A stretch of 64,000 nt of DNA from an uncultured Acidobacteriota bacterium (GTDB taxonomy: Bacteria; Acidobacteriota; UBA6911), in the NCBI GenBank assembly GCA_963809485.1, contig CAWEJX010000005.1, positions 1-64,000 of the forward strand, in the 5' to 3' direction. Made by a program: the position numbers and the translations under genes. Shown one piece after another: positions 1-64,000 of the stretch. Below the pieces are notes generated by a model. It had not been told where the DNA came from. It made no database searches and worked only from the letters and a program-made list of their open reading frames with translations. The number at the start of each line of letters is the position of its first letter. Position 1 is the stretch's first letter.

Positions 1-791
1 GAAAGATGCACGCACGCATTTCTGGTTCCTACTCAATTCATCAGGATCATGGATTATGCGGAATTCAGCCGATTCGATACATCATCGATCGAGGTTCTTC
101 TATCCGCCGCCGCGCCCTTGCGCAAGTCGACTAAGAGCGAAATCCTGCGCAAATTTCCTAAATCCAAACTTGTGGAGCTTTATGGCCTTACCGAAGGGAT
201 AAGCACCGTTCTGCGGCCGAATGAACAGTTCTCCAAGCTGGGCTCGGTAGGGAAGCCGCGTCTGGGCGGCGACATAAAAATCATCGACGACGAAGGCCGG
301 GAACTCCCGCAAGGAGAAACCGGTGAAATCGCCGGATATAACTTTTCCATGATGGCGGAATATTACAAAAATCCGGAAAAAAGCCGGAAATCCTTTGGCC
401 TGATGGGAAGGGAAGGCTCTATATCAGAACCGGCGATATCGGCAGGCTGGATGAAGACGGCTACCTTTACATACTGGACCGCAAAAAGGACCTCATCATC
501 TCCGGCGGCATCAATATTTATCCCAGCGACATCGAGGAGGTTCTTTTGAAACACCCGGAAGTTGCAGAGGCTGCCGTCATTGGTATACCCCACAGCGAGT
601 GGGGCGAAAGCCCTCTGGCCCTGGTAGTGAAAAAGCAGTCGGACTCTCCCCTTGGAGAAATTACCCTCAAGGACTGGGCCGATGCCGGACTGGCCGGCTA
701 TCAAAGGCTTTCAGCTGTAGAATTCAGGCACTCCCTGCCCCGCAATGACCTCGGAAAAATCCTGAAAAGTGAATCTAAAAAGGACTTATAA
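1..791 (+). CDS. AMP-binding acyl-CoA synthetase / AMP-acid ligase, 3' part, apparent frameshift near 385
   Basis: YGLTE and GSVGKP motifs in the first frame. After a 1-nt shift near 385 the sequence reads LYIRTGDIGRLDEDGYLYILDRKKDLIISGGINIYP...HPEVAEAAVIG...LPRNDLGKILK, the standard adenylate-forming C-terminal motifs. The 5' end lies outside the window. Confidence 0.85.
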
Positions 792-884
792 TTCGTGAAA
801 TAGGTGGCGTTTTCAATTGCGTCATCTATTGAATTTATTACCCTTCAGGACTAAGCTTTGCCGTCTGTCCGGAGTTTTTGCTTC

Positions 885-2432
885 ATGGCAACGCAGGAAC
901 CGAAGGTCAAGCTGAGGCGGCAGGTCACTGTCTGGGGATCGTTTACCTGGGGTTACGCGGATGTCGGGGCCGATGTCTACGTCGCTCTGGGGTTGGTCAT
1001 CGCCGCGGCTCAGGGCGCCACGCCGCTGGCCTTTGCGATCGCCGGCATCGTCTACATTTTTGTGGGCCTGGCGCACACGGAATTGGCTGCGGCCTATCCC
1101 GTTGCGGGGGGCGGCCAGTATTTTGCCTTCCGTGGCATGGGCGACTTCTGGGGCGTCGTGACGGGTGCCGCGCTCATGCTGGATTACACGGTCGACATCG
1201 CGCTGTTGCCATGGCCTCAGCAGGATACGTCAATTTCTTCTTCCCGGCCATCCGAAATTTTGCCGTCGATTTTGGTCCCTTCCACCATGTGACCTGATCT
1301 GGCTTGCCGAGTCGATGGTTTTTATCGGCTTCCTGATCGTGCTTAATATTAAGGGTGTCCGCGAATCGTCGCTGTTTAACGAAATCCTGGGCGTTCTGGA
1401 TATGGCGATGGAAGCCTCCATCGTGATTCTGGGATTTGCCTTCGCCTGGCATCCGGACCTTTTCCGGACCAGCGGCATTCGGCGTTCCCTCCAACCAAAC
1501 AGATCCTTTATGCCGTCAGCATCGCGGTGATTTCCTTTGTCGGTTTGGAGTCCGTGTCTCAGGCTGCTCAGGAAACGATCCGCCCGGGAACAGTCATACC
1601 TCGAACCTCGCTGGCACTGATCGTGGTAGTCCTGCTCTTTGCCATGGCGTTTCCGGTAGTGAGCCTGGGAATTCTTCCGTGGCAGGACCTTGCATCGCGC
1701 GAAGGCGATCCGGTCGCTCACCTTGCAAGCCAATTGCCCTACATAGGATTTCTCGCCGGTCCCATCGCGGCAGTACTTGCCGCGACCATTGTGCTGATTT
1801 CGGCGAATACGGGTGTTATGGGCTGCAGCCGGCTGGCATACAGCATGTCCGAAATGGGCCTCATCGGGAAGTGGCTGTCCCATGTTCATCACAAGTACCA
1901 CACGCCGGTGCGCGCCATCGTGGTCTTCGCATGCGTTGCTGCGCTCGAAGCCCTGTTTGGTTTCCTGACGGGCGAGAGGGCTCTAGAGACCATGGCGGAT
2001 ATGTACGCCTTCGGCGCCATGCTGGCGTATCTCCTTGCGAGCATGGCCCTGGTGGCGTTGAGGATCCGCGAGCCGCGCACGCCGCGGGCGTACCGCGTGC
2101 CGCTCAATATTCAGTGGCGGGGCAAGGACATTCCCGTGCTCGGATTTTTGGCAATTCTGGGGACGGCGGGAATGCTCGTCATCGTTTTGTGGACTCACGC
2201 CGTCGCGCGCGTCCTGGGTCCTTTGTGGGTGGCGGCATGGGTGGGATACTACATCTGGTATCGGTATAAAAGCAAACTGCCCATTTTCCGGAGCACCCCG
2301 CACGATTGGGATGCGGAGCAGCTGGAGATCCTGGCGGATACAGGGGAGTGGGAACTCCTGGAGCAGTTCAAAATTGAAGTGGAGCGGAAGAAGAAAGCCG
2401 GCGGTTCCACTTCAAAAACCGTGGTGTCCTGA
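885..2432 (+). CDS. APC-superfamily permease (possible K+ or amino-acid transporter), split by about 3 apparent frameshifts (~1205, ~1290, ~1460)
   Basis: Hydrophobic segments continue across frames: GYADVGADVYVALG, ELAAAYPVAGGGQYF, LNIKGVRESS, SFVGLESVSQAAQE, SRLAYSMS, LADMYAFG-like, LRIREPRTPRAYRVP. Confidence 0.8.
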
Positions 2433-2620
2433 TGCGGATCCGGTTTCGAAAGATCATGGCAGCTCTTCTCATGGTGTTGGGCGCCGCCATGCTTCTCCGG
2501 GGGCTGCAATACACGGTCCAGAAGGGATTAGGCTGGCAGGGCACCATACAGGCCTTGATTGTCGGTGCGCTTGTGTTCGCGCTGGGTTATACGCGTTGGC
2601 GCTATCTGCGCCAGAGGTAA
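2432..2620 (+). CDS. small two-TM membrane protein
   Basis: 62 aa with two hydrophobic helices. Its start overlaps the permease stop (TGATG), suggesting translational coupling. Confidence 0.6.
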   Translation: MRIRFRKIMAALLMVLGAAMLLRGLQYTVQKGLGWQGTIQALIVGALVFALGYTRWRYLRQR

Positions 2621-2627
2621 TCGCCCG

Positions 2628-3179
2628 ATGCCCCATCCGTTAGGTGTGCTGATAGCCTTTCTTTTTGCTGCCATCCTCGGGATGACCCTGTTTTGGATGC
2701 TGCGGCTGCCGAGGGCTATGACTCAGGAGGTGGCCAGGGCCGTCTTTTCTGTGCAGGCCTCGCGCTGCATCATAGTTCCTATCCTGGATCTGTTCTATAC
2801 GGAGAGAGCCGTGGAATTGGCATGCCGGATGGGAAAGCAGCAGAACGCGGGCATTGTGCTTGCCTATGTCGTGGAGGTGCCGCGCCTGGTGACGCTGAAT
2901 TCTCCGCTTCCGCCCGACGTCGAGGATCGAGCCCAGCAGGCGCTGAAAAACGCTCAGAACATCGTCGAACGGCATGGCCTTAAATCCATGACGACGACGT
3001 TGCGTTCTCGCGAAGCCAGCGAGGGGATTGGCCAGCTTGTGCAGACATACAGCGGCGACATCGTCGTGCTGGGAGTGCAGGCCGTGGAGCGGCATCTGCC
3101 CAGCATTTTCACAAGGACTGCGGATGCGCTGATGCGGCGCCCGCCCTGTGAAGTTCTGATAGACAGCGTGCCGGGCTAA
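2628..3179 (+). CDS. universal stress protein (Usp domain) with N-terminal TM helix
   Basis: IIVPI...AVELACR...LAYVVEVP...DIVVLG...TADALMRRPPCEVLI is a typical Usp pattern. Confidence 0.8.
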   Translation: MPHPLGVLIAFLFAAILGMTLFWMLRLPRAMTQEVARAVFSVQASRCIIVPILDLFYTERAVELACRMGKQQNAGIVLAYVVEVPRLVTLNSPLPPDVEDRAQQALKNAQNIVERHGLKSMTTTLRSREASEGIGQLVQTYSGDIVVLGVQAVERHLPSIFTRTADALMRRPPCEVLIDSVPG

Positions 3180-3201
3180 CCGGCGCCGGGAGTGAACGAT
3201 C

Positions 3202-4383
3202 ATGCGTGTGGTAATTTTGGGCTGCGGCCGCGTCGGTTCGACTCTGGCTTTGATGCTGAGTTCCGAAGGTCACGATGTAAGCATTATAGACGTGGACACC
3301 TCCGCATTCCGCCGGCTGGGTGAAAATTTCAGCGGGCGCGCCATCAACGGGATCGGCATCAACGCCAATGTGCTGCGCGAGGCAGGGATCGAAAATGCCG
3401 ATGCTTTCCTCACGGTGACGAACGGCGACAACACCAACATCATGGCGGCGCAGATTGCCAAGACCCTGTTTCAGGTGCCGCGTGTGATGGCCCGCATCTA
3501 CGACCCACTGCGCGCGGAAATCTATCGCGAAGTGGGAGTCGAGACTCTGTGCATCACGACTCTTGGAGCGGGCATCTTCCACGACCGGCTGCTGGGCCGG
3601 GCTTACCAGAGCATTGATCAATATTGGGACCTGACGCACCAGATGCATCGTCTATATGCGGCAAACCTGCCCACGCCCGGGCAGCTCGCCGAAAAGCGCG
3701 CCAGCCGCAAGAACGGCCACCCGGACTACATCATCATCGCCGGCGGCGGCAAGGTCGGACATAACCTCGGGCGGGCTCTGTTGAGCAAGGGAGATGAAGT
3801 GCTGATCCTGGAAAAGCGGCCGCTGCGCTTTCACGCGCTGCACGACGAACTGGGCGAGGCGGCGTTCTTCGGCGATGCATGTGAAATACGCACGATGGTG
3901 CAGGTGGGAATGGAGCGCGCGGATCTGGTGGTTGCCGTCACCGGCGACGATGAGGACAACCTGATCATCTGCCAGGCGGCCAAGCGGTGGTTCGGCGTGC
4001 CGCGCGCCATCGGGCGAGTCAACAACCCGGCCAACGAGGATACGTTTCACAAGCTGGGAATCGAGGAGACCATCAGCGCCACGAGGCTGATGTACCAGTT
4101 GATTGAGCAGGAAGTTGCAACGAGCGATCTCGTACCGCTCTCCCTACTGCGGCGCGGCAACCTGGAAGTGGTGGAAGTCCAGCTGCATTCGGACTCCCCG
4201 GCGCTGAACGTTCCGATACGCAATTTGAACCTGCCCGCAGGTTGCCTGCTGACGGCCATCGTGCGGGGCAACAAGTCCCAGATTGTCACCGGCGACAGCA
4301 AACTGCAGGCGAATGACACGGTCGTGGCAATAACGGAGCCCTCGGCGATGAATGCGCTGAGGCAGACTTTGCTGGGAGAATAG
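3202..4383 (+). CDS. trkA: TrkA-family K+ transport regulator with RCK_N-RCK_N-RCK_C architecture
   Basis: Two Rossmann motifs (ILGCGRVG and IAGGGKVG), TNGDNTN and TGDDEDN loops, and a C-terminal RCK_C (IVRGNK...LQANDTV). Confidence 0.85.
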   Translation: MRVVILGCGRVGSTLALMLSSEGHDVSIIDVDTSAFRRLGENFSGRAINGIGINANVLREAGIENADAFLTVTNGDNTNIMAAQIAKTLFQVPRVMARIYDPLRAEIYREVGVETLCITTLGAGIFHDRLLGRAYQSIDQYWDLTHQMHRLYAANLPTPGQLAEKRASRKNGHPDYIIIAGGGKVGHNLGRALLSKGDEVLILEKRPLRFHALHDELGEAAFFGDACEIRTMVQVGMERADLVVAVTGDDEDNLIICQAAKRWFGVPRAIGRVNNPANEDTFHKLGIEETISATRLMYQLIEQEVATSDLVPLSLLRRGNLEVVEVQLHSDSPALNVPIRNLNLPAGCLLTAIVRGNKSQIVTGDSKLQANDTVVAITEPSAMNALRQTLLGE

Positions 4384-4448
4384 AGCCTGGAAAAAAGGCC
4401 CACGCATTGCGCGAATCGTGCTATTATTTCCGCTGATTTTCCGCATGT

Positions 4449-4525
4449 GGTGAGCGTAGCTCAGCTGGTAGAGCTCTGGATTGTGGCTCCAGCGGCCGCG
4501 GGTTCGATCCCCGTCGCTCACCCCA
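4449..4525 (+). tRNA. tRNA-His(GUG)
   Basis: G-1 plus acceptor stem GTGAGCG/CGCTCAC, C discriminator, encoded CCA, anticodon loop TTGTGGC, T-loop GGTTCGATCC. Confidence 0.95.
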
Positions 4526-4557
4526 CCCTCTCTTAGTGATTAGCGATTAGGGATTAG

Positions 4558-4612
4558 ATTTATATATTTTTTCAGCGTATGTCAGCGTTTATCGGCGTAC
4601 GTCAGCGTTAAA
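4558..4612. repeat. half copy of the ACGCTGAC/GTCAGCGT intergenic palindrome family
   Basis: tatatattttttcagcgtatgtcagcgtttatcggcgtacgtcagcgtta matches the right arm of the full copies at 14823, 22498, 24026 and 63320. Confidence 0.75.
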
Positions 4613-4670
4613 ATTGGAGGAGGGGCCCCCAGAGCCGTCCGATCCACGCAACAGGAAAAAAGTAGCCTAT

Positions 4671-5174
4671 CTACCATTCGGGATTGGCGCCGAGCTGCTC
4701 AACCACGTAATCGCGGTATCTCCCGTCCAACAGAAAGATCACAAAGGTTTCGTGAACGAGATGGATGAGTCTCTGCAGCGCATACCCATAATCATCATCA
4801 CGGACCGTCATTCCGATAGATGCGTTGCCGTGGTTTTTCGAGCATCGCAGACGCGCTTTGGCTTTTTCGGTCCGCCGGTGCTCCGGCAGGCTCTCGTCAT
4901 GGTGGGAATGGACGAACGCTTTGAAATTCGGATAAATATCGGCCGGCACGCGAGGCAGGACAACAGGGATCGAGATGGTTTTCTTCTGCCTGTCCACAAT
5001 CAGGTCGAAAACACAATTGTGGAACCAAACCAATTTGAACGCTGCGGCGCCGTGCCGCACGGGTTGCCGGCTGAATCCCCGGAAAACGCCGCGCTTCGCG
5101 TAATCCTCGAGCAGGCGGTTGACCTCGTCGATGGAAGAGCGAGCCTTTTTTAATGCCAAGCGCATGAACTCCAA
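4671..5174 (-). CDS. hypothetical protein (~165 aa)
   Basis: Open frame directly abutting the stop of the upstream ThDP enzyme. No recognisable motif. Confidence 0.6.
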   Translation of the reverse strand: MEFMRLALKKARSSIDEVNRLLEDYAKRGVFRGFSRQPVRHGAAAFKLVWFHNCVFDLIVDRQKKTISIPVVLPRVPADIYPNFKAFVHSHHDESLPEHRRTEKAKARLRCSKNHGNASIGMTVRDDDYGYALQRLIHLVHETFVIFLLDGRYRDYVVEQLGANPEW

Positions 5175-7139
5175 TCAGTGGCGTATGGCTCCGATTCCCG
5201 GTTCCGGCCCAAAAATCAACCCCGGAGGATATAGGCTGGGGACATTGAATTCCCTGAGTCCCTGGCAATTGATCAGAGTGGAATAACCTTGCCTGGCGGC
5301 TGCGTCGTAGCTGCGCTTCAGGGCGGCGCGCAGATCCTCGGGTGTCCGCACATACTCGCCGCGCGTGCCCAGGTGTTCGGCCATTTTGTCGTAGCGCAGG
5401 TTTTCCTGGAACAGGTACATGTGCAGGGCGCGGGGCGAGGATTCCGCCATGGTGAAGGTTCCCCAGCAGTCGTTGTTGTAGACGACACAGATCACGGGCA
5501 GCTTGTATTTGACAAAGGTATCGAGCTCGAGCAGGCTGTAGGCCATGCCGGCATCGCCGGTTACTACCACGACCGGTGCGCCCTTGTAGGCTGCATGCGG
5601 GCCGATGCCTCTTTGGACAGCCACGGCGGGTCCCATCATCATGGCCAGGTCCGGTCCCATGGCCCCGAACTGGAAGCAGACGGTCACCTCCTGGCCCGGA
5701 CGATGAGCGCGCAGCCATCGCATGCAGGCGAATCCAATCATGTTGCCGCCCCAGCCTGTGACGGTCTGCTTGGGATCGATATCGCCTTTGTATAGGAAAT
5801 CGTGGACTTCCTTGCACAGGATGAAGGGATGGAGGCTGTTGGTGTCGCGGGTGTATTTGAGCATCGTGTTGTAAAGGGCGAGCTGTTCCTTTTCCCACTT
5901 CTGCTTCGCCGCCGCGATTTCCCGGACCCAGGAATCGCGCTTTTTGGCGGGGAGTCCGTTCGCCAGGGCCTCCATGAAAACTTTCTCGTCGCTGACGATG
6001 CCCAGGTCAAGCGGCCAGTTCCGGCCCAGATCCTCCTGCGTGGGGTGAACCCGGATGGTTTTCACGCCCGGGGGCAGGGTCCACTCTTCGGGCGTCGGCA
6101 TGGAATACTGGCCGACGAAGACGACCAGGTCCGCGCTCATCAGGGCGTCGTTAGACATGCTGGCGGAAAGACGGTGCTCGTCCGGAAAGTGCCCGCGCAC
6201 AGGGCCGGATCCGACGACGGCCATCTCGTGTTTTTCGGCTGCCTGCATCAGCGCCTCGCAGGCTTTGCGAACGAAGATGCCGTGCCCTGCAATGAGCACA
6301 GGCCGCTCCGCCCTGGTGATCATATCGATAGCCTGCCGGACTTCTTTGGTGCCGGGGAAGGCTCGCGATTCAGCGCGATACTGTTCTTTTTTGTAGAAGC
6401 GTTCGAGTTTGGAGGAATCGGGGAAGAGTTCGGCAGCGACCTCGGCAGGGAAGTCCAGGTGTACAACATCGGGAACGCCGGATTTCAGCTGGCGGAATGC
6501 GTGCGCGCCATATTCGTACACGCGGTTCGGCGCGGTGATGCGCTTGCCGTACTTTTTCAGGCCTTCGGTGATCGGCTGCTGGTACATGAACTGAATCCCC
6601 TTCTGGTTATCCTCGGACTTGAGGTTCGCGTTGCTGGCGAGCACCAGGAGGGGGCTGTTGGCGAAGTGCGCGGAGCCGATGTTCATGATCATGTGCGTGA
6701 GACCGGGGCCTTCGGTGCCCGAGCAGGCGGCGACTTCGCCGGTGACGCGGCAGAAGCCATCGGCCGCCGCGCACATTCCTCCTTCGGTGCGTCCGCCGTA
6801 GCAGGGAATTCCGGCTTCGGCGATGGCATTGATAATGCTGTAATTGCCTGCCGCGCAGAACAGGGCCGCGAGGTCCTCATCCTTGCAGAGGTTGGCGAAA
6901 ACCTGGGCCCCGGTCATGCCCTTGCCGGAAAAACTTGGCCGATGGATGGGCGCAGCCAGCGATTCGTCCACTGCTTTGGGAATGCGTATGGTTGGAATCG
7001 CGGCCTGGCCGAAGAGTTTTTCCTGATGCAGAATTCCGGTGCCGGCCGTAGCGGCCGTGGCAGCCGTGGCCGCGAGAAACGACCTGCGCGAGGATTGCAT
7101 TTTTTTTGGATTGCCTCCCGTTTTGCGCGTGTCTTTCAT
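5175..7139 (-). CDS. thiamine-diphosphate-dependent enzyme (acetolactate synthase / 2-hydroxyacyl-CoA lyase-like) with Tat signal peptide
   Basis: GRTEGG (catalytic Glu), GPGLTH, FGAMG and the GDAG...YNN ThDP/Mg motif. N-terminal SRRSFLAATAATAATAG twin-arginine motif. Start placed at MKDTRK. Confidence 0.85.
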   Translation of the reverse strand: MKDTRKTGGNPKKMQSSRRSFLAATAATAATAGTGILHQEKLFGQAAIPTIRIPKAVDESLAAPIHRPSFSGKGMTGAQVFANLCKDEDLAALFCAAGNYSIINAIAEAGIPCYGGRTEGGMCAAADGFCRVTGEVAACSGTEGPGLTHMIMNIGSAHFANSPLLVLASNANLKSEDNQKGIQFMYQQPITEGLKKYGKRITAPNRVYEYGAHAFRQLKSGVPDVVHLDFPAEVAAELFPDSSKLERFYKKEQYRAESRAFPGTKEVRQAIDMITRAERPVLIAGHGIFVRKACEALMQAAEKHEMAVVGSGPVRGHFPDEHRLSASMSNDALMSADLVVFVGQYSMPTPEEWTLPPGVKTIRVHPTQEDLGRNWPLDLGIVSDEKVFMEALANGLPAKKRDSWVREIAAAKQKWEKEQLALYNTMLKYTRDTNSLHPFILCKEVHDFLYKGDIDPKQTVTGWGGNMIGFACMRWLRAHRPGQEVTVCFQFGAMGPDLAMMMGPAVAVQRGIGPHAAYKGAPVVVVTGDAGMAYSLLELDTFVKYKLPVICVVYNNDCWGTFTMAESSPRALHMYLFQENLRYDKMAEHLGTRGEYVRTPEDLRAALKRSYDAAARQGYSTLINCQGLREFNVPSLYPPGLIFGPEPGIGAIRH

Positions 7140-7578
7140 AATCCCCCGCCTCTGGCGAAGATGGTTTAGGTTAATAAGGAAAAAATTCTTTAATGAGTAT
7201 AAATCGATTCCTTTCCAGGTAGCAACACGCACAGCACAGCAGTATGGCCCCAAATCGGTTGCCTCAAAAGGGTTTTTCAGCGTAAGTCAGCGTTAAAATT
7301 TATGGACGGGCCTCCGGAGTCGGTATCAAGGCGATTATCGCGAGATCCTCGCCGGCAGTCTTGAGTCAATCTCTCCAGACCCTTCGGATAATCGCCAACC
7401 AGTTATTTGCCTATCGGACGGCTTTGGGGAGCCTTCTTCACCAGAACCGTGCGGAAGCTATGGGCTCAGATTGGACATAGCTGTCCCCGGCTGCGCCATG
7501 GGATTATTGACGTTTTTGTCCGTGGATGAAGTTGCGCTGCATGTGCCAAAGATTGTAGAATTCATCAGCTGATGAAGC

Positions 7579-7655
7579 GCACCCGTAGCTCAGTTGGATA
7601 GAGCGTCGGACTTCGAATCCGCAGGCCGCCCGTTCGAGTCGGGCCGGGTGCGCCA
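7579..7655 (+). tRNA. tRNA-Arg(UCG)
   Basis: Acceptor stem GCACCCG/CGGGTGC, D-arm AGCTCAGTTGGATAGAGC, anticodon loop CTTCGAA, T-loop GTTCGAGT, encoded CCA. Confidence 0.93.
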
Positions 7656-7685
7656 TTAAATCCTTCAACATTTCTTAAATCATTT

Positions 7686-8170
7686 CTACAACTTAGCGTT
7701 TTCAAATCGTAGCCTCTCACAACCTCTAATCCTTGATTTGAGCGACTGAACCAGGACCTTACTATTCGATGGACTCAATGGTGACAAGCTGGCAAAGAGT
7801 ACGGACTTCCCGTCAGGTAGTAATTGCGGATGGGCAGCTATCATTTCGTTTTCTGCTTTGACAATCGCTTCCGGAGTTCCCCCGTTGGCTGAAACTCGCA
7901 TGATGCCTTTTCCTATCGTGCCGTACACAATGGTGTTATCCATTCCCCAGCTAATAAGACTAAATGAGGCAGCCGCATCTGTCAGAATCACAGGAGCTCC
8001 TCCGCTGAGAGCAATCTTCTTCAACTGGCCACGAGAGATATAGCCCACCCAATTGCCATCGGGCGAGAAAAAGGGCCGTGATAGATTATCCCCAGTTCCG
8101 GAAATAAGTTTGGCCTCCAGTTCGTCTATGGAGCGCAGATATAGCCCCTCGCCTGTGCTATAGACGATTT
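7686..8170 (-). pseudogene. fragment of the PD40/beta-propeller region of a Ser/Thr-kinase-type protein
   Basis: LYLRSIDELEAKLISGT...PFFSPDGNWVGY...LKKIALSGGAP...SWGMDNTIVY...PQLLPDGKSVLF. Truncated at both ends. Confidence 0.65.
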
Positions 8171-8356
8171 TTCTTGCGTTATAGCTGTGCGCAAAATTTT
8201 TATCTTAAGCCTCAAATTCAGCGTAAAATAGCGCAGATATCGATAAATCGGCAAGGACGGAGGTCCGAAGTTTACATTAGCTGTCCTTATGGGAAATTTA
8301 TGAGGCGGCGGCTTGGGTGAATTCATAACCGGCAGGCAGCTTATGCTACCTATCCG

Positions 8357-8665
8357 TCAGTTGACGCTGGGCTCGTCGAATCCCTCCGCGCGGACGGCGC
8401 AATTGGCTACGAGCAGGGTCATTCCGGACTTGAGCTGCCTGAGAATGCCGCGCCGTTCATCCGCGGGAGTTTCGCCGCTCAGCGCCTCGGCCAGGATGCC
8501 ATGTGCTTTAAAGCTTTCAACCATGCGGTGTGCCAGATCAACCGTGGGCGTAAAGAGCAGCGCCTTTCGCCCGGCGGCATGCTTGAGATAGGAGGTAACG
8601 GCATGGGCAGGTGCGTTCGCCTGCAGGAGCATCTCGCTTGCTTCCGACTTGCTTGACGATATCAA
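8357..8665 (-). pseudogene. fragment of an SF2 (DEAD/DEAH-like) helicase C-terminal domain
   Basis: KALLFTPTVDLA...LSGETPADERRGIL...VANCAVRAEGFDEP corresponds to helicase motifs IV-V only. Confidence 0.7.
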
Positions 8666-8984
8666 GGATGGGGCCGAGGTTTATTCGCGCTTTGTGAATA
8701 AAAATATGCGGGCGAAATCCAAGAATAAAAAAACAAAGCAATAGTAGCAGCAAGCTGCCAGTCTTAATGCCACTTAAATGTACACGCTATCATGGATAGT
8801 TGCATAATAGTCGAGCCGCTGTCCCTGACTTTCTGGCTTTCCCTGAAATCCATTCCTTAGCTCCATGCGGTCTCCTCGAATCCTGCATCTCTCTGAATAG
8901 TCACGCAAGCCCATATGGAAATTCTCCGATTGGTGCCTTGCCAATCCGAGACACAATACCTCTCATATGCTCGAGCTTTATAAA

Positions 8985-10295
8985 CTAGGCGGTTTCTGGC
9001 AGGTTGAGGAGAAAGCGCCATGCGGGGATCACATTGATGGTTCCGGCAGCGGTTTTGAACTGCTCATCGCTGCTCTGTGTCACAATTGTTCCGGTTTTTA
9101 TCTTTAGTTCTGCCATTGCATCGTTTAAAGCAGTGATCTCTCGTTTGCGTGTCTGAGTGTCCGTCAGGGATTCACAGGCCTGGATCAAGATTCGTGTCTT
9201 TCCGGAAGTTGGGACAATGAAATCGACTTCCCGGCCCGTCTTGGTCCTGTAATAATAGATTTCCGGGTAAAGCCGCCTCAATGCCGTGAATACGAGGTTC
9301 TCCAGGAGATGCCCTGAATTGACAAGAACTCCCGATGCTACCGAAGTAACCATTGCATGATCGATACAATAAATCCGTTTCGGATTGCTGTCCCTGCGTG
9401 CTGCTGATGCGTCGAATATTTGCACGGTGAAAAGGAAATAGGCGTCCTCAAACCATTCCAGGTAATCCGACACCGCAGTTTTGGGAACCCTATGGCCTAG
9501 CGACTTAAGATATCCCGTAAGGCTGTTGCCGGAGTAACGTGAAGCCGTGTTATCGATCAATCTGTGAGCTAAATCGGTAACTGCCTTCGGGTGGGAAATA
9601 TCGTGGCGTTCAACCAAATCTCGGAAAAGAATGGTGTGAAAATATTCCTGGTGGATTTTAATCCTCAAGGAGCGGGAGAGCCCCAAAACTTCGGGGAAGC
9701 CTCCAGTCTCCCAATATTCTTCAAAGGCCTTCTGAACGATTAGGCGCTTTTTCGTCGACAGTGAATCTTCTTCCTCGATACCTTTGTAGTCCAGAAATTC
9801 CCTGAATGAGAACGGAAACATCTCCCACGAGAGCGCCCGTCCGCGCATTTGTGTGGCGATCTCCTTCGACAGCATCTTGGCCGACGAGCCGGTGATATAA
9901 ATTTCGCACTTTTCCGTGCGCATCAACCGGTCTACGAATGGTTCCCATCCAGTGACGGATTGAATCTCGTCAAAGAAGCAATAGACCGTTTCGCTGTTTT
10001 TCTTTTTCGGGAAAATGGAGTAATAGGCTTCTGTGATCAAGCCTAGATTATCTTGCCGGAGATCATGAAGCCGGTCGTCGAAAAAGTTCAAATAAAGAAT
10101 GTTCTGCTGCGAGACCCCGCTGTCAATGAGTTGCTGGATGACCTGAAACAGGTAAGTTGACTTCCCGCTGCGGCGCACTCCAATACAGACGGCGGCCTTG
10201 CCGCGGACTGTTTCAATCTGGAGTCGACGAGGGACCCCGGTTTCGAGCTTAGTCTCCTGAAAGTCCAGAATTATGGATTTTATGATTTCCAGCAT
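8985..10295 (-). CDS. AAA+ ATP-binding protein (AAA_14 / DUF4143 type)
   Basis: Walker A GVRRSGKS, Walker B FFDEIQ, ITGSS, TGGFPE, and C-terminal ENLV...YYRTKTGREVDF..IQAC nuclease-like segment. Confidence 0.9.
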   Translation of the reverse strand: MLEIIKSIILDFQETKLETGVPRRLQIETVRGKAAVCIGVRRSGKSTYLFQVIQQLIDSGVSQQNILYLNFFDDRLHDLRQDNLGLITEAYYSIFPKKKNSETVYCFFDEIQSVTGWEPFVDRLMRTEKCEIYITGSSAKMLSKEIATQMRGRALSWEMFPFSFREFLDYKGIEEEDSLSTKKRLIVQKAFEEYWETGGFPEVLGLSRSLRIKIHQEYFHTILFRDLVERHDISHPKAVTDLAHRLIDNTASRYSGNSLTGYLKSLGHRVPKTAVSDYLEWFEDAYFLFTVQIFDASAARRDSNPKRIYCIDHAMVTSVASGVLVNSGHLLENLVFTALRRLYPEIYYYRTKTGREVDFIVPTSGKTRILIQACESLTDTQTRKREITALNDAMAELKIKTGTIVTQSSDEQFKTAAGTINVIPAWRFLLNLPETA

Positions 10296-10304
10296 AGCGC
10301 GAAC

Positions 10305-10356
10305 CTGGTCATAATTATTACCAGTTAATGGCCAATCTGGTAATAATTATTACCAG
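10305..10356. promoter_or_regulatory. twin 20-bp palindromic operator sites upstream of the AAA+ ATPase
   Basis: CTGGTCATAATTATTACCAG (10305-10324, 1 mismatch) and the perfect palindrome CTGGTAATAATTATTACCAG (10337-10356), starts 32 bp apart. Confidence 0.65.
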
Positions 10357-10958
10357 GTTGACTAATGGGTAGCAAGACAATTTCAAGTCTATTGCATTGT
10401 GGGCTGCCTTTGTGTCGGCACCTTTTCTCGCTTATCCCGCTTTTCCCGCAGTCTAAGGAATCCATAAATTCGTGAGAGCCTCAGGAAATGCTGTAAAAAA
10501 ATTGGGGGTTATTTGGGGGTAAATGGGAGGCAAAAACGAACTTTTGTGGATTATGTGGACAAATTGCTGATCATGATCTCAGCCAATATCCATGCGGGTT
10601 TGGGGGAAAGTCATGATTTTGGGTAACCTATGAAAAACGCCCCTGAAGGGACTTCGAATCCGCAGGCCGCCCGTTCGAGTCGGGCCGGGTGCGCCATCCA
10701 AAAGGGGACAGTCACCAGTGTCCCCATTCCTTCGAGCAGATAAAACATACAACCGGCAAAACGCGTGGAATTCCAGGAATTAATCGTGCAATTTGCGGCA
10801 TTTTCCGCTGCCACGCCAAATTTCGATGGCAGCCTTAACCTCCATCACGAATGAAAAACCGGGCTAGGATTTCAGGAAATCATCAGGCTGGATGTCTGCT
10901 TGTTTGGGGACAGCGCGCAATTTTTCAGATCAGTTGGACAGGCGGTGGCTCAATGGTG

Positions 10959-11140
10959 GGTGTCCAGGTGTTGTCATCCACAGGTGTCATCCAGGTATCA
11001 GGTGTCCCAGGTATTTCCACCAGGTATCCACAAGGCATCCCCGGGTCAGGTATCCAGGTATTCAGGTATTCCCCCGACCTTTCCGACCACCTTCCTCGAT
11101 CTTCCACCTTTCACCTTCCACCTTCCACTTTCCCCCTTCA
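10959..11140. repeat. degenerate short tandem repeats (CCAGGTAT-type, then TTCCACC-type)
   Basis: About ten imperfect (C)CAGGT(A/G)T units followed by ttccacc units. Non-coding, upstream of nuoL. Confidence 0.7.
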
Positions 11141-11209
11141 ATGCCCTTATTAATTTGACTTTGTCGGCTTCGCTATGTTACGAAACCATATTCCTGATTG
11201 CTGGAATTT

Positions 11210-13258
11210 ATGCTGAATTATATCTGGTTGATACCGACTTTGCCGCTGGCCGGCAGTGCAATTATAGGACTGCTGGGTCTGATCAAACTCAGGACCACCG
11301 GTGAGAAGCTTGGCAAGCGGGTGGTGTCGGCGATTGCGCTGGCTGCCGTCGGTCTGGCTTTCGTGCTCAGCGTGCTGGCCGTTTATCAGCTTTTCGCGGT
11401 GCAGCACGAAGAACTGTTCTCCCTCGATCTATTTACCTGGCTCCGGGGGGGATCCTTGCCGCTGGCGGGCGGCGGCCTTGCCAGTTTCGAGATCCCCTGG
11501 GGATTCCAGCTGGACCCGCTATCGGCGGTGATGATCCTGGTAGTTACTGGGGTCGGCTTCCTGATCCACGTATATTCGACCGGCTATATGTGGGACGACA
11601 CCGGTTACTACCGCTTCTTCTCCTACATGAACCTCTTCATGTTCGCCATGCTCACGCTGGTGCTGGCGAACAACTACCTGATGATGTTCGTTGGCTGGGA
11701 AGGCGTGGGCCTCTGTTCCTACCTGCTGATCGGGTTTTATTTCGACAAGAAGAGCGCGGGGGACGCGGGGAAGAAAGCCTTCGTGGTCAACCGCATCGGC
11801 GATGCGGGATTCCTGCTGGGGATGATGATCGTCTTCGTAAATTTCGGTTCGCTGCGTTTCGATGAGGTCTTCGCAAAAGCGGCGGCCATGCCGGCCCATC
11901 CCGGGCACGATTTCATGTTCTGGGCTACGATCTGCTTTTTCATCGGGGCCTGCGGCAAAAGCGCCCAGATCCCCCTGTACGTCTGGCTCCCGGATGCCAT
12001 GGAGGGCCCCACCCCTGTTTCCGCCCTCATCCATGCCGCCACCATGGTCACGGCCGGCGTGTACATGGTGTGCCGCAGCAACGCTCTTTACAGCCGGGCG
12101 CCGGAAACCATGCTGATTGTGGCGGCAGTCGGGGCGCTGACGGCCGTTTTTGCGGCAACGATCGGTTTTGCCCAGACCGACATCAAGCGCGTCCTGGCGT
12201 ATTCGACCGTGAGCCAGCTGGGCTACATGGTCGCGGCCCTCGGAGTGGGTGCGTTCGTGGGCGGGATATTCCATCTCATGACCCACGCATTCTTCAAAGC
12301 CCTTCTGTTTCTCGGTGCGGGTTCCGTCATCATGGCCATGCACCATGAGCAGGACATGATGAAGATGGGTGGACTGAGGAAGCACCTGCCGTGGACTTAC
12401 CGGACGATGCTGATAGGCACGATCGCCATCGCCGGCGTGCCCCCCCTGGCCGGCTTTTTCAGCAAAGATGAAATCCTCTGGCGCGCGTGGAGTAATGGAC
12501 ACCCACTTATCTGGCTGCTGCTTTTCCTCGGCGCCGGCATGACGGCGTTCTACATGTTCCGGCTCCTGTTCCTGACCTTCTGGGGCGAAGAGAGGATGGA
12601 CGACCACACGAAGCACCACATCCGCGAATCGCCGAAGAATGTCGTTTACCCGCTCGCTGTTTTGGCCGTGCTGTCGGCCGTCGGCGGATTCGTCGGTCTG
12701 CCCGGATGGACCGGGCTTTCCAACAAATTCGAGCATTTCCTGGAGCCCGTCCTTCGCGTGCCCGAAGTCACCAGCCCGGCCCACCACGCGGCTGGCGAGG
12801 AACTGCTGTTCACGGCGCTTTCCGTGGTGATCTCGCTGGCGGGCATATACATGGCCTACCGGTTCTACGTGCTTCGGCCGGGAACGGCGGATAGGGTCAC
12901 GGAGAAGATCAAAGGACTGTACCGCCTCGTCTATCGCAAGTACTACGTGGATGAGGCCTACGACGCGCTTTTCGTCAACCGCACCAAGGACCTGGGCAGA
13001 GCGTGCTTCTTCGTGGACTCGAAATTCGTCGACGGCACCGTGAACGGAACGGCAACGGCGACGCGCGGCACGGCGACCCTCTCGAGGCTTTTCGACACCT
13101 ACATCGTGGACGGGCTGGTGAATCTGATCGGCTGGATCAACATGCGGCTGAACCGCATCGCCACCGCGTTTCAGACCGGTCTGGTGCAGCGCTATGCGCT
13201 GGCGGCAGTATTGGGGATCGTGGTGCTGATTTTGATTTATTACAATGGCCTGCTTTAA
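11210..13258 (+). CDS. nuoL: NADH-quinone oxidoreductase subunit L
   Basis: GWEGVGLCSYLLIGF, GKSAQIPLYVWLPDAMEGPTPVSALIHAATMV, DIKRVLAYSTVSQLG, THAFFKALLFL. Confidence 0.95.
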   Translation: MLNYIWLIPTLPLAGSAIIGLLGLIKLRTTGEKLGKRVVSAIALAAVGLAFVLSVLAVYQLFAVQHEELFSLDLFTWLRGGSLPLAGGGLASFEIPWGFQLDPLSAVMILVVTGVGFLIHVYSTGYMWDDTGYYRFFSYMNLFMFAMLTLVLANNYLMMFVGWEGVGLCSYLLIGFYFDKKSAGDAGKKAFVVNRIGDAGFLLGMMIVFVNFGSLRFDEVFAKAAAMPAHPGHDFMFWATICFFIGACGKSAQIPLYVWLPDAMEGPTPVSALIHAATMVTAGVYMVCRSNALYSRAPETMLIVAAVGALTAVFAATIGFAQTDIKRVLAYSTVSQLGYMVAALGVGAFVGGIFHLMTHAFFKALLFLGAGSVIMAMHHEQDMMKMGGLRKHLPWTYRTMLIGTIAIAGVPPLAGFFSKDEILWRAWSNGHPLIWLLLFLGAGMTAFYMFRLLFLTFWGEERMDDHTKHHIRESPKNVVYPLAVLAVLSAVGGFVGLPGWTGLSNKFEHFLEPVLRVPEVTSPAHHAAGEELLFTALSVVISLAGIYMAYRFYVLRPGTADRVTEKIKGLYRLVYRKYYVDEAYDALFVNRTKDLGRACFFVDSKFVDGTVNGTATATRGTATLSRLFDTYIVDGLVNLIGWINMRLNRIATAFQTGLVQRYALAAVLGIVVLILIYYNGLL

Positions 13259-13291
13259 ATGATTCGAACCTGTTGCTAGGAGCCGGATGTG

Positions 13292-14833
13292 ATGGACCTT
13301 TTTATGAGCAACATCCTGAACATCGTATGCTATCTGCCTCTGGCGGGAATGATAGCGATCATGTTCATGAAGCGCGAGAATGAAAACGCGATCCGGTGGG
13401 TCGCCAACATCACCGCCCTGGCCGGCTTCATCGTTTCCATCCCTCTTCTGACAGCGTTCAACGATCCCCGATATGTCAGCCCCAACGGTTTCCGGTTCAT
13501 GTTCGACCGGCCCTGGATCCCGCAAATCGGCGCAAGATACACGTTCGGCATCGACGGCATCAGCATGCTGCTCGTCCTGCTGACGACGCTGCTCGGATCC
13601 ATCGCAATCCTGTCGTCGTGGACCGCCATCAAGGAGCGCGTCAAGGAATACTACGCTTTCATGCTCCTGCTCCAGACCGGGATGCTGGGGGTCTTCATGG
13701 CCCTGGATTTCATCGTCTTTTACGCCTTTTGGGAGATCATGCTGGTCCCGATGTATTTCCTGATAGGGGTCTGGGGCGGCCCCAGGAAGCTCTACGCCGC
13801 GATCAAGTTTTTCCTTTACACCCTCGCGGGATCGCTGCTAATGCTGGTGGCCATCCTGGCCATTTATTTCTACCAATTCAACGCAACGGGCGTCTACTCC
13901 TTCGACATTCTCGGCTACCAGAAACTCGGCTTCCCGACCGACCTTCAGTATTGGGTTTTCCTCGCCTTCTTCGTCGGATTTGCCATCAAGGTTCCCATGT
14001 TTCCCTTCCACACGTGGCTGCCCGACGCTCATGTCGAAGCGCCCACGGCCGGTTCCGTCATACTGGCCGGCGTTCTGTTGAAGATGGGGACCTACGGCTT
14101 CGTCCGCTTTTCCCTGCCCATGTTCCCCTGGGCGACCATGCATTTCCTGCAGCCGCTGCTGATCCTGTGCCTGATCGGCATCATCTACGGCGCGCTGGTA
14201 GCCATGATGCAGAAGGACATGAAATCGCTGGTGGCCTATTCTTCGGTGAGCCACCTCGGCTTCGTGATGCTGGGGGTTTTTGCGGCCACGCCCGTCGCCC
14301 TGCAGGGCGGCGTCCTGCAGATGATCAACCACGGGATTTCCACGGGCGCACTCTTCTTGATCGTGGGAATAATCTACGAACGGCGCCACACCCGCATGAT
14401 TACCGATTACGGCGGACTGAGCCACATCATGCCTGTGTATGCGACCGTGTTTCTCATCATGACCCTCAGCTCGATCGGCATGCCGGGGCTGAACGGCTTT
14501 ATCGGGGAATTTTTCATCCTGCAGGGGACGTTCGCCGCTCCGGGGCTCTGGATTTATGCGGCGCTGGCCGTCATCGGCATCGTGCTGGGCGCAGCCTACA
14601 TGCTGTGGCTGTATCAGCGGGTGATGTTCGGCAAGCTCGAGAACCCCTTGAACAAGGCGCTTCCGGACCTCAACCTGAGGGAGGTGGCGACCTTCGTGCC
14701 GCTGATCATCCTGGCTTTCTGGATCGGCATTTACCCGTCTTTCTTCACTAAGTACCTCGACGAGCCGGTCAACTCGATCGTCGAGCGCGTTCGTGCCGAC
14801 TACTTCAAAACCGCAATCGCCAATTCACGCTGA
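13292..14833 (+). CDS. nuoM: NADH-quinone oxidoreductase subunit M
   Basis: FWEIMLVPMYFLIGVWG, KVPMFPFHTWLPDAHVEAPTAGSVILAGVLLKMG, AYSSVSHLG. RBS AGGAG. Confidence 0.95.
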   Translation: MDLFMSNILNIVCYLPLAGMIAIMFMKRENENAIRWVANITALAGFIVSIPLLTAFNDPRYVSPNGFRFMFDRPWIPQIGARYTFGIDGISMLLVLLTTLLGSIAILSSWTAIKERVKEYYAFMLLLQTGMLGVFMALDFIVFYAFWEIMLVPMYFLIGVWGGPRKLYAAIKFFLYTLAGSLLMLVAILAIYFYQFNATGVYSFDILGYQKLGFPTDLQYWVFLAFFVGFAIKVPMFPFHTWLPDAHVEAPTAGSVILAGVLLKMGTYGFVRFSLPMFPWATMHFLQPLLILCLIGIIYGALVAMMQKDMKSLVAYSSVSHLGFVMLGVFAATPVALQGGVLQMINHGISTGALFLIVGIIYERRHTRMITDYGGLSHIMPVYATVFLIMTLSSIGMPGLNGFIGEFFILQGTFAAPGLWIYAALAVIGIVLGAAYMLWLYQRVMFGKLENPLNKALPDLNLREVATFVPLIILAFWIGIYPSFFTKYLDEPVNSIVERVRADYFKTAIANSR

Positions 14834-15146
14834 CGTACGCTGACGTGACGCTGACATACGCCGAAAAAATTTATATATATATTTTTTCCAGCGTAGGTCG
14901 GCATTTTGTCGGCGTAAGTCCGCGTAATCCTGTCAGACAGCTTCCATGGCAGAGGGAGGCTTGGGAGCAATGTTGTCAAAACCGCTATCGTTAATTCACG
15001 CTGACGTACGCTGACGGGACGCTGACGTACGCCGAAAAAAATTTATATATTTATTTTTTCAGCGTGGTCGGCGTTTTGTCGGCGTAAGTCCGCGTAATCC
15101 TGTCAGACAGCTTCCATGGTAGAGGGAGGCTTGGGGGCAATGTTGT
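14805..15146. repeat. 171-bp tandem duplication spanning the nuoM 3' end, an intergenic palindrome and the GMP-synthase 3' end
   Basis: 14805-14976 is repeated at 14976-15146 with scattered substitutions. Confidence 0.9.
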
Positions 15147-16068
15147 AGGTGACGCTGACCACCCCGGGAACGCCATCCAGAAGTCTGAGGCTCAAGTCTT
15201 CGAGCGTTTCCCACGCCAGGCGTGTCGGGAAAGCGCGCCGCGCGTCGTGGCTGTCCCAGCAGCGGATCTCGATCTGGAAACCGAAATCGCGCTTGCCGTC
15301 ACGCATGCCGGTGACGCGGTCCTCGTGCAGGATCGCCATGTACTGGAAGGCGCCCGAAGCGGACAGCAGCTCTTCGGTGATGGCCGTAGCCTTGCGCACC
15401 AGCTCGATTCTTTCCGGAGTGGCTTCGCCGATGACACGGGCGGCTAATGCCGGCCCTGGGAATGGCATGCGGTTATAGACCGAGGCCGGCAATCCCAGCG
15501 CCTCGGCGACCTTGCGGACGCCGTCCTTGCGCAGCTGAACCAGCGGTTCGAGGATGCGGTAGCCGAAGGCCTCCTCAGGGTTGATGCCCAGCTGTTCGAA
15601 GACGTTGTGCTGGCGCTTAATTCCCGCAACCGTCTCGTCCACATCGGTGAGGATGGTGCCCTGGAGCAGGTGTTTTGCGCCGATATCACGCACCAGGCGG
15701 CCGAAAACTTTTTTATAGAACGTCTGGGTGACCGCCTCGCGCTTTTCCTCCGGGTCGGTGATGCCTTTGAGGGCTTTGAAGAACTCCTCGCGCGCGTCCA
15801 CCAGTTCGACCTGGACTCCGAGGTCGCGGAAAAGGGCAACAACCCGCGCGGGCTCCCCTTCGCGCATCAGGCCGTTTTCGACAAAATAGGTTTTAAGACG
15901 GTTGCCCAGGGCTTTGTGGCCGATGAGCGTCACGGCCGAGGAATCCACTCCCCCGGACAGCGCGTTGATGGCCACGTTCGAGCCCACGGCCTGGGATATG
16001 AGGGCCGCCTGCTCATCGATGAATTTCTTCGCGTCAAGACTTTTTGCGGGGATTTCCTGTATAGCCAT
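15103..16068 (-). CDS. GMP synthase ATP-pyrophosphatase subunit (subunit B only, no glutaminase domain)
   Basis: PP-loop ALSGGVDSS, NGLMREGE, DPEEKR, LQGTI, IKRQHN, RMPFPGPALAAR, C-terminal KPPSTME. About 320 aa. Confidence 0.88.
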   Translation of the reverse strand: MAIQEIPAKSLDAKKFIDEQAALISQAVGSNVAINALSGGVDSSAVTLIGHKALGNRLKTYFVENGLMREGEPARVVALFRDLGVQVELVDAREEFFKALKGITDPEEKREAVTQTFYKKVFGRLVRDIGAKHLLQGTILTDVDETVAGIKRQHNVFEQLGINPEEAFGYRILEPLVQLRKDGVRKVAEALGLPASVYNRMPFPGPALAARVIGEATPERIELVRKATAITEELLSASGAFQYMAILHEDRVTGMRDGKRDFGFQIEIRCWDSHDARRAFPTRLAWETLEDLSLRLLDGVPGVVSVTYNIAPKPPSTMEAV

Positions 16069-16366
16069 AGTTACCTCTGTCATCACTTTGGATCAAGTGG
16101 TTGGTTGCGCTTAGTTGAGCTGCCTGGGAAAAACGTGAAACGTGGAACGTTCAACGACCGGTAGTATCTGCCATAAGCAATTTTTTTTCAAATCAAATTG
16201 CCCATGTTTGTCAAGCCGCGACTCCCTACTAACGTTCCACTGCTTCCTTTCACGTTTTTTGTCTGGATTCCGTGCTGGGCGAAAACATCGGTGGGGCGGA
16301 TTTGTGCTGCCGCCCCGGGCGGTCCCGGGGCGGCATGTTTCTGGCTGAAGTCAGGATTCAGGAGGA

Positions 16367-19300
16367 TTAAAAGGTGAAGCGCATGACGATCTGGCCGGTT
16401 CGCTGGCCGGCGGCGTCGATCGGGTTTATGTATCCGAAGCCCAAGGTCGTCTTGCCGGTCGGGTCGGTGACCTGTGGAAGAGTCGCATCGTTGCTGTTGA
16501 ACTCCACCCCGGGATTGGGTATCTGGACCCGGTTGAATACGTTCATCAACTCGACGCGAAGCTGCAAGTCCATTCCCTCTCGGATCCGGAAAAGACGGGC
16601 CAGGCTCATGTTTTCGCTCGGGCGGCGACGATATCGGTAATCATTATAGTACGGGGATCCGGGACCGTATTGTCCGTCCGGAGGAGATGTCCATGCTTTC
16701 GGATTGAGCATGAATTGCATGAATGGGTTCGCAATCTCATTCGGGTTTACCAGGAACAGATCCTCTCCCGCCACGCGGCTTGCATAGGATGCCGGGGAGC
16801 TGCCGTTCCAGACACTGCCGTTGCATCCGCTGAAGACGCCCATGGGGGCGCAAAGCCTCAACAGATTTTCCAACCCCTGGCCGGTGCCGCTGATCGCCCT
16901 GGGGGCCATAATCGGCACGCCGGATTGGTAGGTAAATACGGCGCCGAGTCTCCAATCCTTGAGCGCAAGGGATACGAACTTGTTTGTGTTCCACGAAGGG
17001 GTCAGATAGTTCGCGGCAATCACAATGCGTTGCGGGATTGAGAGGCCGGAGATTGTCTTGTTGGATTGAAAGTCGTTGATGTTGTTGACAGCCGGCATTG
17101 TGACGAAGGCGGTGTCAAAAGTCTCGGCACCGATGGTGAGCTCCTTCTGCCAGCTGTACGCCAACGATAAGTCAAGACCGTGGGAGTACCGTTTGGTCAC
17201 CTTCAACTGCAACGAGTCGTACCACGTTCTGCCAATCGGCGCCCAAAGCATGTAGATGTTCCCGACGTGCGGAAACGGCCGCAACGATTGAGTCACAGTG
17301 CCTGAAAAAGCGGGAAACGGCGTACTAAGGTTGTGAGCTGCTGCATCTGCAGAACTCACCCCGCTCAATGGCGTCAGCAAAAGAGATCTATGGCTCGCGT
17401 TATTGAGATCCAGGTTATGAGCCGAAAGGATCTCCGGTGTCACCCGGTTGGGATCGGATATCCCTCCATTGGAATTCCACCAGGCTCCCCGGTTGCCTAC
17501 GTAAGAAACATCGACGCTCAGGTCTCTGGTGAGCTCACGCTGAATTCCGATGCTCCATTGGAACTGCCGCGGTGGCCGCCCGGCCTGGTCGTTCACCCAG
17601 GGCATGAAATCAGTCCCCGCAGCAATCGGGGATTGGCCCGGATCGCGGTTCGGCCATACCGGCACAACCGGAGTGCCATTCACGTTCGGACCGTCCTGGA
17701 GAAGACCAACCGGATTGCCGAATGATGGGTTGGGACCGTAGCGGACGAAGGATCCCAACCGGAGACTCCACATCTCCAGGGCGCCCGTTTGGCCGTAGGA
17801 AAAACCAGCGCCTGCGCGCAGCACTGTTTTGTTCATGAATTGCCAGGCCAAACCCAGGCGCGGCCCCCAGGCGTGGGGATAGACTTCGGCGATGTCTTTT
17901 TCGAAGATCGGGGCTCCAGGAACGTTGCCATAGCTAGGATTGGGCGTCGTCGCGCTCCAGGTCGGCATGCGGCCATAGGTTTCCTGCAGGTAGGTCTGAT
18001 AATCCCATCGCAACCCGTAATCAAGAGTCAGCTTGGGAGTGACCTTCCAGCTGTCCTGCGCATAGAAGGCCCACGCTTGTTTCCCTAAATGGAACCTGTT
18101 AGGCAGCCCGATTTCTCCATTGTTGATCATGCCGAGAAGGAAGCTGGCATAGGGGTGGCCCAAATTGCCTCCAGACAGGGATATCGTGTTCAGATACGGC
18201 ATCGTGGTTTGAGCCGCGTTGAAGTAGAATGAACCGTTGGCGGGCGTGAACACGTTGACGGGGTGAGACTCGAAACGCGACTCGCCGCCAAACTTGATCG
18301 AATGATTTCCTTTGACCCAGCTGAGGCTTGCCGTCGCTGTGGGCTTGACCTGCCAGGTGTTCGACTGTGAAGCTGTGCCCGTTTGCGTCAATCCGCCCCG
18401 GTTGTCATTCGCGTTCTGGAAGTTGGGAGGAATGGTCGCATACGTCCCGGGCAACCCAAGGTTTGCATAGCTATCGTAATTGATGTCGGGTTGAGGGTCC
18501 TTGAAGATGAAATGCATGAGTCCCGCCCCGGCGTGTAGCAGCACCGTAGGCGAAACCGTGTAATCGACACTCAGCCGGATCGTGTGCGTCCGCTCGTTGA
18601 AATTCCTCGTTCCTGTAAGCGGGACTTCCAGGCCATCGGCAAAGGGCAGGGTGACATTATTCATGGAGTAGTAACCGGAGATTTTCAGCTTGGAGCTGAG
18701 CGAGTGGTCTACCTTAACAGCTTGGATGGTCGTGGTGTTCTTGTTCGGCCAAGTCACATTGTAGTTGTTTGTGGCCGCAGCGTTCGAGAGGGTCGGATAA
18801 AAACTCTGATATTTCAGAGCCACCGGATCGATCGCATATCTCGGATTACTCGGGTCCATACAGATCTGGTTGAGACTATTCCCATCGCAGCCCATGAACG
18901 GGTCTCGAATCACGTAGGACAAGCCATTGACAGGGCTGGTGACCGTCTTTGTCGTGTTAGGATCGTAGATGGTGCCGTCCAACAGCGCCCTGCCGGCTGG
19001 ATCAACTCCGCACGTTGCCGGATTTGAGGGGTCATAACAAACGCTCGACAGCGCATTTCCGGTCAAGAGCGAGCTGAAATCCCCCTTCTGAAAAGCCTGA
19101 GTGGGGAACGTATACGTGGCGTTGGCTGTAGTTTTCAAGCGGTTCTGTTCAAAGGAGTAGAAGAAAAAGGTCTTGTCTCGGCCGTCGTACATTTTTGGAA
19201 GGTAGACCGGCCCTCCAACATTAAAGCCCCAATCATGCTGGCGATCGCGGGGTTTTTGGTATGCAGGAGACTTTTTATAGGGTGGTTGCGCATTCAACGC

Positions 19301-20062
19301 TTCGTTTCTGAAATACTCGAACGCGCTCCCATGCAGCTGGTTGGTTCCCGACCGCATGGTCATGTTCAGGATCCCGCCGCCCGCCTGTCCGTACTCAGCC
19401 GCGTAATTGCTGGTCTGGATTGCGGTTTCCTCGACGGAGTCCACGCTGGGGATCGACATGCCGTAAGCGAGGGTCCAGATTTGCTGGGTCGCATCCTGGC
19501 CGTCCACGCGGAGCGACATGGTATAGCCCGGCATTCCGTTTACACGCATCGCTCCAGCCCCGGTACCGCCGGTGCCGGGCATCAGATTGACCGCTGCGAA
19601 TGGATCCCGCATGCCGAGAGCCGAGAGCATTGGAAGATCATTCATTCGATTCGTCGTGACATTGTGGCTTAGCTCGCCGCTCTCGGTTTTCAGCAAGGGA
19701 GAGTCCGCGCTAACGGTCACCGTTTCAGTGATGCTTCCAACCTCCAGCGGGATGTCGATGCGCACCGTCGCTGCAGTCATTACCGTAATGCCGGTCCTCA
19801 AGTACTGCTTGAATCCCTGCACTTTAGCCGAAAGCTGATATACCCCGGCAGGCAGCTGGGCAAGCGTATAGTTGCCCGTTGCCGAACTCGCAGCCTGATA
19901 TACGGCACCGGTTTCTACATTCTTGGCTTCAATTGGGGCATTGGGGACCATGGCGCCCGCCGCATCAGAGACGGTGCCTGTGATCGCGCCCCGGTCGCTT
20001 TGGGCATACGCCGTTCCAAAAATCAGAAGGGCGCACACCAATGCACTTGTGATCCATCGCAT
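16367..20062 (-). CDS. TonB-dependent receptor with carboxypeptidase-regulatory-like N-terminal domain
   Basis: Signal peptide, GAITGTVSDAAGA, QTSNYAAEYG, RSGTNQLHGSAFEYFRNEALNA, YAQDSWKVTPKLTLDYGLRWD, terminal Phe. RBS AGGAGG. Confidence 0.9.
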   Translation of the reverse strand: MRWITSALVCALLIFGTAYAQSDRGAITGTVSDAAGAMVPNAPIEAKNVETGAVYQAASSATGNYTLAQLPAGVYQLSAKVQGFKQYLRTGITVMTAATVRIDIPLEVGSITETVTVSADSPLLKTESGELSHNVTTNRMNDLPMLSALGMRDPFAAVNLMPGTGGTGAGAMRVNGMPGYTMSLRVDGQDATQQIWTLAYGMSIPSVDSVEETAIQTSNYAAEYGQAGGGILNMTMRSGTNQLHGSAFEYFRNEALNAQPPYKKSPAYQKPRDRQHDWGFNVGGPVYLPKMYDGRDKTFFFYSFEQNRLKTTANATYTFPTQAFQKGDFSSLLTGNALSSVCYDPSNPATCGVDPAGRALLDGTIYDPNTTKTVTSPVNGLSYVIRDPFMGCDGNSLNQICMDPSNPRYAIDPVALKYQSFYPTLSNAAATNNYNVTWPNKNTTTIQAVKVDHSLSSKLKISGYYSMNNVTLPFADGLEVPLTGTRNFNERTHTIRLSVDYTVSPTVLLHAGAGLMHFIFKDPQPDINYDSYANLGLPGTYATIPPNFQNANDNRGGLTQTGTASQSNTWQVKPTATASLSWVKGNHSIKFGGESRFESHPVNVFTPANGSFYFNAAQTTMPYLNTISLSGGNLGHPYASFLLGMINNGEIGLPNRFHLGKQAWAFYAQDSWKVTPKLTLDYGLRWDYQTYLQETYGRMPTWSATTPNPSYGNVPGAPIFEKDIAEVYPHAWGPRLGLAWQFMNKTVLRAGAGFSYGQTGALEMWSLRLGSFVRYGPNPSFGNPVGLLQDGPNVNGTPVVPVWPNRDPGQSPIAAGTDFMPWVNDQAGRPPRQFQWSIGIQRELTRDLSVDVSYVGNRGAWWNSNGGISDPNRVTPEILSAHNLDLNNASHRSLLLTPLSGVSSADAAAHNLSTPFPAFSGTVTQSLRPFPHVGNIYMLWAPIGRTWYDSLQLKVTKRYSHGLDLSLAYSWQKELTIGAETFDTAFVTMPAVNNINDFQSNKTISGLSIPQRIVIAANYLTPSWNTNKFVSLALKDWRLGAVFTYQSGVPIMAPRAISGTGQGLENLLRLCAPMGVFSGCNGSVWNGSSPASYASRVAGEDLFLVNPNEIANPFMQFMLNPKAWTSPPDGQYGPGSPYYNDYRYRRRPSENMSLARLFRIREGMDLQLRVELMNVFNRVQIPNPGVEFNSNDATLPQVTDPTGKTTLGFGYINPIDAAGQRTGQIVMRFTF

Positions 20063-20592
20063 ATTCAATATCCTCCTGAAAGACAGTTGAACTGGAAAAT
20101 CTTTGCACCGCTGATTTTGAATGTTCCCGATTCGGGTACACGACACGCATGCTGGATCTCAGACAGATATGGATTACACCCATGCCCGTGCCAGGGTTTC
20201 GGGCCGGTAAATTCCGATATTGCTTGAAAACTCAGTGCTGCGAACAGGATGAGCCCCGCCCCCTTTTGCCTATCGGAAGCGAAACCCTCTTTGTCAGCTT
20301 GAGCCGTGAAAAGAATAGGGAACAAACAAATGATGCCCTGATATTACTATCAGATGCAGGCGCAAGTCATTCAAAAAAGGGACAAAAACGGTGTAAATTG
20401 CATCAGGACGTTGGAACGTTGAACGTTTCCACGTTTAACGTTCCAACGTTCTACCTTCTACCTTCTACCTTCCACTTTCCACTTCCCCCGCCAACGTCCC
20501 CGCATCTGAAGTTAACGGTACTGTGTTATACTGCCCCGAAAATTAGGATATGAGTTCGCTCATCGGCAATCCAATGGCTGAGGGAGGCATAC

Positions 20593-22476
20593 ATGCTTTA
20601 TGGATATGCGGGAAAAATGCTCTTCGTGGACCTGAGTACAGGGTCCTTCCATGAAGAGGCATTAACCGAGCAAATCTGTCGCGACTTTATCGGGGGATAC
20701 GGCCTGGGCATTCGCGTGCTCTACGAACGGATGAAACCGGGCGTGGACCCGTTGGGCCCCGGCAATATGCTGGGCTTTGTCGCCGGTGTGCTCACCGGCA
20801 CCTCCGTTCCCGGAACCGGGCGATTCGGGGTTGTGACGAAATCGCCGCTGACGGGTGCCTGGAATGAGTCCAATTCGGGAGGCACTTTCGGCCCGGAGCT
20901 TAAAACAGCGGGCTACGACGCCGTTTTCTTCAGCGGTGTTTCCCCCAAACCGGTTTATCTGCTGATCCGCGATGGCCGGGTGGAAATAAGGGACGCTTCA
21001 GCGGTCTGGGGCAGGGAAACTTACGAAACCGAGGACATCCTGCACAGGGAAGCCGGAGACAGAGTGAAGATTGCGTCCATAGGCCCTGCGGGCGAGGCGA
21101 TGTCGCTGCTGGCCGGAATCGTGAATGAAAGAGGCCGGACCGCCGCGCGGGGCGGTTCAGGCGCCGTCATGGGCTCCAAAAGGCTCAAAGCAATCGCCGT
21201 CAAAGGCGGCCTGCAAAAGATTGCCGTGGCCCGGAAGGAAAAACTGAAAGAAGCCGAAACCCAATATATGTCGGTCATAAAGTCGAGCGAGTTTCATAAA
21301 GGCCTGACTGCGGCGGGCACAGGCGGCGCGCTGAGTTTCCTTCTGTCGATAGGCGATTCGCCAGTCAAGAACTGGCGCGCGACCGGTACGGACTCCATGC
21401 GCACAGCCGGCAACCTCGACAGCGGAAACATGAACAAATATAAAAAGAGCAGCTACGCGTGCCAGGCGTGCCCCATCCGCTGCGGCGCCATCATCGAGCA
21501 AAAAGAAGGGCCATTTGCCATCCCCGACGAAATGCACCGGCCCGAGTACGAGACTCTGGCAGCCCTGGGGAGCCTGCTCCTGAACGACAACCAGGAGTCG
21601 GTGATACGGTCCAACGATATCTGCAACCGGTATGGCATCGACACCATTTCCACGGGAACCGCCATTGCCTGGGCCATGGAATGCTACGAAAACGGCCTCA
21701 TCACGCGGGAGCAGGCTGACGGAATCGATCTCGCCTGGGGCAACGCGGAAGCCGTGGTTGCGCTGACGGAAAAGATGGCCCGAAGGGAGGGTTTCGGAGC
21801 GCTCCTGGCGGATGGCCCGGCCAAAGCGGCCGAGCGCATCGGCAAGGGATCCGAAAGGTACGTCATGGCCGTTCGGGGAAAGGGCATGGCGTTCCATGAC
21901 CCGCGCATGAGCCCCGCGGGAGGGACCGCCTTCATCGCCGACGCCAATCCGTCGCACCACATGAACAGCCAGATCGCCGGCCAGCTCGAAAACGGCGCCC
22001 CGGTGGGCAGCGATCCGGCGCTGCAGGTGCCCAAGGTGAACGCCTTTGCCGACTTTGACAAGAGGGGGCCCGTCTACGCCGTGGGATATGCCTATCAGCA
22101 GCTGATGGATGACGCCGGGATGTGCGCCCTGTACACCACCAACACGCCTCCTCCCGCGCTGGCGGAACTGATCGCTTGCGTTACCGGCTGGGATTTCCCG
22201 TGGGATGAAGCGCTCAAAGCCGGCCGCAGGGTTTTGACGCTCCGACAGGCGTTTAACGCCCGGGAAGGGTTGACGCCCGACCAGATCAATTTGCCTGCGA
22301 GGCTTGAAGATGAACCGCTGCCGTCCGGAGCTTCGCCTCCCCCGCGGATCGATTTCCGGGCTTTAAGGGAATCATACTTCGCCGCTATGGGGTGGGATAT
22401 CAAGACCGGCAAGCCCTCCCGGGAAACCCTCGCCGACCTCGGTCTGGCCGGCCTGACGAAGGATCTCGGCGGGTAG
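20593..22476 (+). CDS. aldehyde:ferredoxin oxidoreductase family (W/Mo-pterin) protein
   Basis: YAGKMLFVDLS, KSPLTG, SIGPAGE, AARGGSGAVMGSKRLKAI, CQACPIRC, PEYETL, CNRYGIDTIS. Confidence 0.92.
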   Translation: MLYGYAGKMLFVDLSTGSFHEEALTEQICRDFIGGYGLGIRVLYERMKPGVDPLGPGNMLGFVAGVLTGTSVPGTGRFGVVTKSPLTGAWNESNSGGTFGPELKTAGYDAVFFSGVSPKPVYLLIRDGRVEIRDASAVWGRETYETEDILHREAGDRVKIASIGPAGEAMSLLAGIVNERGRTAARGGSGAVMGSKRLKAIAVKGGLQKIAVARKEKLKEAETQYMSVIKSSEFHKGLTAAGTGGALSFLLSIGDSPVKNWRATGTDSMRTAGNLDSGNMNKYKKSSYACQACPIRCGAIIEQKEGPFAIPDEMHRPEYETLAALGSLLLNDNQESVIRSNDICNRYGIDTISTGTAIAWAMECYENGLITREQADGIDLAWGNAEAVVALTEKMARREGFGALLADGPAKAAERIGKGSERYVMAVRGKGMAFHDPRMSPAGGTAFIADANPSHHMNSQIAGQLENGAPVGSDPALQVPKVNAFADFDKRGPVYAVGYAYQQLMDDAGMCALYTTNTPPPALAELIACVTGWDFPWDEALKAGRRVLTLRQAFNAREGLTPDQINLPARLEDEPLPSGASPPPRIDFRALRESYFAAMGWDIKTGKPSRETLADLGLAGLTKDLGG

Positions 22477-22497
22477 ATTGGCTGTGCGTTCACATAT

Positions 22498-22603
22498 GAA
22501 ATTACGCTGACCTACGCCGATCAAACGCTGACGCACGCTGAAAAAACTAGATATATTTTTTCGGCGTAAGTCAGCGGTTTGGTCGGCGTACGTCGGCGAA
22601 ATT
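22498..22603. repeat. full copy of the ACGCTGAC intergenic palindrome
   Basis: About four ACGC(T/C)GA units, an AT-rich core, and the mirror-image right arm. Confidence 0.8.
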
Positions 22604-22631
22604 ATACCGGACGTAATGGAGGCCTTTACTG

Positions 22632-24026
22632 ATGACGACGGCGACACAACCTGAAATTTCCGATTCTGAAAACCCTGAAACACGCGGCAAAGGCAAGGAA
22701 AAGCCCAATCTCCGATACGCATGGTATGTTCTCGCGATCCTGACCGGCATATACATGTGTTCGTACGTGGACCGGCAGATCCTGAGCCTCCTGGTTCCTT
22801 CCATCAAGAAAGACCTGGGTGTCAGCGATACGCAAATCGGGCTGCTGCAGGGACTGGCGTTTGCCCTGTTTTACACGTTCATGGGATTGCCCCTGGGGCG
22901 GCTGGCGGACAATTGCAACCGGCGCAACATCATCGTGGCCAGCGTCTTCGTGTGGAGCATATTCACGGCGCTTTGCGCCGCGACCAAGAGCTTCTTCTCC
23001 CTGTTCCTGGCGCGCATCGGCGTCGGGGTCGGTGAAGCCGGATTGAGCCCGGGCGCCTATTCCCTGATCGCCGACTTTTTTCCGAAAGACCGCATCGGCA
23101 CCGCCATCAGCATCTACTATTTCGGACTGTTTTTCGGATCCAGCCTCGCGCTGCTGGTCGGCGGCATAACGGTGGACGCCCTGGCGCGCACGCCGACAAT
23201 TACGGTGCCGATCCTGGGGGCAATTGCGTCGTGGAGAGTGACGTTTCTGATCGTGGGCCTCCCGGGGCTGCTGTTTGCGCTGCTGGCATTCACGATACGG
23301 GAGCCGGTGCGGCGCAACCTGATGCTCGGCAAGGATCTCAAGCCCGTCAAGGCAAGCTTCGGAGAAGCTTTCCGGCAGATGGGAAGGCGGTGGCAGTCGA
23401 TGGTGGGGATCCCCGTGGGGATGATATTTCAGTCCACCTGCAACTTTGCGGTCATGGCCTGGGTTCCGACCTATTTCCTGCGGGTTCACGGGTGGACGGC
23501 CGCTCAGACCGGGAAAGCCCTGGCAGTGATCATGATCGCCTTCGCCTGCACCGGCATGTACGTCGGTGGCTATCTGAGCGACCGCTGGCAGAAAAGGGGA
23601 GTCGCGGACGGGCCGGTGCGCGTGGCGCTGATCAGCGCGGTGGGAATCTTTTTCTTCCTGACGCCGGCTACGATGATTTCCGATGTGAGGATAACTTTGT
23701 GCCTGCTGGCCGTCGGGATGTTCCTGGAGTCATTCCCGATGGGCACGTCGGTGGCTGCGCTTCAGATAATATTCCCCAACCAGGTCCGGGGCCAGGTCGC
23801 CGCCGTGTTCCTATTCGTCCTGAACCTCGGCGGCCAGACCATGGGGCCCTTTTTCCCGGGCTTCTTGAACGACAGCGTGTTCCACAACGAAAATATGATC
23901 GGGGTGTCGATCTCGCTGACGATCGGCGCAGCGTCGATCCTGATGTTCCTGGTGTTCCTCGCGTCGGTTCGGCCCTACCGGCGCCACTACCAGATGATGC
24001 TGGACGGGGAATCCAGCCAGGTTTGA
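22632..24026 (+). CDS. MFS transporter (spinster-like)
   Basis: YVDRQILSLL, GRLADNCNRR (motif A), ARIGVGVGEA, LIADFFP. About 12 TM segments. Confidence 0.9.
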   Translation: MTTATQPEISDSENPETRGKGKEKPNLRYAWYVLAILTGIYMCSYVDRQILSLLVPSIKKDLGVSDTQIGLLQGLAFALFYTFMGLPLGRLADNCNRRNIIVASVFVWSIFTALCAATKSFFSLFLARIGVGVGEAGLSPGAYSLIADFFPKDRIGTAISIYYFGLFFGSSLALLVGGITVDALARTPTITVPILGAIASWRVTFLIVGLPGLLFALLAFTIREPVRRNLMLGKDLKPVKASFGEAFRQMGRRWQSMVGIPVGMIFQSTCNFAVMAWVPTYFLRVHGWTAAQTGKALAVIMIAFACTGMYVGGYLSDRWQKRGVADGPVRVALISAVGIFFFLTPATMISDVRITLCLLAVGMFLESFPMGTSVAALQIIFPNQVRGQVAAVFLFVLNLGGQTMGPFFPGFLNDSVFHNENMIGVSISLTIGAASILMFLVFLASVRPYRRHYQMMLDGESSQV

Positions 24027-24129
24027 TTTAACGCTGACATACGCCGACAAAAACGCCGACGAACGCTGATACAAATTGATATTTTTATCGGCGTATATCA
24101 GCGGTTTTGTCGGCGTACGTCAGCGTTAC
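24026..24129. repeat. full copy of the ACGCTGAC intergenic palindrome between convergent genes
   Basis: acgctgacatacgccgac...AT core...gtcggcgtacgtcagcgt. Confidence 0.8.
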
Positions 24130-24132
24130 AGT

Positions 24133-25494
24133 TTAGTGCTTGATTTTCTCCATCAGAGTTTTGTAGTCCGTTTCGAAGGTCGGGCAGCGGTCCGGAGTAT
24201 GACACTTCAGGCATAAATCCATGCCCGGCTTCGTCGAGGAGATCCGTGTGGCGTCGCTCAGGTGATCCTTGCGGAATCCGTGGCAGGATTCACACTGGAC
24301 GTTCATCAGTTCCGGCTGCTGAGTTTTCATGGCGAAGCCTTCGGGCTGCTCGAAGCGGGTGGTGTGGCAGGCAAGGCACTTGGGGTCGAACTGCTTCTGC
24401 TTGCCGACCAGCGTGCTGTAAGCCTTGGCGTGATCGGAGGTCTTCCAGTTTTTCACCTGGCCGGCATGGCACGGTTCGCACACGGCGGACCGCAGCGAGA
24501 CACTCGCGGGGGGCGGAGTATTTTCGCCCGTGCCGCCATAGATCTCGGCGATCTTGTCGTTGTATTCCGTAATCATCGCCTTCACCTTGGGATCGTCCGG
24601 GATTTCCTCACCGAAAGGAACGAGCGTATTGTGAATCGCCCGGGCCTCGTCCAGGGTGACTTCCAGCAGGCCCTGGTACTGGTTTTTCTCTCCCGCCTGG
24701 ACGATCAGAGTCTTATCGGCCTCGAACGGATCTTTGGTCTTCTGTTTGTCGTGCCCGCCCACAACCAGGTCTATGCCCTTCACCCTTCGGGCGATGACCC
24801 AGTCGCGGTTGGTCCCCTGGTGGGTCAAAGCGATCATGTAATCGACTTTCCCGGTGAGCTCCTTCACGATGGCTTCGGCGGCCTTCAGGGGATCTTGCAC
24901 GGAGACGGTTTCGCCGGTGATCTGCTGCACTTTGGACACCATTTCAGAGGTGTCCCCCATGACGCCGAATATGCCGACGTTCTTGCCGTTGACGTTTTTA
25001 ACAACGTAGGGCTTGAAAATCGGGGCGCCTTTGTCGTCCACCAGGTTCGCCGAAACAAACGGGAAGTCGTGCTTCTTTTCCAGTTGCTTGAGGTAATCGA
25101 CTCCCAGGACAAGGTCCATCTCGCCCACGTTGACGGCGTCGATTCCGATGTGTTTGAGAATCCGCACGATCAGATCCGCCTTCAGCTTTGCCGACTGCAC
25201 GACAGACTCGGGGATTTCCTCGTCTTCATTCAGCAAATCGCCTGAATCGATCACCACGAGGCCGCTCTGACTTTTCCGGTACTGTTCGAGATAAGCGGAT
25301 TTTTTGTACAGCCCTCCGAGCTGTACGCCTGTATCCATTCAACCGCACGGCTCAAGGTAACCCAGAATGTTACTGCTGTAGGCGACGGCCAGTTTGGGGC
25401 CGTCCGCGGCGCGCGAACTGTTGGTCGAAACGCTAATCGAAACAAGGGCCGCTGCGCACAAAAAGAAAAAGCACGCCAAAAAAAGTCTCTTCAT
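24133..25494 (-). CDS. exported selenoprotein: UshA/5'-nucleotidase-like domain with CGU motif plus tetraheme cytochrome c domain (453 aa, Sec at codon 52)
   Basis: ORFs 25339..25521 and 24133..25338 are in one frame, joined by TGA in GYLEPCG-TGA-MDTGVQLGGL. SECIS-like hairpin downstream, signal peptide, RBS AGGAGG, four CxxCH motifs. Confidence 0.85.
25297..25336 (-). promoter_or_regulatory. bacterial SECIS element
   Basis: 12 nt after the UGA: GTACAGCTC-GGA-GGGCTGTAC (9-bp stem with one G-U pair, G-containing apical loop), plus lower stem GGAT/ATCC. Confidence 0.8.
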
Positions 25495-25715
25495 CCAGCA
25501 CTCCTCCTGATGAACATACAAACTAATAACTATAGCAAGACTTGCGCAATTCCCTAAACATGAAAATCAGAAAATAGTCATCTGTCCGCATCCCCTGCTT
25601 TCTGAGATGCGCTGCGGCCCCGGAAGTCGCAAAAATGTCGTTCCCCGTTCCACTTTCCACAATTCACTTTCTACGCTGAACGTGGAGGGTGGAAAGTGGA
25701 ACGTGGAAGGTCGAG

Positions 25716-26138
25716 TTATTTTTGAACGGAGAGCAATTGGACTTCGAAGATGAGGGCAGCGTTGGGCGGGATATCCGGGGGGGCGCCCTGTGAACCGTAT
25801 CCCATCTGCGAGGGGATGATCAGTTCGCGCTTTCCTCCCACCCTCATTCCCGCGATACCCTTGTCCCATCCTTCGATGACTTCTCCGGCGCCCAGTTTAA
25901 AGCTGAACGGCTGCCCGGAATCCAGGGAGCTGTCGAATTTTTTGCCGTGTTTCCCATTGGAATAGAGCCAGCCCGTATAATGCATGACGAGGGTGGATCC
26001 TGGGACCGCCTCGTCCCCTGTGCCCTGGACCATTTCCCTGATCCCGAGGCTGGATGGGCCGCCGCCGGAACAGGAAACCAGAAAGACCACCAGGGATACA
26101 AGTCCCACGATGGCCGTTGCCGGATACTTGTTTTTCAT
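25716..26138 (-). CDS. FKBP-type peptidyl-prolyl cis-trans isomerase, probable lipoprotein
   Basis: [48 protein letters not shown]. Lipobox-like LVSC. Confidence 0.92.
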
Positions 26139-26165
26139 ATCGATCTTATCTCCTCGAATCTGAAG

Positions 26166-26250
26166 TCGTGAGGACGGGTCTCCAGACCCGTCCGATGGGC
26201 GCAAACCAGTCAGTCGCCTCTCGGACGGCTCTGGAGAGCCGTCCTCACGA
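26166..26250. repeat. REP-doublet-like inverted repeat
   Basis: TCGTGAGGACGGGTCTCCAGACCCGTCCGA ... TCGGACGGCTCTGGAGAGCCGTCCTCACGA: two self-hairpinning units in inverted orientation. Confidence 0.7.
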
Positions 26251-26354
26251 AACAACGCTTAAACGTTTCCACGTTCCACGTTATCAGAGATTGCGCACGA
26301 CGGGCCAGTATGATATTTTTCCCCTTTATTTACAACAGGCAGAAGGAAGGAACC

Positions 26355-27128
26355 GTGGGTACAACCAAGCTTACGCGCAAGGAAATAATGGCTGAAGATC
26401 CGGTGCATGAAGCCATCGTGCGCTTTTTGGATTTCTTTCGGACCAACAGCAAAAAAATCGGGATCCTGGCCGCGGCAGCGGTGCTTGTAGCAGCCGGAAT
26501 TTACGGCGGGCTTCAGTATCTCGACGCCCGGGAATCCAAAGCTCAGGAGCAGTTGGGGAAGGGGATGGATTTCTTTCATGGCCAGGTCGCAGCGGATGCT
26601 CCTTCGGATCCCTACGCCAAGGGGCCGACGCCCGTTTTCCCGAGCGAGTCTGCAAAGTATCAGGCAGCGGCCAGGGAGTTCTCGTCGGTTGCCTCGCGTT
26701 TCAGCTATTCCAGGATATCCATTGTGGCGCGCTATTACCTGGGGCTTTCGCAGCTTGAGCTGGGACAAAAAGAGGAAGCTGTCAAGAACCTGGGGGCGGT
26801 ATCGAACAACAGCAAGAACCGTCCTGTCGGCTACCTCGCCAAAAGGGCGCTGGCTGCCCACAATATCAGCTCGGGAAACTATCAGGGAGCCAGGGAGTTC
26901 CTGGAGGGAATGATCAAGGATCCTCAATGCAATCTCCCGAAAGAGGATTTGGCCATACAACTGTCCCGGGCCCTGGTCGGACTGGGCAAACGTGACGAAG
27001 CCGTAAAGGTGCTGAAGGATTCCGGTTCCCAGGGCCCCGCGTTCAGCGCCCTCAAGCAGCAATTGACGGCGGAGCTTGATAAATTGCAGAAGGCGCCCGC
27101 AACCGGATCCTCTCCGGCGCAGCCCTGA
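26355..27128 (+). CDS. YfgM-like membrane-anchored TPR protein
   Basis: KLTRKEIMAED N-terminus, a single TM helix, and TPR-like helices (ARYYLGLSQLELGQ). Confidence 0.75.
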   Translation: MGTTKLTRKEIMAEDPVHEAIVRFLDFFRTNSKKIGILAAAAVLVAAGIYGGLQYLDARESKAQEQLGKGMDFFHGQVAADAPSDPYAKGPTPVFPSESAKYQAAAREFSSVASRFSYSRISIVARYYLGLSQLELGQKEEAVKNLGAVSNNSKNRPVGYLAKRALAAHNISSGNYQGAREFLEGMIKDPQCNLPKEDLAIQLSRALVGLGKRDEAVKVLKDSGSQGPAFSALKQQLTAELDKLQKAPATGSSPAQP

Positions 27129-27276
27129 GCGGCTCATGGGGCGCAATTTGCGGCTCGGCCGCATTCCGACGGGCAAAACGGTGCCGTAAGTCCTTGTATC
27201 TCACTGGCTTTATCCTTGACAAAGATTCCACCGTTAATGTAATTTCCCCCTTCGCTTCAGGGTAGGAGTTTTCGCC

Positions 27277-27810
27277 GTGCTCATTGAAATAGAGGGCCTC
27301 AAACCGGAACCGCTCCACGTGCATCATGTCTATGCGACGGGAGAAATCAACTTCACGCACGATGATGCGGTGTTGGGCGAAACGGTGACTGCGGACTTTG
27401 TGTTGCGCCACAAGAACCTCGACCTGTTCGTGGACGGCACCGTGGAAACCGTAATCCGGTTCCGGTGCTCCCGGTGCAACAAGGAGTTCTCGCGGCCTTT
27501 CTCCGCCCGGTTCGATCTTTCCTATTTGCCGCAACCCAAATGGACCGGCAAGGATTCGGAGGTCGAGCTGAAGTACGAGGATATGGACATAGCCTACCAT
27601 GATGGTGTCGCTTTCGATGTGGACCTCATGGTGCTCGAACAGATCGAGCTGGCGATGCCGATGAAGTTTGTTTGCCGGGAAGATTGTAAAGGCCTCTGCT
27701 ATAAATGCGGGGCCGATTTAAATGAGGGGGCGTGCCTCTGCAAAAACGAGGAGACGGACTCCCGGTTGTCCGTCCTGCTGGAGTTTACGAACAGGAAGAT
27801 GGAGAAGTAA
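27277..27810 (+). CDS. yceD: DUF177/YceD family protein
   Basis: CSRC and PMKFVCREDCKGLCYKCGADLN motifs. Lies upstream of rpmF. Confidence 0.9.
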   Translation: MLIEIEGLKPEPLHVHHVYATGEINFTHDDAVLGETVTADFVLRHKNLDLFVDGTVETVIRFRCSRCNKEFSRPFSARFDLSYLPQPKWTGKDSEVELKYEDMDIAYHDGVAFDVDLMVLEQIELAMPMKFVCREDCKGLCYKCGADLNEGACLCKNEETDSRLSVLLEFTNRKMEK

Positions 27811-27873
27811 GCCGGCAGTCTCTTAGGACCCTCGTCCGAGAGCATCATTCCCCCAAAATGGAGAACACGATTC

Positions 27874-28059
27874 ATGCCTAATCCAAAAAGGAGACATTCC
27901 AAGGCCCGCCGCGGGAAGCGCCGCGCGCATGATTTTTTGCAGACGGTCAATCCCAGCATTTGCCCCCAGTGCCTGGAGCCCAAGGCGCCGCATCAGGCTT
28001 GCCCCAAGTGCGGCTACTACAAGGGCAGACAGGTGATGGAGGGCGAAGAGGAAATCTGA
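27874..28059 (+). CDS. rpmF: 50S ribosomal protein L32 (Zn-binding form)
   Basis: MPNPKRRHSKARRGKRRAH...CPQC...CPKCGYYKGR. Confidence 0.97.
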   Translation: MPNPKRRHSKARRGKRRAHDFLQTVNPSICPQCLEPKAPHQACPKCGYYKGRQVMEGEEEI

Positions 28060-28195
28060 CGGGCAAGCCTGCGCAGGACAAGGCTCCGGTTATGGAATTG
28101 CGCACAGGAAATATTCACAGGCCCGGCAAGGCCCGGCACCCGGTGCAACAGGCGGGGCGCCGATGGTTGCGAAATGCAATGGTTTGCTTGCTCCC

Positions 28196-29224
28196 ATGAT
28201 CAAGATCGCCGTGGACAGTATGGGGAGTGACAACTCCCCGTTCAATGAAGTGGAAGGAACCGTTCAGGCTGCAAAAGCCTTCGCCGTGTCCGTGATTCTT
28301 GTCGGGAAGGAGTCTGTCCTGGCTCCTCTTCTGAAACAAGCGGGCGGGGAAGGGCTTCCCATAGAGATACGCAACGCCACCCAGGTAGTTGCGATGGACG
28401 AACCGCCTACTGTCGCGCTCCGGAAGAAGAAAGATTCATCCATACGGGTGGCGGCGGAGCTCGTCAGGGAGAGAGTGGCCAGCGGCCTTGTCAGCGCCGG
28501 CAATACGGGCGCGGTGATGGCGACTTCCAAAATGGTTTTCGGCGCCGTTCCCGGAGTGGACCGGCCGGCTCTCGCGGCTATTCTGCCTACGCTGGCGGGC
28601 CACGCGGTGCTGCTGGATGTGGGCGCGAATGTGGCCTGCAAGCCCCATCACCTGGTTCAGTTCGCCGTCATGGGCCACCTGTTCAGCAAAAAGATCGTCG
28701 GCGTCGCATCGCCCCGGGTCGGCCTCATGTCTGTGGGCGAAGAAGAGTCCAAGGGCAACGAATTAACCAAGGAAGTGCACAAGACGCTCAAACAGCTCCG
28801 CCTCAACTTTATCGGCAATGTCGAGGGGAGGGACATATACAACGGGCGGGCCGACGTGATTGTTTGCGACGGCTTTACGGGGAACGTCGCGCTCAAGACC
28901 AGCGAAGGCCTCATCGAAGCGGTGCTGAAGCTTCTGAAAGACGAGCTGTCCAGAAATCTCCAGGCCAAATTGGGCGCTCTTTTGAGCCAGCAATCCTTCA
29001 AGCGCCTTAAAAAGAGACTGGATTATTCCGAATACGGCGGAGCCCCGCTGCTCGGGCTTAGGGGCGTGACCATTATCTGCCACGGAAGATCCAGCAGCAA
29101 TGCCATCAAAAATGCGATCCGCGTTGCGAAGGAATTTGTCGAAAACCAGGTCAATGCCAAAATTGAGGCGGAGCTCAGTCAGATAGGCACTGACGCAAAA
29201 GATATCGCTTCGATCGGCCGGTAG
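28196..29224 (+). CDS. plsX: phosphate acyltransferase PlsX
   Basis: IAVDSMGSD, SAGNTGA, LDVGAN, GEEESKGN, CDGFTGNVALK, YGGAPLLG, CHGRS. Confidence 0.95.
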   Translation: MIKIAVDSMGSDNSPFNEVEGTVQAAKAFAVSVILVGKESVLAPLLKQAGGEGLPIEIRNATQVVAMDEPPTVALRKKKDSSIRVAAELVRERVASGLVSAGNTGAVMATSKMVFGAVPGVDRPALAAILPTLAGHAVLLDVGANVACKPHHLVQFAVMGHLFSKKIVGVASPRVGLMSVGEEESKGNELTKEVHKTLKQLRLNFIGNVEGRDIYNGRADVIVCDGFTGNVALKTSEGLIEAVLKLLKDELSRNLQAKLGALLSQQSFKRLKKRLDYSEYGGAPLLGLRGVTIICHGRSSSNAIKNAIRVAKEFVENQVNAKIEAELSQIGTDAKDIASIGR

Positions 29225-29455
29225 GCTCCCATCGGAGATGGTTGTAACGCCGCGCCTCCAGGCGATGCCAGGCCTGCGGGCTTCACGGCGGCTTTGAGGC
29301 ATTGCGGCTTTGCGGCCGGCCCGCCGACCGCCGGACCTGCAAGGCCTCGGGCCTTGGACATTGTAAGGCTTGCTTCCATATTTCGGGGTGCTAAAATGTG
29401 AGGTTTTCCGCCGCAGCCCTGGGCTCGCGGATTGCCGAATGGAGGAGGAACTGGA

Positions 29456-29692
29456 ATGGCATCAGTAGAAGAAAAGGTCAAATCGATCATCGTGGATCAA
29501 TTGGGTGTCAACGAGTCCGAGGTCACGGGGAAGGCGTCGTTTGTGGATGACCTGGGCGCGGATTCCCTGGACACCATCGAACTTGTTATGGCCTTCGAGG
29601 AGGCTTTCGGCATCGAAATCCCCGACGAGGATGCGGAAAAAATCAAGACGGTGCAGAACGCCATCGAGTACGTTGAAGCTCATGTAAACTGA
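29456..29692 (+). CDS. acpP: acyl carrier protein
   Basis: [26 protein letters not shown]. Confidence 0.97.
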
Positions 29693-29804
29693 CCGATAAT
29701 GGGTCGAATCGTGCAGCGGCGTATCTTCAGGCGGGTGCCGGATGCACCTCGCGTAAAGCGCCGTAGCCCATCGCACGGGATTCGACGAAAAGGGGAATAG
29801 AAGA

Positions 29805-30581
29805 ATGAAGACAGTCGTTTGCGTCAAGTATGTTCCCGATACAACCATCAAAGTGAAAATTGCGCCAACCGGCAAGGATGTGGATCTCGCGGATGTCGCC
29901 TTGGTCGTGAATCCCTACGATGAATTTGCTGTGGAGGAAGCCCTCAAAATCAAGGAGAAGCTCGGGGGCGAGGTCGTCGTGGTAGGGGCCGGCCCGGAGT
30001 CTGCGACCACCGGGCTCAGGACATGCCTGGCCATGGGCGCGGATTCTGCCGTCCTGGTCCAGGACGCTTCGCTGGAAAAGGCCGATTCCTTCGTTATCGG
30101 CTCGGTGCTTGCCCGCGTTTGCCGCAACCTCAATCCGGATCTGATACTCTTCGGAAAACACGCGATCGGCGTCGATAACGCGCAGGTGCCGGCGGTGGTG
30201 GCGGAGCAACTCGATCTCCCGCAGGTAACCGTAGTGACCAAGCTCGAGATTCAGGACAAGAATTTTCGCGCGGAAAGAGACATCGAGGGAGCCGAGGAAG
30301 TTTTCGAAGGAACCCTGCCGGCCGTTATTACGGCCCAGAAGGGATTGAACGTGCCGCGCTATGCATCCCTTAAAGGCATCATGGCTGCCAAGAAAAAGCA
30401 GATTGCCATCCAGACTCTGGACTCACTCGGATTGACTGCGGACGATCTGAAACCGCGCATTTCGGTTGAGCAGATCACATTGCCCCCAACCCGTCCGCCG
30501 GGGAAGATCCTCAAGGGAGAGGTTTCCGAGGTGGTGCCTAAGCTGGTTCAATTGCTTCACGAAGAAGCCAAGCTCATTTAG
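29805..30581 (+). CDS. etfB: electron transfer flavoprotein beta subunit
   Basis: VCVKYVPD, NPYDEFAVEEAL, LAMGAD, PRYASLKGIMAAKKK. Confidence 0.95.
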   Translation: MKTVVCVKYVPDTTIKVKIAPTGKDVDLADVALVVNPYDEFAVEEALKIKEKLGGEVVVVGAGPESATTGLRTCLAMGADSAVLVQDASLEKADSFVIGSVLARVCRNLNPDLILFGKHAIGVDNAQVPAVVAEQLDLPQVTVVTKLEIQDKNFRAERDIEGAEEVFEGTLPAVITAQKGLNVPRYASLKGIMAAKKKQIAIQTLDSLGLTADDLKPRISVEQITLPPTRPPGKILKGEVSEVVPKLVQLLHEEAKLI

Positions 30582-30634
30582 GCTGTCGAACACGCCATGA
30601 ATTTTTGCGCCATAAAGATAATCAAGGAGGGAAG

Positions 30635-31615
30635 ATGGCTCAGGGAATCCTAGTCTTCATCGAGGAACGGGAAGGCAAGGTCAAAAAGACATCGCTCGAA
30701 GCTCTGTCTGCCGCTCGGAAAATGGCCGACACCATGCAGGAAGCCGTCGTTGCGCTACGCATCGGGGCCGGGGAACCATCCGCCAATCTAGCGCACTTCG
30801 GGGCGGACCGCATCGTTTCCGCTCAGCACGATTTGTTGAATGCCTATTCCACCCAGGGCTACGGCGCCGCCGTTGCCCAGGCTGCAAAGAAGCTGGAGCC
30901 GCGGTTCATTCTGAGCTCCGCGAGCGCCATGGGCAGGGATCTGATGCCGCGCGTCGCGGCCAAACTGGGCGTGGGACTGGCGCAGGACTGCATCGAAGCC
31001 CGCGTCATCGAGGATAAGCAGCTCGAATGCGTCCGCCCGATCTATGCCGGCAAGGCATACTCCAGGGTGCGCCTGCTGATGGCTCCCGCCATGGCGACCC
31101 TTCGCCCCAACGTGTTCTCGCTGGGGGAGGCCGACACCGCGCGCAGCGCGGAGACGGAGGTTTTCGTGCCGGAACTCGATCCCGCAAAGATCCGGGCATC
31201 GGTCAAAGAAGTCAAGGCCACCGCAGGGCAGAAGGTCGAGCTCACGGAAGCGAACATCATCGTTTCGGGGGGAAGAGGGATCAAAGGACCGGATTTCTTC
31301 CCGATTGTGGAAAAGCTGGCCGATGCTTTGAACGGGGCCCTGGGCGCTTCGCGCGCCGCGGTGGATGCGGGGTGGATCGACCATCAGCATCAGGTCGGAC
31401 AGACAGGCAAAACGGTATCCCCTACACTCTACATCGCTTGCGGGATCAGCGGCGCCATCCAGCACCTGGCCGGGATGTCTTCGTCCAAATTCATTGTGGC
31501 CATCAACAAGGATCCTGAAGCGCCGATTTTTAGCGTGGCGGACTACGGCATCGTGGGCGACGTTTTCGAAGTCGTGCCGGCGCTGACGGAAGCCATTAAG
31601 AACCTCAAGTCCTGA
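30635..31615 (+). CDS. etfA: electron transfer flavoprotein alpha subunit
   Basis: [47 protein letters not shown]. Confidence 0.95.
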
Positions 31616-31902
31616 TTGATCGGGAACTCTGCAACGCCGGCATCCGCGGACAAAAGCGCTGATGAAGGCGGACCGCGCGATGCTCGCGGGGTTCCCGGCA
31701 AGGCGGCGCAGAGGGCATGAATGGGATGCATGCGAGGATGGGTCTGCGGACCTGTCCGGCGTTGGGTTGAAACATCGATCTAGCCCACGGATCCGTTGCA
31801 CGCGAGAACGCAGTGTGCCGGATCTGTGGGCTATTTGTGTTTTTTATTCTATACTTTATGCCAGGTGCGGCCCGAAATGCATATCCTGCGGGATTATAGC
31901 CA

Positions 31903-34221
31903 ATGGTGGTGACGAAGCAGCGGGGATTCTTAACGCTGATGGACAACCTCCGCAGCAAACTGACCTGGCGGGACGTGCTGGTCGGTTTCTGTGCGGCCGT
32001 TGTCATCTCGGCCAGTCTCATAGGGTTCCGCTATCCGTCTATCCCGGAGTACAGGGTTGGCCAGATATCCGCTGCCGATGTTCGTGCGGGGCAGGATGTG
32101 GTCTATGAAGACACCGCAGCCACCGATTTAAGGCGGGCGGAAGCGGAAGCCGGAGTCCCCGCCGTGTACCAGCTGGAATCCGGCCTGATCGACAGCCAGG
32201 AAAAGATCATCAGCCGGGCTTTTTCGGATGCCCGGGCTGTCCTGGAGGAAAACGGGATCACTCCTGAGACGAAGCTGAGCAAGGCGGCCGAGTCCGGCCT
32301 TCTCAAAAAACTGGAAGCCCGTGTCGGGCGGACCCTCTTGCCGCAGATACTCCCCATCCTTTTGCGACAGCGCTTCAACACGGACCTGGAAGGACGCCTG
32401 GTAAAAATTTTCGATACGGTGCTGCGCGATGGCATCGTCGCCGACCGCGCGCAGTTTCTCAAGGATCAAAGGGCGGGTATCGTGACCCGCGACGGCCCCT
32501 TTGGCGCGGAGCGGCCTCTGAGCGATTCGTATATGGCCCGGGATATCGCCGCAGCCAGGGAGCACCTGGGCAAATTGAGCGAGGGGCTCCCCGGATTGTC
32601 GCGCAGAGACCGGAGGATTCTGGCCCAGAGTCTGGAAACCGCGCTGTCTCCGACGCTTGTTTATAACCGGGAGGAGACTGTGTCGAGGCGGGCCACGGTT
32701 TCTTCGAGAGTGGCCCCGGTCATGATGCGGATCAAGCGGGGCCAGGTAATAGTCCGCAGCGGAGAGCATGTCACTCAGAACATTTTCGTGCAGCTGGATG
32801 CTTTGAGGAACATGCGCCATGCAAGTTCGCTGGTGCGGCAATACGGGGGATACTTCCTTTTTGCCGCGATCCTGACGTACACCCTTTGGCGCTATCTTGC
32901 CCTGTATCAGAGCCGTCACCGCAAAATACGCAAGCACACGGCATTGATTCTCACGATCGTCGCGACCGAGCTCGTCACGGTGCGTTTGGCCACGGCCCTT
33001 GCCGACATCCTGGGCGAACAGTTTCCGCGGTTCCACGATCCGTCGGTCCTGTATTACGGGATTCCATTCGCTTTCGGCGCGCTCCTGGTGACTTTGCTGG
33101 TCGATGTCAACCTGGGTATCATCACCAGCATGATACTGTCGGTCCTGGTGGGCCTTTTTTACGGCGATGTCAACCTCGCCGTGTACCTTTTGATCGGAAG
33201 CCTGGCGGGCATATACAGCATCCGTCAATACAAGGACCGGGCCGCCATCCTCAAGGCGGGGCTGACCATCGGGATCGTGAATATCGTCTGCATCGCGGGC
33301 CTGGATATTCTTCACCAGGTGGCGCAGCACCTCTCCGATGTGCTCGACCAGATCGTTCTGGCGCTGCTGGGAGGCATCCTCGCTTCGGCCGTCGCTTCCA
33401 TTCTGCTGCCCGCACTGGAAGCGCTTTTCAAGGTGGTGACGGACATCCGCCTGCTGGAGATGTCGAACCTGAACGCGCCCGTGTTGCGGCGGCTGTCGGT
33501 GGAAGCGCCCGGCACGTATCATCACAGCCTGATGGTGGCGACGCTGGCCGAAGACGCCGCCGAGAGCGTCGGCGCCAATCCGCTGCTCGCGCGCGTCGCG
33601 GCCTATTACCACGACATCGGGAAGATTCTGAATCCGGAGTTCTTCGTGGAAAACGAATCGGACGCCGGCAGCAGGCATGAGAGGCTTACGCCGCGGGAGA
33701 GCTGCTCCATCATTTCCAGCCATGTCCGGGAAGGCCTGAGGCTGGCCCTGGAGGCCGGCGTGCCGCAGCGCATCAGCGACATAATCCCGCAGCACCACGG
33801 CACGCGCATCATGACCTATTTCTACAAAAAGGCCCTGGAGATGGGCAGCGGCGGAGACAGCCAGGCCGACGAGGCGGATTTCCGCTATCCGGGCCCGAAG
33901 CCTCGGCGAAAAGAGGCGGCCATCATCATGATGGCGGATTCCGTCGAGGCAGCGTCCAAAACACTCGACGATCCGACGCCTCAGCAGATTCAGGCGATGA
34001 TCAACCGGCTGGTGGATGAAATAATAAACGACAACCAGTTCGATGAATGCGATATCACTTTCAGGGATGTGCAGCGGATCAAAGAGAGCTTTTTCAAGAT
34101 CCTAAGCGCCGTTTTCCACCACCGTATCGACTATCCGGGATATGACTTCAAAAACGTCGGTGAAGAATCCAGGAACGCCTCCGGACGGAATACAGGTCCT
34201 GAACCGGCAAAGACGGTATAG
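31903..34221 (+). CDS. 7TM-HD (HDIG) membrane phosphohydrolase, PgpH-like
   Basis: Large extracytoplasmic domain, about 7 TM helices, APGTYHHS, AYYHDIGK, QHHGT, FRYPGPKP, MADSVEAA. Confidence 0.9.
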   Translation: MVVTKQRGFLTLMDNLRSKLTWRDVLVGFCAAVVISASLIGFRYPSIPEYRVGQISAADVRAGQDVVYEDTAATDLRRAEAEAGVPAVYQLESGLIDSQEKIISRAFSDARAVLEENGITPETKLSKAAESGLLKKLEARVGRTLLPQILPILLRQRFNTDLEGRLVKIFDTVLRDGIVADRAQFLKDQRAGIVTRDGPFGAERPLSDSYMARDIAAAREHLGKLSEGLPGLSRRDRRILAQSLETALSPTLVYNREETVSRRATVSSRVAPVMMRIKRGQVIVRSGEHVTQNIFVQLDALRNMRHASSLVRQYGGYFLFAAILTYTLWRYLALYQSRHRKIRKHTALILTIVATELVTVRLATALADILGEQFPRFHDPSVLYYGIPFAFGALLVTLLVDVNLGIITSMILSVLVGLFYGDVNLAVYLLIGSLAGIYSIRQYKDRAAILKAGLTIGIVNIVCIAGLDILHQVAQHLSDVLDQIVLALLGGILASAVASILLPALEALFKVVTDIRLLEMSNLNAPVLRRLSVEAPGTYHHSLMVATLAEDAAESVGANPLLARVAAYYHDIGKILNPEFFVENESDAGSRHERLTPRESCSIISSHVREGLRLALEAGVPQRISDIIPQHHGTRIMTYFYKKALEMGSGGDSQADEADFRYPGPKPRRKEAAIIMMADSVEAASKTLDDPTPQQIQAMINRLVDEIINDNQFDECDITFRDVQRIKESFFKILSAVFHHRIDYPGYDFKNVGEESRNASGRNTGPEPAKTV

Positions 34222-34642
34222 GATTCACCGGGAGGCTGTGGCTTCCTTCTGTGCCGGTCTGCTCCGGACGCTTGGCCGGCCCGCCCGGAACGTGTCGGTT
34301 GTTTTTGTCAGCGCACGGAAGATGCGCGCCATGAACCGGCATTATCTCGGCAGAGACTACGAGACCGATGTGCTCAGTTTTTGCTATGAGGACGCCGCGG
34401 TCGAAGGATCGGCGCTCCTGGGAGAGATCCTCGTGGCGCCCGAGGTGGCTGTCCGCCAGGCCGGTGACTGCGGCGAGGATCCCGCAAGAGAGCTGAGAAA
34501 GCTTCTGGCGCACGGCTTGCTGCATCTTCTGGGATACGATCACGAGACCGACCGGGGCCGCATGAACCGCGTTCAAGCCCGTCTGATGCGGCAGGAGCCG
34601 CACAATTCGCCGGCAATGGCCGACTTGGAAGCGCGACGATGA
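34142..34642 (+). CDS. ybeY: rRNA maturation endoribonuclease YbeY
   Basis: TDVLSF and HGLLHLLGYDH motifs. Start codon uncertain because it overlaps the HD gene. Confidence 0.9.
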   Translation: MTSKTSVKNPGTPPDGIQVLNRQRRYRIHREAVASFCAGLLRTLGRPARNVSVVFVSARKMRAMNRHYLGRDYETDVLSFCYEDAAVEGSALLGEILVAPEVAVRQAGDCGEDPARELRKLLAHGLLHLLGYDHETDRGRMNRVQARLMRQEPHNSPAMADLEARR

Positions 34643-35934
34643 CTTTCACAATTGAACTGGCAGCCGTGGCAGTGTGCGTGGGATTTCTATTCTTCCTGGC
34701 GCTGGTGGAGAGCACCGTCATACAGTCCAGCCTGCTCACGCTGCGCATGATGGCCGAGCGCCTGGAAAAGCCGGCATCCCCGCTCCTGACGCGCGTGCTC
34801 GAAAACAGGATGGAGATCCTCGGGCCGCTGCACTTCGGACTCCAGGTTTCCCTGATAACGCTTGCGATCCTGACGACCCACCTTTTTGTCCGCGCCTGGC
34901 CCTGGCATGGCGTCCTGTTTTCCTTTGCCACCCTTTTCCTCATATCGATTTTTTTCCGCCAGTTGGCGCCGCTCCTGCTGACCCAGAACGAGCCCGAAAA
35001 AAAGCTGATCGGGCTGCTTCCGGCATTTTCTCCTGTCTACAGCGTCCTTCGCTCCCTCAGGCTGCCTATCTCCAGCATATTGAAACTGTTCAGGCGGCTC
35101 CACGATGAGGTCGAAAACGGCGGCAAGCCTGAGAGCGAAGAGGTGACGGGCGAGGAAATCCAGGCCTACCTGGATATTGGCGAAGACGAGGGAATCCTGC
35201 AGGAGGAGGATTCCGAACTCATTCAGTCCGTGGTCGAGTTTGGGAATACCCTGGTTCGTGAAGTGATGACGTCACGGACCAAGATTGTGGCCTGCGAGGA
35301 AAACGCCACCATCGCCGATCTGCGGGAAATGATGATACAGCATCGCCATTCGCGCATCCCGATCTACCGCGGGGACATGGACCATATCGTGGGAATCGCG
35401 TACATCCGCCAGCTCATGGCGGCCTATGTCAAAGGCAGGGAATCCGATCCCATAGCCGGACTGGTCAATCCCGTGATGTTTGTCCCCGGAACCAAGCCGG
35501 TCTCCAAGCTCCTGAAAGAACTCCAGGAAAAAGGCGACCATACCGCCATCGTGATTGATGAATTCGGCGGTGTTGCGGGACTGGTCACCATCGAGGATCT
35601 GGTGGAGGAGATCATAGGGGAAATACGGGACGAGGATGAAGCCAAGGTCAGCAAAATTATAGAGGAAGGGCCCAGGACCTTCGTCATGCGAGGCAGCACG
35701 GAGCTTTCCCGGCTGGAGGAACTGACGGGCAGGAAATTTGATGACCTCAACTGCACGACCGTGGCCGGGCTGATCATGGGATTCCTGGGCCGGGTCCCGT
35801 CGCCGGGTGAAGCCTTCGAGATGGAGGGATTGCGTATCCAGATCCTGGATGCGGACCGCAAACGGGCGCATTGGATCCGGATCCAGCTGCCGGATGTCCA
35901 GAGCGAGGAATCCCGGACGCAGAAGGTCCAGTGA
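34639..35934 (+). CDS. hemolysin/CorC family protein (CNNM-CBS-CorC)
   Basis: N-terminal TM helices, VREVMTSR, HSRIPIY, VIDEFGGVAGLVTIEDLVEEIIGEI. Confidence 0.9.
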   Translation: MTFTIELAAVAVCVGFLFFLALVESTVIQSSLLTLRMMAERLEKPASPLLTRVLENRMEILGPLHFGLQVSLITLAILTTHLFVRAWPWHGVLFSFATLFLISIFFRQLAPLLLTQNEPEKKLIGLLPAFSPVYSVLRSLRLPISSILKLFRRLHDEVENGGKPESEEVTGEEIQAYLDIGEDEGILQEEDSELIQSVVEFGNTLVREVMTSRTKIVACEENATIADLREMMIQHRHSRIPIYRGDMDHIVGIAYIRQLMAAYVKGRESDPIAGLVNPVMFVPGTKPVSKLLKELQEKGDHTAIVIDEFGGVAGLVTIEDLVEEIIGEIRDEDEAKVSKIIEEGPRTFVMRGSTELSRLEELTGRKFDDLNCTTVAGLIMGFLGRVPSPGEAFEMEGLRIQILDADRKRAHWIRIQLPDVQSEESRTQKVQ

Positions 35935-36106
35935 GCTTCCGGCCGGTCGTCAGCTTTCGGATGAATTACGCTGACATACGCTGAAAGAAGCGCTGACGCA
36001 CGCCGACTGATGAAGCAGGCGTCCGGGTAAGTCAGCCATAAAAACCGGTTCGAAAATGAGCCGTTTACCGTGAATGTTTTCACCGGTGCTCATTGCCGGA
36101 GAACAT

Positions 36107-37297
36107 ATGTTTGATGCCGAGGACCGCAGGTTCATGCGCAGGGCGATTGCGCTGGCCGAGAAAGGGATCGGCCGGGCGAGCCCCAATCCGCCGGTCGGTT
36201 GCGTCGTAGTCCGGGACGGCCGGATCGTGGGCCGCGGCTGGCACGAATACGCTCTTCTGGATCACGCCGAAGTCCGCGCTCTGCGGGAGGCGTCGGACAG
36301 AGCGCGCGGCGCCACGGTTTATGTGACACTGGAACCCTGCTGCCATCAGGGCAGGACGCCCCCCTGCGTGAACCGGCTGATAGAAGCGAAAGTCGGCCGG
36401 GTTGTCGCCGCGCGGCCCGATCCGAACCCCGCAGTCTCGGGACGCGGCATCGAGATGCTGCGGTCCGCCGGCATACGCGTGGACGTGGGGCTCATGGAAG
36501 AAAAGGCCGGCGAACTCATAGAATCCTTCGCCTGCCATATCACCACGGGCTTGCCGCTGGTTGTCTCCAAAGCCGGCATGTCCCTGGACGGCAAGATCGG
36601 CACGGGAAAACCGGAGGGACGATACATCACCTCACCCGAGAGCAGGGAATTGGGACAGCTGTTAAGGCTGCGCGCCGATGCGATCCTTGTCGGCGCCGGT
36701 ACGGTATTGGCCGACGACCCGGAGTTAACTTACCGGGGAGCGGTTGCCAAAGGCAGGCCGCTGACAAAGGTCATCCTCGATCCGCATCTGAAAACGCCGG
36801 AATCGGCGCGAATTTTCCGCGATGCTTCGCATTGCCCGGCCGTGCTGTTCTGCAAAGCGGGCACGCCGGGCAGGCGGCGCAAAAGAATGGAAGACCTGGG
36901 CGCCGAGACCGTCGCGGTCGCCTGCCGCGGGGACGAACTTGATCTCAGAGCCGTGTTGAAGGAACTGGGCAAAAGGGGAGTGCTCGGCCTTCTGGTGGAA
37001 GGCGGCAGCCGTGTTCACTGGTCCTTCCTGAGCGGCCGTTTGACCGACAAATTCTACTTTATGATTGCGCCCCTGGTGCTTGGCGGTCAAAACTTCGTTC
37101 CATCGGTCGGGGGCAAGGGTTACGGGTCGGCGGCAGAGTCTCCCAAATTCAAAATTCGCAGCAGCTTCAACGCCGGACCGGATCTGATCCTGGAAGCCTA
37201 CCCGTCGTATTCGAGATCGATCCTTTCGCCTTGGCTCTCTCCAGAAACCGCTCCATTTCGCGGGCGATATCGGGCGCCTTCATCAGGGCGGAAATAA
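36107..37297 (+). CDS. ribD: riboflavin biosynthesis deaminase/reductase RibD
   Basis: PNPPVGCV, HAEV, TLEPCCHQGRTPPC, SLDGKI, DDPEL, LVEGG. Confidence 0.95.
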   Translation: MFDAEDRRFMRRAIALAEKGIGRASPNPPVGCVVVRDGRIVGRGWHEYALLDHAEVRALREASDRARGATVYVTLEPCCHQGRTPPCVNRLIEAKVGRVVAARPDPNPAVSGRGIEMLRSAGIRVDVGLMEEKAGELIESFACHITTGLPLVVSKAGMSLDGKIGTGKPEGRYITSPESRELGQLLRLRADAILVGAGTVLADDPELTYRGAVAKGRPLTKVILDPHLKTPESARIFRDASHCPAVLFCKAGTPGRRRKRMEDLGAETVAVACRGDELDLRAVLKELGKRGVLGLLVEGGSRVHWSFLSGRLTDKFYFMIAPLVLGGQNFVPSVGGKGYGSAAESPKFKIRSSFNAGPDLILEAYPSYSRSILSPWLSPETAPFRGRYRAPSSGRK

Positions 37298-37850
37298 CGG
37301 CGACGCTGGCCGCGCCCGCGTCCAGGGCTTCGCGGATCTGATCGAAACCGATTCCGCCGATCGCAGCCACAGGAATCGAGGATGCCCGGCACGCGCGGGC
37401 CAGGCCGTCCAGGCCCGCAACCGGGGCCGCGTCCTGCTTGGTAGCCGTTGCGTACACGGGCCCGAATCCGATGTACTGAATGGCAAGATGCTGGCAGCCG
37501 CGCACCTGCGCGAGCGAATGGGCTGAAAACCCTATAATGCTTTCAGGCCCAAGCACAGCCCTCGCTTCTTCCGGAGGCAGATCCTCCTGCCCCAGGTGAA
37601 CCCCGGCCGCGCCGCTCGAAAGCGCAAGATCGCACAGGTCGTTGACGATCAGCCGGACGTTTCTGACCGAGCAGAACTCGACACACTGCACGAGGTCGGG
37701 CAGAAGCTCGCTGGCCGGTGTGTGTTTGTCCCGCAACTGCACGAGCTGCGCGCCCCCCCGGACGAGTTCCTTCAGGATGCTCAAGTGGGTCGGCCGTTTG
37801 GCGAGCTGTTTGTCCGTGATCGGATAGACCGGAGGGAGGATAAACGTCAT
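37167..37850 (-). CDS. thiE: thiamine-phosphate synthase
   Basis: VQLRDK, LIVND, GVHLGQEDL, GFSAH, GPVYATATK, AIGGI, AVISA. Confidence 0.93.
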   Translation of the reverse strand: MTFILPPVYPITDKQLAKRPTHLSILKELVRGGAQLVQLRDKHTPASELLPDLVQCVEFCSVRNVRLIVNDLCDLALSSGAAGVHLGQEDLPPEEARAVLGPESIIGFSAHSLAQVRGCQHLAIQYIGFGPVYATATKQDAAPVAGLDGLARACRASSIPVAAIGGIGFDQIREALDAGAASVAVISALMKAPDIAREMERFLERAKAKGSISNTTGRLPGSDPVRR

Positions 37851-37950
37851 AGAAATCCCAACGACTTGCTGCGCGCTATATGTTACACGTGGAACGTGAA
37901 ACGTGGAACGCTATAAAGCAACTGCCACTATGCAACCACAGATGCCCCAA

Positions 37951-38037
37951 TCCCTCAGACCCTTTGATCCTCTGATCCTCTGATCCTCAGATCCTCCTGA
38001 CCCTCAGACCCTTTGATCCTTTGATCCTTTGATCCTC
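37951..38037. repeat. octamer tandem repeat (TGATCCTY)n
   Basis: About ten imperfect TGATCCT(C/T) or AGACCCTT units between accC and thiE. Confidence 0.8.
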
Positions 38038-39377
38038 TAAGAGCGGTTCCACCGTTCCAGAAAGCGTGTGTCGATCCTGCCGGCGCGGAAATCTTCGTCG
38101 GCCAGAATCTTCTGGTGAAGCGGAATGGTCGTCTGGACGCCTTCAATGACGGTCATTTCCAGCGCACGGCGCATGCGGCTGATGGCCTCGGCGCGGTCTT
38201 TTCCCCAGCAGATGATTTTGGCGATCAGCGAATCGTAATGAGGCGTGATCACGTATTCATTGTAAGCCGCAGAGTCGACCCGGACGCCGATTCCGACGGG
38301 CGGATGGAAGGTGGTCAGCTTGCCGGGGGAAGGTAAATACGTGTCCGGGCTTTCCGCATTCACACGGCACTCGATGGCGCTGCCGCGAAAAACGATATCT
38401 TCCTGCCGATAGCCCAATTGCTCGCCGGCGGCTATGCGTATCTGTTCCTTGACCAGGTCGAGTCCGGTGACCATTTCGGTGACAGGGTGCTCGACCTGAA
38501 TGCGCGTGTTCATTTCCATGAAATAGAAGCGGCCTCTGTCGTCGACCACGAATTCCATAGTCCCGGCGTTGGTGTAACTAACGGAGCGCGCGGCCTGGAC
38601 TGCCAGGCTGCCGAGCTCTGCCCGCATCGACGGGGTCAGGTAGGCGGAAGGGGATTCCTCGATCAGTTTTTGGTAGCGCCTTTGAATCGAGCACTCTCTC
38701 TCCCCAAGATGGATGGTATTGCCGTGCTGATCGGCCAGAATCTGGAACTCAATGTGGCGCGCGGCAGGGAGGTATTTCTCAAAATAGACATCGCCCGACC
38801 CGAAGGCGGATTGCGCCTCGTTGCGGGCGATTTCCAGGGCTCCCGGGAGTTCTTCCGGCGTCCAGACGATGCGCATGCCTTTGCCGCCGCCGCCCGCGGC
38901 CGCTTTGACAATCACGGGAAAACCGATTTCGTGCGCTTTGGGAACCGCGGAAGCAAAGGGGGGCTTGATTTTGTCCGTCCCGGGCACGACGGGCAGTCCC
39001 GCCTCGCTCATGGCCTTCCTTGCGACTTCCTTGTCGCCCATCAGCCTTATGATGTCGGGGGAGGGGCCGATGAACTTGATGCCGCAGGCTTCGCACACTT
39101 CGGCGAAATAGGCGCTTTCGGATAGGAAGCCGTACCCGGGGTGAATGGCATCGGTGTTGGTGATTTCCGCGGCGCTGAGGACTGCCGGGATGTTCAGGTA
39201 GCTGTCGGCGCTGGGCGGGGGGCCGATGCAGACGGCCTCGTCGGCGAAGCGCACATGGAGCGAGTGCTGGTCGGCCTGGGAATACACGGCTACGGTCGGT
39301 ATCCCGAGTTCCTTGCAGGCACAGATGATGCGGAGGGCGATTTCACCGCGGTTGGCTACAAGTATCTTTCGAAACAT
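38037..39377 (-). CDS. accC: acetyl-CoA carboxylase biotin carboxylase subunit
   Basis: [46 protein letters not shown]. Confidence 0.96.
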
Positions 39378-39386
39378 TGGCGGGGA

Positions 39387-39875
39387 CTAGCCTTGCCTGC
39401 GGGGGCGGATGCCGAAGAGTTTTTGGCCGAATTCAATCGGGCGGCCGTTTTCAAAATACACCCGGACGACTTCCCCCGCGATATCCGAAGGTATCTCATT
39501 CATGAGTTTCATTGCTTCCACCAGGCATAGGATCGTGCCTTCCTCGATCTGGTCTCCCGGCCTGACATACGGTTCGGCTCCCGGGGAGGGCGCCCGGTAG
39601 GCGGTGCCCACGATGGGAGACGTGACGAGGTGAAGGTCTTCGTTCACCGATTCTTCGGCGTCTTCCTTCGGCGGCAAGGCCGCCCCGGAGACATCGGGCT
39701 GCAGCGCAATCTCTTCCGCGGCCGCGGATGGCGAGGCCGCGAGTGAAACCACGGCCGGACCGGTTCCCGATCCCCGTTTGATTTTCACGCGGGTTCCGGA
39801 ATGCTCCAATTCAAACTCACTGATGTCGCTCCGGAGCACTTCGCGGATCAGTTCTTTAACTTCCTTGATGTTCAT
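39387..39875 (-). CDS. accB: biotin carboxyl carrier protein
   Basis: MNIKEVKELI..., SPIVGTAYRAPSP, EAMKLMNEI (biotinylated Lys). Alternative start at 39887. Confidence 0.95.
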   Translation of the reverse strand: MNIKEVKELIREVLRSDISEFELEHSGTRVKIKRGSGTGPAVVSLAASPSAAAEEIALQPDVSGAALPPKEDAEESVNEDLHLVTSPIVGTAYRAPSPGAEPYVRPGDQIEEGTILCLVEAMKLMNEIPSDIAGEVVRVYFENGRPIEFGQKLFGIRPRRQG

Positions 39876-39889
39876 GCCTGATTCCATTG

Positions 39890-40277
39890 GCAAACCCCCG
39901 ACTCTGCCGGGGGACTCATAGAGTTTGACAGCTCCGTATTTTGAAACGCTGAGATACGCTGACAAAAGCGCTGACAAACGCCGATCTGTTCGGCGAGGGT
40001 CGGCGAGCAAAAGCCGATGAGGCGCTTCCGATGAAGTTTTCTGCGGCGGCACTGTGGCAAGCGCCGTGCGGTAAGGAGATGGAGAGTATGAGAAACCGGG
40101 CGTTTGCCACAGTGCCGCCGCAGAAAACTGTCCAGCGCGGAGCGCTGGCCCCTGCGGGGATCGGAAGCGCCTCATCGGCTTTTGCCCGCGTAAGTCAGCG
40201 TTCAAGACCAGCGTAACTCCTCCAACCGCTTTGAGCGGTTCAAATCTTGCCTCCGGCTTTGCCGGAGGTACCTGACT
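39890..40277 (+). mobile_element. non-autonomous palindrome-rich element with IS200-like ends, copy 1
   Basis: Terminal hairpins CCCCCG..CGGGGG and CCTCCGGCTTTGCCGGAGG, AACCGCTTTGAGCGGTT, and two nested 26-bp inverted repeats. Repeated at 46707, 52242 and 55257. Confidence 0.8.
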
Positions 40278-40552
40278 TTCCCCCGGTTGTTTCCGCCGGG
40301 AAGTTTCGGATCATAGCATCATCGATCCGGCCTGTCAAAAGCCTGACGGCGTTGAACGTTTCCACGTTTGCACGTTTACACGTTGAAACGTTCAACGTTC
40401 AAACGTTCCACGTTCCACCTTCCACCTTCCACCTTCCACTTTCCACAAATTTATCGCAGGGACCTGCTTTTAGGAGTACTTCGCCTGGGCGAAGGCAGGG
40501 CGCAAGATCGAGCGGAGTGGAGGCGAATCCGCTCGATCCTGCGCCCGGTGGG

Positions 40553-43075
40553 CTACTTTACAATTCGGGGAGTGACAAAAAACAGGACTTCCTGTGTGGT
40601 ACGTGACACTGAAGTATTGCGGAACAGGTTGCCGACAATCGGCAGGGAACCCAGCCCGGGAATCTTGTTTTCCGAATTGGCTTCCTCGTCAACCAGGATG
40701 CCGCCGATCACCGTTGTGCCTCCGTCGCTGATCAGAATGCGCGTGGTCGACTCGCTGGTACGAATGGAAGGCACTCCGTTGACCTGTCTTGAAAAATCGG
40801 GACTGTTGTTCTCAACCTTCAAATCCAGAACGATATTCCCCTCGTAGGTGATTTGAGGGGTTACGGTCAGCGTCAGGGCTGCATTCTGGAACTGAATGGA
40901 GACCGTATTGTTGGCGACAATCTGGACCGGGAATCGCAACCCCTGGGTGATAATGGCGGGGGCATTGTTCTGGGCGGTGACCTTGGGCTGTGAAATGAGC
41001 TTGGCCAGGCCCTTGGTTTCCCCTGCGGTGATGGCCGCATCCAGCAAAAATGTGTCGAAAATGTTGCCGATGGAAATTCCCAGGCCGCCGAAAGCCTTGG
41101 CGGCAGGGAGATTGACATTGAGGTTGCCTCTGTTGTTGGAGCCCACTCCGGTACTGATGGCGGCAGTGTCGCTGGAGGTCGATTCCGATGCGCCCCTGCC
41201 GGTATAGGGATTTCCGGCCGCAAAGGTCGAGCTCGGCGTATTGCTCGGGCGGGTCCCGCCGATGGTTCCCGAGGTATTGGGGCCGCCGACTGTGACGCGC
41301 TGGAGGTTCCCCTGGACGAAGCCGAACTGAACTCCTATATCTCGGGCGAAATCGCGGGTCGCCGAAACGATGCGGGCTTCGATCTCGACCTGCGGCTGAG
41401 GGACGTCCAGGGTTTCGATCAGCTGAATGAGCTTATTGAGCGAGGCCGGGATATCCGTCAGGACCAGGGAATTGGTGCGCTCGTCCACTACCACGGTGCC
41501 TCTCACGGTCTTCTGGTCCACGAGGGTTTTCATGAAAGCGTCAGCTTTGGCATAGTTCAGGCGCTTGACGCGCGTTTCCAGGTCCGCCGCCAGCAGGTTG
41601 GCCTTTTTGAGCATTTCCTGCTGTTTGGCTTCCTCCTGGAGTGTGCTCTTGCGGGCGATCCGCACCAGGCTGCCGTCGACCTGCTTGTCGAGGCTGTTGT
41701 TGATCAGGGCCGCGTCAAAAATCTGGTCCCATGGCAATTTGACGACCTTGATGGAGATGCGCCCCTTGATTTCGGGATCCATCACGATGTTGATTCCGCC
41801 TTCCTCCGCCATCAGCCGGAAAAAATCCACCAGAGGAATGTCGACCAGGTCCAGGGTCAGGGGCTGGCCCGAAAATCTGGAAGCGGGGGAGAGGATTGTC
41901 TTCGGCGGCACGGATATGGAGGGCTTGCCCAGGGCAGCCACAAGTTGCGGTTGAGCGTTGTCCTTTGCCGCCAGTTCCGCGGAAATCTCCGCCTGTTCGG
42001 TGCGCGGAAGCACGCGGACCTGCTGGATAACGGGCAGGGACGTTGTCGGCATCGGGACTTTTTCCGCGAATTCGGCAGCGGCCGGTTTTGAATTCCCGGC
42101 GGCCGGAGCCGTTTTGGACGCACCGGAAGGGGCAGCAGCCCGAGCTGGAGCGGCTGGTTTTTTCGCAGCCGGATCCGCAGGGGGTGTTTTGGGAGTCGGT
42201 GCGGCGGCTGCCGCCGCAGCAGGTTTGGTTTGCGGCTGTGTCTGCGCCGCCGCCGGCCCGGCAGCCGGGGAAGCCGATTTATTCGCCGCCGGAGCCGCCT
42301 CGGTCTGGGAGGGCTTCCTGGCCGGGGCAGCCGCAGTCACAGCCGGCGGAACATCGGATTTTTTCAAAGATGCCTGGGCGGTCTTCTCTGACTGCGCGGC
42401 AACAGGCGCTGCGACCGGCTCGGATTTGGCGGGCGCCGGCGCAGTTTGAGCTGCAACATCTTTGGGATCGTTTTCAGCCTGGGCAAGCGCCGGTTTCACA
42501 GCCGGTTGATCCGGCACGGTGCCGGATTTGTACTGCGCGGGCTTGAACACGATTTTCACGGAGGTGTTGTCGAAGGTGACCTGGTGGGAGACGAAATCAT
42601 CTTCGAGATCGAAAACGATCCGGGCGATCATCTGAGGAAGGCCCTGGAACTGTTGAACTCTTAACCGCTTCACGGAGGCGGCGTTTACCTTGAGGCGCGT
42701 GAACTGGACTTTGTTCAGTGTGTTGGGGAAATCCATGACCAGCCGCGGCGGGTTGTCGACCATGAATTCGTTGGGCGCAAGCAGGCGGTCGGTCGATACG
42801 GTGACGATGACTGTGCCGTCCTCGGTTGTGACCTTCACGTCCGTAATAGCGCCGGCCTTCAGGATCTCCGCGGATGCCTTGGCGTTGGCGACTTTCACGT
42901 CCGGGACGCCTGTCGCGCCGGAGCCTGGCTGAGAAGCCGCCGGACTGCCGGCGGTATCCTGGGCATGGACGAATCCTGGAATGCCGAATGCCAGGGAAAA
43001 GAGGAGGATCCCAACAGCCTTTCTGCCTGATGCAAAACTGACGATTCTGGTAAGCCGAATATTCATGCCATCCAT
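40553..43075 (-). CDS. pilQ: type IV pilus secretin PilQ
   Basis: AMIN domain (NPPRLVMDF), Ala/Pro linker, LPWDQIFD, DERTNSLV, QVEIEARIV, KIPGLGSLPIVGNLF, FVTPRIV. Confidence 0.92.
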   Translation of the reverse strand: MDGMNIRLTRIVSFASGRKAVGILLFSLAFGIPGFVHAQDTAGSPAASQPGSGATGVPDVKVANAKASAEILKAGAITDVKVTTEDGTVIVTVSTDRLLAPNEFMVDNPPRLVMDFPNTLNKVQFTRLKVNAASVKRLRVQQFQGLPQMIARIVFDLEDDFVSHQVTFDNTSVKIVFKPAQYKSGTVPDQPAVKPALAQAENDPKDVAAQTAPAPAKSEPVAAPVAAQSEKTAQASLKKSDVPPAVTAAAPARKPSQTEAAPAANKSASPAAGPAAAQTQPQTKPAAAAAAAPTPKTPPADPAAKKPAAPARAAAPSGASKTAPAAGNSKPAAAEFAEKVPMPTTSLPVIQQVRVLPRTEQAEISAELAAKDNAQPQLVAALGKPSISVPPKTILSPASRFSGQPLTLDLVDIPLVDFFRLMAEEGGINIVMDPEIKGRISIKVVKLPWDQIFDAALINNSLDKQVDGSLVRIARKSTLQEEAKQQEMLKKANLLAADLETRVKRLNYAKADAFMKTLVDQKTVRGTVVVDERTNSLVLTDIPASLNKLIQLIETLDVPQPQVEIEARIVSATRDFARDIGVQFGFVQGNLQRVTVGGPNTSGTIGGTRPSNTPSSTFAAGNPYTGRGASESTSSDTAAISTGVGSNNRGNLNVNLPAAKAFGGLGISIGNIFDTFLLDAAITAGETKGLAKLISQPKVTAQNNAPAIITQGLRFPVQIVANNTVSIQFQNAALTLTVTPQITYEGNIVLDLKVENNSPDFSRQVNGVPSIRTSESTTRILISDGGTTVIGGILVDEEANSENKIPGLGSLPIVGNLFRNTSVSRTTQEVLFFVTPRIVK

Positions 43076-43076
43076 C

Positions 43077-43652
43077 CTATTGTGTCCTTAGCCGCTTGGT
43101 CACATCCTGGGTCAGCGTTTTTCCGGATTTCATTTTTGTTTCGCGAACCAGCGTAATGGAGTCGCTTTCTATAGCCTTGAGATAGCCGTCAAAAAGCCTG
43201 TCCCCTTCCCTCAGGAAATAGGCGCGCGCATCCGCTCCCCGCACCACGGCCACCCGGCCGCTGTCCTGAATGGAAACTCCCTGGAGCGTTGCCTGCGCAA
43301 TGTAAGTCCCGGCGATCCCGGGCGGGGCAAGGCCGTTGGCCAGCTCCTCGTCAACCGGTTTGGATCCTTTGCTGAGGCCGACAGGATTTAAAAACGGATC
43401 CCTGCGGTTGCCGGAATTGTAGCGGACCCCTGTGAAGTGAATCGGCGATTCCACCGCTTTCTTTATCGCCCCGACCGGGTCGATAGTGCCGCTTTGCTTG
43501 GTATCGAGCGCCAGGACCGGACTGAAAACGAGCACCGAGACGGCGAGCCCTGCCAGTCCGGCGGCTGCAGCGCAGCAGAGCCGCAGGCGGCGAGCCCGGC
43601 GGCATTGTGCTGCTTCCGAAGGCATAGGAGTCTGGTTCCAGAGGGTGATCAC
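43077..43652 (-). CDS. pilP: PilP-like pilus assembly protein
   Basis: Y..GNRRDPF motif, position between pilO and pilQ. Confidence 0.7.
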   Translation of the reverse strand: MITLWNQTPMPSEAAQCRRARRLRLCCAAAAGLAGLAVSVLVFSPVLALDTKQSGTIDPVGAIKKAVESPIHFTGVRYNSGNRRDPFLNPVGLSKGSKPVDEELANGLAPPGIAGTYIAQATLQGVSIQDSGRVAVVRGADARAYFLREGDRLFDGYLKAIESDSITLVRETKMKSGKTLTQDVTKRLRTQ

Positions 43653-44275
43653 AGCTTCTTCTCCTTCTTTTTACCCTTCACCGCTGCTTCCGGCTCCACA
43701 ACCTGGTCTTCCCTGAACACGAACGTGGTCGCCGTGCAGCTGGCATTGAGAGTTTTGGACCTGTCCACGGAATTTTCGAGGGCTTTGATGGAAATGGTGT
43801 CGACATCGATGATGCGGGTCGCCTGTCCCACCTTTTCGAAAAACAGTCCCAGGCCGTCGTAGTTGCCTTCCACCTCGATAAGGATCGGCCAGTCGGAATA
43901 AAAGGCGCGCGGCACCACCGGTTGCGGGGTGAATTTGTTGATCTTGAGGTTGCTGGACGCGGCCATCTGCTGCACGCTTCTCAGGACCGTCGGCGTTTCC
44001 TTTTGAGCGGGCAATATGCTTTGCAGCACAACCAGTCGCTGCTCCAGCTGCACCAGTTCGTCCTTGAACCGTTTGAGCCGGCTTTCGATTGCCGCTCCCT
44101 TCGCCACGGTCTTTTCCAGGCGCGCAACTTCGGTCTGGAGCTTTTTGTGCTCCTGGGTGAGGTCCTGCACAAAATACCAGTAAAAGGCAAATGACACGGC
44201 GGCCATCAGAACGCTGAAGACGGCAATCTGGGTGGACCGGGGAAGGCTGTCAAAGCGAAAATTTTTGAGATCCAT
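43649..44275 (-). CDS. pilO: type IV pilus assembly protein PilO
   Basis: TM helix plus coiled coil, LPAQKETP, PILIEVEGNYDGLGLFFEKV. Confidence 0.88.
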   Translation of the reverse strand: MDLKNFRFDSLPRSTQIAVFSVLMAAVSFAFYWYFVQDLTQEHKKLQTEVARLEKTVAKGAAIESRLKRFKDELVQLEQRLVVLQSILPAQKETPTVLRSVQQMAASSNLKINKFTPQPVVPRAFYSDWPILIEVEGNYDGLGLFFEKVGQATRIIDVDTISIKALENSVDRSKTLNASCTATTFVFREDQVVEPEAAVKGKKKEKKL

Positions 44276-44279
44276 TCCT

Positions 44280-44849
44280 TCAATCCTCCTTCGGTCTCGA
44301 CAGGCTCGTACAGAGGAGCGAAAATTTGGCGGAGTCCTGCTCCTTCTGGCTTTCGATCAGCTCGAGGTCCACGGTTTGAAAAATGCCGCTGGCAGCAAGG
44401 TTGCTCATGAAGTCGGGAATCGTCTCGGTGTTGCGCGTGAATCCCGCGATTTTTACGAGATCTTTTTTCTGGGTGAGGTTGGTCAGCCACATCAGCCCGT
44501 CCTTCGGCATGCTTTGGATGACGTTGTTGAGAAGGAGCACCGGCCCTTTCTGATTTTCCTTCAATTTTTCGATGATCTCGATTCTGCTGAGGCGGAGCTG
44601 CTTCAATTCCTCGTATTTTTGAATCTCGTTTTCCAGTTCCTTAAGGCGGGCTTCCTCGGCGCGGAGGACTTTGCGTTTTTGCGTGCAGGCCTTGATCTGC
44701 TGGCCGACATAGAAGTACCAGCCGACCATGCCTCCCGCAGCCAGGAGAAAAATGGCCAGAAATATCAGCCCCATCCGGGACACGGTCGGTGTTGTGAATT
44801 TCGTGGGCACCTTGACCGTTTGATCTTTCAGCAGGTTTACCTTAATCAT
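44280..44849 (-). CDS. pilN: type IV pilus assembly protein PilN
   Basis: MIKVNLL motif, TM helix, coiled coil, LMWLTNL. Confidence 0.88.
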   Translation of the reverse strand: MIKVNLLKDQTVKVPTKFTTPTVSRMGLIFLAIFLLAAGGMVGWYFYVGQQIKACTQKRKVLRAEEARLKELENEIQKYEELKQLRLSRIEIIEKLKENQKGPVLLLNNVIQSMPKDGLMWLTNLTQKKDLVKIAGFTRNTETIPDFMSNLAASGIFQTVDLELIESQKEQDSAKFSLLCTSLSRPKED

Positions 44850-44856
44850 AACCGCT

Positions 44857-45918
44857 CTATTCCTCGGCGCTCCGCAGCGCCAAACCGATTGCGATCGCGA
44901 GATCCGGAGCACGATCCACGATCATGGAAGATGAGAATCGCTTTGGGTCGAAGCTTATTTTTTTGAACGCGTTGAATTTTTCGGTCGGGATATCGAACTT
45001 CTGTGAGAGCGTTTCTATCAATCCGGGCGTGTGTGCGGCGCCGCCGCTGACGATCATGCGGTCGATGCGGTCCACCGTCGTCGTTGATTTGAAGAAATCG
45101 TAGGTCTTCTGTATTTCCAGGCAGAGGATCTCGGTCACCGAATCGATGACGTGGCGCGCCTCGGCGGGATCGATGTTCTCTACCGGCTCTCCGTGCTTTA
45201 GCGCCTGGGCCTGGCTGTAGCTGAGGTTGAACTCCTTCTGCAGGAATTCGGTGTACTGGTGTCCTCCGACCCCGACATCCCGCGTAAACAGGAAATCGGT
45301 TCCCGAGACGATGTTGATCGTCATGGTGCGGGCGCCGATGTCGAGCAGGGCCACGGTATTCTGGCCTGCCGGCTCGTAGTTGGCCTCGTAAGCATTCTGC
45401 AGGGCAAAAGCGTCCACATCGATCAGCACCGGCGTCTTGCCTGCCATTTTGATGACGCTGGTGTAATCGGTGACCTTGTCCTTTTTGACGGCCACCAGCA
45501 GGATGTCCAGATTCCCAGTGCCGGCGTTTTCACCCAGGACCTGGTAGTCCAGGTTGACGTCGGAGATGTCAAAAGGAATGTACTGCTCGGCCTCCCAGCG
45601 GATCGATTCGGCCAGATCCTCGTCGCTTTGCACGGGCAATGCGATTTTTTTTACGATTACCGAGTGGCCCGAAATCGAGGTGGTGACGCGTCCGTTTTTG
45701 ATGCCCTGTTGAGTGAAGATGCGGCTGATGGCGTCCGAGACGGGCAATTTGGAGATAATCACTCCGTCAACGATGCAATCCGGGGAGAGCTCTTCGATGC
45801 CGAGGCTGACCAGCTCGAAGCCTCCTTTGCGGGCCGGACGGAGTTCGGCGGCCTTTAAACAGCTCGAGCCGATGTCGAGACCCACTGCCTGCTTGTTGCG
45901 ATTTAAAAGACTTAGCAT
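44857..45918 (-). CDS. pilM: type IV pilus assembly protein PilM
   Basis: VGLDIGSS, EAEQYIPF, LLVAVKK, DVDAFALQN, LLDIGA, SGGAA. Confidence 0.93.
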   Translation of the reverse strand: MLSLLNRNKQAVGLDIGSSCLKAAELRPARKGGFELVSLGIEELSPDCIVDGVIISKLPVSDAISRIFTQQGIKNGRVTTSISGHSVIVKKIALPVQSDEDLAESIRWEAEQYIPFDISDVNLDYQVLGENAGTGNLDILLVAVKKDKVTDYTSVIKMAGKTPVLIDVDAFALQNAYEANYEPAGQNTVALLDIGARTMTINIVSGTDFLFTRDVGVGGHQYTEFLQKEFNLSYSQAQALKHGEPVENIDPAEARHVIDSVTEILCLEIQKTYDFFKSTTTVDRIDRMIVSGGAAHTPGLIETLSQKFDIPTEKFNAFKKISFDPKRFSSSMIVDRAPDLAIAIGLALRSAEE

Positions 45919-46391
45919 AGTTTGTGCGCCTGGATATTTAGGTTTTTCCGAGGGCCTTTGAGGGGGAGGTTAATTTTTTGATTCAGGGATTTCATACGAT
46001 ATTCCGCGAACCTCACCCTGCCCACATGCAGGGTTTCGTTACCCTTATCGTTCTGTTTGGCAATCCAATTGCGCTTTTTTCTGGATATTTCTGGTGACGG
46101 CGGTCACAAATACTCCGGATTGCCGGCGACAAAAGCTGAACGGTCAACGTTCAAACGTTGAAACGTTAGAACGTTCGAACGTTGAAGACGGCAACCATGG
46201 ATCTGCCGCATGAGACCTGCAACCGATCTCCCCCATCAGGAATGTTTCGCCTCCCGCCCATTTATTTCACCCAAAAATTCATGGTGCAATAATAAGGATG
46301 AAGGCATTGGCCGGCCTCTGCTACTGCAGGCGGTTACGGATAGGGCGTGAAACCTGGAAGGTGGAACGTGGAATGTGACACCGGTAGCCCC

Positions 46392-46701
46392 TAATTAGTT
46401 TCTGTCGCGAAACTGGTTTGTGCCGCGTAGCGGCACTATGATTTTAGCCCGGCCTTTCAAGGCCGGGAACCATGGTACAGCGAGCAGCGCGTCGCGTAGC
46501 GACGCCTGAGATTCAGCCGTCGCTACGCGACGGAAAACTTAACTCCTTTCGATCCAGGCCTTAAAAGGCCTGGCTAAATTCAGCTGGCCGCTACGCGGCC
46601 TGACTCCAATTATCGGCTTCCATGTAATATCAAATATCCTATTGACGGTTGAAAAATTTGGCTTTTTCACAAAACCCGAGTTTCGCGACAGGAACTAATT
46701 A
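46392..46701. mobile_element. 310-bp MITE with 23-bp terminal inverted repeats enclosing a REP-like multi-hairpin
   Basis: TAATTAGTTTCTGTCGCGAAACT (46392-46414) versus AGTTTCGCGACAGGAACTAATTA (46679-46701), one mismatch. Internal GTCGCGTAGCGACG/CGTCGCTACGCGAC palindromes. Confidence 0.75.
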
Positions 46702-46706
46702 CATTG

Positions 46707-47097
46707 GTAACCCCCGACTCTGCCGGGGGACTCAAAGAGTTTGACAGCTCCGTATTTTGAAACGCTGAGAAACGCTGATAAAAGCGCGGACAAACACCGA
46801 TTTGTTCGGCGAGGGTCGGCGAGCAAAAGCCGAAGAGGCGCTTCCGATGGAGTTTTCTGCGGCGGCACTGTGGCAAACGCCCGGTTTCTCATGCCCTTCA
46901 TCTCCTTGCCGCACGGCGCTTGCCACAGTGCCGCCGCAGAAAACTGTCCAGCGCGGAGCGCTGGCCCCTGCGGGGATCGGAAGCGCCTCATCGGCTTTTG
47001 CCGGCGTAAGTCAGCGTTCAAGACCGGCGTAACTAGTCCAACCGCTTTGAGCGGTTCAAATCTTTCAAGCCTCCGGCTTTGCCGGAAGTACCTGACT
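46707..47097 (+). mobile_element. IS200-like-ended non-coding element, copy 2 (43-bp core inverted)
   Basis: Colinear with copy 1 except that 46877-46919 is the reverse complement of the corresponding loop. Confidence 0.8.
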
Positions 47098-47272
47098 GGG
47101 AGTGTTTGGCATGGATCCTGTTATTTTACCCAATATGGTTGAGTTGGCGGTTCCTGCCAACCACCTTCCACGTTCCACTTTCCACCTTCCACCCACAGCA
47201 TGCAGGCCGCTATTTCCAGACGATTTCCGTGCAAAAATGGTGAGATTATTGAATGGAAAACGCCAATTCCTC

Positions 47273-47301
47273 TTGACACGCTATCCTGTCTTAGATAGCC
47301 T
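47273..47301 (+). promoter_or_regulatory. sigma-70-like promoter of the rplM operon
   Basis: TTGACA-N17-TAGCCT about 50 nt upstream of rplM. Confidence 0.55.
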
Positions 47302-47348
47302 AAAAGATTGTTCTACTTGGTAGTTAACTGAGGGAGAGGGTGAGGGTA

Positions 47349-47777
47349 ATGAAGAGTTATATCCCCCAAGCGAAGGATATTGAGCAGAAGTGGCATGTTA
47401 TAGACGCCGAAGGGCAGATCCTGGGCAGGCTGGCCACTCGTGCGGCGCGGCTCCTCATGGGCAAGGAAAAGCCGATTTATACGCCCTTTCTCGACACAGG
47501 AGATCATGTCATCATCATCAATGCCGGCAAGGTAAAGCTTACGGGCAAGAAGCTGACCGACAAGATGTATCGTCATCATACCGGGTATCCCGGAGGATTG
47601 AGGGAAACGGCGGCCGGAGTTTTGCTGTCCAAAGATCCCGGAAAACTTGTGCGTGAAGCCGTGATCGGCATGCTGCCCAAATCCAAGCTGGGGCATGTCA
47701 TGAGGAAAAAATTGAAGGTGTATGCGGGTCCCCAGCATCCGCATCAGGCCCAGCAGCCAACGCCGCTGGACCTTTAG
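47349..47777 (+). CDS. rplM: 50S ribosomal protein L13
   Basis: [43 protein letters not shown]. Confidence 0.97.
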
Positions 47778-47828
47778 TCCAAAGTGAAAACAACGGATTT
47801 TACATTTTGCGTCAAGCTAAGGAGTTGA

Positions 47829-48221
47829 ATGGCGATCGTTGAATACTACGGAACGGGAAAGAGGAAGAGCTCCACGGCTCGTGTGCGTCTTTTGCCCGGA
47901 GCGGGCCAGGTCACGGTCAACAAGCGCGACCTGAGCATTTATTTTAAAAGTGACACCCAGCGTACGGTGGTGCGCTATCCGCTCGCCGTTACGGACAACC
48001 TGGGCAAGTTTGACATCCGCGCCATCGTGAACGGCGGCGGCACTTCCGGCCAGGCGGGCGCCATCCGGCTTGGGATTGCCAACGCGCTTCTCGAGTTCAA
48101 CGCGGAGCTGCGGCCCAGGCTGAAGAAGGCCGGGCTGCTCAGCCGCGACTCCCGCATCAAGGAACGGAAGAAATACGGTCAAAAGGGTGCTCGCAAGAGA
48201 TTCCAATTCTCGAAACGGTAG
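47829..48221 (+). CDS. rpsI: 30S ribosomal protein S9
   Basis: [43 protein letters not shown]. Confidence 0.97.
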
Positions 48222-48237
48222 CCGGAGGAGGTTCTAG

Positions 48238-49333
48238 TTGGTTTCCATAACCATGAAGCAATTGCTGGAGTCGGGGGTGCATTTCGGCCACCAGACGAAA
48301 CGCTGGAATCCGAAGATGAAGGAGTACATCTTCGGGCAGAGAAACGGCATCTACATCATTGATTTGCAGAAGAGCCTCAGGCTTTTCAAGAATGCGATTC
48401 AGTTCGTGTACGAGCTGGGAGATGCAGGGGAAGACGATCCTGTTTCTGGGCACCAAACGCCAGGCCCAGGAAGCGATCCAGGAAGCGGCCCAGCGCACCT
48501 CCATGTACTATGTCAACCAGAGATGGCTGGGCGGCCTGCTGACAAACTTTGTCACGATCCAGAAGAGCATCAAGAGATTCCGCGAACTGGAAACCATGCG
48601 CGCCAACGGGCAGTACGACCTGTTCTCCAAGAAGGAAATCGCGCGCTACGAGCGCGAGCGGAAAAAGCTGGAGAAGAACCTGTCCGGCATCAAGGACATG
48701 GCCAGCCTGCCCGACGCCCTCTTCGTCATCGACACAAGGCTTGAAACGATCGCCATCAAGGAAGCCGCCAAGCTGGGCATTCCCATCATCGGCGTAGCCG
48801 ACACCAACTGCGATCCCGACGATATCGACTACATCATCCCGGGCAACGACGACGCGCTGCGCGCCATCCGCCTGATCACGGAAACGATTGCCCAGGCATA
48901 CCTGGAAGGCAGGACGGTATTCGAGGCCCAGCAGAAGGAGCTGGCGGAGCAGATGGAGAAGCAGCGGCAGATCCAGGCGCAGCAGGCTGCGGCCGCGCGC
49001 GAAGCGGCTGCCAGGGTTGCCGCCGAAGCAGCAGCCCGCAGGGCTGCCGAGGGCGGGGAGGCAGCGGAACATGCGGCGGGCGCCGCTGAGGGATCTGCAC
49101 CCTCGGGCGAAGCTCCGGCCAGGCCGAAAACCACGGTGCGTAAGGCACTCCAGCGAAAAGCCAAACCCAGAAGACCCGAGCCGGCGGTTCCGGCGGAAGC
49201 TCCCGCAGCTTCGGCAGAAGCATCCGCCGCTCCGGCAGAAGCCCCCGCTGCGCCGCAACCCGCGGATGCACCGGCGAATCCGCCGGAGGCGGAGGGAGAG
49301 CCGTCCGAAAACCAGAATCTCTCAGGCAATTAG
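48238..49333 (+). CDS. rpsB: 30S ribosomal protein S2 with long Ala/Pro/Glu-rich tail, apparent 1-nt frameshift near 48420
   Basis: [19 protein letters not shown] in the first frame. [27 protein letters not shown] and [10 protein letters not shown] in the second frame. Confidence 0.93.
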
Positions 49334-49370
49334 CCGGCGTTTCGATACACTTTTTATTTCTTGGAACCAG

Positions 49371-49406
49371 ACTCCGATTCCCGGAAAACCGGGAATCGGA
49401 GTTTTT
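49371..49406 (+). terminator. intrinsic terminator-like hairpin between rpsB and tsf
   Basis: ACTCCGATTCCCGG-AAAA-CCGGGAATCGGAGT followed by a T run. Confidence 0.65.
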
Positions 49407-49482
49407 GCATGATCTGTGTGTGAGACCGCGCGCAGGTCTGCGGGTGCGAGGGTTTGAAAAAGAGCAAACCAGGAGGCATGAA

Positions 49483-50079
49483 ATGGCCATTTCCGCAGAA
49501 GCGGTAAAGGAACTCAGAGAAAAAACCGGCGTCGGATTTATGGAATGCAAAAGCGCCCTGCAGGAAGCGAACGGCGACATCGAAAACGCCATCGTGATCC
49601 TGCGCAAGAGGGGGCTGGCTTCCCTGGCCAAGAAATCCGGCCGTGAAACGAAGGACGGCCTGATCGGCTGCTACATACACAACGGCAAGATCGGCGTCAT
49701 GCTGGAAGTGAATTGCGAGACGGACTTCGTGGCCCGGAATCCCGATTTTCAGACGCTGGTGAAAGACCTCGCCATGCACATCGCGGCAAGCGATCCGCGC
49801 TTCATCCGCAAGGAAGATGTAACCCCGGATGTTTTGGCCAAAGAGCGCGAGATTTACGCCGAGCAGGCAAAGGCAACGGGCAAGCCGGAAAACGTTCTGG
49901 AGAAGATCGTCGAAGGGCGCATGTCCAAATACTATTCGGAAGCCTGCCTCCTGGAACAGCCTTTCGTGAAGGATCCCGCGATCAGCGTGCGCGATCACAT
50001 CGCGGCCCACATCCAGAAGATCGGGGAAAATATCCAGGTGCGGCGCTTTGTGCGCTACAAGCTGGGCGAATCCCTTTAG
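49483..50079 (+). CDS. tsf: elongation factor Ts (short, ~198 aa form)
   Basis: VKELREKTGVGFMECKSAL, EVNCETDFVA, LLEQPFVKD, VRRFVRYKLGE. Confidence 0.96.
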   Translation: MAISAEAVKELREKTGVGFMECKSALQEANGDIENAIVILRKRGLASLAKKSGRETKDGLIGCYIHNGKIGVMLEVNCETDFVARNPDFQTLVKDLAMHIAASDPRFIRKEDVTPDVLAKEREIYAEQAKATGKPENVLEKIVEGRMSKYYSEACLLEQPFVKDPAISVRDHIAAHIQKIGENIQVRRFVRYKLGESL

Positions 50080-50128
50080 TGCGGCGCCGGCATAACGCGG
50101 ACGGACGCAGATACAACAGGGAGGCGGC

Positions 50129-50860
<732 letters not shown>

Positions 50861-50908
50861 TCCCCGCTTCTTCGGCAGGCCCGTGCTTTGCATGGAGGAT
50901 AGAACCTG

Positions 50909-51466
50909 ATGATCCGACAGACGATTGATTTCACCAGGAAGGGAATGGAAAAATGCGTGGAGGATATGGGGCAAAACCTGGCTACGATCCGGACAGGGCG
51001 CGCCTCTGTCAGTATCCTCGATCACATCCAGGCCAACTATTACGGCACCCCCACCCCTCTGAACCAGATGGCATCCCTCTCGACGCCGGACCCGACCCTG
51101 ATCGTCATCCAGCCGTGGGATCCCTCGACCATTGCGGCCATCGAGAAGGCCATCCTGGTATCCGATCTGGGTTTGACTCCCACGAACGACGGAAAGGTCA
51201 TCCGGCTGCCCATCCCTCCGCTCACCCAGGAGAGGCGCAAGCAGCTGGCCAAATCGGTCGCGCACATCGGCGAGCAGCACAAGGTTGCAGTGCGCCAGGT
51301 CCGCCACGACGCGAACGATCAGCTCAAAACCTACCTCAAGGACAAGAAGATCTCCGAGGACGAAGAGAAGGATGCCCTGAAAAAAGTCCAGGACATGACC
51401 AACACCTATATCGGGAAAATTGAAGAGCTTCAGAAAAAAAAGGAATCCGAAATTCTCGAGATCTGA
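50909..51466 (+). CDS. frr: ribosome recycling factor
   Basis: IRTGRA, YYGTPTPLNQMA, IQPWD, PPLTQERRK. Confidence 0.96.
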   Translation: MIRQTIDFTRKGMEKCVEDMGQNLATIRTGRASVSILDHIQANYYGTPTPLNQMASLSTPDPTLIVIQPWDPSTIAAIEKAILVSDLGLTPTNDGKVIRLPIPPLTQERRKQLAKSVAHIGEQHKVAVRQVRHDANDQLKTYLKDKKISEDEEKDALKKVQDMTNTYIGKIEELQKKKESEILEI

Positions 51467-51629
51467 TCTTCTGCAGGCCGTCATTACAATGGTTGCAGGC
51501 CTCGAATCTCGGGTCGCAGGTCAAAAGCCCGGGATTTTCAGCCTGCAGCCTGAGACCTGAAACCTCCAGCAGCATCTGAATAGTTTTGACCGCCGGCCAT
51601 GTTTTGCCGATAAGCTGCCAAAGGTTCGT

Positions 51630-52274
51630 ATGATTGATTGGCTCAAAGACGCATTCCACCTGATCTCCGATGTGCAGGGCTTAATCCAATGGGGCGGGAT
51701 GTTCCTTGTCTGCTCCATCATTTTTGTCGAGACCGGGCTTTTTTTCGGATTCTTTCTCCCGGGGGATTCGCTGCTGGTCACCGCCGGCATATTCTGCGCC
51801 GCAGGCCATCTCCCTCTGGGCTGGCTGCTGTTCCTTGTGCCCCTGTGCGCATTCACGGGCGATCAATTGGGCTACTGGATAGGGCGACGGGCGGGACAGG
51901 CTCTCTATAATAAGGAAGACTCTTTTCTTTTCAAGAAGCGGCACCTGGAAAGAGCCCGCGATTTCTATAACAAATACGGCGGGAAAACGCTGATTCTGGC
52001 GCGTTTCGTCCCGATCGTTCGAACCTTCGTCCAGCCGGTGGCCGGCGCCGCCGGAATGAAATACCGCCGCTACGTCGGTTTCAGCATCCTGGGCGCATTC
52101 CTGTGGGTCTGGAGCATGGTGCTGCTCGGGTATTTCCTGGGTACGTCGGTCCCGAATGTCGACCAGAACATTCATATCGTCGTGGCGATAGTGGTTTTTG
52201 TGTCCCTATTGCCGGCTGTGTTTGAAGCCATACGGCAGAAGAGTCAGGCACCTCCGGCAAAGCCCGAAGCTTGA
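51630..52274 (+). CDS. dedA: DedA family membrane protein
   Basis: IIFVETGL, FLPGDSLL, GDQLGYWIG, LARFVPIVRTF. Confidence 0.92.
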   Translation: MIDWLKDAFHLISDVQGLIQWGGMFLVCSIIFVETGLFFGFFLPGDSLLVTAGIFCAAGHLPLGWLLFLVPLCAFTGDQLGYWIGRRAGQALYNKEDSFLFKKRHLERARDFYNKYGGKTLILARFVPIVRTFVQPVAGAAGMKYRRYVGFSILGAFLWVWSMVLLGYFLGTSVPNVDQNIHIVVAIVVFVSLLPAVFEAIRQKSQAPPAKPEA

Positions 52275-52437
52275 AAGATTGGAACCGCTCAATGCGGTTG
52301 GAGGAGTTACGCTGGTCTTGAACGCCGACCCTCGCCGAACAAATCGGCGTTTGTCAGCGCTTTTGCCAGCGTATCTCAGCGCCTCAAAATACGGAGCCGT
52401 CAAACTCCATGAGTCCTCGGCAGAGCCGGGGGTTTAC
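52242..52437 (-). mobile_element. IS200-like-ended element, copy 3 (short 196-bp form lacking the nested core)
   Basis: Reverse-orientation copy with both ends present. The internal nested IRs are absent and the junction reads GTCGGCG|TTCAAGACC. Confidence 0.78.
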
Positions 52438-52565
52438 CCATAGAATCAAAAGCCCGCGGAAAGCGCTCCCGCCCGATCCGAAAAATCCATGCCTTTGATT
52501 GCCGCCGGGCTTGTAAGGCGGGCCATCTTCGAGTAACATGACGCATTTCCAACGGGGTTACGGGT

Positions 52566-53132
52566 ATGATGATTGCCGCTACACAGATAAAGCGGGGTAT
52601 GACCATTAAGCTCAACGGGGAACTGTACCGGGTCTTCTCGTTTCAACACATCACGCCGGGGAACTGGCGGGGCATGGTTCAGACCAAGCTGAAATCCATT
52701 AAATCAGGTTCCATCATCGAGCACCGGTTCCGCTCCGAAGACCGGGTCGAACAGGCTTACCTGGAAACCCTGGAAATGGAGTACCTGTATGCCGACGGCA
52801 GCGATTACCACTTCATGAACACTGAAACCTTCGAGCAGACTCACCTGTCGGCCGAAACGCTCGAAGATGCCATCCCCTTCATGACTCCGAATATCAAACT
52901 GCAGATCGAGTTCTACGAGGGAAGGGCGATCGGGGTGGAGATGCCCGCGTCCGTGGAACTGAAAGTGGTCTCGACCGAGCCTGCGCTGCGCGGCGCCACG
53001 GTGAGCAACGTGAACAAACCCGCGACGCTCGAAACCGGTCTCGTCATCCAGGTCCCGCCCTTCATCAACGAAGGCGAACTCATCCGCGTGGATACCAGCG
53101 AAGGTAAGTACCTCGAGCGCGTAAAGAACTAA
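52566..53132 (+). CDS. efp: elongation factor P (PGNWRG loop)
   Basis: HITPGNWRGMVQTKL, FMNTETFEQ, KPATLETGLVIQVPPFINEGE, YLER. Confidence 0.95.
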   Translation: MMIAATQIKRGMTIKLNGELYRVFSFQHITPGNWRGMVQTKLKSIKSGSIIEHRFRSEDRVEQAYLETLEMEYLYADGSDYHFMNTETFEQTHLSAETLEDAIPFMTPNIKLQIEFYEGRAIGVEMPASVELKVVSTEPALRGATVSNVNKPATLETGLVIQVPPFINEGELIRVDTSEGKYLERVKN

Positions 53133-53289
53133 CGTGGAACGTTGAACGTTGGAACGTTCAAACGTTCAAACGTTTCCACCTTCTCCTCTCTCATCAAAAA
53201 AGTTCATCACTCGGTTATTGCTTTCATGGTCGGTGTCTGGTAATTTTTTCGGCTTGGCATTCGGCATAACCATGAGGTGATCTGAACCG

Positions 53290-55206
53290 ATGAAAGAATT
53301 AACTCAGAGCCTCCGCCTGTCTCCGAGTGAAATCCCCAACCGCATTTATGGAGTGGACAACTGGAGCGGAGGATATTTCGGAGTCAGCGAGCAGGGCTGC
53401 CTTACCGTCCACCCCACTCGAAATCCGCTCATGGGCGTCGAACTCACCTCCCTGATCCAGACGCTTCTCCAGCGCAAAGTCACGCCGCCTTTCCTGCTGC
53501 GCTTCCCCCAGATCCTGGACACGCAAATCAAGGAACTGCACGAGGCTTTCCGCAACTCCATCGCGGAATACAACTACGGGGCGCGTCACCGGGGCGTCTT
53601 TCCCATGAAGGTGAACCAGAAGAAGAGCGTGGTGGAACGCCTGATGGCCGCCGGACACCGCTATGAATACGGGCTCGAGGTCGGCACCAAGGCGGAACTG
53701 GCCGCCGCGATCACTCTCCCGATCCATCCCAACGCGCTGCTGATCTGCAACGGCGTCAAGGACCGCCGCTATCTGGAATGGGCGATGCTGTCGGCGAAGA
53801 TCGGGAAAAACCCGGTCGTGGTCATTGAGGAAGTCGGCGACCTGAAGAAGGTCGAAGAAGTCGCCCACGCGCTCGGGCTGCGCCCCAACCTGGGGATACG
53901 CGTCCGGGTGTTTTCCCGCGGCGCCGGGAAATGGGAGGAGTCCGGAGGAGAAACCTCGAAGTTCGGCATCAACACCATTCAGCTGCTCGATTGCCTGCGC
54001 ATGGCTTCCGATCATGAGATGGCGCGCCAGATCAAGATGCTGCACTTCCATATCGGTTCCCAGATCACCGACATACGCAGGATCAAGAACGCGATCAAGG
54101 AAGCCGCCCGCGTCTATGCCAAAGTGCATAAAATGGGCTTCCCGATCGAATACCTCAATGTCGGCGGGGGACTCGGCGTCGATTACGACGGCAGCCGCAC
54201 CGCTTCGGATTGCAGCGTCAACTACACCATGCAGGAGTTTGCCAACGACATCGTTTATACCATCAACGAAATCTGCCAGTCCGAAAACGTCCCTCCGCCC
54301 ACCATCGTGACGGAGAGCGGCCGCGCCGTCGCCGCCCATCACGCGCTGTTTCTCATGAACGTGATCCGGACCCTGAATCCCGGCCTGGGCGGATCCGAAA
54401 TCGACCCGTCCAAGGTCGACTCCGAGGTGGTCCGGGAAATGATGGACCTGTACAAGGACATCCATCCCAAAAATTTCCGCGAGTACTACCACGATGCCCT
54501 GCAGCACCGCGAGGAGCTTCAGTCGCTTTTCAACCTGGGGTACCTGAACCTGCAGAACCGCGCCCAGGGGGAATGGCTTTTCTGGGAAATTTGCCGCAAG
54601 GCGATCAAATTCTCCCGGTCCATGAAAGAGCGCCCGGAGGAATTCATCGACCTGGAAAATATCCTGGCCAGCAAATACCTCTGCAACTTTTCGGTTTTCC
54701 AGTCGACCCCGGACAGCTGGGCGCTGGACCAGCTCTTTCCCATCATACCCATCAACCGACTGACGGAAGAGCCGACCGAGCGAGCCACGCTCTGCGACAT
54801 CACCTGCGATTCCGACGGCCAGATCGACAAATTCGTCGACCTGCGCGACGTCAAACAGGCCCTGGAGCTACACGGCGTGAACTCGGAGCCCTATTACCTG
54901 GCCATCTTCCTGATCGGCGCCTACCAGGAATCCCTGGGGATGAACCACAACCTGCTGGGTTCCGTCAATGAGGCCCATTTTCTGATTGACGATGCCGGCC
55001 GCCCGCACATCGACAAGGTGATCCGCGGGGAATCCCTGGGACAGGTCCTGGCAAGCGCCGGCTACAATGCCCAGGAACTCATGGAAAACTTTAAGGGATT
55101 GCTGCAAAGTGCGAATGCACAAGAGAAAATCGCCAGTGCAGAACAGGAAAGCCTCAGCGATTCATTCCAGTCCACGCTCGACAGCTACACTTATCTTGAA
55201 GATTAA
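53290..55206 (+). CDS. speA: biosynthetic arginine decarboxylase
   Basis: LLRFPQIL, FPMKVNQ (PLP Lys), HFHIGSQI, GGGLGVDYDG, ESGRA, CNFSVFQS, DITCDSDG. Confidence 0.95.
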   Translation: MKELTQSLRLSPSEIPNRIYGVDNWSGGYFGVSEQGCLTVHPTRNPLMGVELTSLIQTLLQRKVTPPFLLRFPQILDTQIKELHEAFRNSIAEYNYGARHRGVFPMKVNQKKSVVERLMAAGHRYEYGLEVGTKAELAAAITLPIHPNALLICNGVKDRRYLEWAMLSAKIGKNPVVVIEEVGDLKKVEEVAHALGLRPNLGIRVRVFSRGAGKWEESGGETSKFGINTIQLLDCLRMASDHEMARQIKMLHFHIGSQITDIRRIKNAIKEAARVYAKVHKMGFPIEYLNVGGGLGVDYDGSRTASDCSVNYTMQEFANDIVYTINEICQSENVPPPTIVTESGRAVAAHHALFLMNVIRTLNPGLGGSEIDPSKVDSEVVREMMDLYKDIHPKNFREYYHDALQHREELQSLFNLGYLNLQNRAQGEWLFWEICRKAIKFSRSMKERPEEFIDLENILASKYLCNFSVFQSTPDSWALDQLFPIIPINRLTEEPTERATLCDITCDSDGQIDKFVDLRDVKQALELHGVNSEPYYLAIFLIGAYQESLGMNHNLLGSVNEAHFLIDDAGRPHIDKVIRGESLGQVLASAGYNAQELMENFKGLLQSANAQEKIASAEQESLSDSFQSTLDSYTYLED

Positions 55207-55256
55207 ACGTTGGAGCGTTTGCACGTTGCACGTGACATCCTTCTTTAATTCCATTG

Positions 55257-55648
55257 GTACACACCAGGCTCTGCCGGGCGACTCATGGAGTTTGACAGCT
55301 CCGTGTTTTGAAACGCTGAGATACGCTGACAAAAGCGCCGACAAACGCCGATTTGTTCGGCGAAGGTCGGCGAGCAAAAGCCGATGAGGCGCTTCCGATA
55401 GAGTTTTCTGCGGCGGCACTGTGGCAAGCGCCGTGCGACAAGGAGATGGAGGGTCTTAGAAAGCGGGCGTTTGCCACAGTGCCGCCGCAGAAAACTGTCC
55501 AGCGCGGAGCGCTGGCCCTTGCGGGGATCGGAAGCGCCTCATCGGCTTTTGCCCGCGTAAGTCAGCGTTCAAGACCGGCGGAACTCATCCAACCGCTTTG
55601 AGCGGTCCAAATTTTTCAAGCCTCCAGCTTCGCCGGAGGTGCCTGACT
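55257..55648 (+). mobile_element. IS200-like-ended non-coding element, copy 4
   Basis: Colinear with copy 1. Lies between convergent speA and argH. Confidence 0.8.
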
Positions 55649-55668
55649 AATGCTCCACTTTCCACGCT

Positions 55669-57054
55669 TCAGCTATGTATGCGTTTGCGGAACGACCGGA
55701 GCGACCGGCGGATTGCAGACGGAGCGGTGCCGCCGGGTTCTTTGCGGCGCGACAGGGCTTTCTCGAGTTTCAGCCATTCGAAAAGATCGCCTTCGAATAG
55801 CGGGGAGAAGCTCTGGTATTCCCGGAGCGGCAGTTGCTCCAGGGCGGTTTCCAGTTCGGAAGCCCTCATCACGACTTTTCCAACCAGCCGGTGCGCTTCG
55901 CGGAATGGCATTTTCCGGGAGACCAGGTAATCGGCCAAATCGGTCGCGTTCAAATAGCCCCGCAAGGCTGCTTCCTGCATACGTTCCGGCGCAATGCGCA
56001 TCTTTTCAAGGACTCGCCCGATCATCTGCAGGCAATTCTCGACCGTGACGACGGTGTCGAAGAGGCCTTCCTTGTCCTCCTGGAGATCTTTGTTATAGGT
56101 CATCGGCAGGCCTTTCAGCACGGTCAGGAGGGAAAGCAGATGTCCGAAAACCCTGCCGGCCTTACCGCGCACCAGTTCGAGCGCATCCGGATTCTTCTTT
56201 TGCGGCATAAGGCTGCTGCCGGATGAGACGCTGTCGTCCATCTGCACGAAGCCGAACTCGGCGGAACTGTACAGGACCAGGTCCTCGGACAGGCGGCTGA
56301 GGTGCATGAGAAGGGTGCTGGCGAAAAAAAGAAAATCGAGGACAAAATCGCGGTCGGCGACCGCGTCCATGCTGTTGGGGGCAGCGGAGGAAAAACCGAG
56401 GTCGCGGGCAAGCGCGATGCGGTCCACGGCGTACACCGTGCCGGACAGCGCTCCGGCTCCCAGCGGGCAGACGTCGATTCGTTCGAGAGCTTCCCTCAGC
56501 CTTACGCGGTCGCGCATCAGCATCTCCCCGAAAGCGAGGAGGTAGTGGGAGAAATAGACCGGCTGCGCGCGCTGCAGATGCGTGTATCCGGGCAGGATCA
56601 CGGAAAAATATTTTTCTGCGAGATTCGCCAGCGTCTCCAGCAGGCCGCGGATCAGGGTGTCAATTCCAATTTCCTTTTGTTTGAGGTAAAGGCGCAGGTC
56701 GGCGGCCACCTGATCGTTGCGGCTCCGGCCGGTATGGAGTTTCCGGGCGAGGACGCCGGTTTTTTGCGCCAGAGCCTCTTCCACGTATGTGTGGACGTCC
56801 TCCGCCTGGCTGCGGCCGATCATGTCCGGGTCGCGGCGGTTCTGCTCGAGCAGGAGGCGCAGCCCTTTTTCCACGCTCATCCTTTCCCTGCGCGTGAACA
56901 CGCCCGCGCGTTCCAGCGCCCGCGCGTAGGCAAGGCTTCCCTCGATGTCCGCTTCCAGAAGAACGCGGTCGAAGGGCAGGGAATCGTTGAATCTGGCGAA
57001 AAGCGGATCCTCCTCCGAGGCAAAACGTCCTCCCCAAAGCTTTTTCCTGGACAA
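55669..57054 (-). CDS. argH: argininosuccinate lyase
   Basis: KLWGGRF, LHTGRSRNDQV, PGYTHLQRAQP, SGSSLMPQKKNPD, YNKDLQEDKE. TTG start after RBS AGGAGG. Confidence 0.96.
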   Translation of the reverse strand: MSRKKLWGGRFASEEDPLFARFNDSLPFDRVLLEADIEGSLAYARALERAGVFTRRERMSVEKGLRLLLEQNRRDPDMIGRSQAEDVHTYVEEALAQKTGVLARKLHTGRSRNDQVAADLRLYLKQKEIGIDTLIRGLLETLANLAEKYFSVILPGYTHLQRAQPVYFSHYLLAFGEMLMRDRVRLREALERIDVCPLGAGALSGTVYAVDRIALARDLGFSSAAPNSMDAVADRDFVLDFLFFASTLLMHLSRLSEDLVLYSSAEFGFVQMDDSVSSGSSLMPQKKNPDALELVRGKAGRVFGHLLSLLTVLKGLPMTYNKDLQEDKEGLFDTVVTVENCLQMIGRVLEKMRIAPERMQEAALRGYLNATDLADYLVSRKMPFREAHRLVGKVVMRASELETALEQLPLREYQSFSPLFEGDLFEWLKLEKALSRRKEPGGTAPSAIRRSLRSFRKRIHS

Positions 57055-57247
57055 GCTCACCTCCTGTGAAACGACGATTCTTGCAGATTTGTGCAACTCC
57101 GACAATGGTTTTTGATGGTAATGGGCTCGGATCCTGTTTCGCGTGCTGGCCAGATCAATGAGAGAGGAACGTTGAACGTTTGCACGTTGAACGTTTTCAC
57201 GTTCCACCTTCCACGTTCAACGTTCAAACGTTTAACGTGCTAACGCG

Positions 57248-58681
57248 TCAACGTTCTTCGGCTTCGTCTTCGCTTGCGGAATGGGCTTCCATGCCCATGC
57301 GGCGCAGTTTTTCGACGAAGGTCGTGCGCTTGAGGTGAAGGAGCGAGGCTGCCTTCTTTTTATTTCCGCCCGAAATCTGGAGGCTTTGAAGGATCAGCTG
57401 TTTTTCGAGTTGGGAAATCATGGTGTTGAAATGGATGCCGTCGTTAGGAATGTCGAAGCCGTGAAAGGGCGCCGCCTTGTCGGAGGGTCTGGCCACCACG
57501 GGAAAATCCCCGGCATCCAGCACATCCCTTTCCCCGGACAGGGCCACGGCCATTTCGACGGAATTCTCCAGCTGGCGGACGTTTCCCGGCCAGTCGTACA
57601 TCATCAGGTACTTCACGGCGTCGTGAGACACGCGCTTGAGGGGAAGCTTCTGGTCGGTGCAGTATTTGCGCACAAAGTGGCTGACCAGCAGGGGAATGTC
57701 CTCCCGCCTCTGCCTCAGCGGCAGAACCCGTACCGGTATGACGTTCAGGCGGTAATAAAGGTCTTCCCGGAAGGTGCCTTTCTCGACGGCAGCGAGAAGG
57801 TCGCCGTTGGTCGCCGCGATGATGCGGACGTCCACCTTGACGGTGGCGGCGCTGCCGACTCTCTGGAATTCCCGCTCCTGGAGCACGCGCAGCAGCTTCA
57901 CCTGAAGATCCGCCGGCATATTGGACACTTCGTCCAGGAACAACGTTCCGTGGTTGGCCTGCTCAAACCTTCCGATCCTGTGCTGGTGGGCGCTGGTGAA
58001 GGCCCCTTTGACATGGCCGAACAGCTCATCTTCGAGCAGGTTGGACGGGATGGCGCCGCAGTTCACGCATACCAGGGGCTGATCCTTCCGGGGCCCGTTG
58101 TAATGAATGGCCCGCGCTATCAGCTCCTTGCCGGTCCCTGTTTCTCCTTCGATCAGGACGGTGCTGGTCTTCTGGGCCACAACCTCGATCAGGCGGTAGA
58201 TGTTCTGCATCGCCGTGCTGGCGCCCACGATGTTGGAATAATGATATCGGTCGCGCAATTCGTCCCGCAGCATGCGGTTCTCGGATTTGAGGCGGCGCTC
58301 CGCGAGACCCTTTTCCACCCGCATAACCAGTTCGGCGAGCTGGAAAGGTTTGGGGATGTAATCGAAGGCCCCTTTGCGGATGGCCTCGACGGCGGACTGG
58401 ATATTTCCGAACCCCGTCATCACGATGACAACCGTCTCGGGGAAGAGCGATACAGCCTCCTCCAGGATCGCCTCGCCGGTTAATCCTGGCATGCGCAAAT
58501 CGGTGATGATGACGTTGTAGGGGAACTGCCGGAGCATCGCGAGAGCCATTTTCCCATCTGCCGCCTCCTCGACTTCATAGCCCGCGTTTTCGAGAGCCCG
58601 GCGGACCACCTCCCGTATGTAGTCCTCATCATCTACAACAAGGATCTTCATGTCCCTTTTAGGTTCCATTTTTTGGCTCAA
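57248..58681 (-). CDS. sigma-54-dependent response regulator (NtrC/FleR family)
   Basis: Receiver domain (VVDDE, TDLRMPG), GETGTGKE, ELFGHVKGAFTSA, FLDEV, FREDLYYRLNV, WPGNVRQLEN, Fis-type HTH. Start could be 58651. Confidence 0.93.
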   Translation of the reverse strand: MSQKMEPKRDMKILVVDDEDYIREVVRRALENAGYEVEEAADGKMALAMLRQFPYNVIITDLRMPGLTGEAILEEAVSLFPETVVIVMTGFGNIQSAVEAIRKGAFDYIPKPFQLAELVMRVEKGLAERRLKSENRMLRDELRDRYHYSNIVGASTAMQNIYRLIEVVAQKTSTVLIEGETGTGKELIARAIHYNGPRKDQPLVCVNCGAIPSNLLEDELFGHVKGAFTSAHQHRIGRFEQANHGTLFLDEVSNMPADLQVKLLRVLQEREFQRVGSAATVKVDVRIIAATNGDLLAAVEKGTFREDLYYRLNVIPVRVLPLRQRREDIPLLVSHFVRKYCTDQKLPLKRVSHDAVKYLMMYDWPGNVRQLENSVEMAVALSGERDVLDAGDFPVVARPSDKAAPFHGFDIPNDGIHFNTMISQLEKQLILQSLQISGGNKKKAASLLHLKRTTFVEKLRRMGMEAHSASEDEAEER

Positions 58682-58754
58682 AATGTCTGGCGGATTAAAG
58701 GCCGTTAATGATCAGCTATGCAACTGCAAATTCAGGGTTTTTATATATCTCATA

Positions 58755-58824
58755 TTATTCACATTTGTCAATCCCTGTTTGTTGTGGAAAAGCTGTGGAA
58801 AACCTGTCAATAACCGGTGAAAAA
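58755..58824. promoter_or_regulatory. cluster of DnaA-box-like 9-mers
   Basis: TTATTCACA (58755), then opposite-orientation TGTGGAAAA (58783), TGTGGAAAA (58794), TGTCAATAA (58805) and GGTGAAAAA (58816) at an 11-bp period. Confidence 0.55.
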
Positions 58825-59258
58825 GGCCAATTTTACCCAAATATTGTCACCGCCTCTCCGATGGCAAAATCCCCAGCGTCAAAAAACCGATACCGTAAAA
58901 ATAAATAGAATCTAGTGAGGGCGGATCTTTTTTTAACGCTGATGGACGCCGATAGACGCTGACGTACGCTGAAAAATCAGAAAGCAAAGCCGCCCGATTA
59001 AGGCCTCGACAGTCGAAAAGTGTCGGAATTTTGGCGCCCGTGTCAGGAGAACTGTCATAAAAGGGCGCCATCCGGCTTCTGCAAAGCCCTCTGAAGGTCC
59101 GCTGCGCGAACCGGTCTGAATAAAATTTGCCCCGATGCCGGTGGGGCGCCTGCAACGTCAGCGCCCTTTATTTACAGGCTCCCGCGCGTTTTCTGCCGAT
59201 CCGCGGGGGCGGCCAAAACCGGCCTCTTTGCCGTCCGGGACGCCCCAAATGGCCGCAT

Positions 59259-59274
59259 TGGCATACCGATTGCA
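59259..59274 (+). promoter_or_regulatory. sigma-54 (-24/-12) promoter
   Basis: TGGCATACCGATTGCA (GG-N10-GC) upstream of the flhA relic and divergent from a sigma-54 activator gene. Confidence 0.72.
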
Positions 59275-59322
59275 ATTCATGTCTCCGAACACCAACGACA
59301 GGGTGGGGAGATTCTGAAAGCA

Positions 59323-59691
59323 ATGAGAGTTGCAGAAAATTCCGCAGTTTCCAGCAGATTGACAATCTACCGTAGCCTCCACTCGGTTGTCCCCATGGGA
59401 TTGATGGGAATCCTGTTTGTCATGGCGCTGCCCATGCCTGCCATGACAAAGAATCTTCTGATCGGAGCAGTGATCGCGCTTTCCATCCCTGTCGTGCCGG
59501 TGTTCAAGGCTCCTCTGCAACCCTTTCAACTAACAGGATTCCCATCTCTCCTCCTCACAACCGGACATCGGCCGGCAATGAATACCGCAATCCTATCCCC
59601 TATCGTGATGCTTCCCGACCATCAAAACCTATCCCAGGCTGTGCGCGGCCGGTCACTCTGCGCACAAACCTTACAGGAATCCTCTTTATGA
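59323..59691 (+). pseudogene. flhA: degenerate N-terminal relic of flhA
   Basis: VVPMGLMGILFVMALPMP...LLI...I.LS...P.Q...FPSLLLTT..R.AMN.A is colinear with FlhA TM1-3 as recalled. It is only 122 aa and sits in the flhA position before flhG-fliA. Confidence 0.65.
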
Positions 59692-60596
59692 CATCACCAT
59701 ATCATTTGGGCGGCGCCGCGGGCAGTCAGCAGTCGAAAACGCGCAGGACCGGCATCCTGAACGGCGACAAAGTTCTGGCCGGAAATCAGCCGCGCGGCCC
59801 CAGGGTTATCGCCGTGACCAGCGGCAAGGGAGGCGTCGGCAAAACCAATGTGGTTGCGAATCTTTCAGTCAGCCTCGCGGAGCTGGGCAAAAAGGTCGTG
59901 GTCCTGGACGCGGATTTCGGCCTGGCCAACCTCGATGTGCTGCTCGGATTGACTCCCCGCTATCACCTCGGCCATGTGCTTTTCGGCGACAGGAGCCTGG
60001 AGGAAGTCATGCTTCCGGGACCCAAAGGCATACGCATCATTCCGGCGAGTTCCGGGCTTCAGCGCATGTCGGAACTGACCCTGGCTCAGCGCAACCAGCT
60101 CGTGGAAAGCTTCACCAGCCTGGATACGGACACGGACTATTTCATCATCGACACCGCGGCGGGAATTTCGCGCAACGTGATTCACTTCCTGATCGCCGCG
60201 CAGGAAATCATCGTGGTCAGCGCTCCCGAGCCCACAGCCATCGTCGATGCCTATGCCGTCATCAAAATCATTCTCGCGGAAGACCGCAAAAAGCAGATAC
60301 AGGTCCTTATCAATTCGGTGGAGCGCGCCCAGGACGCCCAGGACGTGTTCTGCCAGATAAACTCGGTGGTCCAACGCTTCCTCAACCGGGAAGTCGACTA
60401 CTTCGGGCACATCGAATGGGACCTGCATGTGCCCAAAGCCGTTCGGACCCAGACCGTGGTCACCGAGCGCTATCCGGAGGCGGCGGCAAGCCGCTGTTTC
60501 CGCGATCTGGCGCAGCGCATGGTGCTGCGTGAAACTCCCGAGGGATCTTACGAAAGACTGGTTTGGGAAAAGCTTCTCAACGATTGGATCAACTGA
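59688..60596 (+). CDS. flhG: MinD/ParA-family ATPase FlhG/FleN
   Basis: VTSGKGGVGKT, DADFGLANLDVLLG, IIPASSG, IDTAAGI, PEPTAIVDAYAVIK. Confidence 0.9.
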   Translation: MTSPYHLGGAAGSQQSKTRRTGILNGDKVLAGNQPRGPRVIAVTSGKGGVGKTNVVANLSVSLAELGKKVVVLDADFGLANLDVLLGLTPRYHLGHVLFGDRSLEEVMLPGPKGIRIIPASSGLQRMSELTLAQRNQLVESFTSLDTDTDYFIIDTAAGISRNVIHFLIAAQEIIVVSAPEPTAIVDAYAVIKIILAEDRKKQIQVLINSVERAQDAQDVFCQINSVVQRFLNREVDYFGHIEWDLHVPKAVRTQTVVTERYPEAAASRCFRDLAQRMVLRETPEGSYERLVWEKLLNDWIN

Positions 60597-60895
60597 CACG
60601 ACCGGGAGACCGGAGCGCGATGAAGAACGCCAATGCACGGGAAAAAGCAAAATCCTTCCGATCGGCCGGGGCCGTTCCTCACACGCTCTTCACTTTGAAG
60701 GAAACAGATCCCTTCCCGTCCGGAGAAGGGGATTCCCAGGCATTGCCCGCAACGTTCAGCTTCGGCGCCGGGCAGTGCGAATGTCCACTACTGAAGGCTC
60801 GAATAGCGACCATGGCTCCATCGGACATGGTCCAGCCGATTGAATAGCCTGCAGGGCGGCCTGTCGAGGGCCGGACTGCGCATGAGGAAATAAAA

Positions 60896-61663
60896 ATGCA
60901 GGAACTCGTAAGCCGCGAAAAAGCCTATGCCCCTGTTATTCCCCTGGATATCAAAAGGGATGAACTGATCCTGGAGCATCTTCCTCAGATCAAGTACATC
61001 GCCCAGCGGATATCCACCAAGCTCCCTTCCCATGTTGAACTGAATGATCTCGTGAGCGCCGGCATTTTGGGATTACTGGACGCCATCGAAAAATTTGATC
61101 CTCACCGCGGCGTGAAATTCAAAACCTACGCCGAGCTGCGCATCAAAGGCGCAATTCTGGACAGCCTCCGCAACCTGGACTGGGCTCCGCGGTCCCTGCG
61201 CAAGAAGAGCAAGGACCTGGAAAAGATTTATCGGGAACTCGAGCAGCGCCTGGGCCGGCCTGCCACCGACAAGGAAGTCTGCGATGCGATGGAAATCTCG
61301 CTCCAGGAATTCTACGAACTGGTGGACCAGATCAAAGGGTTGAACCTCGGCAGCTTCCAGGAGCTTGCCGGTCAGGACGACGACAAAAACAGCGAGCCCC
61401 TTGTCAAGTATGTCCCGGACGCCCCTCAAATGGACCCTTTCTTCGTATTTCACAAAACGGAGGTCCAGGGCATCCTCAGCACCGCCATCGACACGTTGCC
61501 CAAAAAAGAGCGCCTGGTGGTTTCGCTCTACTACTTTGACGAAATGACCATGAAGGAGATCGGCAAAGTCCTGGGCGTCAATGAATCCCGTGTTTCCCAG
61601 CTTCACACCAAGGCCATGCTCAGGCTTCGCACGAAGCTCCGGCGAGTGAGCGGACAGGAATAG
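60896..61663 (+). CDS. fliA: RNA polymerase sigma-28 factor FliA/WhiG
   Basis: DLVSAGILGLLDAIEKFD, KFKTYAELRIKGAILDSLRNLDWAPRSLR, TMKEIGKVLGVNESRVSQLH. Confidence 0.95.
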   Translation: MQELVSREKAYAPVIPLDIKRDELILEHLPQIKYIAQRISTKLPSHVELNDLVSAGILGLLDAIEKFDPHRGVKFKTYAELRIKGAILDSLRNLDWAPRSLRKKSKDLEKIYRELEQRLGRPATDKEVCDAMEISLQEFYELVDQIKGLNLGSFQELAGQDDDKNSEPLVKYVPDAPQMDPFFVFHKTEVQGILSTAIDTLPKKERLVVSLYYFDEMTMKEIGKVLGVNESRVSQLHTKAMLRLRTKLRRVSGQE

Positions 61664-61861
61664 ATGGCCGACATGCAGACGATGAGAGAACTGCTTTCGC
61701 GGGAAGAACTGGAAGCCCTCCTTTCGGAGCCGCCTTTTGACGGCTGTCAGCGGCGCAATCCGAAAGCTGATTCCGGTTCGCTGTGCCAAACATCAGAAAG
61801 TCCGGGGGAGAGCGATGGCTCGGAAAAGCTCCCTTCCCCGCATGAGGTGGAAAAACCATAG
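61664..61861 (+). CDS. small ORF beginning with a FliM-N-like peptide (possible relic)
   Basis: Starts immediately after the fliA stop. RELLSREELEALL resembles the LSQxEIDALL CheY-binding motif. Confidence 0.35.
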   Translation: MADMQTMRELLSREELEALLSEPPFDGCQRRNPKADSGSLCQTSESPGESDGSEKLPSPHEVEKP

Positions 61862-62250
61862 GGGATTCGGTCCGGCCGGCAGAGTGCCGCAGGCCAATGG
61901 TATGCCGAAGCTCCCCATAAAGACCGAATGAGATTTTATGAAGCAAGCTTCGAATTCTCTCCTCACCCTTTGCCCAATCCCTTCAAAGGAGATGCCGTCC
62001 GCTCCGGCCCGGAATCTGGAATTGGCCGGCGCAGACGGCTGCTGCTTTCCCCCATCTGCATTTTTCGGAAGGCTGCTCGAAAAGGATTTTCATGCTTTCC
62101 GAACCGTTTGTACCCCCTGCAGGACTGTTTCTGCATCAGGTTGGGTGAGGGGAGGATCCGGAGCTTGCACATTATATTGGTGAGGACGGGTTTGCGGACC
62201 CGTCCGGCGCGGTTATGGCCTTCAGGACCGGAGCGCGGGACCGGGCAGGT

Positions 62251-63336
62251 ATGAGAGAAACGGACATATTGATTGGCCAGAAGGTCGTCGGCGAAAGCTC
62301 CCGGGTTTTTGTCATTGCCGAAATCGGCATCAACCACAACGGCAGCGTGAGCCAGGCGGAAACGATGATTGACGCTGCGGCTCAGGCCGGCGCGGATGCG
62401 GTCAAGTTTCAGAGCTTCCGGGCGGACCGTCTGCTGATCCCATCGAGGGACCGGCATGTCCAGCAGATCACCGGCGCGGAAACCCTTTATCACACATTGC
62501 GCCGCTGCGAACTCAGCTGGGAGGACCAGGCGAAGCTCAAAAAGCATGCCGACGAAAGGGAAATACTCTTTTTGTCGACTCCCTTCGATGAAGAAAGCGC
62601 CGATTTTCTGGATTCGATAGGCGTGCCGGCCTTCAAAATTTCCTCCCCCGACATCACCCATGTGCCTTTGCTGAGGCATGTGGCATCCAAAGGCAAACCG
62701 ATTCTGCTCTCCACCGGCATGTCCTTCCTCAATGAGGTAGCCGATGCCCTGTGGAACCTGCGGGCGGCCGGGGCCAAGGAAATCCTGCTGATGCACTGCG
62801 TCTCGGTTTACCCCGCATCCCCGCAGCACATGAACCTGCAGGCGCTCGGGACCCTGCGGTCCTATTTTGAGCTGCCGGTGGGTTTATCCGACCACAGTGA
62901 GGGGATCGTTCTCCCCATGGTGGCGGTGGCGCTCGGCGCCGTAACCATCGAGAAACACTTCACCCTGGACAAGCAGGCCGATGGCCCGGACCACAAATCC
63001 AGCGTCAATCCCGACGAACTGAAGCAGCTGATACAGGGCCTGAGGGATGTCGAAGTCAGCCTGGGCGACGGCAGGAAAAGGCCAGCCGATGTGGAAGAGG
63101 AATTGCGGCTTTACAGCCGCCGCAGCATCGTCGCCGCCGTCGATATACGCGCCCGCGAGGTTATTGCCCCCTGGATGCTAACGTTCAAGCGTCCCGCAAG
63201 CGGCCTGGAACCGCGATATATAGACAAAGTAATTGGAATGACCACCCGCCGGAATATTGGCAAAGACACCATCCTGCAATGGGAAGACCTCGCCCCCACC
63301 ACGGAATCACGAATGAAAAACGCTGACCCACGCTGA
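62251..63336 (+). CDS. N-acetylneuraminate synthase family protein (NeuB/PseI/LegI-like) with SAF domain
   Basis: IAEIGINHNG, ADAVKFQ, STPFD, LSTGM, HCVSVYP, GLSDH, IEKHFTLD, RRSIVA. Confidence 0.92.
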   Translation: MRETDILIGQKVVGESSRVFVIAEIGINHNGSVSQAETMIDAAAQAGADAVKFQSFRADRLLIPSRDRHVQQITGAETLYHTLRRCELSWEDQAKLKKHADEREILFLSTPFDEESADFLDSIGVPAFKISSPDITHVPLLRHVASKGKPILLSTGMSFLNEVADALWNLRAAGAKEILLMHCVSVYPASPQHMNLQALGTLRSYFELPVGLSDHSEGIVLPMVAVALGAVTIEKHFTLDKQADGPDHKSSVNPDELKQLIQGLRDVEVSLGDGRKRPADVEEELRLYSRRSIVAAVDIRAREVIAPWMLTFKRPASGLEPRYIDKVIGMTTRRNIGKDTILQWEDLAPTTESRMKNADPR

Positions 63337-63420
63337 ACGGACGCTGACCCACGCCGACAAAAATTTATATATATTTTTCCGCGTATGTCGGCGTCCTGTC
63401 AGCGTACGTCAGCGTTATAT
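63320..63420. repeat. full copy of the ACGCTGAC intergenic palindrome between convergent genes
   Basis: Four left-arm units, core AAAAATTTATATATATTTTT and a mirrored right arm. Contains the stop codon of the NeuB-family gene. Confidence 0.8.
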
Positions 63421-63426
63421 ATCAGC

Positions 63427-64000
63427 CTATCTCTGCCAGACGAATGCGCCGAATTGTTTGCGCGTGAGGAATCCCAAACGCTGATACCATTGAAATGCGC
63501 GCCGGTTCTCTGCGGTCACGGTCAGGCTCACCGTGCGGATCCCCGATGCCAGGAAGCCTTCGAACGCGGAGTGCATGAGAGCGTTGCCGATGCCCTTGCC
63601 CTGGTGCGAGGGGCGGACGGCGATCTGCGGGATCATTCCCGCCGATCCGGAGATGCGGCTGGCGGTGATGAATCCGCACGGATCCCCATCCTCGTCCAGG
63701 CAGATGAATGACGCTCCGGGAAGGAAAAACCCGCAACCGGGATTTTCCACCAGGCTGCGCAAGTAGCTTTCGCATCCCTCCCTGCTTTGATAGTCCTGGC
63801 AAATGACGGCGTCGGTCTGGCCCCGGTAGCTCGCCGAGGTCATCTCGGCCAGGCGTGGAAGGCAGGCAATGCTCCAGGCGACGATTCGCTCCTGCCGGAG
63901 AATTGGATTCGGGCGCCGGGGCGTGCGGGTCAGATCCAGTTCCATGAAATAGCGCGGGTAATGGGAAAAGCCGTGCCGGGTAAAAGCGTGCGTGAGTTCC
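63427..64000 (-). CDS. GNAT family N-acetyltransferase, 5' end outside the window
   Basis: IAVRPSHQGKGIGNALM (motif A) and LTVTAENRRAFQWYQRLGF. The frame stays open to the window edge. Confidence 0.85.
   Translation of the reverse strand, partial: ELTHAFTRHGFSHYPRYFMELDLTRTPRRPNPILRQERIVAWSIACLPRLAEMTSASYRGQTDAVICQDYQSREGCESYLRSLVENPGCGFFLPGASFICLDEDGDPCGFITASRISGSAGMIPQIAVRPSHQGKGIGNALMHSAFEGFLASGIRTVSLTVTAENRRAFQWYQRLGFLTRKQFGAFVWQR

Follow-up and report, generated by a model that had tools for sequence, protein, structure and literature searches.

The minus strand of the window (the whole 64,000-nucleotide stretch of DNA analysed) carries at 24133..25494 a reading frame interrupted by one TGA, raising the question whether this codon ends a protein or encodes selenocysteine, and what the resulting exported protein would do. 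The in-frame TGA (25339-25341) separates a 60-aa ORF (25339-25521) from a 401-aa ORF (24133-25338). When it is read through, a product of 453 residues results (MKRLFLACFFF...AADG...YSSNILGYLEPCG-U-MDTGVQLGGL). An earlier note on this DNA had proposed that an ORF caller had split a single gene, with one shared frame and a signal peptide, at this codon. All of its statements on the sequence hold, and the CGU motif that it named is read in the translation as E-P-C50-G-U52. The elements that bear on decoding are the following:

24133..25494, minus strand: complete coding sequence of 453 codons plus the TAA stop at 24133-24135, with one UGA read through
25503..25508, minus strand: Shine-Dalgarno sequence AGGAGG, 8 nt 5' of the ATG at 25492-25494, read from the sequence
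25405..25494, minus strand: signal peptide, residues 1-30, MKRLFLACFFFLCAAALVSISVSTNSSRAA with DG following the cut; Sec-type, with an inferred A-x-A-like cleavage site
25345..25347, minus strand: codon for Cys50 of the P-C-G-U motif, invariant in alignments A2 (48/48) and A3 (48/48)
25339..25341, minus strand: UGA, almost certainly selenocysteine 52; 48 TGA and 31 Cys codons at 79 loci, with TGA kept elsewhere
25306..25326, minus strand: SECIS-type hairpin GUACAGCUC-GGA-GGGCUGUAC, with a 9-bp stem and a GGA triloop, 12 nt past the UGA

The N-terminus of the gene can be aligned with that of full-length Cys homologues, and in the predicted model the signal-peptide region forms a helix (residues 2-22) followed by a low-confidence stretch (23-30). 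c-type cytochromes require a signal peptide, which the 401-aa ORF alone would lack, supporting the identity of both parts as a single gene. This N-terminus is absent in 110 of the best 120 database relatives, with 31/120 entries starting directly after the TGA and 79/120 later. The gene is hidden from plain ORF callers, as the earlier note put it, but not from NCBI, which already has a model for the family (NF041198) that takes in the tetrahaem part as well.

The protein matches this NCBIfam model, 'UshA-like (seleno)protein' (UshA_like_PCGU), with 357.7 bits (E 9.7e-107; cut-off 275), and with 350 bits summed in the search of the genome. The model spans both parts, with positions 3-270 on the N-domain and 349-517 on the haem part, the latter giving 137.3 bits on the tetrahaem region. 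Both model and protein have the P-C-G-U motif, an N-domain like that of 5'-nucleotidases and a C-terminal part with four haems; apart from ~78 model positions between the domains (271-348) that have no counterpart here, they do not differ. The protein is not new: it is a member of a catalogued selenoprotein family. A 2008 paper on the GOS selenoproteome (PMC2398784) lists the family as 'COG0737, UshA-like, CxU', and a review from 2026 (PMC13188914) has it as 'UshA-like protein NF041198'; neither goes beyond listing it. At E <= 1e-30 the family comprises 825 clusters (50% identity), and besides the DsbA-linked members described below it includes forms fused to DUF1573 or to TPR.

Codon 52 was compared across 80 related loci. 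It is TGA in 48 and a Cys codon in 31, the 80th locus (L042) being truncated, which agrees at 79/80 loci with the expectation that homologues would carry Cys or TGA at this position. The motif column reads C-G-(U/C) in 77/79 loci and C-N-C in 2. Among 10 full-length database homologues the residue is Cys in 9 and W in 1. Three congeners (G209, G272 and G281) have this single TGA in common. Contigs of three other DNA runs span the site at ~97% identity and leave 25339-25341 unchanged among the 40 of 74 differences listed. Other assemblies, from congeners and DNA runs alike, thus keep TGA where the earlier note had considered TGC, TGT or TGG in the reads. Contigs from the metatranscriptome run X6 (~97% identity) cover 24133-25271 and end before the UGA; as DNA carry-over is possible in this run, they are not taken as a sign of expression. 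The Sec machinery that the note had named as a check is complete in the genome, with a tRNA-Sec (70.6 bits, anticodon TCA) and with selB (391 bits), selA (565 bits) and selD (345 bits) all exceeding curated cut-offs. As a side observation, the selD of this genome itself holds one TGA.

The hairpin had been noted to begin 12 nt after the UGA with an apical G; the distance is exact, and the loop is GGA. Its local fold (-16.5 kcal/mol, z = -2.58) is equalled by 3/200 shuffles. A GGN-triloop stem of at least 7 bp lies downstream of the codon in 37/48 TGA loci vs 0/29 Cys loci, and stem length differs between Sec and Cys loci (Mann-Whitney p = 2.6e-4), whereas the downstream MFE shows no significant difference (p = 0.077). 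Sec and Cys loci are told apart only by stem length and GGN triloop. An Rfam scan of 24000-25700 (E up to 10) returned only spurious miRNA/snoRNA-type matches and none to a SECIS family. A sigma-70 promoter scan gave 0 sites, and the number of terminator-like sites did not exceed that in shuffled sequences. As judged from the sequence, the gene almost certainly encodes an exported selenoprotein of the UshA-like PCGU family NF041198, with SelB decoding UGA-52 with the help of the hairpin.

To what use the Cys/Sec motif is put depends on the domains around it. The first of these follows the signal peptide:

24535..25404, minus strand: remodelled 5'-nucleotidase N-terminal (metallophosphatase) domain plus linker helix, residues 31-320, from Foldseek, profile search and Pfam

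The top Foldseek matches are 5'-nucleotidases (E 2e-24, TM about 0.55 over about 325 columns). Solved 5'-nucleotidases scored 122 bits in a PDB profile search, vs 74 bits for SoxB, and Pfam Metallophos scored 21.9 bits. E. coli UshA, CD73 and the putative nucleotidase c4898 (PDB 3ive, 1ush, 4h2i) have the same N-domain fold and the same long linker helix. Unlike in 5'-nucleotidases, however, a Cys-Gly-Sec loop has been gained and four haems replace the C-terminal substrate-binding domain, indicating another working principle. Pfam gave no match to the 5'-nucleotidase C-terminal nucleotide-binding domain; residues 335-453 form the cytochrome domain. The UshA model NF007109 scored 59.9 bits (cut-off 600), and SoxB (TIGR04486), the best non-family NCBIfam match, 94.8 bits (cut-off 550). 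In a profile alignment to solved 5'-nucleotidases, the counterpart of DxH is N42-I-L44 and that of GNHE is G124-E-M-D127. The altered metallophosphatase motifs described earlier thus stand as to GEMD and the retained DSGD, LTH and GGH, but not as to DxH, which had been given as SNI. With motifs I and III lost and a cytochrome c554-like domain in place of the substrate domain, activity as a nucleotidase was rejected. The four residues of the former metal site 2 of 5'-nucleotidases (D86, E125, H225 and H248) are all kept in 25/48 members, the window protein included, and all lost in 15/48. Apart from the haem motifs, invariant residues among 48 diverse members are limited to C50, G51, U/C52, G60, G61 and G85.

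The C-terminal part contains the haem motifs:

24136..24492, minus strand: cytochrome c554-like tetrahaem domain, residues 335-453, from PF13435, alignment to 1bvb and NF041198 positions 349-517
24466..24480, minus strand: haem 1 motif C339-E-P-C-H343, from the sequence; invariant in the alignment
24364..24378, minus strand: haem 2 motif C373-L-A-C-H377, from the sequence; aligned with haem II of cytochrome c554
24280..24294, minus strand: haem 3 motif C401-E-S-C-H405, from the sequence and family alignment
24199..24213, minus strand: haem 4 motif C428-L-K-C-H432, from the sequence and family alignment

All four CxxCH motifs of the earlier note (CEPCH, CLACH, CESCH and CLKCH) are present. The domain scored 62.5 bits with PF13435 (gathering threshold 20.8) and aligns to cytochrome c554 (1bvb) with E 1.9e-9. 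Its four CxxCH motifs come in the order seen in Nitrosomonas europaea cytochrome c554 (PDB 1bvb, 1ft5), whose His residues in 'HAKA' and 'FRxDH' are matched in the alignment by H355 and H411. Whereas c554 is a free electron carrier, the domain of ~120 residues is here fused to an enzyme-like domain. Three distal His residues are conserved for the four haems (H355 48/48, H411 48/48, H453 43/48), leaving haem 2, the counterpart of c554 haem II, without one. Haem II of cytochrome c554 is five-coordinate.

How the two domains meet was addressed by structure prediction. The AF2 model has a pLDDT of 85 and a pTM of 0.80. The interface was folded with a natural Cys-form homologue, P0007 (66% identical), in place of the window protein, cut into two domains plus four haems. 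The domain pair of P0007 reached an ipSAE of 0.66 vs 0.01 for the best control, the haems not being part of the score; the ipSAE mark is reached by 116/157 solved complexes and by 2/215 mismatched pairs. The runs had at least 87% of contacts in common, with a partner pLDDT of at least 91. The predicted interface is formed by residues 50-53 of the N-domain, by segment 364-372 leading to haem 2 and by residues 434-437 just past haem 4, with residue 52 contacting residue 435. We know of no comparable complex. The prediction thus places the Cys-Gly-Sec loop where the N-domain meets the haem domain. Together with the lost motifs and the missing C-domain, the predicted position of residues 50-53 fits the earlier suggestion that the protein is not a nucleotidase but couples a Cys/Sec pair to a haem wire.

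As the best overall explanation we propose, at somewhat less than an even chance, a haem-wired thiol/selenol-disulfide oxidoreductase of the periplasm. Its mechanism, which we put forward tentatively, would be redox cycling of Cys50/Sec52 wired through the four haems. The pair would alternate between selenolate/thiolate and selenenylsulfide as a two-electron centre, and the haems would pass electrons singly between it and the cytochrome pool of the periplasm; with the pair at the predicted interface, the haem domain could relay its electrons. The likely partner would be a thiol or disulfide, particularly that of an exported DsbA-type thioredoxin-fold protein, and the reaction might run in either direction, as oxidation of DsbA-like thiols or as reduction of disulfides. 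The partner logic would be as in the passage of electrons from Mia40/Erv1 to cytochrome c, which serves as a precedent.

The link to DsbA comes from fusions and gene order. Three fusion proteins of ~1200 aa (P0125, P0134 and P0144) combine a UshA-like part (CxC), a DsbA-like domain and a UshA-like CGC part with four haems; the DsbA-like domain has a CPHC or CIHC motif (hhalign 96.1%, E 3.3e-9). A six-frame search of the 80 loci (872 kb) found 7 DsbA-like ORFs next to the UshA-like gene, four of which were seeds of the search profile, all on the same strand and at a distance of 0-106 nt (L045, L046, L043, L037, L087, L092 and, weakly, L084). No DsbA-like ORFs were found elsewhere in those loci by the same search. 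Six of the seven DsbA-adjacent genes are Cys forms, and they are only 26-34% identical to the window protein. The 16 closest loci (L021-L036) and the window itself have no DsbA-like neighbour. The genome encodes three exported DsbA-like proteins, one of which, a SurA_N + DsbA protein (C20:842922-844115), shares 31% identity over 322 residues (E 7e-52) with the operon partner in Hahella (L092). The neighbours of the gene here are an MFS transporter, an FKBP lipoprotein and a TPR_21 protein, as well as YceD, PlsX and AOR. No operon partner conserved across the clade of this gene was found. The neighbours are housekeeping or envelope genes; other loci have LptD (in 9), TamB (in 4) or DciA (in 8) nearby.

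The proposed dithiol/selenol-thiol shuttle, with a thioredoxin-fold partner and electrons passing to a redox cofactor, resembles that of DsbB and VKOR, which are quinone-linked, and of Erv1 and Erv2, which are FAD-linked. Erv1 hands electrons to cytochrome c, and Erv2 carries a Cys-Gly-Cys shuttle. Unlike these proteins, to which it has no homology, the protein is soluble and has haems instead of quinone or FAD. Neither DsbB nor VKOR had a match in the window's genome (95.7% complete). VKOR was found in 7/10 congeners, including G272 and G281, both of which also have the UshA-like gene, and DsbB in 2/41 genomes of the class. A function as sole DsbA oxidase in replacement of DsbB or VKOR was therefore rejected, as there is no complementarity; the co-occurrence with VKOR indicates that this is not a simple replacement.

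A different and rather unlikely possibility, suggested by analogy with MccSep, is an enzyme of small chalcogen or oxidant molecules, in which Cys/Sec would be placed near an open or thiolate-ligated haem and the haems would act as electron wire. Polysulfide, selenite, thiosulfate, sulfide or peroxide would be candidate substrates, reduced or oxidised. MccSep (PDB 9wt8) is reported in PMC13510729 to be a polysulfide reductase, a multihaem cytochrome c selenoprotein in which a Cys-ligated haem and an essential Sec reduce polysulfide and selenite in the periplasm. It shares with the window protein a periplasmic location and the pairing of c-type haems with a single catalytic Sec that has a Cys close by. 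However, it has five haems, forms a tetramer, holds its Sec within the cytochrome domain and belongs to an unrelated fold and family, and its match here covers the haem motif only (profile positions 306-341, E 0.005). The lack of a conserved distal His at the haem aligned with c554 haem II and the predicted location of the CGU loop at the haem-domain interface would suit such chemistry, and the absence of a dedicated operon partner in the protein's own clade is expected of a stand-alone enzyme. The rank of SoxB as best non-family NCBIfam match points the same way, but its score is far under the cut-off, and solved 5'-nucleotidases outscore it. Nor do genes of sulfur or selenium metabolism turn up repeatedly next to the 80 loci; among redox proteins, only DsbA-like ones are seen repeatedly as neighbours or fusion partners.

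More improbable still is a metalloenzyme in which D86, E125, H225 and H248 would bind one metal and Cys50/Sec52 would replace the lost site-1 ligands. The result would be a site that binds a metal or metalloid, or else a metal centre of redox or hydrolytic function that has Sec as a ligand and is supplied by the haems. Cys50/Sec52 sit in the loop after motif I, where the dimetal site used to be, and the four residues are bimodal, being kept together in the window protein and all of its close relatives. However, motif I has been lost (D to N42, H to L44), as has the GNHE His, now M126, and genes for metal handling do not recur in the neighbourhood. The 15 members that lack all four residues retain CG(U/C) and four haems, and therefore the shared chemistry does not need a metal; as the residues are kept in the protein's own subfamily, a metal may still take part there.

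Finally, a genuine stop at the TGA, giving a small ORF and a separate 401-aa protein, or else a pseudogene or sequencing error, is contradicted and hardly conceivable. In its favour, an ATG directly follows the TGA, and most database entries begin there or later. In most Sec loci, however, the TGA is followed by a codon other than ATG, and the 51 codons that precede it here can be aligned with full-length homologues of the Cys form. The shorter protein of 401 aa would combine four CxxCH motifs with the lack of a signal peptide. The three congeners and the three other DNA runs retain the TGA, the genome has the Sec machinery, and the gene has a hairpin of the kind specific to Sec loci.

In conclusion, the annotation of this locus should be changed from a 60-aa ORF and a 401-aa 'cytochrome' without signal peptide to one exported 453-residue selenoprotein, a member of a large UshA-like family spread over many phyla. 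Returning to the haem-wired oxidoreductase, it is conceivable, if doubtful, that the UshA-like PCGU/PCGC proteins add to DsbB and VKOR a third way of handling disulfides in the periplasm, one based on haem. The inactive nucleotidase scaffold would then carry a Cys-Gly-Sec/Cys shuttle that exchanges with DsbA-type partners, and the four c-type haems would convey electrons into or out of the respiratory cytochrome pool. Such a system would be a bacterial counterpart of the Mia40/Erv1 to cytochrome c pathway, and selenium might speed its exchange in anaerobes. Cultured carriers of the Cys form exist, such as the Hahella isolate behind L092, in which the DsbA link is directly testable. If this link holds, oxidative folding or disulfide reduction in the periplasm would be tied directly to c-type cytochromes.

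The gene on the minus strand at 24133-25494 reads as 453 codons in one frame, with the TGA at 25339-25341 as its sole interruption. A plain ORF list divides it into a 60-residue ORF (25339-25521) and a 401-residue ORF (24133-25338) in a common frame, bearing out the proposal of the earlier note that a single gene had been split at this codon. The peptide around the in-frame TGA is YLEPCG-U-MDTGVQLGGL. The following features were located by reading the sequence and its translation:

8 nt 5' of the ATG at 25494, minus strand: AGGAGG
Residues 1-30: signal peptide, Sec-type in appearance
Start 12 nt after the UGA, minus strand: hairpin GUACAGCUC-GGA-GGGCUGUAC
Residues 339-343, 373-377, 401-405 and 428-432: four CxxCH motifs

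The last three had been claimed beforehand and were recovered as described; the local fold at the hairpin, with its GGA loop, has an energy of -16.5 kcal/mol (z = -2.58 against shuffles). The metallophosphatase motifs said to be altered were all present as listed, except that motif I is N42-I-L44 by alignment, not S-N-I. Overall, the earlier observation is confirmed.

The window's genome (6.04 Mb, 21 contigs, 95.7% complete) contains all four components of the Sec machinery that the earlier note had proposed to look for: tRNA-Sec (70.6 bits, anticodon TCA), selB (391 bits), selA (565 bits) and selD (345 bits). selD (G000:C8:80982-81905) has one in-frame TGA of its own, and the selenophosphate synthetase is therefore also a selenoprotein. 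Among 80 related loci, drawn from one-genome-per-species contigs, 48 have TGA at the position aligned with codon 52, 31 encode Cys there, and the remaining locus is truncated; the alternation of Sec and Cys that the earlier note proposed to look for was found. Downstream of this codon, 37 of the 48 TGA loci have an uninterrupted stem of at least 7 bp closed by a GGN triloop, and none of the 29 classified Cys loci does. Stem length differed between TGA and Cys loci (p = 2.6e-4), and overall folding energy showed no significant difference (p = 0.077). Since the codons under the stem vary by clade (QLGGLY in the window's gene, GLARRAS elsewhere) and the distance from the UGA stays within 12-21 nt, peptide conservation does not explain the stem. 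The same single TGA is present in three congeners. Contigs of three other DNA runs (~97% identity) cross the site, and among the 40 differences listed, of 74 in all, none changes 25339-25341 to TGC, TGT, TGG or any other codon. Haem attachment by cytochrome c maturation is out of reach for a 401-residue product that lacks a signal peptide. Short of chemistry, these results show that residue 52 is selenocysteine. A full-length database homologue (P0022) reads EPCGW at the motif position; the W most likely arose where a gene caller, applying another genetic code, rendered a TGA as Trp, which would make P0022 another hidden Sec form.

The protein scores 357.7 bits (cut-off 275) on the NCBIfam equivalog model NF041198 ('UshA_like_PCGU, UshA-like (seleno)protein'), and we are nearly certain that it is an exported selenoprotein of this family. 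In the search of the window's genome, model positions 3-270 align to the N-domain and positions 349-517 to the haem part; the tetrahaem fusion therefore belongs to the curated family and is no new twist. There is no novelty at the family level, as the family is already catalogued, in a 2008 GOS selenoproteome paper as 'COG0737, UshA-like, CxU' with 76 Sec and 92 Cys sequences (PMC2398784) and in a 2026 review table as 'UshA-like protein, NF041198, CxU' (PMC13188914); the portions of the two sources that list the family assign it no function. It is a large family: at 50% identity, 825 cluster representatives score E <= 1e-30, and among the best 150 of them 139 have at least four CxxCH motifs. 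Public gene calls for the clade are mostly truncated: the N-terminus is present in 10 of the best 120 database relatives, the Met following the TGA is the first residue in 31, and the other 79 begin at later positions. Two loci from Acidobacteriaceae MAGs (L027, L028) encode P-C-N-C relatives whose match stops at residue 336; these and the 294-residue representative P0123 seem to be without the tetrahaem domain.

An AlphaFold2 model from a 48-sequence alignment (pLDDT 85, pTM 0.80) had 5'-nucleotidases as its top Foldseek matches (3ive, CD73, UshA; E about 1e-24 to 1e-21). The shared fold comprises the first ~325 residues, the long linker helix (302-319) among them. In contrast, the nucleotidase C-domain is absent and is replaced by residues 335-453, which match cytochrome c554 (PF13435, 62.5 bits; 1bvb, E 1.9e-9). 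Over 48 diverse family members, C50, G51, U/C52, G60, G61, G85, the four CxxCH motifs, H355 and H411 are invariant, and H453 is kept in 43. There are three distal His residues for four haems, leaving over C373xxCH377, which aligns with haem II of cytochrome c554, a five-coordinate haem in that cytochrome. The former metal ligands D86, E/D125, H225 and H248 follow a bimodal pattern, with all four present in 25 of the 48 members, the window's selenoprotein included, and all gone in 15.

For complex prediction, natural Cys-form proteins only were used (first row P0007, 66% identical to the selenoprotein), with the chain cut into residues 31-325 and 326-452 and four haems added. The two domains gave an ipSAE of 0.66 (0.64-0.69, three runs), compared to 0.01 for the best control. 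Of 157 solved complexes 116 attain this mark, as do 2 of 215 mismatched pairs; this calibration is only rough here because of the use of our own alignment and the presence of ligands. Contact agreement between runs was at least 87% and partner pLDDT at least 91. The predicted interface involves residues 50-53 (the C-G-C loop), 58, 95-105, 270 and 312-320 of the N-domain, and 364-372 (leading to the first Cys in the haem-2 motif), 381-391 and 434-437 (just past the haem-4 His) of the cytochrome, with residue 52 contacting 435. As the halves derive from one natural chain, the result concerns domain packing rather than a binding event. We know of no solved complex of like kind from which the prediction could have been remembered. 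The model supports, but does not show, a Cys/Sec pair facing the haem domain.

Housekeeping genes surround both this gene and the 16 loci closest to it. An AOR-family, tungsten-type aldehyde:ferredoxin oxidoreductase gene (20593-22476, plus strand) lies two genes away and again adjoins the orthologue in another locus (L026:3702-5615); the neighbouring MFS transporter is syntenic in L021 and L022 too. The convergent MFS and selenoprotein genes have a perfect hairpin of ~100 nt between them (24029-24128; -64.7 kcal/mol, z = -12.75), with a further site at 22523-22594. Copies of its arms (84-100% identity) occur at 40 or more places in the genome. The pattern resembles a REP-like extragenic palindrome family, which may also serve as a bidirectional terminator. 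In a gammaproteobacterial MAG (L047:3492-5373), the Cys-form gene is preceded on its own strand by the bc1-complex genes for cytochromes b and c1.

Across the wider family, the one redox association that recurs is with DsbA-type proteins. Three fusion proteins (~1200 residues, mutual identity 41-42%) consist of an UshA-like domain (P-C-E/D-C), a DsbA-like domain (CPHC in P0134, CIHC in P0144), a Cys-rich stretch and an UshA-like CGC domain with four haems. Pfam DSBA matches their DsbA-like domain marginally (23-26 bits); hhalign aligns it with the DsbA-like proteins of the window's genome at 96.1% probability (E 3.3e-9, 141 columns). A profile search of stop-to-stop six-frame ORFs from all 80 loci (872 kb) found seven DsbA-like ORFs, all on the same strand as the UshA-like gene and 0-106 nt from it, and none elsewhere. 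Four of the seven had seeded the profile; L037 and L092 were outside the seed set. The neighbours are:

Two Nitrospinota loci: motif CGHC
Two deltaproteobacterial MAGs: motif CGSC
Two gammaproteobacteria, one a cultured Hahella: motif CPHC
One Syntrophaceae locus: motif CPPC, weak match

The Hahella pair comes after an OsmC-type peroxiredoxin gene (L092:4107-4595). The window's genome encodes three exported DsbA-like proteins, of which a SurA_N + DsbA protein is 31% identical to the Hahella partner over 322 residues (E 7e-52). Further fusions carry N-terminal DUF1573 Ig-like domains or C-terminal TPR (five representatives each), pointing to protein-protein contacts. A paralogue of the C-terminal domain, exported, tetrahaem and c554-like, also stands alone in the window's genome (G000:C9, L103:1432-1887; 131 bits on NF041198 positions 398-519). 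A DUF1573 protein (L103:2181-2681) lies ~290 nt downstream on the same strand; this domain is at the N-terminus of UshA-like tetrahaem proteins in five other clusters.

Several findings count against the DsbA reading. Just 7 of the 80 loci show the link, most of them carrying Cys forms with no more than 26-34% identity to the selenoprotein, and the selenoprotein's subfamily retains the four former metal ligands. The main rival, by analogy with the multihaem selenoenzyme MccSep, is a haem-plus-Sec centre acting directly on polysulfide or selenite, as the MccSep centre is described to do (PMC13510729); we consider it rather unlikely here. A Sec-ligated metal centre, which the retained ligands would favour, appears more doubtful still. 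Neither DsbB nor VKOR gave a match in the window's genome (95.7% complete), despite its three DsbA-like proteins, nor in the congeners G209, G312 and G314. The other seven of 10 congeners do have VKOR, in ORFs of about 450-500 residues that are probably VKOR-thioredoxin fusions. The genome tallies take in G023, G048 and G146, which are flagged unpublished and carry no claim of their own. Simple replacement of VKOR by the selenoprotein is rejected, since two of these congeners have both VKOR and the UshA-like gene. In conclusion, the earlier interpretation of the protein is supported, and we tentatively propose, at somewhat less than even confidence, that its haem-wired Cys/Sec pair would act as a thiol-disulfide oxidoreductase.
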